Assembly (NCBI GenBank): GCA_028693335.1
Contig: JAQUVR010000002.1
Span: 1-20,096, forward strand
Source of the DNA: Candidatus Iainarchaeum sp.
GTDB lineage: Archaea; Iainarchaeota; Iainarchaeia; Iainarchaeales; CSSED10-239
Reading direction: 5' to 3'
Length of the DNA: 20,096 bases
Shown here: piece after piece, positions 1 to 20,096 of the stretch
Layout: each line of letters begins with the position of its first letter
How positions within the stretch are numbered: position 1 is the stretch's first letter
Notes under the pieces: model-generated
What the model was told of the DNA's origin: nothing
The model's database searches: none
Seen by the model: the letters and a program-made list of their open reading frames with translations, nothing else
Position numbers and translations under genes: made by a program

Positions 1-152
1 AAAGTGGATATGGTGGTAAAGCTAAAATTGTTGGAACTGTTAAAAAACAGAATAAAAAACCGACTTTTATTGCAGAATGTGCAGTATGTAAAGCAAAACA
101 TTATTTTGTAATACCAAAAAAAATGAAGAAAGTTGAATTAACAGCAAACTAA
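1..152 (+). CDS. rpl44e: Ribosomal protein L44e (eL42), C-terminal fragment; the 5' end lies outside the window
   Basis: Frame 3 (codons from nt 3) reads SGYGGKAKIVGTVKKQNKKPTFIAECAVCKAKHYFVIPKKMKKVELTAN, with stop TAA at 150-152. The pattern GYGG..K...KKPT...C..C.KAH matches the C-terminal half of archaeal/eukaryotic L44e, including the second Cys pair of the zinc site. Confidence 0.75.
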   Translation, partial: SGYGGKAKIVGTVKKQNKKPTFIAECAVCKAKHYFVIPKKMKKVELTAN

Positions 153-154
153 AC

Positions 155-171
155 TTTCTTTTCTTTTTTTA
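155..171 (+). terminator. Oligo-T tract after rpl44e, a possible archaeal terminator
   Basis: The sequence tttcttttcttttttta follows the rpl44e stop directly. Archaeal RNAP terminates at oligo-T runs. There is no further support. Confidence 0.35.
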
Positions 172-187
172 TTAAAAAAAGTAATTC

Positions 188-196
188 TTTAAAATA
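188..196 (+). promoter_or_regulatory. TATA-like box for the membrane-protein/ATPase operon
   Basis: TTTAAAATA is centred about 26 nt upstream of ATG 218, which fits a leaderless or short-leader archaeal promoter. In DNA this AT-rich the match is weak evidence. Confidence 0.35.
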
Positions 197-217
197 GATC
201 TATAATCTATTTTACTT

Positions 218-910
218 ATGAAAATTGATACTTATTACAAATTCATAGCATCCACTTTTGGAATTGCATATTTTGTTGGATTAGTAATTGGTATATTATT
301 AACTATTGGTGGAACAGATGTTGCGCCAGAAACAAATATAACAAATTCTTTTTTTTTACAAAGTACAGTTAATTTTAGAGCACTTTTTATAGAAACCATT
401 AATTTATCATTTACTCAAGCAGCAATTCCATTTACCTATTTAATTGTAAGTGTAAAATATGGCTTGAATCATGCATTTTTATTAACAAGTCCATTCCTTG
501 GACAAATTAAATTATTTGTTCAATTAATACCACAAGTGTTTTATTTTATTTCTTTTATATTATTTGCAACAATTGGATTAAAACTAATAATTTACTTAAT
601 AGTAAAATTAGCAAATTTAGTTTTTGAAAAAACAAAAAGAAATATTTTTTTAAAATTAAATCCTTTTAACAAAAATGACCCCCTATTTTTATATCTGGCA
701 CTATTGTTTATTATTACTGGTGTCTTTATACAGATATTTTTAAGCAAAATATTCTTTATTTTTTTAATTAATTTTCAATTAGTTTCATATGTTTTTATTA
801 TAATATTATATATCTTATTAATAACCACAAGTCTATATTTAGTATACTCAACAATAAAATCAGCACTTGAGGAAATAAAAAACATTTATAAAAAAATAAT
901 ATTTAAATGA
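218..910 (+). CDS. Polytopic integral membrane protein of unrecognised family (about 6 hydrophobic segments)
   Basis: A 230-aa ORF with several long hydrophobic stretches (FGIAYFVGLVIGILLTIGG, FYFISFILFATIGLKLIIYLIV, LFLYLALLFIITGVFIQIFL, VSYVFIIILYILLITTSLYLV). Its stop TGA (908-910) overlaps the ATG (907) of the next gene as ATGA. Confidence 0.6.
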   Translation: MKIDTYYKFIASTFGIAYFVGLVIGILLTIGGTDVAPETNITNSFFLQSTVNFRALFIETINLSFTQAAIPFTYLIVSVKYGLNHAFLLTSPFLGQIKLFVQLIPQVFYFISFILFATIGLKLIIYLIVKLANLVFEKTKRNIFLKLNPFNKNDPLFLYLALLFIITGVFIQIFLSKIFFIFLINFQLVSYVFIIILYILLITTSLYLVYSTIKSALEEIKNIYKKIIFK

Positions 911-3435
911 TAATTATGGATAAAAGCTTTAATTTTGATACAGAAGACATAGTTTTGGGAAGAGTTTCAAGTCAACAAAAAAAATATGGAAACAAAGCAA
1001 CTGGATATATAGGAAAAGTTGTAGTTTCTAGTGGTGATGAACCAGTTCTTGGAAAAAAAATATTAATGGATCTAGCAAGATCTCATGTAGCTATTGTTTG
1101 CGGAAAAAGGGGCGGTGGAAAATGCCTAACTGGCGATACCTTAATAACTATAGAGGATGGTAGAGAAATACCAATCAAAGATTTAGACAAAAACAAGACA
1201 CCAGTATTATCTTTACAAAGTAATTTTAAAATAAAATCAACTAATAAAGATCAATTTTTTAAAAGAGAAGTAAATAAGATTTTAGAAGTTAAATTAAGAA
1301 CAGGAAAAATAATAAAATTAACACCAGAACATCCCTTATTAACCATTTCAGGATGGAAAGAAGTAAAAGATCTTAAAAAAGGAAGCAGAATAGCAACACC
1401 AAGAAACACACCTTTTTTTGGAAAAACAAAAATTAGAGATTGCGAAATAAAATTACTGGCATATTTGATTGCAGAAGGCCATTTAGGTAATGGCTTTGTG
1501 CTATTTTCTAATACTGATGAAAAAATAATAATAGATTTTAAAAAAGCAATTGGAGATTTTGATAAAACACTAAAAATCTTAGATCACGGACATAAAACAT
1601 TAAGGATTAGCAAATCAAAAATTGGAAAAGAGAAAAATCCACTTAAAGAATATCTTAAAAATTTATATTTATATGATGTAAGATCAGAAACAAAATTTAT
1701 TCCAGAAATTATTTTTAAATTGCCAAAAAAACAATTATCTTTATTTCTAAACAGATTATTCAGCTGTGATGGAACTATATACTTTGATAAAAATAAAAAA
1801 GAATGGGAAATTTCTTATTCATCTTCATCTCAAAAATTAATATTACAAGTTCAAAGTTTGCTTTTAAGATTTGGATTAATTTCTGTAATTAGAACAAAAA
1901 AAACAAAGAAACTGCCAAATTATGAATTAAAAATATTAACCAGTAAAAATATAGATTTTATAAAAGAAATTGGTTTTTTTGGAAAAAAAGAATTATTACA
2001 AAAAAAAGTAACTACAAAAAAAAGTAATCCAAATATTGACACAATTCCAAAAGAGATCTGGGATATTTACAGACCAAAAAGTTGGTCAGCAATTGGCAAA
2101 GAAATAGGATACAAAAATCCAAAATCTCTTAGAAATTCAATAAATTACTCTCCTTCTAGAGAAAAATTATTAAAAATTGCAACCATCGAAAAAAACAATG
2201 AATTAAAAAAAATTGCAACTAGCGATATATTTTGGGATGAAATTATTGAAATTAAGGAAATTAATAAAAAAGAAACTGTCTATGATATAACTGTTCCAAA
2301 CACACATAATTTTATTGCTAATAATATTATTGTTCACAATAGTTATACAATGTCAGTATTAATAGAAGAATTTTGTAGACAACCATTTGAAATAAAAGAA
2401 AGACTATCTGTTCTAATAATTGATACTGTTGGAATTTTTTGGACAATGAAATATCCTAATAAAGAAGACCCAGAATTATTAAAAAAATGGGATCTTTCTC
2501 CAGAAGGATTAGATATTAGAAATCTTGTGCCACTTGGTAAAAAAGATTTTTATGTTGATAAAAAATTACCTCATGATGGTTACTTTACAATAAAAACATC
2601 ACAAATGGATACAGAAGACTGGCTTGGTGTTTTTAGATTGACATGGAGAGATCCAGAAAGTTCTTTACTTTCAAGAACATTAGAAACTATTAGACAGAAA
2701 GTTGGTAACTTATATGATATTGATGATATAATAAATATTTCTCAAAAAGATCTAGACTCTAACAAAGAAACAAAAAATTCTTTAATGAATAGATTGTTAG
2801 TTGCAAAATCATGGGGTTTGTTTTCAAAAACAGGAACAACTATGAAAGAGTTTGCAGCTCCAGGGACAATTACTGTTATTGATGTTAGTACTTATAAACA
2901 ATCTATTGGAATGGAATCCATACATGAACTAATTGTTGGAATTTTAGGTAAAAGATTGTATGAAGAGCGTATGCTTTATAGAAAAGAAGAAGAAATGAAT
3001 CTATTATCTGGTAAAAGAAAAGAAAGTGAAATGCCAATTATCTGGATGATGATTGATGAAGCACACATGTTTATGCCATCAGACAGACCATCAATGGCAT
3101 TAGATGTTCTACTTCAATGGATAAGGGTTGGAAGACAACCTGGATTGTCATTACTTTTAGCAACACAGCGTCCAAATAAGTTACATAGCGAAGCAATTTC
3201 ACAATGTGATTTCTTTTTGAGCATGAGAATGACTGCTCAAGATGATATTCTTGCAGTAAGTTCAATAAGACCAAGCTATTTAAATGTACCAATGGATAAA
3301 TTTTATGCGCAGATGCCAAGAGATCAAGGTTATGCTATAGTTGTAGATGATAATTCAGAAAAAGTTATGTTAGTAAAAATAAGACCAAGACTTACTTGGG
3401 ATGGTGGAAAAACAGCTAATGTTTTTGTTGATTAA
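907..3435 (+). CDS. HerA/FtsK-superfamily (DUF87-like) P-loop ATPase, intein-containing precursor (842 aa; 436 aa after splicing)
   Basis: Walker A GKRGGGK|S is interrupted after the Lys and restored by splicing to GKRGGGKSYTMSVLIEE. Walker B is IIWMMIDEAH (DEAH at nt 3055-3066). LLLATQRPNKL and the C-terminal KIRPRLTWDGGKT are typical of HerA/DUF87-type ATPases. Confidence 0.85.
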   Translation: MIIMDKSFNFDTEDIVLGRVSSQQKKYGNKATGYIGKVVVSSGDEPVLGKKILMDLARSHVAIVCGKRGGGKCLTGDTLITIEDGREIPIKDLDKNKTPVLSLQSNFKIKSTNKDQFFKREVNKILEVKLRTGKIIKLTPEHPLLTISGWKEVKDLKKGSRIATPRNTPFFGKTKIRDCEIKLLAYLIAEGHLGNGFVLFSNTDEKIIIDFKKAIGDFDKTLKILDHGHKTLRISKSKIGKEKNPLKEYLKNLYLYDVRSETKFIPEIIFKLPKKQLSLFLNRLFSCDGTIYFDKNKKEWEISYSSSSQKLILQVQSLLLRFGLISVIRTKKTKKLPNYELKILTSKNIDFIKEIGFFGKKELLQKKVTTKKSNPNIDTIPKEIWDIYRPKSWSAIGKEIGYKNPKSLRNSINYSPSREKLLKIATIEKNNELKKIATSDIFWDEIIEIKEINKKETVYDITVPNTHNFIANNIIVHNSYTMSVLIEEFCRQPFEIKERLSVLIIDTVGIFWTMKYPNKEDPELLKKWDLSPEGLDIRNLVPLGKKDFYVDKKLPHDGYFTIKTSQMDTEDWLGVFRLTWRDPESSLLSRTLETIRQKVGNLYDIDDIINISQKDLDSNKETKNSLMNRLLVAKSWGLFSKTGTTMKEFAAPGTITVIDVSTYKQSIGMESIHELIVGILGKRLYEERMLYRKEEEMNLLSGKRKESEMPIIWMMIDEAHMFMPSDRPSMALDVLLQWIRVGRQPGLSLLLATQRPNKLHSEAISQCDFFLSMRMTAQDDILAVSSIRPSYLNVPMDKFYAQMPRDQGYAIVVDDNSEKVMLVKIRPRLTWDGGKTANVFVD
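1123..2340 (+). mobile_element. Full-length intein (406 aa) with a LAGLIDADG homing-endonuclease domain, inserted in the Walker A motif
   Basis: The intein starts at Cys (TGC 1123-1125) in CLTGDTLITIEDG (block A). Block B is KLTPEHPLL (TxxH). The two LAGLIDADG motifs are LLAYLIAEGHL and LFLNRLFSCDGTI, each keeping its acidic residue. Block F is VYDITVPNTHNF. Block G is NNIIVHN, ending at nt 2340 and followed by the +1 Ser (AGT 2341-2343). Confidence 0.85.
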
Positions 3436-3436
3436 T

Positions 3437-3730
3437 TTAAGATAAATGTTCTCTTACAATATCCTTTATTTCATTTCTTATTTGGACACCTGCTTTTACA
3501 TCTGTAAAATTATTTTTTTCAGAAACTACTGAATAACCATCACTTACTAGTAAGTGTTTTCTATCACCAATAGTATAGCAACCAGGAGTTATGTGTCCAT
3601 CTTGAAATAAAACAAAATTATCTATTTTTTTTAAATTTAAGGTCATCAACAATTTATATGTTGCGTTCATAGTAGTGCCATAATGCATACAATTATCTAA
3701 TACTAAAACAGGATCAGATCTCTCTGTCAT
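3437..3730 (-). CDS. Phosphoribosyltransferase-like protein; this is the ATG-delimited minimum, and the frame stays open upstream to 3934
   Basis: PVLVLDNCMHYGTTMNATYKLL resembles the PRPP-binding loop of type I PRTases (hydrophobic strand, two polar/acidic residues, then xxTGxT). The in-frame upstream 68 codons (..NIIILDKSARAIYIGILEYYRIKYPNEKPPRIYFLNP..) have no stop and look like the N-terminal half of the same fold, but they contain no ATG/GTG/TTG. Confidence 0.55.
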   Translation of the reverse strand: MTERSDPVLVLDNCMHYGTTMNATYKLLMTLNLKKIDNFVLFQDGHITPGCYTIGDRKHLLVSDGYSVVSEKNNFTDVKAGVQIRNEIKDIVREHLS

Positions 3731-3924
3731 TAATCTTTTATATCTATTTGCAAATTGTCTAACTGCCTGAGCAGTAAAATGCTCATTATGCTTAAACGAA
3801 TTTGGATTTAAAAAATAAATTCTTGGTGGTTTTTCATTAGGATATTTAATTCTATAATATTCTAGTATTCCAATATAGATTGCTCTTGCAGATTTATCTA
3901 AAATAATTATGTTTTTTATTTTAT

Positions 3925-4092
3925 TTAATTTAATTTAATTCTATTTACTGTTTTTTCAACAGCAACAAATACACGACGTCTCTCTCTAATAATTGGCTCT
4001 GGCTTTGGTCTTTGTATTGGTTTTTTAGACAAACGACTTAAACCAGAACAAGGTTTTTTTTTAAAAATAGAACAAATTTGGCATCTAATCAC
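3925..4092 (-). CDS. Possible small basic Cys-containing protein (55 aa from GTG 4092); speculative
   Basis: GTG lies 8 nt after the stop of the upstream gene. The product reads (M)IRCQICSIFKKKPCSGLSRLSKKPIQRPKPEPIIRERRRVFVAVEKTVNRIKLN. It is K/R-rich with a CxxC plus one further Cys, and I recognise no family. The ORF-track version (3925..4146) overlaps the upstream gene. Confidence 0.25.
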   Translation of the reverse strand: MIRCQICSIFKKKPCSGLSRLSKKPIQRPKPEPIIRERRRVFVAVEKTVNRIKLN

Positions 4093-4099
4093 AAAAAAA

Positions 4100-4783
4100 C
4101 TATTCTTCAAGTAATTTTCCGCCAAAATCAGCAGCTGCAGAATCACAGATCTTAACTTTCTTACTTGTTCCGTCTATTACTAAAACATTATCTTTTTCAA
4201 AATAAATAACTACGCTTTCAGAAACAAGTCTAAATTTTAGGTTGTTAGATTTTAACACTTCTTCATATATTAAATCTAAATTAGCACTTGGAACAATAAT
4301 ATCTGTTCCAACTTTTCTTCCTTCTATGTGTGTTGCAATAGTATTTAGATCAATTGTTCCAACAACATTAAATTTTAACACAAATTCAGAAATATTAAAT
4401 GAATCTATTATCTTGTTAATAAAATCTTTAGATTTTTTTGCATTCTCAAAAATAATTTTTCTGTGAGATCTAAATGTTTCTAATAACTGGTTTCCGTGTT
4501 GTAATTCTTTTTCAAATGTATCTATGTCTTGTTTTATTTGTTGAATTAAAACGTGCATTTTTTTATATAATGGAATAAGATCTCTCTTTTTTATTTCTTC
4601 TTCTAAATAAACATCTAATAATGGTTCTTTTTCATGAATATTATTAATAACTTCTAAATCTTTAGAAATATTTTCAAATATTTCAACTAATGGTATATAA
4701 GTTTCTGTAATTTTATTTGTTTTATATAGATTTTTGTTAAAAGAATCAAATACTTTTGATAATTTTGCATCAAGTTCTGGCAT
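4100..4783 (-). CDS. Hypothetical protein with a coiled-coil N-terminal half and a mixed alpha/beta C-terminal half
   Basis: A 227-aa ORF with good coding character. GAGGT lies 5 nt upstream of the ATG and a TATA-like tttatatatatttt lies upstream (plus strand 4801-4814). I recognise no family. Confidence 0.6.
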   Translation of the reverse strand: MPELDAKLSKVFDSFNKNLYKTNKITETYIPLVEIFENISKDLEVINNIHEKEPLLDVYLEEEIKKRDLIPLYKKMHVLIQQIKQDIDTFEKELQHGNQLLETFRSHRKIIFENAKKSKDFINKIIDSFNISEFVLKFNVVGTIDLNTIATHIEGRKVGTDIIVPSANLDLIYEEVLKSNNLKFRLVSESVVIYFEKDNVLVIDGTSKKVKICDSAAADFGGKLLEE

Positions 4784-4856
4784 AATATACCTCGCTTTTT
4801 AAAATATATATAAATTAGAGAAGAAACTATATTTAAAGGTATTTTTTAAAAAAAAA

Positions 4857-5198
4857 TCACAAATATTTAATAAATTTGTTATTTTTATCAACTAGTATGT
4901 TTTTTGAAGAAATTGGGGTTTGACTTAATTCAAAACCCATAATTATTATTTCTTCCCCTCTTTTAATCAAATGAGCAGAAGCACCATTCATACAAATATC
5001 TCCAGAATCTTTTTTTCCAGAAATAACATATGTTTCAAGTCTGTTTCCAGTAGTGTTACTTACAACAAGAACTTTTTCACCATCTAATAACCCAACTAGA
5101 TCCATTAATGTCTTATCAATTGTTATTGAACCAACATAATCTATATTTGCATCAGTTACAGTTGCTTTGTGTATCTTTGATCTTAAAAATTCTCTCAT
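4857..5198 (-). CDS. panD: Aspartate 1-decarboxylase, pyruvoyl-dependent (bacterial PanD type)
   Basis: MREFLRSKIHKATVTDANIDYVGSITID aligns with E. coli PanD (..[22 protein letters not shown]..), including the Gly-Ser self-cleavage site. NGASAHL corresponds to NGAAAH. The length of 113 aa is typical. Confidence 0.85.
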   Translation of the reverse strand: MREFLRSKIHKATVTDANIDYVGSITIDKTLMDLVGLLDGEKVLVVSNTTGNRLETYVISGKKDSGDICMNGASAHLIKRGEEIIIMGFELSQTPISSKNILVDKNNKFIKYL

Positions 5199-5200
5199 AA

Positions 5201-6103
5201 TTAACCCTTAATTTCTAAATAACAATAATATGCAGCAATTGCTCCTTGACTAGAAGCAGTAATAACCTGTTTTAGATCTGTTTTGTTTGTTGCATCTCCT
5301 GCAGCAAATATTCCAGAAATATTTGTTTTTTGACTCTTATCTACAACAATAAAACTATTTTTATCCAATAAAACATCTAATTTAGATAATAAATCAGTAT
5401 TTGGAACAGAGCCTATTTCAATAAATAAACCATCAAGAGAAATATTTTTATCATTGTTTGTGATTATCCCAGTTAATCTTTCAGAACCCAAAAGTTCAGT
5501 AACTTCTGTATTGTACAAAATTTCAATTTTTGAATTATTAATTGCTAAATCAATCCAAACTTTTTCTGCTCTTAATTGTTCTTTTCTATAGATAATGTAT
5601 ACTTTATTTGCTATCTCAGAAAGCATAATTGCAGCAGTAACAGCCGCATCAGAGCCACCAATAACAGCAACAATTTTATCCTTATAAAAACCAGCATCAC
5701 AGGTTGCACAATAACTAACACCTTTTCCAGTAAATTCTTCTTCTCTAGGCAAACCTAATTTTCTTCTAGCTCTACCTATTGCTAAAATTATTTTTTTTGC
5801 TTTTATAGTTCTTTGATCTGTATTTATAATAAAATCATTTTCTTTTTGTATATCAATAGTTTTTTCAAAAACAATATCAACATTAAGATTTGTTGCTTGA
5901 TCAATCATTTTTAAAGAAAGATCCATACCAGTAATTTCATTAAACCCAGGATAATTACAGATTTTGTGTGCTGTTGACATCATTCCTCCAAAAGAATCAG
6001 AAATTACAACAGTAGTTAATCCATATCTTTTGCCATAAATTGCAGCGGTTAGTCCTGCTGGACCACCACCTATTATTGCCAGATCATAAATATTTTCATT
6101 CAT
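5201..6103 (-). CDS. trxB: Thioredoxin-disulfide reductase
   Basis: FAD-binding motif IIGGGPAGLTAAIY, redox-active CATC within SYCATCDAGFY, a second dinucleotide fold VIGGSDAAVTAAIML, and C-terminal FAAGDAT. The length of 300 aa is typical of low-molecular-weight TrxR. Confidence 0.9.
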   Translation of the reverse strand: MNENIYDLAIIGGGPAGLTAAIYGKRYGLTTVVISDSFGGMMSTAHKICNYPGFNEITGMDLSLKMIDQATNLNVDIVFEKTIDIQKENDFIINTDQRTIKAKKIILAIGRARRKLGLPREEEFTGKGVSYCATCDAGFYKDKIVAVIGGSDAAVTAAIMLSEIANKVYIIYRKEQLRAEKVWIDLAINNSKIEILYNTEVTELLGSERLTGIITNNDKNISLDGLFIEIGSVPNTDLLSKLDVLLDKNSFIVVDKSQKTNISGIFAAGDATNKTDLKQVITASSQGAIAAYYCYLEIKG

Positions 6104-6519
6104 TTTTTCTTCCCTTTATTAATTAATATATCTTCAAATAATTTATTATAGTCTCTTTTCTTTGGTTTTAAACCAAGAGATTTTTCCATTGATTCAAAAC
6201 CGTATTTTATGGTTTCAGGGCTTATTTCCATTGTTGGAATTCTATTTTCCTCTAAAGCATCCAGAAATTCTCTATATGTTATTCCTGCAATCTTTGCACC
6301 ACCAGCAATATTAACTTCTTTGTTTTCATAGGCTCTTAAGGCCACACCAAGTCTATATTCTTTAAGCCCTTTTTCAATTAACTTCCTTAAAAAATCAGAC
6401 TCTGTTAGATTTTCTTCCTTTGCAATATTATAAGCCATAGTGGCCATTGAGTCAGTTAATCTTAAAGTTTTTACTTTTTTTATTTCATAATTGCAATTTT
6501 TTTTTCCCATAAATTTCAC
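6100..6519 (-). CDS. Ribbon-helix-helix + UPF0175-family antitoxin-like protein
   Basis: The N-terminus TLRLTDSMATMAYNIAKEENLTESDFLRKLIEKGL has an RHH/CopG-like pattern. It is followed by LGVALRAYENKEVNIAGGAKIAGITYREFLDALEENRIP, the UPF0175 pattern. The ORF-track start is GTG 6519. ATG 6510, preceded by GGTGA, is the more likely start. The stop overlaps the trxB ATG (ATGA at 6100-6103). Confidence 0.6.
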   Translation of the reverse strand: MKFMGKKNCNYEIKKVKTLRLTDSMATMAYNIAKEENLTESDFLRKLIEKGLKEYRLGVALRAYENKEVNIAGGAKIAGITYREFLDALEENRIPTMEISPETIKYGFESMEKSLGLKPKKRDYNKLFEDILINKGKKK

Positions 6520-7044
6520 CTATTTATTTAATAACATCTTTCTACCAATCTCAATATATTTTAATTTCATAGATTTTGATTTTTCTAAAATATTCAATTT
6601 ATTTAATACTTCTTCTTTTGTTAGTTTATTGTCTTCCACTAACTTTAAAGAAAAATCAATATTGTTTGCAACTAAGATATTATTTATTTTACAGAAATCA
6701 TAAGGAATTCCATTATCTATAAAAACAATTATCTTTTCTTCTTTTGCAAGCGCTATACTATATAGTTCTCCAGAATCACTAGTAATCTGAGAATTAATCT
6801 CTTTTGGTATTGCTTTTGGATCTTTAATTTTAATAATTTCTTTTGATTTTAAATCTGTATAAATTTCTAAATCTAAAGGAGTGTATAATTTTATTCTAAC
6901 AAAAGCTTGTAATTCTTCTTCAACTTTTCTTGTAATAACAATATTCCAAAGCTCTATAAACTCTTCAACTAAGTTAAGTTTTACTAAATGTATCCAAAAG
7001 GAAGTATCTATAACAGCTTTTGGTTTTGCTTTTGCCAGTACCAT
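6520..7044 (-). CDS. PIN-like nuclease domain protein (DUF3368-like), a putative toxin partner of UPF0175
   Basis: KAVIDTSFWIHLVKLNLVEEFIELWNIVITRKVEEEL matches the DUF3368/PIN_3 N-terminal pattern (xxDTSxLIxLxxxxxLxLL...V.iP..V..E). SGELYSIALAKEEKIIVFIDNGIPYDF corresponds to the GEaeaIaLA...lliDd segment. Confidence 0.55.
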   Translation of the reverse strand: MVLAKAKPKAVIDTSFWIHLVKLNLVEEFIELWNIVITRKVEEELQAFVRIKLYTPLDLEIYTDLKSKEIIKIKDPKAIPKEINSQITSDSGELYSIALAKEEKIIVFIDNGIPYDFCKINNILVANNIDFSLKLVEDNKLTKEEVLNKLNILEKSKSMKLKYIEIGRKMLLNK

Positions 7045-7060
7045 AAATAGATCTGATGCG

Positions 7061-7073
7061 AAATATATTTAAA
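7061..7073 (-). promoter_or_regulatory. TATA-like box for the PIN/UPF0175/trxB/panD operon
   Basis: The minus strand reads TTTAAATATATTT, centred about 23 nt upstream of ATG 7044. This suggests a leaderless transcript. The background is AT-rich, so support is weak. Confidence 0.35.
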
Positions 7074-7113
7074 CGTAATACTTTGTAATACATTTAAAAA
7101 AAGAATTAAAAAA

Positions 7114-7782
7114 CTATAATTTACAATATTCAATAATCCGCTGATCTGTCAAAGCTAATATTTTTTCCATTAATTTATGGGCATCATTAGAATTCATCTT
7201 CTTAAATTCTGATGGAACAATTGATCTTTGTAATGTTGAATAAAGTATTTCTTTAAATAATTTCTTTGCTTTTAAACTAACAAAAACAGATCCAATTGCA
7301 AATCTTTTTGATTTTGCAAGAGATTCAATTTTTTTTTCAAGTTTTATTGCGTGTTTTGTATAAAGTTCTCTAGACATTGAATTTACTGATAATTTTGGAT
7401 CTTTTAAATATAATAATGAATTAATTTTTTTAACCCAGTTCTCTATCTGTCTTTTATTTAAACTAACTCTTCTTGCTTTTTCTCTATTTTTTAAGGCTAA
7501 TTCTCTCTCTGTTTTTATATTATTTGTTTTTCTATCTAATTGTTGCTGACGATCTGTTAATTTTTGCCTATTCGCTTCTGTTGGCTCTTTATCTATTCTT
7601 TTTTTATATGTTTTAAGTAATGATTCTGATTCTAATTTTTGCAATTCCATTCTAGCATTAAAATCTCTTGTTCCTGGTTTTTCTAATTTACCAGTTTTAG
7701 GATTTCTTTCATATCCTAATTGTTTTGCTGTGTTTGGTTTTTGTGTAATTTTTTTCTTTAATCTTAAAGCGATTCCTTTCAT
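7114..7782 (-). CDS. Lysine-rich hypothetical protein, paralog A of the tandem pair
   Basis: A 222-aa ORF. It shares with the upstream ORF the blocks NPKTGK / HPKTGR, KRQ..W.K..NS.L, ELY.K, and Y S.L...I.P.E.KKMNS. It carries an extra charged coiled-coil insert of about 60 aa. Confidence 0.7.
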   Translation of the reverse strand: MKGIALRLKKKITQKPNTAKQLGYERNPKTGKLEKPGTRDFNARMELQKLESESLLKTYKKRIDKEPTEANRQKLTDRQQQLDRKTNNIKTERELALKNREKARRVSLNKRQIENWVKKINSLLYLKDPKLSVNSMSRELYTKHAIKLEKKIESLAKSKRFAIGSVFVSLKAKKLFKEILYSTLQRSIVPSEFKKMNSNDAHKLMEKILALTDQRIIEYCKL

Positions 7783-8261
7783 TTAATTTTCCCCTCTAAT
7801 AATTTTAATACAAAACGTTCTGTTTTTGATGATACTTCTTCTAAAAATGAAACCACTTTCTGGGAATTCATTTTTTTTAATTCTGTTGGTTTTATTTCTG
7901 AATGTAATACAGAATAAAATACATTGTTTAATATTTTTTCAGATTTTATTTCTAAAAACTTAACTTGAAGAACATTTACTGGTGCTTGTGAGTTTTTAGA
8001 AAAATAAGATAAAAGATCAGATCTTAATTTATTATATAATTCTTTTCTTATTTTTTCTACTGATTGTTTAGATCCTTCTTTTAGTAATACAGAATTCATT
8101 TCTTTTATCCAAGAAGTTAATTGTCTTTTTTTTAAAGCAGTCAATCTTTTTGCTTCAGAATTTGTTATAGACCGACCTGTTTTTGGATGTATCTTGTTTG
8201 TTGGCTCTTTTTGTTTTTTATCAATTATTCTTTTTAATTTTGGAGTTAATGTTGGGCTCAT
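7779..8261 (-). CDS. Lysine-rich hypothetical protein, paralog B of the tandem pair
   Basis: A 160-aa ORF. AAGAGG lies 6 nt upstream of the ATG. Its stop overlaps the start of paralog A by 4 nt. It has its own TATA-like ttatttaaatat upstream, after the tfb terminator. Confidence 0.7.
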   Translation of the reverse strand: MSPTLTPKLKRIIDKKQKEPTNKIHPKTGRSITNSEAKRLTALKKRQLTSWIKEMNSVLLKEGSKQSVEKIRKELYNKLRSDLLSYFSKNSQAPVNVLQVKFLEIKSEKILNNVFYSVLHSEIKPTELKKMNSQKVVSFLEEVSSKTERFVLKLLEGKIK

Positions 8262-8337
8262 GTCTTGCCTCTTTTTTATCTGGTAATTACAAATAATTAA
8301 TTAGTTAACAGATAGATATTTAAATAATAAAGAAATA

Positions 8338-8365
8338 GAAAAAAATGCTTAAAAATTTTAAGCAT
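8338..8365 (-). terminator. Hairpin plus oligo-T after tfb
   Basis: A perfect 21-nt palindrome ATGCTTAAAAATTTTAAGCAT (8345-8365) overlaps the tfb stop codon. On the minus strand it runs straight into T7 (8339-8345). Confidence 0.45.
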
Positions 8366-9272
8366 CAATGTTTAGTTTTAACTTAGACTTAAGTTCTCTA
8401 TATCTGTTTCTAATAGTTACTTCAGTAACACCAGCAACATTAGCAACTTCTTTTTGAGTTCTTCTTTCGCCTTCAATTAATGCAGCAATATAAACTGCAG
8501 CAGCTGCAACACCTGTTGGCCCTCTTCCAGAAATTAGTCCAGAACCTATTGCTTTTTTTACAATCTCTTTACCTCTTTCTTCAACAGCTCCAGATAAACC
8601 TAAAACAGAAACAAATCTAGATATATAGTAAGTTGGATCTGTCAATGGTACAGCAATATCTAGTTCTTTAACAATAAATCTGTAAGTTCTACCAATCTCT
8701 TTTTTAGTTAAACCAGATGCTTCTGCCATTTCATTTAATGTTCTTGGAACATTGTATGTTCTACAAACAGAGTAAAGAACAGCAGCAACAACAGCTTCAA
8801 TTAATCTTCCTCTAATTAATCCTTTTTCTACTGTCTTTCTATATAATAAAGCAGCAGTTTCAATTAATGAATCAGGAATATTTAGATAAGATCCAATTCT
8901 ACGCAACTCAGTTAATGCTATAGACAAATTTCTTTGCATAGAGTTTGAAATTGAAGATCTTTTATGCCATTTAATTAATCTATACATTTGAGCTCTTGAC
9001 TTTGATGAAAGTTTATTACCTCTAAGATCTCTTCCGGATCTTTCGATCATTGTCTCAAGACCTTTATTTATTTTAACATACTTCATAGGAGATCCAGATC
9101 TTGCTTGATCAGAACTTTGAGATTGATCAAAACTTCTCCACTCTTTTCCCATGTCAACCATGTCTTCACTAATCATTGTGTGACAACTTCTACAAATTAA
9201 TTCACCAGTTTTTGGATCCTTGTAGACAGTGCTTTTTCCACACTCGGGGCATTTCATTGCCATTTTTTCCAC
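8358..9272 (-). CDS. tfb: Transcription initiation factor IIB (TFB)
   Basis: N-terminal zinc ribbon CPECGKSTVYKDPKTGELICRSCHTMI, B-linker region, two cyclin-fold repeats (..ALTELRRIGSYLNIP.., ..YISRFVSVLGLS..) and a C-terminal HTH VAGVTEVTIRNRYREL. The ORF-track start is GTG 9272. ATG 9263, preceded by GAGGTGG, is more likely. Confidence 0.95.
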   Translation of the reverse strand: MEKMAMKCPECGKSTVYKDPKTGELICRSCHTMISEDMVDMGKEWRSFDQSQSSDQARSGSPMKYVKINKGLETMIERSGRDLRGNKLSSKSRAQMYRLIKWHKRSSISNSMQRNLSIALTELRRIGSYLNIPDSLIETAALLYRKTVEKGLIRGRLIEAVVAAVLYSVCRTYNVPRTLNEMAEASGLTKKEIGRTYRFIVKELDIAVPLTDPTYYISRFVSVLGLSGAVEERGKEIVKKAIGSGLISGRGPTGVAAAAVYIAALIEGERRTQKEVANVAGVTEVTIRNRYRELKSKLKLNIDA

Positions 9273-9439
9273 CTCAATATTTGTTTTTTAATAATTATTT
9301 TATTTTTTATTTGAAAATCAAAGAAATTAGGTCTCATAAATTTATTTTTTTGTTTGTAAAATTAGGCCTAATAAAAAGCAAACCTATATAAATATTAATG
9401 GTTGAAGTAGTATTTAAAGCTTTTGCTTTTTATCAAAAA

Positions 9440-10873
9440 TCACTGTTTTAAGAAAACATTACTGCTTGTAAGTGTTGGTCTTAACAATAATCTTAATGGA
9501 TCTCTATCCGGATATCTTATAACAACATCATTACCAGAAATTACTTCAATATGAACTTTTGCTAAATTGTCAAAATTTTCAATAAAATCTGAAAGATATT
9601 CTGAGCTTATTACATAATTTAGTTTTGGATTTTCAACTAATATTTTTAAAACATCATTACCAACAAACAAACTATTAATTGTTTCTTTTGATTCTGGTAT
9701 TGCTACTAAAACGTCTTCTTTTATTATATTTTCAATCTCTTTTATTACTGAGTAAATATAATAAACACAAAATGGATCGTCCAGATTTATTCTTAAAATC
9801 CTACAAGAACCGATCTGACTATAAGAATCTTCAAAAAGCATAGAACAGTCTGTTTTTCCAAAATAGGTTGCATATTTTTTTTCTATAATATTTAATTTAT
9901 TAAAAACCCTTTTTTTTTCAAACTCAGTAATATCATCATCAGTTTCTAATGAAACCATTTTTTCTCTGAGATCTGCAATTGTTAAAAGATCATTGGAGTA
10001 TATTTTTTCTATTATTTTCTCAGAAATTGATGTTAAATGAAATATACTACAAAACGCTTTTTTAGGAACAACAGATAAAGGCATCTTAATTTTAAAATAA
10101 TCTACAGACTTAGATGGAAAACCAAAAGGAGCAATCTTTATATCAAAATTAAAAAGAATATCTTCATGTTGCTGTGGATAAGATAGACTTTTAAAAACGC
10201 CTGTGCTATCAAAAACAAGAACTTTTTTACCAGATAACAAATAATTTTCACAAACTAATTTAACAGAATATAATCTATCATCCAGTTCTGAACCAGTAAC
10301 TAAAACAGATCTTAATGTTTCTATATTTCCAGTTATCGTAACATCATTTTTTTTTCCAATAATCAATTTATTTACTGTAGAATTTTCTAAAAAATTAATG
10401 TTTTTTGTTGGAAAATTTGTAATTGTTTTAATAATAAACGGATCTGAAAAAAATATGCTTCTTTGATCTTCTGATAACATTTTTAATGAAACTAATTTTA
10501 TATTATATGACTTAATTACAGAAATTATTGAACTAGTTTGTTTATTTAATTGAGCAATTTTTTTTTCAATATAGCTTGTAAATGCCATATTATCAATTAA
10601 TTCTGTTTCTGTATTAATTAATAAAAATTTATGAGTATTCTTTTCACCAAGATCTAAATGCTTTTGATAAAAAATACATTGGTTTGGTAAAGTTTCAACA
10701 AATAGTTCTAATTCACCATAAGCTAAAAAAACTTTATAAACTTGAATTAACAATGAATCTTGATGTCTAGATCTTAAAAAAGATACAAAATAGTCATCAT
10801 TGTAAAGAATAGATAATTCTTGATCACCATATTTTCCTTCAAATATAGTTTCCCATGCACTTAATGATAACAT
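9440..10873 (-). CDS. Degenerate (predicted catalytically inactive) paralog of the HerA/DUF87-like ATPase at 907..3435
   Basis: VLVTGSELDDRLYSVKLVCENYLLSGKKVLVFDSTGVFKSLSYP aligns with VAIVCGKRGGGKSYTMSVLIEEFCRQ..LSVLIIDTVGIFWTMKYP. Walker A is replaced by GSELDDRL (nt 10271-10294). Walker B IDEAH is replaced by IPESK. ATQRP is replaced by VISSEY. The C-terminal LLLRPTLTSS matches KIRPRLTWDG. Confidence 0.65.
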   Translation of the reverse strand: MLSLSAWETIFEGKYGDQELSILYNDDYFVSFLRSRHQDSLLIQVYKVFLAYGELELFVETLPNQCIFYQKHLDLGEKNTHKFLLINTETELIDNMAFTSYIEKKIAQLNKQTSSIISVIKSYNIKLVSLKMLSEDQRSIFFSDPFIIKTITNFPTKNINFLENSTVNKLIIGKKNDVTITGNIETLRSVLVTGSELDDRLYSVKLVCENYLLSGKKVLVFDSTGVFKSLSYPQQHEDILFNFDIKIAPFGFPSKSVDYFKIKMPLSVVPKKAFCSIFHLTSISEKIIEKIYSNDLLTIADLREKMVSLETDDDITEFEKKRVFNKLNIIEKKYATYFGKTDCSMLFEDSYSQIGSCRILRINLDDPFCVYYIYSVIKEIENIIKEDVLVAIPESKETINSLFVGNDVLKILVENPKLNYVISSEYLSDFIENFDNLAKVHIEVISGNDVVIRYPDRDPLRLLLRPTLTSSNVFLKQ

Positions 10874-10987
10874 ATTTTTCTTAATTTTTGTTTTTTGTGA
10901 TTTTATCTATATTTATGATTAAATCAAAATGTTTATAATGTTTATATTGTAATATTTATATTATATATATTAAAAAGGTTATTAAAG

Positions 10988-11461
10988 ATGATAGACGAAA
11001 AATTAATAAAAGATACAATTACAGAGCTTTTAAGTGCAAATGTTGATAAAGACACAATTTATTCTACTTTAAAAGATATTGGAGTAGAACTTGGAGAAAT
11101 TGAAAAATACTACACAGAAGTAACAACATCTCAAAATAAAAAAACAGAACCAATAATCGAAGAAAAAAAACCGGTTTTAGAAAAACCAAAAAGTACAGCA
11201 GATCTAGATATTGAAAAACAAGAAACTGATCTAAAAGAAACTGAAAAAGAAGTTGCAGAAATTAATAATAATTTTGAAATACCAAAACCAACTACCAAAA
11301 TAACTGATTCTATAACTGCTCCAGACAACGATCAATTCCTAAAACAAATCTCTGAATTACAGGACCAGGTTGGTGACATAAAAGCACAAATTAATGCATT
11401 AACAAAAATCATGAAAGATATTTTAGAGGAAAATAGAAATATTTTAAACAAACTAAAATAA
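10988..11461 (+). CDS. Acidic hypothetical protein with a C-terminal coiled coil
   Basis: A 157-aa ORF with a small helical N-terminal domain, a low-complexity E/K/T linker and the heptad-like LKQISELQDQVGDIKAQINALTKIMKDILEEN. I recognise no family. Confidence 0.55.
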   Translation: MIDEKLIKDTITELLSANVDKDTIYSTLKDIGVELGEIEKYYTEVTTSQNKKTEPIIEEKKPVLEKPKSTADLDIEKQETDLKETEKEVAEINNNFEIPKPTTKITDSITAPDNDQFLKQISELQDQVGDIKAQINALTKIMKDILEENRNILNKLK

Positions 11462-11462
11462 A

Positions 11463-11774
11463 TTAATATCCCCCGCCACCCAATAACTTGGCAAGATCTT
11501 CATAATTTGCATTAGAATTGCTTTTTTTATTTTTAAATAATGATCTGATAAATATTACTGCAAATAAAACTAAAAGCACTAATATCCAAAAAACATTTAT
11601 TGTTCCGTCTTTTATAAATATTAATACTGCAAATAAAAGAACGAATAAAAAATTAGATTTGCTTGGTGCAAAAATAGAATAAACTAAAATAATTCCTGCA
11701 GAAAAAATATCATAATTGTATTGGTAACTTAAAATCATTAAAACAACAACAACAAAAAAACTAATGAAATCCAT
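11463..11774 (-). CDS. Small membrane protein (3 hydrophobic segments)
   Basis: A 103-aa ORF with hydrophobic segments and a polar tail ending LLGGGGY. It lies downstream of rpl15e on the same strand. Confidence 0.5.
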   Translation of the reverse strand: MDFISFFVVVVLMILSYQYNYDIFSAGIILVYSIFAPSKSNFLFVLLFAVLIFIKDGTINVFWILVLLVLFAVIFIRSLFKNKKSNSNANYEDLAKLLGGGGY

Positions 11775-11794
11775 AAAACTTAAATCACCAAAAA

Positions 11795-12049
11795 CTATTT
11801 CTTAAATAGGCTTTTACCTATTGCCTCTTTAAGTTTTGAGCCAAAAAACCAATAAATCAATATACCAAAAGTAAATAACCAAATTAAATCTGGAAATTGA
11901 TAAAATAACAAAAACATTACAAAAATAGTTATTAATACTGCAACTGTTGCATTACCGATTTGTTTTTTATTATAAACATAAATAGCAACTGCAAAGAATA
12001 TAAACAGAATAATCCACAAACTATCTTGTAAAGAGATTGCTAAAAACAT
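11795..12049 (-). CDS. Small membrane protein (3 hydrophobic segments)
   Basis: An 84-aa ORF with three hydrophobic stretches. It lies on the same strand between rpl15e and the previous ORF. Confidence 0.5.
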   Translation of the reverse strand: MFLAISLQDSLWIILFIFFAVAIYVYNKKQIGNATVAVLITIFVMFLLFYQFPDLIWLFTFGILIYWFFGSKLKEAIGKSLFKK

Positions 12050-12115
12050 ATTTTTTCAATTATATTAATTTTAAATGGTTTTTTAATATTATTGTTTAAT
12101 AGAAAAATTGGCAAA

Positions 12116-12724
12116 TTACTTTGCCTTTCTATTATTTGCTCTTAATGATGGTCTGTTCTTTTCAGTGCCTTTGCCTTTCTTATCAAGACCTCTGTTTTTC
12201 TTACCTGCACTTGTTAAACCCTTATATGATCTGCCCTTATGTTGAGGATCACAAATCCAATGCAGATCTTTATCTGTTATTATTCTTGGATGATTTGGAT
12301 CTACTAATATTACTTCGTAATATTTATGTTGGCCGTCTTCTCCAATTAAATAAGAATTTAAAACTTCCATATTTACAAACTTATCAGCAGCTTTATTTTC
12401 AGCCATTCTTTGAATAGATATTCTTCTAGTTATCTTGTTAACACCCATTCTTTTTGGTTTTCTTCCTTTGTTTGGTCTTCTTATTAAACCAGATCCTTTT
12501 CTTACTTTTGCAAGAACAACAATTATTCCTTGCTTTGCTTTATATCCTAATTCTCTTGCTCTTGGAATATTTGTTGGTTTTTCTAATTTAACTACTGCTT
12601 CTTTTATATGTCTATAACCAATTAATCTTTGAGTATATATTTTTTTATAATTGTAGTTTTCATCTTCTTTTTTCTTAAACTCGTTTTGAACAGTTTTTTT
12701 TATATAATTTATTGCTGTTGTCAT
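12116..12724 (-). CDS. rpl15e: Ribosomal protein L15e
   Basis: LEKPTNIPRARELGYKAKQGIIVVLAKVRKGSG..RRPNKGRKPKRMGVNKIT...LNSYLIGEDGQHKYYEVILVDPNHP matches the eL15 signature across the full length (202 aa). Confidence 0.9.
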   Translation of the reverse strand: MTTAINYIKKTVQNEFKKKEDENYNYKKIYTQRLIGYRHIKEAVVKLEKPTNIPRARELGYKAKQGIIVVLAKVRKGSGLIRRPNKGRKPKRMGVNKITRRISIQRMAENKAADKFVNMEVLNSYLIGEDGQHKYYEVILVDPNHPRIITDKDLHWICDPQHKGRSYKGLTSAGKKNRGLDKKGKGTEKNRPSLRANNRKAK

Positions 12725-12886
12725 AAATCACACCATTTTTATTTCTTTTGAACATAAAATGTATTTATTTTATTAATATTAATAAAAATACAAAAATGAT
12801 CAATAAATAATATACTAAACAAAACATTTATATATGGGTTAGAAAAAAAACCACAAATCTAGCTTTTTAAAGAAAAAAGGGGAAAA

Positions 12887-13603
12887 ATGGCACACTTATT
12901 TTCATCTAAAGCAAGTAAAAAAAAAGCAATTCTTGCTATATTAGTAATAATTACAATAATAAGCTTAACAATAATAGTAACATTACCACTTGCAAAAGCA
13001 TTTTCAAACCCTGCTGAAATTAAAACCTTTGTTTTACAGTTTGGAGCATATTCTGCAATTGTTTTTATATTAATACAAATATTGCAATTAATATTTGCAA
13101 TAATCCCTTCTCCACCAGTAGTTATTGCTGGTGGATATATATTTGGGCCATTTTTAGGAACAATGTATTCATTAATTGGATTATTACTTGGATCTATGAT
13201 TGTTTTTGGAATAACAAGATTATTTGGAAGACCTTTTGTAGAAAATATATTAGATAAATCAATATTAGAAAAAATTGATGAAAAGTCAAACTCTTTTGCA
13301 AAAACATTGTTTGTTCTTTATTTAGTTCCAATAATGCCACATGATGCATTTACATATCTTGCTGGGCTTACAAATATGAAGTTTAAAAAATTTTTACTGG
13401 CAGTAGCTACTGGAAGATTACCATCTATTCTTTTTTTAAGTGTTGTTGGATATCAATTAACTAAATTAAGTCTTTTATTTTCATTAATCTTACTTGGATT
13501 TGTAATTGTTGGTGGAGTTCTTATTTTTTATAAAAGAAAAAATATTGAAGATAATCTTCATAAACACATAAATAAAATAGAAGAAAGAATAAAAAGAAAA
13601 TGA
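12887..13603 (+). CDS. TVP38/TMEM64 (DedA-superfamily, SNARE-associated domain) membrane protein
   Basis: AIVFILIQILQLIFAIIPSPPVVIAGGYIFGPFLGTMYSLIGLLLGSMIVFGITRLFGRPFVE is the characteristic core of the family. The protein is 238 aa with multiple TM segments. Confidence 0.75.
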   Translation: MAHLFSSKASKKKAILAILVIITIISLTIIVTLPLAKAFSNPAEIKTFVLQFGAYSAIVFILIQILQLIFAIIPSPPVVIAGGYIFGPFLGTMYSLIGLLLGSMIVFGITRLFGRPFVENILDKSILEKIDEKSNSFAKTLFVLYLVPIMPHDAFTYLAGLTNMKFKKFLLAVATGRLPSILFLSVVGYQLTKLSLLFSLILLGFVIVGGVLIFYKRKNIEDNLHKHINKIEERIKRK

Positions 13604-14272
13604 TTATTTAAACCAAGATATCTTCTTTTGATAAAGATCTTTAACAATATTATCTACTGTTTTCCATTTTAATCTTGTAAACTCTGGAAACTTTTTATGT
13701 TCTAAAAAATAGTTTTTCAAATAATCTATGGTCTTTGGATCAGAAGAATAACCACTTAATTCAAAACCAACCAAATTATTCATGAGTTTATCTCTGGTTA
13801 CTTTTGCAAGTATTGATGCACAAGCAACAGACATATATTTATAATCTGCTTTGTGCTCTGAGAGGATATCCAACTTATCAAACTTTTTATTATCTTCTTT
13901 TTTTAAAATAGATCTTACTCTTTTGGTGTATTTTTCAGCAATGGTATCAGGAGAATCCAAAATCACCTTATCTGCTGATTTTATTGCCTTTAATAAATCA
14001 ACAACTTTTTGAGCTTCAATCTCATTTAATGAATAACCATCCATTAAAACATTTAATTCTTCTGCAGGAACAACAATAATTTTATACTCTATACAATTTT
14101 GTTCAATAACAGAGAAAAGATCTTCTCTTTTCTGTTTTGATAATAGTTTAGAATCTTTCACACCTATATCTCTAAAAAAACCATCCTTTTTCTCATCAAT
14201 TGCACAGATCGCAAGAACCATTGGGCCCAACACACAGCCTCTTCCGGCCTCATCAATTCCCGCAATTATCAT
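13604..14272 (-). CDS. rnhB: Ribonuclease HII
   Basis: N-terminal IAGIDEAGRGCVLGPMVLA (DEAGRG catalytic motif), LDSPD, and SVACASILAKVTRD. The length is 222 aa. Confidence 0.9.
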   Translation of the reverse strand: MIIAGIDEAGRGCVLGPMVLAICAIDEKKDGFFRDIGVKDSKLLSKQKREDLFSVIEQNCIEYKIIVVPAEELNVLMDGYSLNEIEAQKVVDLLKAIKSADKVILDSPDTIAEKYTKRVRSILKKEDNKKFDKLDILSEHKADYKYMSVACASILAKVTRDKLMNNLVGFELSGYSSDPKTIDYLKNYFLEHKKFPEFTRLKWKTVDNIVKDLYQKKISWFK

Positions 14273-14361
14273 AGTTTCTCAAAATTTGTGTTTTTTTTTA
14301 AAGCTGATATATTTTAAAAGTGTTTGTTATTAAAATATTAATATAAACTAATTTTAAAAGA

Positions 14362-14655
14362 ATGGTTTTAATCTTTATTGGAGAAATGATTATGCAAGGA
14401 AAAATATTAAACTTTAGAAGAGGAAAAAACACACAACATACAGATCACATATTAATAGAAATAAATGATGAAAAATATAGGACAAAAGAATCAGTAGCAC
14501 CATTATTTGGAAAAAAAGTAACATATACAACAGTTGGAAATAAAATTATGTCTGGAAAAATTGTTGCAGCTCACGGAAATAAAGGAGTAGTAAGAGCAAT
14601 ATTTGAAAAAAGCTTGCCAGGCGAATCAATTGGACAAACTGTTGAAATTAAATAA
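14362..14655 (+). CDS. rpl35ae: Ribosomal protein L35Ae
   Basis: GKILNFRRGKNTQH...GKIVAAHGNKGVVRAIFEKSLPGESIGQTVEI aligns along the full length with archaeal L35Ae. The true start is probably ATG 14386 or 14392 (MIMQGK/MQGK). Confidence 0.85.
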   Translation: MVLIFIGEMIMQGKILNFRRGKNTQHTDHILIEINDEKYRTKESVAPLFGKKVTYTTVGNKIMSGKIVAAHGNKGVVRAIFEKSLPGESIGQTVEIK

Positions 14656-14714
14656 TTTTTTTCTTTTTCTAAACTATTTTTATATTTTTGGTATTTTATA
14701 TTATATTGATAACT

Positions 14715-15479
14715 ATGACAATAAATAGAGAGTTGTTTTTTAAAGAAGCACAAGAAAAAATAAAAGAAGAGCTTAATACTACAGATCAAAAAATAATACT
14801 GTATTCTTTAATATCAGAAAAACTACCAAAAAATATTAATGAGCTATTTGAACAAATTAGAATTATTACTGATCTAAAATATCCAACACTAGATCAATAT
14901 TTAACAATTGAAGAATATTGTAATTTTTTATTAGATAACTCTTTAGAAAAACTGAACACTGATAAAAAAAAAGAAATTGAAAAGATCATCTCTGGAGAAA
15001 TATCAATAACTTTTGATCAGAATGAACAAAAACTTGTAGACAATTTTTCAAAAAATATTTTAGATTTAATTGTTCTTAAAAATGATCTTGATCAAGAAAT
15101 ATCTAATTTACTTAAAGAAAATTATCCTAACTTTTATTTAATTGCCACACCAAAAATAGCATCAAAAATGTTACAAATTTCAGGATCTATAAAAAGATTA
15201 GCAAAGATGCCTGCATCTACTATACAATTATTAGGTTCTGAAAAATCATTTTTTAAGGCATTAAAATTAAGTAAAAATACTCCAAAATACGGTGTACTTT
15301 ATAATCATGAAATATTATTCGATCTTAATAAAAAAAATAAAGCAAAGATGGCAAGAATGATTGCAAATAAAATATCAATTGCAGTCAAATCTGATCTTAA
15401 TAAAAATAATGTTTCTGCAGATCTTTATGAAAAGATTATTAGAAAAAAAGAAGAATTGCTTAATTTACAAAAAAAATGA
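14715..15479 (+). CDS. nop5: Nop5 (Nop56/58) box C/D RNP core protein, short form that appears to lack the N-terminal domain
   Basis: The Nop domain is IATPKIASKMLQISGSIKRLAKMPASTIQLLGSEKSFFKALK..PKYGVLYNHEIL...KAKMARMIANKISIAVKSD. It is preceded by a coiled-coil region only. The ORF-track start is TTG 14688. ATG 14715 (MTINREL) is more likely, with a TATA-like tttatatt about 30 nt upstream. Confidence 0.85.
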   Translation: MTINRELFFKEAQEKIKEELNTTDQKIILYSLISEKLPKNINELFEQIRIITDLKYPTLDQYLTIEEYCNFLLDNSLEKLNTDKKKEIEKIISGEISITFDQNEQKLVDNFSKNILDLIVLKNDLDQEISNLLKENYPNFYLIATPKIASKMLQISGSIKRLAKMPASTIQLLGSEKSFFKALKLSKNTPKYGVLYNHEILFDLNKKNKAKMARMIANKISIAVKSDLNKNNVSADLYEKIIRKKEELLNLQKK

Positions 15480-15485
15480 ATAATT

Positions 15486-16091
15486 ATGATATTAAAAAAT
15501 TTAATTTTAGATAGTGGAAACTATTATACAACAGATCTAAACACAAAAAAGAAAAGATTTTGGGACCCTAATAGATCTAAAATCTGTGCTGGACTGAAAA
15601 AAGGTATTAATATGTTGCCAATTACTACTGATTCTAAGGTGTTGTATCTTGGATCTGCTGAAGGATATACAATATCTTACATATCAGATCTTGCGGATAA
15701 TGGTGTTGTTATCGGAGTAGATATCTCGCCTATCAGTACTCAAAAATTCTATTTACTTTGCAAAGAAAGAAATAATCTTTTACCTATTCTTGCAAGTGCA
15801 AATGAACCTGATAGTTACAAACATTTAATAGATTTTAAAGTAGATTTAATTATTCAAGATGTTGCCCAAAAAAATCAAGTAGAAATTCTTAAAAAAAATG
15901 CTGATGTTTATTTAAAAGAGGGTGGATTTGTTATCTTAAGTTTAAAAACAACGGCTATATCTCAAGGAAAAACAGAAAACATAATAAACAAAGAAGTAGA
16001 AAAATTTGGTAAAGATTTTAATATTGTTGAAAAAAAAAGATTAGATCCTTTTGAAAAGAAACACATATTAATTATTGGAAAGAAAAAATAA
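15486..16091 (+). CDS. flpA: Fibrillarin-like rRNA/tRNA 2'-O-methyltransferase
   Basis: RFWDPNRSKICAGL, SAM-binding VLYLGSAEGYTISYISD, VIGVDISP, ILASANEP, IIQDVAQKNQVEIL and LDPFEKKHILIIG align with M. jannaschii fibrillarin. It lies immediately downstream of nop5, as in most archaea. The N-terminus is about 30 aa shorter than in M. jannaschii. Confidence 0.9.
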   Translation: MILKNLILDSGNYYTTDLNTKKKRFWDPNRSKICAGLKKGINMLPITTDSKVLYLGSAEGYTISYISDLADNGVVIGVDISPISTQKFYLLCKERNNLLPILASANEPDSYKHLIDFKVDLIIQDVAQKNQVEILKKNADVYLKEGGFVILSLKTTAISQGKTENIINKEVEKFGKDFNIVEKKRLDPFEKKHILIIGKKK

Positions 16092-16092
16092 A

Positions 16093-16281
16093 TTATTTAT
16101 TTATTTCCACAAAATGTTTAATAGATCGATCATAAGTCTTTTCTGCAGACTTTGGAAAAAAACAAGCAGGAATTTCTTTTCTTTCCCTATGTTCTTTAAC
16201 ACAAAGACAACAGATTCCTTTTTTTGAACAATTGTATGTGCAATTACAATTTTTCAAGTTTTCTTCTTTTCTACATTCCAT
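16093..16281 (-). CDS. Small cysteine-rich protein (DUF6485-like)
   Basis: MECRKEENLKNCNCTYNCSKKGICCLCVKEHRERKEIPACFFPKSAEKTYDRS has 8 Cys in 62 aa. The pattern NC.C.Y..C...G.CC.C...H......PACFFP..AEKTYDRS matches, from memory, a family of uncharacterised Cys-rich proteins from anaerobes. Confidence 0.6.
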   Translation of the reverse strand: MECRKEENLKNCNCTYNCSKKGICCLCVKEHRERKEIPACFFPKSAEKTYDRSIKHFVEINK

Positions 16282-16298
16282 ATAAGATCTATCAAAAA

Positions 16299-16970
16299 TT
16301 ATTTTCTATAAACTTTTAAAATAATAATATCATCAACAGGCCAATCTTGATAATATCCTTTTGTTGTTGTTTTTGATTTTTCTATTTCATATACAACATC
16401 CATACCAGAAATAACTTTTCCAAATACAGCATAACCTGGATCTCTAGGGCTATAATCCAAACCCAAATTGTCAACAGTGTTTATAAAAAATTGACCAGTT
16501 GCAGAATCTGGATTATTTGTTCTTGCCATGGCTATTGTGCCCGTTAAATTGCTTAGTCCCTTATTAGATTCTAACTTAATTGGCGGCAAAGTCTTTTTTT
16601 GTGTGCCATCTGGATTAAATCCACCACCTTGTATCATAAAACCAGATATTATTCTATGAAATACAAGACCGGAATAAAAATTACTATCCACATATTTTAA
16701 AAAATTTTCAACAGTTATTGGTGCTTTTTCTGGATATAGCTCAATTTCTATATTTCCTTTACTTGTTTCCATAATTACAACATTACTCATATTTTCTACC
16801 TCATTATTTTTATCAAACTCTATATCTATTAAATTTTCTTTTTCTGAATTTTCTTTTTCTGTAATATTATTATCTATTTGTTTTCTTTCGCTCAATACTA
16901 AAGATAAAAAAACAACAGACAAAATAATCATCAATATCAGTGCAATTATAATTTTTGTAGTACTTTTCAC
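16299..16970 (-). CDS. Cyclophilin-type peptidyl-prolyl cis-trans isomerase with an N-terminal membrane anchor or signal
   Basis: METSKGNIEIELYPEKAPITVENFLKYV...FHRIISGFMIQGGGF...GTIAMARTNNPDSATGQFFIN...YAVFGKV.SGMDVV matches PpiA/PpiB. The N-terminus KIIIALILMIILSVVFLSLVL is hydrophobic. The start is GTG 16970, preceded by AGGTGA. Confidence 0.9.
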   Translation of the reverse strand: MKSTTKIIIALILMIILSVVFLSLVLSERKQIDNNITEKENSEKENLIDIEFDKNNEVENMSNVVIMETSKGNIEIELYPEKAPITVENFLKYVDSNFYSGLVFHRIISGFMIQGGGFNPDGTQKKTLPPIKLESNKGLSNLTGTIAMARTNNPDSATGQFFINTVDNLGLDYSPRDPGYAVFGKVISGMDVVYEIEKSKTTTKGYYQDWPVDDIIILKVYRK

Positions 16971-16980
16971 AAAATTTCAC

Positions 16981-17502
16981 CTATTCTATTTTTTTTACTG
17001 TTGGCTTTACTACTCTTTCAACAGTATTACTTATAAAATTAATAAATGTGTTTAAAACATTATCAGCAACAAACTCCCACTCTCTAATCTCTTCTTCAAT
17101 TTCCTTTATTTGATTTGAATCTAAATCTTTTCTTTGACTCATTAAAAAATCTTTTAGATCTGCAATCAATTCTTTTATTTTTTCCAAAAGACACATTAAT
17201 TTTAATTTAAAATCTTGAATTTTTTCTAAATTTGTTCTTACTTTTTTTTTTAGTTCTTGCTTTTTGTTATTATCTTTTGACTCTCTTAAATCCTTTTCAT
17301 ATCTCTTTTCTTTAAATGGTCTAAAAAGATCACAATAAACTTCATGAATCGCTCCATTAAAAAAAGACATAAAAGATGCCGGCGTTTCTAATATTCCCAC
17401 ATTATTAAAATGTTTTTTTGTGTAATTATTAATGTCAAAAAATATTCTGCTCTTTTCTCGTTTGGGAGCCTTAATTTCTCTTGGTCTAATTGTTCGAAAC
17501 AT
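16981..17502 (-). CDS. Hypothetical charged coiled-coil protein
   Basis: A 173-aa ORF. Its stop TAG is embedded in the SD of the downstream PPIase gene. I recognise no family. Confidence 0.55.
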   Translation of the reverse strand: MFRTIRPREIKAPKREKSRIFFDINNYTKKHFNNVGILETPASFMSFFNGAIHEVYCDLFRPFKEKRYEKDLRESKDNNKKQELKKKVRTNLEKIQDFKLKLMCLLEKIKELIADLKDFLMSQRKDLDSNQIKEIEEEIREWEFVADNVLNTFINFISNTVERVVKPTVKKIE

Positions 17503-17600
17503 ATAAATTTTATTTTATTTTGATATATAAAATAGATCTAAATCTATTAAAAAGATATTTGTTTTTAATATAGATAAAAACATTAGAAAAAAAAGGAAAT

Positions 17601-18464
17601 ATGAAAAAAAATTTAGAAATAGAAAAAGGAAAAAAGATTGCTAAACTATCTTTGTGGTCAGTAACAATACTTACTTTAATTAAATTAATAGTTGGCTTTT
17701 TTTCTGGAAGCATAGGACTAATTGCAGATGGGATAAATAGTTTTACAGATATATTAGCAAATTTAACCTCTTATTTAGGATTAAAAATTTCCGAAAAAAA
17801 AGCAAATAAAAATTTCCCATATGGTTTTTATAAATCAGAAAATGTTGCAACCTTAATAATTTCTTTTTTTATATTTTTTGCAGGCTATAAATTATTTACT
17901 CTTAGTTACAATAAATTATTTTCTAATTATGTTCCTGAAATAACAATACTTATCTTAATTATTCCAATAATATCAATAGCATATTCCTTTATTATTTCAA
18001 AATATCAAATAAAAATAGGAAAAGAAATAAATTCTAATAGCCTAATAGCAAAAGGAATTGATTCAAGAAATGACATTCTTGCAACTGGTGTTGTCTTATT
18101 TGGAATGTTTTGTACTTATTTAAATATAAAGTATATAGAAATAATTGCAGGAATACTAGTAAGTCTTTTTATATTTAGAACAGGATATGTTTGTATAAAA
18201 ACAGCAATACATCCATTACTTGATGGATCAGCTGATAAAAAATTAATTGATAAAGTTGAAAAAATAATTCTTAAAGAAAAATGCAAAATAAAAGTATTAA
18301 GAATTAGATCTTCTGGATTATTTTATCATGGAGAAGCAACAATATTAGTGGATTCTAAATTAACTATAAAAAAAGCACACGATATTGCAAACAACATAGA
18401 AAAACAAATAAAAAAAGATGTTTCTGAAATTAAAGACTTTATAATACATATAGAACCAAAATAA
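17601..18464 (+). CDS. Cation diffusion facilitator (CDF) family metal efflux transporter
   Basis: SLWSVTILTLIKLIVGFFSGSIGLIADGINSFTDIL (TM1-2), FPYGFYKSENVATL, the TM5 motif GIDSRNDILATG, and a C-terminal cytoplasmic domain HGEATILVD...AHDIANNIEKQIKK...HIEP. The length is 287 aa. Confidence 0.85.
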   Translation: MKKNLEIEKGKKIAKLSLWSVTILTLIKLIVGFFSGSIGLIADGINSFTDILANLTSYLGLKISEKKANKNFPYGFYKSENVATLIISFFIFFAGYKLFTLSYNKLFSNYVPEITILILIIPIISIAYSFIISKYQIKIGKEINSNSLIAKGIDSRNDILATGVVLFGMFCTYLNIKYIEIIAGILVSLFIFRTGYVCIKTAIHPLLDGSADKKLIDKVEKIILKEKCKIKVLRIRSSGLFYHGEATILVDSKLTIKKAHDIANNIEKQIKKDVSEIKDFIIHIEPK

Positions 18465-18539
18465 GCCAATAGAGGGATTTGAACCCTCGACCTTTTGCTT
18501 ACGAGGCAAATGCTCTAAGCCGGGCTGAGCTATATTGGC
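18465..18539 (-). tRNA. tRNA-Thr (anticodon CGU)
   Basis: The minus strand folds as a cloverleaf: GCCAATA TA GCTC AGCCCGGCTTA GAGC A TTTGC CTCGTAA GCAAA AGGTC GAGGG TTCAAAT CCCTC TATTGGC. It has a 7-bp acceptor stem, 4-bp D stem, 5-bp anticodon stem with loop CU-CGU-AA, and 5-bp T stem. There is no intron and no encoded CCA. Confidence 0.9.
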
Positions 18540-18573
18540 GAGATAAAAACGCCTGTCCAAGATTTAGTGCAAA

Positions 18574-18972
18574 TTACAATTTTAATCTCTCAGCCATAGT
18601 TTTTAGATCTGTTTTATCCAAAACCTCTTTATATGGCCAAAAATCTTTTCCATCATCAATTGTTCTTGGAATTATATGAAAATGTAAATGAAATACTGAT
18701 TGCTGTGCTGATTTGTCATTAGCATTTAATATATTTATTCCATCAAATTTTTGATTATAATGAACAGATATTTTTTTTATTGCAGCTGTGACTTTTTCTA
18801 AATAAAAGTTATCAACATCAAAAATATTTACAAAATGTTTTTTTGGGATTACAAGTGTGTGACCATTTACAACTGGATTAATATCTAAAAATGCAAGAAC
18901 ATATTCATCTTCATATATTTTATAACAAGGAACATCTCCAGAAATTATTTTACAAAAAATACAATCATCCAT
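18574..18972 (-). CDS. HIT (histidine triad) family nucleotide hydrolase/transferase
   Basis: CIFCKIISGDVPCYKIYEDEYVLAFLDINPVVNGHTLVIPKKH, and the histidine triad HLHFHIIP. Confidence 0.9.
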   Translation of the reverse strand: MDDCIFCKIISGDVPCYKIYEDEYVLAFLDINPVVNGHTLVIPKKHFVNIFDVDNFYLEKVTAAIKKISVHYNQKFDGINILNANDKSAQQSVFHLHFHIIPRTIDDGKDFWPYKEVLDKTDLKTMAERLKL

Positions 18973-18986
18973 TTTTATTTCACCAA

Positions 18987-20096
18987 TTATAAATCTTTAA
19001 AATCAATCTTTTCAAAATATAAATTCTCTAAGATATTAAATAAATCATTAATATTTATTCTTTTTTGATCAAAACTATTTCTATCTCTAATAGTTACGGT
19101 GTTATCTTCTAGTGTTTGATGATCAATTGTCAAACAATAATTACAACCAATCTCATCAAGTCTAGCATATCTTTTACCAATAGATCCTTTTTCATCAAAA
19201 AATATTTCAAATCTTGGATTTTTTTCTTTTATTGTGTTTAGTATATCTGTTGCCTTTTCAAACAAACCATCTTTTTTCATCAATGGTAATATTGAACAAA
19301 AATATGGTGAGATTTTTGGCTTTAATAGTAAAACGTTTCTATTCTCATCATTTACTTGTTTTACACAAAAAGAATTTTCTAATAAAACCAAAAACAATCT
19401 ATCAAGCCCAATTGAACAGATCTCTAAAACATGGGGAGTAATCTTTTTTCCATTCTCTGACACTAATAGCTCTTTTTTTGAACCAAGCCCATGACTTTTA
19501 AGATCATGATCTGTTCTATAATTTACAGAAAATAATTCTATCCATTCATCTTCATTAAATAAAACTTCTAAATCAAATGTTTGTTTAGAATAAAAGGCTT
19601 TATCATTTTCTGGAACTTCTCTATACCTTATATTTTCTTTTTTAAAACCAAGATCTTCTAAAAATTTTTGAGTCAAATACAAATAATATGTTATTATCTT
19701 TCCAACACTTATTTTTTGTTCATTAATTTCTTTTATTGTATATTCTTTTTCACAATTATCTTTTAGTAAATATAATCTAATTTTATAATCTTCAATTGTT
19801 TCTAAATCAATAGGAGTTTTATCAATTTCATCAGCATCAAAAAACAATTCTGTTTCTAATTGTTCAAATTCTCTACATCTTAAAAGCCCATTTCTTGGAG
19901 CAATCTCATTTCTATAAACTTTTCCATGTTGTGAAATTACAATTGGTAATTCTTTTCTAGATGTTTTATAAATCCTTAAAAAATCTAAAAAAATAGATTG
20001 ACAAGTTTCTCCTCTAAGATATCCTAAATTACCACTTTGTGCTCCAACATTAATAGATGCCATTAAATTAAATCTGGATATCTCTCCTAATTTTCC
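18987..20096 (-). CDS. glyS: Glycine--tRNA ligase (archaeal/eukaryotic dimeric type); the N-terminus lies outside the window
   Basis: The frame is open to the window edge (..GKLGEISRFNLMASINVG..GYLRGET.QSIF). Class II motif 2 is YRNEIAPRNGLLRCREFEQLE. The C-terminal anticodon-binding domain is SPYFCSILPL...GSIGKRYARLDEIGCNYCLTIDHQTLEDNTVTIRDRNS. Confidence 0.9.
   Translation of the reverse strand, partial: GKLGEISRFNLMASINVGAQSGNLGYLRGETCQSIFLDFLRIYKTSRKELPIVISQHGKVYRNEIAPRNGLLRCREFEQLETELFFDADEIDKTPIDLETIEDYKIRLYLLKDNCEKEYTIKEINEQKISVGKIITYYLYLTQKFLEDLGFKKENIRYREVPENDKAFYSKQTFDLEVLFNEDEWIELFSVNYRTDHDLKSHGLGSKKELLVSENGKKITPHVLEICSIGLDRLFLVLLENSFCVKQVNDENRNVLLLKPKISPYFCSILPLMKKDGLFEKATDILNTIKEKNPRFEIFFDEKGSIGKRYARLDEIGCNYCLTIDHQTLEDNTVTIRDRNSFDQKRININDLFNILENLYFEKIDFKDL

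What the first reader, a model, noticed from the sequence alone, without database searches (positions are those of the whole stretch)
218..3435. Membrane protein translationally coupled to a HerA/FtsK-superfamily ATPase: candidate membrane-docked translocation module
The sequence shows a 230-aa protein with about 6 TM segments and no recognisable family. Its stop overlaps the ATPase start as ATGA (907-910). The ATPase has intact Walker A (after splicing), Walker B (DEAH), the ATQRP motif and the RPRxTxxGG tail. From established knowledge, canonical archaeal HerA sits with nurA/mre11/rad50, and none of those genes is nearby. By inference, FtsK/HerA/VirB4-class pumping ATPases paired with membrane partners usually move DNA or protein across membranes. 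In a reduced, possibly host-dependent archaeon such a module would be functionally important and appears uncharacterised.
Basis: partly seen in the sequence, partly recalled or inferred. Interest (0 to 1): 0.65.

Follow-up and report, generated by a model that had tools for sequence, protein, structure and literature searches.

The report
Orphan membrane gene upstream of HerA-like ATPase
A small six-helix membrane protein of unknown family sits in a two-gene operon with an intein-interrupted HerA-like motor ATPase, but the pairing occurs in only one narrow branch of Iainarchaeota, while the ATPase is a stand-alone core gene across DPANN archaea, so a dedicated membrane translocation machine is possible but not shown.

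Summary
ORF 218-910 encodes a 230-aa six-helix membrane protein with no family or fold match. ORF 907-3435 encodes a DUF87/HerA-type ATPase whose Walker A motif is split by a 406-aa LAGLIDADG intein (1123-2340). The ATGA overlap exists, although ATG 916 is an equally plausible start.

The ATPase is not canonical HerA: it scores far below the equivalog cut-offs, has a short N-terminal domain, and has no nurA/mre11/rad50 in the window. It is a roughly 431-aa ATPase conserved across DPANN (about 55-66% identity within Iainarchaeota, about 40% to other DPANN phyla).

The membrane protein is a sharply bounded orphan family of 68 clusters. It lies directly upstream of the ATPase in 14 of 14 loci that carry it, and in none of about 75 other DPANN loci. 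The sister lineage L008 lacks it. The ATPase shows no partner-specific sequence change. Other Iainarchaeota instead keep a soluble coiled-coil protein (likely C-terminal winged-helix) upstream.

Best reading: a housekeeping HerA-like ring motor with a clade-specific, co-transcribed membrane gene inserted upstream. Physical docking, as in a split FtsK or Ced-like device, remains an untested minority possibility.

The parts
1..152 (+). 3' end of the ribosomal protein L44e (eL42) gene; syntenic upstream neighbour, not part of the unit
   Evidence: Frame 3 reads ...SGYGGKAKIVGTVKKQNKKPTFIAECAVCKAKHYFVIPKKMKKVELTAN*. Pfam Ribosomal_L44 genes occupy the same position in L001, L084, L085, L088, L090 and L091.
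153..217 (+). Intergenic region: T-rich tract after the L44e stop (153-175), then a promoter-like TTTAAAAT (188-195) and CTATAAT (200-206) just before the membrane gene ATG
   Evidence: Sequence. TTTAAA(A/T) at about -33 to -26 recurs upstream of the membrane gene in most of the 14 clade loci, and CTATAAT at about -18 to -12 in the window, L001, L004, L005 and L085. Reading these as an archaeal TATA box with a near-leaderless transcript is inference from general knowledge of archaeal promoters.
218..910 (+). Gene for a 230-aa six-TM orphan membrane protein (N-in/C-in). Invariant motifs are SPFLGQIKL (aa 91-99), LIP (103-105) and F-x3-IN within FFIFLINFQ (179-187). It has a basic cytoplasmic segment at 122-155.
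   Evidence: There are 68 homologous clusters, all with E <= 1.7e-55 and nothing weaker. No library or fold match was found.
907..3435 (+). Gene for the 842-aa precursor of a DUF87/HerA-type ATPase (alternative start ATG 916)
907..1122 (+). N-extein (72 aa) ending in Walker A GKRGGGK
1123..2340 (+). 406-aa intein with a LAGLIDADG homing-endonuclease domain, inserted in the P-loop (Cys1 ... His-Asn, +1 Ser)
   Evidence: Intein_splicing 2.2e-29 and LAGLIDADG_3 3.4e-16. Block motifs are at nt 1321-1338, 1453-1479 and 1747-1773. Intein-free orthologues of 431 aa align across the junction.
2341..3435 (+). C-extein (364 aa plus stop) with Walker B IDEAH, GRQPG, ATQRP and the RPRxTWDGG tail
   Evidence: The AlphaFold2 model has pLDDT 87.4. 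The top Foldseek hits are HerA hexamers.

Best explanation
The ATPase is this genome's copy of a DPANN-wide, single-copy-looking HerA-clade P-loop ATPase of about 431 aa. Here it is interrupted in the P-loop by a homing intein that must splice out to restore Walker A.

By homology to HerA and FtsK rings, it most likely forms a hexamer that uses ATP hydrolysis at subunit interfaces to thread nucleic acid, probably dsDNA, through a central pore in the cytoplasm. This would be a housekeeping role in chromosome repair or segregation. That role does not depend on the upstream membrane protein, because orthologues in all other DPANN lineages lack it.

The 230-aa six-TM gene is an orphan restricted to one Iainarchaeota subclade. 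It was inserted between rpl44e and the ATPase gene and carries its own promoter. Because the stop-to-start spacing is -4 to +15 nt, the ATPase is now expressed from the same bicistronic mRNA.

Shown: gene structures, motifs, fold class, phyletic distribution, and adjacency.
Inferred: hexamer formation, DNA substrate, the promoter, co-transcription, and the idea that the linkage is primarily transcriptional rather than a physical complex.
For: - ATPase family membership: DUF87 at 7e-13. Best PDB sequence and fold matches are HerA.
- Motifs are invariant across 20 diverse members.
- Distribution: more than 3,699 homologues. 593 of the first 600 pattern hits in GTDB species genomes encode a relative, and 75 of the top 80 loci carry DPANN or unclassified-archaeon labels.
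- Identity: 55% on average (range 48-76%) between the clade and other Iainarchaeota, 66% among the other Iainarchaeota, about 40% to other phyla.
- Neighbouring genes across DPANN are heterogeneous housekeeping genes such as Trm5/TYW2, RFC, MgtC, Alba and L44e.
- Membrane family: only 68 clusters with a sharp E-value cliff. It is present in 14 loci, always directly upstream of the ATPase, and absent from all other loci even in six-frame HMM search.
- Sister lineage L008 (73% identical ATPase, L44e-400 bp-ATPase) lacks it yet shares 17 of 23 clade signature residues. The six residues unique to the partnered clade are conservative changes: P/S, L/I, F/Y, I/L, L/I.
- No TM fusions occur among 149 family representatives.
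- A promoter-like element is conserved upstream of the membrane gene.
Against: - The pair stays intact while the membrane protein diverges to 36% identity. It also stays intact despite different insertions just upstream: a radical-SAM/PqqD cluster in L084 and methyltransferase genes in L089. Flanks downstream also vary. Such persistence and start/stop overlap are typical of interacting proteins.
- The membrane protein has a conserved basic cytoplasmic segment (aa 122-155, with invariant K122, N133 and D154) that could be a docking site.
- No direct evidence exists for the DNA substrate or for a cytoplasmic location of the ATPase.
Confidence: 0.5

Rival explanations
1. The two proteins form a physical complex. 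The six-TM protein would be a membrane dock or channel for the HerA-like hexamer. This would give a split FtsK-like or Ced/VirB6-VirB4-like device that moves DNA or protein at or across the membrane in this Iainarchaeota subclade.
For: - 14 of 14 loci show adjacency on the same strand with spacing of -4 to +15 nt, including genuine ATGA overlaps in L088 and L090.
- The pair is retained through upstream and downstream rearrangements.
- The two proteins are co-inherited, with correlated divergence (r = 0.92).
- The membrane protein has a conserved basic cytoplasmic segment and C-tail.
- Precedent: the HerA-clade ATPases CedB/CedD work with the polytopic membrane proteins CedA/CedE (PMC11868833).
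Against: - The partner is absent from every other DPANN lineage and from the sister L008.
- No partner-specific change is seen in the ATPase.
- The ATPase has no TM segment or VirB4-like N-domain. VirB4 NCBIfam scores 25.6 bits against a cut-off of 590.
- The membrane model has no match to VirB6 or any channel in PDB (all E >= 1.4).
- No pilin-like or other secretion genes lie nearby.
- Correlated divergence is expected from shared vertical descent alone.
Confidence: 0.3
2. The ATPase is simply a divergent canonical HerA that works with NurA, Mre11 and Rad50 encoded elsewhere in the genome for double-strand-break end resection. The membrane gene would be irrelevant.
For: The top Foldseek hits are the HerA-NurA complex of T. 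kodakarensis and S. solfataricus HerA (E 1e-19 to 1e-17, TMq about 0.6). The HerA NCBIfam models are the best-named hits.
Against: - Scores are far below the equivalog cut-offs: 41.9 versus 970, and 29.8 versus 800.
- Only about 57 residues precede the P-loop, versus about 185 in TkHerA. The large N-terminal HAS-barrel domain, which by my recollection of published HerA-NurA structures carries the NurA-binding face, is therefore reduced or absent.
- No NurA, Mre11 or Rad50 domain is in the window or among the annotated neighbours in 10 looked-up loci.
Confidence: 0.08
3. The pair is an anti-phage defence or mobile-element module: a HerA-type defence ATPase or a viral/plasmid packaging ATPase with a membrane effector.
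For: PADLOC HerA models hit the C-terminal half (best 7.5e-22). PHROG terminase and FtsK-like families hit weakly. The best PDB sequence hits are anti-phage HerA proteins.
Against: - The hits cover only the shared ATPase core.
- The gene is a syntenic core gene next to ribosomal-protein, XPD-like helicase and thioredoxin-reductase genes across many genomes.
- No Sir2, DUF4297 or nuclease effector is present. The membrane protein has no PADLOC or PHROG hit.
- No integrase or repeats were noted.
Confidence: 0.04

Closest known systems
Canonical archaeal HerA (HerA-NurA; S. solfataricus 4D2I, T. kodakarensis 9X1L/9X1M)
   Same: Same fold class and motif set (Walker A, Walker B hhhDE, ATQ-type motif). 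It is the best structural match and both carry the DUF87 Pfam domain.
   Different: About 16-18% identity. Scores are far below the HerA equivalog cut-offs. The N-terminal domain is cut to about 57 residues. No nurA/mre11/rad50 neighbours were found. The family is confined to DPANN.
Ced DNA-import system of Sulfolobales (CedA/CedE polytopic membrane proteins with the HerA-clade ATPases CedB/CedD) and bacterial VirB6-VirB4
   Same: A HerA-clade ATPase working with a 5-6-TM membrane protein (PMC11868833).
   Different: No detectable homology of the membrane protein to VirB6 or CedA-type structures. The ATPase lacks TM helices and a VirB4-like N-domain. No CedA1/A2-like pilin genes are nearby. 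The partnership is restricted to one subclade.
FtsK/SpoIIIE
   Same: Same superfamily. FtsK is a DNA motor tethered to the membrane by an N-terminal multi-TM domain. A separate TM protein plus motor would be a 'split' version of this.
   Different: PF01580 scores 15.7 bits against a cut-off of 24. There is no fused TM domain. The gamma domain was not looked for. PDB FtsK hits are marginal.
Anti-phage HerA systems (Sir2-HerA, DUF4297-HerA, TdpAB)
   Same: These give the best sequence hits in PDB and PADLOC over the C-terminal ATPase half.
   Different: No effector partner is present. The gene is a conserved core gene in a housekeeping context, not in a defence island.

Membership tests
FtsK-HerA superfamily, HerA clade (Pfam DUF87, PF01935) | Pfam DUF87 hit above the gathering score | tested here: met
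   49.5 bits against a cut-off of 23.2, E 7.4e-13, on the spliced extein.
FtsK-HerA superfamily, HerA clade (Pfam DUF87, PF01935) | Intact Walker A (GxxxxGKS/T), Walker B (hhhhDE) and the conserved polar motif after the next strand (ATQ) | tested here: met
   GKRGGGK|S after splicing, MMIDEAH and LLATQRP are present. G66, K67, G71, K72, S73, E312, T347 and Q348 are invariant in 20 diverse members, and D311 is conserved in at least 90% of them.
FtsK-HerA superfamily, HerA clade (Pfam DUF87, PF01935) | HerA-like three-dimensional fold | tested here: met
   The AlphaFold2 model has pLDDT 87.4. Foldseek top hits are all HerA proteins, E 1.9e-19 to 1e-13, TMq 0.5-0.63.
FtsK-HerA superfamily, HerA clade (Pfam DUF87, PF01935) | Hexameric ring with ATP-driven substrate translocation | not testable with these tools
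   Needs biochemistry or a multimer prediction. Inferred only.
Canonical HerA (NCBIfam helicase_HerA NF040819 / HerA_Thermprot NF040937) | Score at or above the equivalog cut-off | tested here: not met
   41.9 bits against 970, and 29.8 bits against 800.
Canonical HerA (NCBIfam helicase_HerA NF040819 / HerA_Thermprot NF040937) | Full N-terminal HAS-barrel domain preceding the ATPase core | tested here: not met
   The family profile aligns its positions 57-376 to TkHerA residues 185-514. Only three short strands precede the P-loop strand in the model.
Canonical HerA (NCBIfam helicase_HerA NF040819 / HerA_Thermprot NF040937) | Gene neighbourhood with nurA, mre11 and rad50 | tested here: not met
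   None were found in the 27 window ORFs scanned with Pfam, nor among annotated neighbours in L001-L003, L084, L085 and L088-L091. The rest of the genome could not be searched.
VirB4/CedB-type conjugation or DNA-import ATPase with a VirB6/CedA-type membrane partner | VirB4-family HMM match or VirB4-like N-terminal domain | tested here: not met
   VirB4_plasma scores 25.6 bits against a cut-off of 590, over 83 residues only. No VirB4 structure is among the top 50 Foldseek hits.
VirB4/CedB-type conjugation or DNA-import ATPase with a VirB6/CedA-type membrane partner | Membrane partner with a VirB6/CedA-like fold | tested here: not met
   Foldseek of the membrane model against PDB, a 2026 copy that should include the R388 T4SS entries cited in PMC11868833, gave no hit with E < 1.4 and all TM-scores <= 0.28. 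Model confidence is moderate (pLDDT 79.5).
VirB4/CedB-type conjugation or DNA-import ATPase with a VirB6/CedA-type membrane partner | Accompanying pilin or other T4SS/Ced components nearby | tested here: not met
   No such domains were found in the window ORFs.
FtsK/SpoIIIE | PF01580 hit above the gathering score | tested here: not met
   15.7 bits against a cut-off of 24, with no stretch passing on its own.
Anti-phage HerA systems (PADLOC) | Full-length HerA defence model match plus an adjacent effector (Sir2, DUF4297 or nuclease) | tested here: not met
   PADLOC hits cover only residues about 240-415. Neighbours have no PADLOC hit. The gene sits in a core syntenic context.
Intein (Hint splicing domain plus LAGLIDADG endonuclease) | Cys1, block B TxxH, terminal His-Asn, +1 Ser/Thr/Cys, splicing-domain HMM, two LAGLIDADG motifs | tested here: met
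   C73, TPEHPL, VHN|S, LLAYLIAEG and LNRLFSCDG are present. Intein_splicing 2.2e-29 and LAGLIDADG_3 3.4e-16. Intein-free orthologues are colinear across the site. Splicing activity was not tested.

The most novel reading that the evidence does not exclude
In one Iainarchaeota subclade, a newly evolved six-TM protein with no detectable relatives has recruited the DPANN core HerA-like hexamer to the membrane. This would create a minimal two-component nucleic-acid (or protein) translocator: a split-FtsK or Ced-like device with a non-homologous membrane component. It could serve DNA uptake, DNA exchange, or chromosome clearance at division in a small-genome archaeon.
Probability: 0.2. Interest if true: 0.7.

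Novelty: new variant of a known kind. Interest (0 to 1): 0.4.

Why it matters
If the pair is a physical complex, it would be an independently evolved way of coupling a HerA-type motor to the membrane in DPANN archaea. The cell biology of these organisms (division, DNA exchange, host interaction) is almost unknown.

A second point holds whether or not the pair interacts. This work flags a compact HerA-like ATPase of about 431 aa that is strongly conserved across DPANN phyla and has no assigned function. Core genes retained in such reduced genomes are good candidates for essential processes.

As things stand, the membrane coupling is a lineage-specific operon and not a general feature of the ATPase family. 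That lowers its weight.

Tried and rejected
1. I suspected a distant SpoIIM/DUF95-like or other known polytopic family for the membrane protein, based on the motifs. No hit came from Pfam on all 23 aligned members at E <= 10, from NCBIfam, from a PDB profile search (only 0.16-0.47 to a single TM of PAC channels), or from Foldseek against PDB and BFVD. Rejected for lack of evidence.

2. I looked for a degraded remnant of the membrane gene in other loci, including sister L008, by six-frame HMM search. None was found.

3. I looked for 'Rosetta-stone' fusions of the ATPase to TM domains among 149 family representatives. The hydrophobic windows mostly fall inside the ATPase core, and there is no convincing TM fusion. 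Long relatives are instead fused to DUF835, or to a subtilase plus wHTH.

4. I looked for a conserved partner of the ATPase across DPANN by clustering all ORFs within 3.5 kb. Only lineage-level synteny emerged: the coiled-coil/likely wHTH protein, Alba, Trm5/TYW2 and others.

I used exact look-ups instead.

6. Iyer et al. 2004 (PMC521647) is not held. Literature searches for a described DPANN HerA-like or DUF87 family found nothing specific.

Full report
**What is in the sequence.** The window has about 25% G+C. It is archaeal: it encodes TFB, ribosomal proteins L15e, L35Ae and L44e, Nop5 and fibrillarin. ORF 218-910 (+) encodes a 230-aa hydrophobic protein, and ORF 907-3435 (+) an 842-aa protein.

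The larger protein is a DUF87/HerA-type P-loop ATPase. Its Walker A motif is interrupted after GKRGGGK by a 406-aa intein at nt 1123-2340. The intein has Cys1, a TPEHPL block B, two LAGLIDADG motifs, terminal His-Asn and a +1 Ser. It hits Intein_splicing at 2e-29 and LAGLIDADG_3 at 3e-16. Conceptual splicing gives a 436-aa extein with GKRGGGKS, IDEAH, ATQRP and IRPRLTWDGG, and a DUF87 hit at 7e-13.

The ATGA overlap at 907-910 is real. An in-frame ATG at 916 fits the conserved N-terminus of orthologues about equally well and would leave a 5-nt gap.

**The ATPase family.** The extein has more than 3,699 homologues. Most are about 431 aa without an intein and are annotated at best as 'ATP-binding protein' or 'HerA-like ATPase'.

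In GTDB species genomes, 593 of the first 600 pattern matches encode a relative. Of the 80 best loci, 75 carry DPANN or unclassified-archaeon labels: Iainarchaeota closest, then Micrarchaeota, Woesearchaeota/Nanoarchaeota, Aenigmatarchaeota and Nanohaloarchaeota. The other five carry Methanosarcinales or Thaumarchaeota labels.

Identity averages 79% inside the window's subclade, 55% to other Iainarchaeota, 66% among those, and about 40% to other DPANN phyla. That is high conservation for small, fast-evolving genomes.

The AlphaFold2 model is confident (pLDDT 87.4). Its best structural matches are HerA hexamers: T. kodakarensis HerA-NurA, S. solfataricus HerA, and anti-phage HerAs, at E 1e-19 to 1e-13 and TMq about 0.6.

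It is nevertheless not canonical HerA:
- NCBIfam HerA equivalogs score 30-52 bits against cut-offs of 800-970.
- The family profile aligns its positions 57-376 to TkHerA residues 185-514, so the large N-terminal domain is reduced to about 57 residues.
- FtsK (15.7 bits versus 24) and VirB4 (25.6 bits versus 590) memberships also fail.
- No NurA, Mre11 or Rad50 domain occurs among the 27 window ORFs scanned with Pfam, nor among annotated neighbours in the looked-up loci.

**The membrane protein.** It has no hit in Pfam (also none for any of 23 aligned members), NCBIfam, PADLOC, PHROGs or PDB sequences.

A single-sequence search found 27 clusters. A profile search found 68, all at E <= 1.7e-55 with nothing weaker down to 0.01. 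The family is therefore sharply bounded.

The alignment shows strong motifs: SPFLGQIKL, LIP, GxK and FFIFLINFQ, plus invariant D4, K8, H85, N133 and D154.

The AlphaFold2 model (pLDDT 79.5) has six long helices. Charge counts give an N-in/C-in topology with a basic cytoplasmic segment at 122-155 (net +4.9) and a basic C-tail. Foldseek finds nothing in PDB (best E 1.4, all TM-scores <= 0.28), so no VirB6, transporter or channel match, and nothing in BFVD.

**Is the pairing conserved?** Within the subclade, yes. In all 14 loci that carry the membrane gene, the ATPase gene follows on the same strand (window, L001, L004-L007, L084-L091). Spacing is -4 to +15 nt. The exception is L091, where both genes look damaged.

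The pair stays intact even where other genes have been inserted just upstream: a radical-SAM/PqqD cluster in L084 and methyltransferase genes in L089. It also persists where the downstream neighbour differs.

The membrane protein diverges 2.5 times faster than the ATPase, and the two sets of pairwise identities track each other (r = 0.92). This is expected for co-inherited genes.

A promoter-like TTTAAA(A/T) at about -33 to -26 is conserved upstream of the membrane gene in most of the 14 loci. A CTATAAT at -18 to -12 occurs in five of them. A T-tract follows the rpl44e stop. These features suggest that a two-gene transcript starts at the membrane gene, but this is inference.

**Outside the subclade, no.** None of about 75 other DPANN loci has the gene. 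ORF-level jackhmmer and six-frame HMM searches found no remnant.

The sister lineage L008 has a 73% identical ATPase and the order L44e-400 bp-ATPase, but lacks the membrane gene. It still shares 17 of the 23 residues that distinguish the subclade's ATPase from other Iainarchaeota. The six residues unique to the partnered ATPases are conservative changes. The ATPase therefore shows no sign of adaptation to a membrane partner.

No relative carries a convincing TM fusion. Long relatives are fused to DUF835, or to a subtilase plus wHTH.

In other Iainarchaeota and in Micrarchaeota, the recurrent same-strand upstream neighbour is a soluble ~160-aa coiled-coil protein with a likely C-terminal winged-helix domain, found in 24 loci, with Alba further upstream. 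In other phyla the neighbours are unrelated housekeeping genes.

**Interpretation.** The ATPase's conserved function cannot depend on this membrane protein. The most economical reading has three parts:
- A DPANN-wide, stand-alone HerA-like ring motor, probably a cytoplasmic DNA translocase.
- A subclade-specific orphan membrane gene inserted between rpl44e and the ATPase gene.
- Expression of the ATPase now tied to that gene's promoter, which alone would keep the two genes together.

A true physical complex remains possible. This would be a split FtsK-like or Ced-like device; CedA/CedE with CedB/CedD is the nearest precedent (PMC11868833). The tight spacing, the persistence of the pair and the conserved cytoplasmic segment favour it. 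No direct evidence supports it, and several observations weigh against it. I put it at about 0.3.

Canonical HerA-NurA repair, anti-phage defence and mobile-element origins are unlikely, for the reasons given under the rival explanations.

**Verdict.** The finding is a new variant of a known kind and of moderate interest. The broader and more robust point is the existence of an uncharacterised compact HerA-like ATPase conserved across DPANN.

Noticed in passing
window 1123-2340: A 406-aa LAGLIDADG intein is inserted in the P-loop of the ATPase. Orthologues inside and outside the subclade carry an insert of about 360-430 aa at the same site, while others are intein-free at 431 aa. Examples: L005-L008, L030-L035, L084-L086, L088, L089 and L091 carry an insert; L001, L004, L087 and L090 are intein-free. 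This pattern is consistent with homing.
   Followed up: partly
L003 5333-5812 (also 23 other loci, e.g. L009 5390-5866, L038 1818-2369): In other Iainarchaeota and Micrarchaeota, a conserved ~160-aa soluble coiled-coil protein with a likely C-terminal winged-helix domain (read from the sequence; Pfam gives no wHTH hit) lies upstream of the ATPase on the same strand. It is often adjacent, with Alba further upstream. It is absent near the ATPase in the window's subclade. It could be the ancestral functional neighbour of the ATPase.
   Followed up: partly
window 4100-4783 (-): A 227-aa soluble protein with no Pfam, PADLOC or PHROG hit is a conserved neighbour downstream of the ATPase in 15 Iainarchaeota loci (convergent in 14). 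Its function is unknown.
   Followed up: partly
window 3436-4099: About 660 bp lies between the ATPase stop and the 227-aa gene; in L001 and L005 those genes are 13-27 bp apart. The extra stretch holds a 97-aa ORF (3437-3730, -) with a phosphoribosyltransferase-like VLVLDNCMHYGTT motif but no library hit. It also contains a terminator-like hairpin at 3768-3785.
   Followed up: no
P0201, P0244, P0261 (DUF835 fusions); P0219 (subtilase S8 + ATPase + wHTH): Distant relatives of the ATPase (33-38% identity) occur as 1,200-1,650-aa proteins fused to DUF835, or to a subtilase and a winged-helix domain.
   Followed up: partly
window 4857-5198 (-): A pyruvoyl-type aspartate 1-decarboxylase (PanD, Pfam 2.9e-38) lies next to a thioredoxin-reductase-like gene in this DPANN genome. 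L001 lacks a PanD gene at the corresponding place, so it may be a lineage-specific acquisition.
   Followed up: no
P0124 (membrane-protein homologue, 77% identical): NCBI labels this protein as 'Patescibacteria group bacterium'. Every examined locus of the family is archaeal, so this is probably a binning error. Some ATPase loci labelled Methanosarcinales or Thaumarchaeota (L034, L056, L065) may likewise be mis-binned DPANN contigs.
   Followed up: no
L084 1430-4567; L089 42-3865: Different gene sets have been inserted between rpl44e and the membrane gene in relatives. L084 has a radical-SAM x3 + PqqD-like cluster (a RiPP-type cluster). L089 has two DNA methyltransferase genes plus two unknown genes (restriction-modification-like).
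   Followed up: no
window 6100-6519 (-); 18464-18539 (-): A UPF0175-family (antitoxin-like) domain protein lies at 6100-6519. The only RNA gene detected in the window is tRNA-Thr(CGT) at 18464-18539.
   Followed up: no

What the first reader, a model, noticed from the sequence alone, without database searches (positions are those of the whole stretch)
9440..10873. Catalytically dead paralog of the intein-bearing ATPase: a possible pseudo-ATPase partner
The 477-aa protein is clearly homologous to the 907..3435 extein. VLVFDSTGVFKSLSYP aligns with VLIIDTVGIFWTMKYP, and LLLRPTLT with KIRPRLTW. Every nucleotide-handling motif is nevertheless replaced: GKRGGGKS becomes GSELDDRL, IDEAH becomes IPESK, and ATQRP becomes VISSEY. 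A long intact ORF in DNA this AT-rich argues that it is maintained and is not a pseudogene. By inference it could form mixed rings with the active ATPase or regulate it. Such an active/inactive pairing has not, to my knowledge, been described for this ATPase family.
Basis: partly seen in the sequence, partly recalled or inferred. Interest (0 to 1): 0.7.

Follow-up and report, generated by a model that had tools for sequence, protein, structure and literature searches.

The report
Conserved dead HerA-like ATPase in DPANN archaea
The gene encodes a well-conserved, catalytically dead relative of HerA/FtsK ring ATPases, found across a group of tiny DPANN archaea, whose constant genomic companion is a small adaptor-like protein and not the active ATPase nearby.

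Summary
ORF 9440-10873(-) encodes a 477-aa protein whose C-terminal ~300 residues have the HerA/VirB4/FtsK fold. An AF2 model (pLDDT 83.6) matches S. solfataricus HerA at Foldseek E=1.6e-12. The family profile aligns with the intein-bearing ATPase family at hhalign 96% probability, E=1.5e-9, over 267 columns.

Walker A, Walker B and the TQR sensor/arginine motif are all replaced, and this is true family-wide. None of 127 diverse homologs has even a relaxed Walker A, and only 1 has a Walker B. The gene is under purifying selection (dN/dS 0.10, against 0.06 for the active ATPase).

The family has no Pfam or NCBIfam model. It comprises about 180 clusters at 50% identity, labelled Iainarchaeota/Diapherotrites with a few Micrarchaeota labels. 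It carries its own 160-aa N-terminal domain, which is not a HAS barrel.

The "partner of the active ATPase" idea is not supported by linkage. Only 5 of 80 active-ATPase loci, all close relatives, have the dead gene within 10 kb. The arginine positions that such rings normally donate to a neighbouring subunit are lost.

The dead ATPase is instead divergently paired with a small helical-domain/acidic-linker/C-terminal-helix protein in 15 of 16 loci. Small membrane proteins are also adjacent, and often a coiled-coil gene and PolB. My best reading is a non-enzymatic scaffold acting with that adaptor. This is a new variant of a known kind, of moderate interest.

The parts
9440..10873 (-). Pseudo-ATPase gene, 477 aa. 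It consists of a family-specific N-terminal alpha/beta domain and a degenerate HerA/FtsK-type P-loop domain.
   Evidence: ORF. 41 close homologs and 180 clusters at 50% identity. AF2 model plus Foldseek match to HerA at E=1.6e-12. hhalign to the active family at E=1.5e-9. dN/dS 0.098.
10388..10873 (-). N-terminal domain, aa 1-162: a four-stranded meander, a helix, three strands, then a long helix spanning aa 95-120.
   Evidence: AF2 on the domain alone: pLDDT 90, pTM 0.85. Foldseek against PDB gives no hit below E=1e-3. The best hits are weak: 3cxj, YbjN and T3SS-chaperone-like proteins, with TM at most 0.38. No HerA or HAS-barrel hit appears. Conserved residues include GPW (aa 5-7), G53 and P145.
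10271..10294 (-). Degenerate Walker A position, aa 194-201 (GSELDDRL).
   Evidence: It aligns with GKRGGGKS of the active ATPase. R200 sits at the Walker lysine position (102/127). It is preceded by D/E/Q and followed by K/L/I, never S/T. 0 of 127 members fit [AG]x4G[KR][ST]. In the model the helix begins at aa 197, leaving a loop of only 2 residues after strand 189-194, with pLDDT about 94.
9689..9712 (-). Degenerate Walker B position, aa 388-395 (VLVAIPES).
   Evidence: It aligns with WMMIDEAH. The Asp position is Pro in 67/127 members and the Glu position is variable. 1 of 127 members has hhhhD[DE].
9593..9622 (-). Degenerate sensor/arginine strand, aa 418-427 (LNYVISSEYL).
   Evidence: It aligns with LLLATQRPNK. 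The position equivalent to R349 is H/S/N/K/D, and Arg in only 10/127 members.
9467..9493 (-). Conserved C-terminal strand, aa 461-469 (RLLLRPTLT).
   Evidence: R461 is present in 119/127, R465 in 126/127, P466 in 114/127 and S/T469 in 125/127. The active family conserves K-I-R-P-R-x-S-W at its C-terminus.
10874..10987 (.). Intergenic region of 114 nt between the divergent genes. It is presumed to hold both promoters.
   Evidence: The divergent arrangement is conserved in 15/16 loci, with spacers of about 26-170 nt. The promoters themselves were not tested.
10988..11461 (+). Conserved divergent partner, 157 aa. It has an N-terminal helical domain of about 45 aa, a variable acidic linker, and a conserved C-terminal helix (...ALTKIMKDILEENRNILNKLK).
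   Evidence: Alignments A4 and A7. The HMM finds it next to the pseudo-ATPase in 15 of 16 independent loci. dN/dS 0.24. The N-terminal domain matches only designed three-helix miniproteins in PDB.
11463..11774 (-). Small membrane protein, 103 aa, about 3 hydrophobic segments.
   Evidence: Hydropathy. It holds the same position in 5 further independent loci, all close relatives: L001, L003, L010, L012 and L017.
11795..12049 (-). Small membrane protein, 84 aa, about 3 hydrophobic segments. It belongs to a family that recurs in the small-membrane-protein arrays beside the pseudo-ATPase.
   Evidence: Hydropathy. Iterated HMM hits adjacent to the module in 10 independent loci, including distant L007, L008, L009 and L091.
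907..3435 (+). Active HerA-like ATPase, listed here as the comparison gene. The extein is 436 aa, interrupted after GKRGGGK by a 406-aa LAGLIDADG intein.
   Evidence: Pfam Intein_splicing, LAGLIDADG_3 and DUF87. NCBIfam and PADLOC HerA models, partial. PDB HerA sequences at E=9e-12. 410 genomic relatives.

Best explanation
The gene encodes a stand-alone pseudo-ATPase. It has a HerA/FtsK-fold P-loop domain that lost Walker A, Walker B and the sensor/arginine motif before the family diversified, fused to a family-specific N-terminal domain of about 160 aa.

Shown:
- The fold, and the homology to the co-resident HerA-like ATPase.
- Family-wide motif loss.
- Purifying selection.
- A distribution in DPANN archaea labelled Iainarchaeota/Diapherotrites, with a few records labelled Micrarchaeota.
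- A deeply conserved divergent gene pair with a small protein built as helical domain, acidic linker and C-terminal helix, next to small membrane proteins.

Inferred:
- It does not hydrolyse ATP and probably does not bind it. The P-loop is predicted to be replaced by an extra helical turn carrying acidic residues next to an Arg at the former lysine position.
- It works as a non-enzymatic structural or adaptor subunit, possibly still oligomeric.
- Its direct partner is the divergently encoded small protein, most plausibly through that protein's invariant C-terminal helix. This may tether it to the adjacent small membrane proteins.
- It is a housekeeping component. It is not a defence or mobile-element gene, and it is not a dedicated subunit of the intein-bearing ATPase.
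For: Fold:
- AF2 model pLDDT 83.6.
- Foldseek matches HerA 4d2i at E=1.6e-12, followed by VirB4, TrwB and FtsK.

Homology:
- hhalign A3 vs A2: 96.3% probability, E=1.5e-9.
- BLASTP E=3e-4.
- P0163 gives a weak Pfam DUF87 hit.

Motif loss:
- 0/127 members have a Walker A and 1/127 a Walker B. The arginine positions are not conserved.
- The model has a 2-residue loop where the 8-residue P-loop should be.

Selection:
- dN/dS is 0.098. For comparison, the active ATPase gives 0.06, TrxR 0.20 and TFIIB 0.02.
- There are 50 invariant columns among 35 orthologs.

Partner:
- It is present and divergent in 15/16 independent loci whose pseudo-ATPases are only 17-30% identical.

Membrane neighbours:
- Arrays of 2-7 small multi-TM proteins lie upstream.
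- One of these families recurs in 10 loci.

Housekeeping context:
- L15e and TFIIB flank it in the window. PolB lies downstream in 7 distant loci.
- There are no PADLOC hits.
Against: - No physical interaction was tested. Gene adjacency is the only evidence for the partner and for the membrane link.
- Nucleotide binding without hydrolysis is not excluded. G194 and a basic residue at the lysine position are retained.
- The oligomeric state is unknown.
- One locus (L090) lacks the partner next to the gene.
- Neighbours such as PolB and TFIIB could reflect plain synteny in small genomes.
Confidence: 0.55

Rival explanations
1. The dead paralog assembles into mixed rings with the intein-bearing HerA-like ATPase, or binds it, and so modulates its activity.
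For: - The two families are homologous.
- Both occur in the same genomes wherever both could be seen: the window, L001, L010, L012 and L015-L017.
- Both appear characteristic of the same archaeal group.
- Active/inactive combinations exist in this superfamily, for example EssC D1-D3 (PMC9436818).
- E209/E81 and the C-terminal R-P strand are conserved in both families.
Against: - There is no conserved linkage. Only 5 of 80 active-ATPase loci have the dead gene within 10 kb, and those are the closest relatives.
- Identity is about 15% in the aligned core, and the N-terminal regions are unrelated (55 aa against about 165 aa), so ring interfaces are unlikely to be shared.
- No conserved arginine remains at the GRQPG/TQRP positions that would complete a neighbour's active site.
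- The dead gene has its own conserved partner.
- In close relatives the active ATPase is co-transcribed with a different partner, a 230-aa membrane protein.
Confidence: 0.15
2. The protein is a nucleotide-binding but non-hydrolysing switch or sensor. The remodelled site (G194...R200) would still bind ATP/ADP or another anion and control assembly, as in non-catalytic subunits of other ring ATPases.
For: - G194 (96/127) and R200 (102/127) are conserved at the first Gly and the Lys positions of Walker A, and E209 is invariant.
- Arg can replace Lys in a functional Walker A of this superfamily, as in EssC D2 (PMC9436818).
Against: - No member has the G-[KR]-[ST] core.
- The residue before R200 is usually acidic (D/E in 57/127), and the Mg-ligand Ser/Thr is absent.
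- The Walker B aspartate is Pro in most members.
- The model places a helix where the phosphate-binding loop should be.
Confidence: 0.12
3. The ORF is a decaying pseudogene or a sequencing/assembly artefact of an active ATPase gene.
For: None beyond the missing motifs.
Against: - The ORF is intact over 477 codons in DNA of 25% GC.
- Full-length orthologs occur in about 180 clusters, all lacking the motifs.
- dN/dS is 0.10.
- The model is confident.
Confidence: 0.01

Closest known systems
Archaeal and bacterial HerA hexameric translocases (for example S. solfataricus HerA, PDB 4d2i; Sir2-HerA and DUF4297-HerA defence complexes)
   Same: It is the best structural match for the C-terminal domain (E=1.6e-12 to 1e-8). 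The layout is similar: an N-terminal domain followed by a RecA-like core with a helical insertion.
   Different: - Walker A, Walker B and the arginine/sensor motifs are all absent.
- No HerA Pfam or NCBIfam model is matched.
- The N-terminal domain shows no HAS-barrel match.
- There is no NurA/Mre11/Rad50 or Sir2/nuclease neighbour.
- There are no PADLOC hits.
The co-resident 431-436-aa HerA-like (DUF87) ATPase family of the same archaea (window 907-3435)
   Same: It is the only family detectable by sequence (hhalign E=1.5e-9). The two share the E209/E81 helix, the hhhhD-x-x-G-x-F strand after it, and the C-terminal R-P strand.
   Different: - That family is active: all motifs are invariant.
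- It has a short N-terminus and often carries a P-loop intein.
- Its gene contexts are different and variable.
- It is linked to the dead gene only in close relatives.
Degenerate ATPase domains of T7SS EssC/EccC (FtsK/SpoIIIE branch of the same superfamily)
   Same: This is a precedent for a non-canonical domain retained for assembly or substrate binding. EssC D3 lacks canonical Walker A/B motifs and has no distinguishable R-finger (PMC9436818).
   Different: There the degenerate domains are fused in cis to active ones within a membrane-anchored protein of a secretion system. Here the dead domain is a separate gene with its own N-terminal domain and partner. No WXG100 or other T7SS genes were seen.
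VirB4/TrwK and CedB-type ATPases of membrane DNA/protein transfer machines
   Same: VirB4/TrwK is the second-best structural match (E about 1e-9). As in those systems, the gene sits next to several small membrane proteins. The comparison with VirB3 and CedA1/A2 rests on my own knowledge.
   Different: Those ATPases are catalytically active signature enzymes, often on mobile elements. Here no active ATPase lies in the cluster, the context is housekeeping and vertically conserved, and no homology of the small membrane proteins to VirB or Ced components was found (weak TcpD hit only).

Membership tests
FtsK-HerA superfamily (fold level) | RecA/ASCE-type core structurally similar to HerA, VirB4, TrwB and FtsK | tested here: met
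   In the Foldseek PDB search the top 50 hits are all from this superfamily, with 68 hits at E<=1e-3 and the best at 1.6e-12. hhalign to a bona fide member family gives E=1.5e-9.
FtsK-HerA superfamily (as an ATPase) | Walker A [A/G]xxxxG[K/R][S/T] (definition as in PMC9436818) | tested here: not met
   The window protein has GSELDDRL. 0 of 127 family representatives match at the aligned site.
FtsK-HerA superfamily (as an ATPase) | Walker B hhhhD[E/D] | tested here: not met
   The window protein has VLVAIPES. 1 of 127 match. The Asp position is Pro in 67/127.
FtsK-HerA superfamily (as an ATPase) | Conserved arginine(s) and polar sensor in the GR..G / TQR region that complete the neighbouring active site | tested here: not met
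   R334, R337, Q348 and R349 are invariant in the active family. The aligned positions in the dead family are variable, and the R349 equivalent is Arg in only 10/127. Which arginine is the true finger was not established here.
FtsK-HerA superfamily | Ring (hexamer) assembly | not testable with these tools
   Only single-chain prediction was available.
Canonical HerA (DSB-repair or defence helicase) | Match to curated HerA/DUF87 models above threshold | tested here: not met
   There is no Pfam, NCBIfam or PADLOC hit for the window protein. A distant member, P0163, gives DUF87 at E=0.006, below the cut-off.
Canonical HerA | N-terminal HAS-barrel domain | tested here: not met
   The N-terminal domain model (pLDDT 90) gives no HerA or HAS-barrel hit. 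The best PDB hits are weak and YbjN/chaperone-like, at E>=6e-3.
Canonical HerA | Operon with NurA (and Mre11/Rad50) or with a defence effector | tested here: not met
   None was called (Pfam) in the 11 contexts with gene calls or in the window.
Paralog/partner of the intein-bearing ATPase family | Significant specific sequence similarity | tested here: met
   hhalign 96.3%, E=1.5e-9. HMM cross-hits at 4e-8.
Paralog/partner of the intein-bearing ATPase family | Conserved genomic linkage or co-transcription | tested here: not met
   5 of 80 loci, all close relatives. The two genes are on opposite strands and 6 kb apart in the window.
Paralog/partner of the intein-bearing ATPase family | Genome-wide co-occurrence | tested here: inconclusive
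   Both genes are seen together in 7 genomes of one clade. Whole genomes could not be scanned for the distant members.

The most novel reading that the evidence does not exclude
The pseudo-ATPase, its divergently encoded adaptor and the adjacent small membrane proteins form a previously undescribed machine in Iainarchaeota-type DPANN archaea. In this reading it is a nucleotide-independent HerA-fold platform anchored at the membrane. It would be linked to DNA handling, such as replication, segregation or DNA transfer, as hinted by the deeply conserved coiled-coil and PolB neighbours.
Probability: 0.15. Interest if true: 0.75.

Novelty: new variant of a known kind. Interest (0 to 1): 0.45.

Why it matters
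Ring ATPases of the HerA/FtsK superfamily drive DNA repair, chromosome segregation, conjugation, secretion and anti-phage defence. A separately encoded member that lost every catalytic motif, yet has been kept under strong selection across a whole DPANN lineage, shows the fold being reused as a non-enzymatic part.

It also gives an unannotated "hypothetical protein" family a structural identity and a testable partner. For genome-reduced DPANN archaea, where most conserved hypothetical genes are opaque, the conserved module (small membrane proteins, adaptor, dead ATPase, often a coiled-coil gene and PolB) is a concrete target for understanding their cell biology.

It does not overturn anything known. 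Degenerate P-loop domains are a familiar theme.

Tried and rejected
- Pfam, NCBIfam, PADLOC and PDB sequence searches (single sequence and profile) on the 477-aa protein gave nothing meaningful.
- The third word-indexed homolog search, with the broad profile A3, added only one new protein.
The dead family's distribution in named genomes could therefore not be scanned directly.
- I tested whether the 465-aa gene beside the partner in L005 is another HerA-like protein. It is not.
- I tested whether the coiled-coil gene found between the pseudo-ATPase and PolB in distant loci exists in the window or in close relatives. It was not found.
- I looked for a conserved operon around the active ATPase in AR10 and another complete genome. 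The neighbours are variable (CbiM, DsbA-like, GT2, ArsR-type HTH), with no NurA/Mre11/Rad50.
- The 230-aa gene upstream of the active ATPase is a membrane protein confined to 17 close loci.
- The defence-island and mobile-element readings were rejected: the context is housekeeping and there are no PADLOC hits.
- The pseudogene and artefact readings were rejected.
- Literature searches for a described dead HerA paralog in DPANN or Diapherotrites found nothing.
Full report
**Context.** The window is an AT-rich archaeal contig of about 25% GC. It carries TFIIB, L15e, L35Ae, Nop5 and fibrillarin genes. The target protein is recorded in NCBI as a hypothetical protein of a "Candidatus ainarchaeum sp." MAG, that is, a DPANN archaeon of the Iainarchaeota/Diapherotrites.

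**Observation.** ORF 9440-10873(-) is intact, starts with ATG and encodes 477 aa. At this base composition stop codons make up roughly 9% of random triplets, so an open run of this length is not a chance event (hand calculation).

The gene 907-3435(+) encodes a HerA/DUF87-type ATPase interrupted by a LAGLIDADG intein directly after GKRGGGK. The spliced extein is 436 aa. It matches HerA models from NCBIfam, PADLOC and PDB over its C-terminal half.

**Homology between the two proteins.**
- Pairwise BLASTP gives E=3e-4 and 23% identity over 229 aa. It aligns GSELDDRL with GKRGGGKS, and VLVFDSTGVFKSLSYP with VLIIDTVGIFWTMKYP.
- A profile of 35 close orthologs against a profile of the active family gives 74.6% probability, E=2.6e-5.
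- A 70-sequence profile spanning the whole family gives 96.3%, E=1.5e-9 over 267 columns. It puts Walker A, Walker B (IDEAH/IPESK) and the sensor strand (ATQRP/ISSEY) in register.
- An HMM of the dead family also picks up active ATPases at 4e-8 to 6e-6 in a local database.
- Independently, an AF2 model (pLDDT 83.6, pTM 0.66) matches S. solfataricus HerA (4d2i) at E=1.6e-12. VirB4/TrwK, Sir2-HerA, DndH, TrwB and FtsK follow.

The C-terminal pairing LLLRPTLT/KIRPRLTW is plausible but lies outside the significant alignment.

**The motif loss is ancient and family-wide.** An exhaustive HMM search of 1.84 billion cluster representatives found 180 clusters at E<=1e-3. Nearly all are 470-520 aa and matched end to end.

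In a 127-sequence alignment:
- None has even the relaxed Walker A [AG]x4G[KR][ST].
- Only one has hhhhD[DE] at the Walker B site.
- The position of the Walker lysine is an Arg in 102/127. It is usually preceded by Asp/Glu and never followed by Ser/Thr.
- The Walker B Asp is Pro in 67/127.
- The position matching the invariant R349 of the active family is Arg in only 10/127.

The model shows strand 189-194 followed after two residues by helix 197-213. The eight-residue phosphate-binding loop is thus replaced by an extra helical turn, at pLDDT about 94.

What is conserved instead is W7, G173, E209 (127/127; it aligns with the invariant E81 of the active family), D222, the P-x-G-F-P motif at 249-253, G355, and R461/R465-P466 in the last strand.

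**Selection.** Against the closest relative in hand (L010, 86% aa identity) the gene has dN=0.083, dS=0.85 and dN/dS=0.098. Over the same genome pair the values for other genes are:

| Gene | dN/dS |
|---|---|
| Active extein | 0.06 |
| Thioredoxin reductase | 0.20 |
| TFIIB | 0.02 |
| Putative toxin-antitoxin pair nearby | 0.57-0.70 |

The gene is maintained like a housekeeping gene.

**Architecture.** Residues 1-162, modelled alone, give pLDDT 90 and pTM 0.85. They have no PDB match below E=1e-3. The best hits are weak (3cxj, YbjN, T3SS-chaperone-like proteins; TM<=0.38), and there is no HerA or HAS-barrel hit. The active ATPase has only about 55 residues before its P-loop strand. The two proteins therefore share only the core domain.

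**Distribution.** Members that carry names are labelled Iainarchaeum/Diapherotrites, and two are labelled Micrarchaeota. The active family has 410 relatives among GTDB species genomes. The best 80 are almost all Iainarchaeum or unclassified "archaeon" MAGs, and they include three complete genomes.

**Testing the proposed partnership.** In the window the two genes lie 6 kb apart on opposite strands.
- Among the 80 active-ATPase loci with up to 10 kb of flank, only 5 contain the dead gene. These are the closest relatives, with ATPases 79-92% identical.
- Conversely, in 9 contexts of more distant dead-family members (L003, L005-L009, L090-L092) no DUF87 ATPase is nearby.
- In close relatives the active ATPase is translationally coupled to a 230-aa polytopic membrane protein (218-910). 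In distant genomes it has variable neighbours.
- The dead family also lacks conserved arginines at the GRQPG/TQRP positions, which in this superfamily are where a neighbouring subunit's site is completed. The general principle is as summarised in PMC9436818. Which residue is the finger here is my inference.

Linkage and sequence thus give no support for mixed rings. Co-occurrence in the same genomes is real, with 7 genomes seen, so mixed rings are not excluded.

**What is conserved next to it.** Immediately upstream and divergent lies a 157-aa gene (10988-11461). Its homologs occupy the same divergent position in 15 of 16 independent loci, although the pseudo-ATPases there are only 17-30% identical. 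The exception is L090.

The partner has three parts:
- a conserved helical domain of about 45 aa, which matches only designed three-helix miniproteins in PDB;
- an acidic linker of very variable length;
- a strongly conserved C-terminal helix (consensus ...AL..I.k.ILEtNR.iL.rLk).

On the far side of the partner lie small multi-pass membrane proteins. There are two in the window (11463-11774 and 11795-12049), and arrays of five to seven, preceded by a very large surface-type protein, in the distant loci L007 and L008. The 84-aa family recurs in 10 independent loci.

Downstream, seven distant loci have a convergent coiled-coil gene of 115-155 aa followed by family-B DNA polymerase. The window's clade has TFIIB there instead.

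**Interpretation.** The most economical reading is a non-enzymatic HerA-fold subunit that acts together with the divergently encoded adaptor, probably close to the membrane, as a conserved housekeeping module of these archaea. The fold, the inactivation, the selection and the gene pairing are shown. Physical interaction, oligomeric state, membrane tethering and any link to PolB are inferred.

The rivals are:
- mixed rings with, or regulation of, the active ATPase (about 0.15);
- a non-hydrolysing nucleotide-binding switch (about 0.12);
- a pseudogene or artefact (refuted).

**Comparison with known systems.** It works most like the degenerate FtsK-type domains of T7SS EssC/EccC, which are retained for assembly or substrate binding (PMC9436818). 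Here, however, the dead domain is a separate gene with a new N-terminal domain. It is a structural member of the FtsK-HerA superfamily, but it fails every catalytic membership criterion and the criteria for canonical HerA. No paper describing this family, or a dead HerA paralog in DPANN, was found.

**Verdict.** This is a new variant of a known kind. Interest is moderate (0.45): the dead ATPase itself is not very surprising, but the deeply conserved module around it is an unexplored piece of DPANN biology.

Noticed in passing
window 1123-2340 (within 907-3435); L015-L026: The active ATPase carries a 406-aa LAGLIDADG intein inserted exactly after the Walker A lysine (GKRGGGK|C...HN|S). At least 12 other genomes have their match split at the same residue (matches start at residue 73), so the same site is probably occupied there too. 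The closest relative, L010, lacks the intein.
   Followed up: partly
window 218-910 (+): A 230-aa polytopic membrane protein with no Pfam or NCBIfam match overlaps the start of the active ATPase by 4 nt. It is conserved upstream of the ATPase only in 17 close-relative loci. More distant genomes have unrelated soluble proteins of about 160 aa there.
   Followed up: partly
window 6100-6519 (-) and 6520-7044 (-): This is an adjacent pair resembling a toxin-antitoxin module: UPF0175 family at E=2e-6, plus a weak PIN_4 hit. Its dN/dS against L010 is much higher (0.57 and 0.70) than for the surrounding genes.
   Followed up: no
L005 11762-16278; L006-L009, L091, L092 (equivalent positions): A conserved coiled-coil protein of 115-155 aa (C-terminal motif KY(I/V)(V/L)ETINPLEFVT) lies convergent to the pseudo-ATPase and directly upstream of family-B DNA polymerase in seven distant loci. 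It is absent from the window and from close relatives. In L005 the PolB itself carries inteins.
   Followed up: partly
L007 739-9399; L008 71-5141; L009 2857-4915; L091 2018-4575: Arrays of five to seven small 2-5-TM proteins sit beside the adaptor/pseudo-ATPase pair, preceded in L007 and L008 by a protein of 957-1892 aa (weak SpaA/CarboxypepD_reg hits in L007 only). In L009 and L092, type IV pilus genes (T2SSE/T2SSF) lie 6-8 kb downstream.
   Followed up: partly
L033, L057, L084, L087: Contigs carrying the Iainarchaeota-type active ATPase (54-60% identity) are deposited under Micrarchaeota, Falkowbacteria, Thaumarchaeota and Chloroflexi MAG labels. This probably reflects mis-binning or mislabelling, and it is relevant to the two 'Micrarchaeota' labels seen for the dead family.
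   Followed up: no
window 4857-5198 (-) and 3437-3730 (-): The aspartate decarboxylase (PanD) gene and a 97-aa ORF have no counterpart in the closest relative's syntenic stretch (L010). This indicates local gene-content differences within an otherwise collinear region.
   Followed up: no
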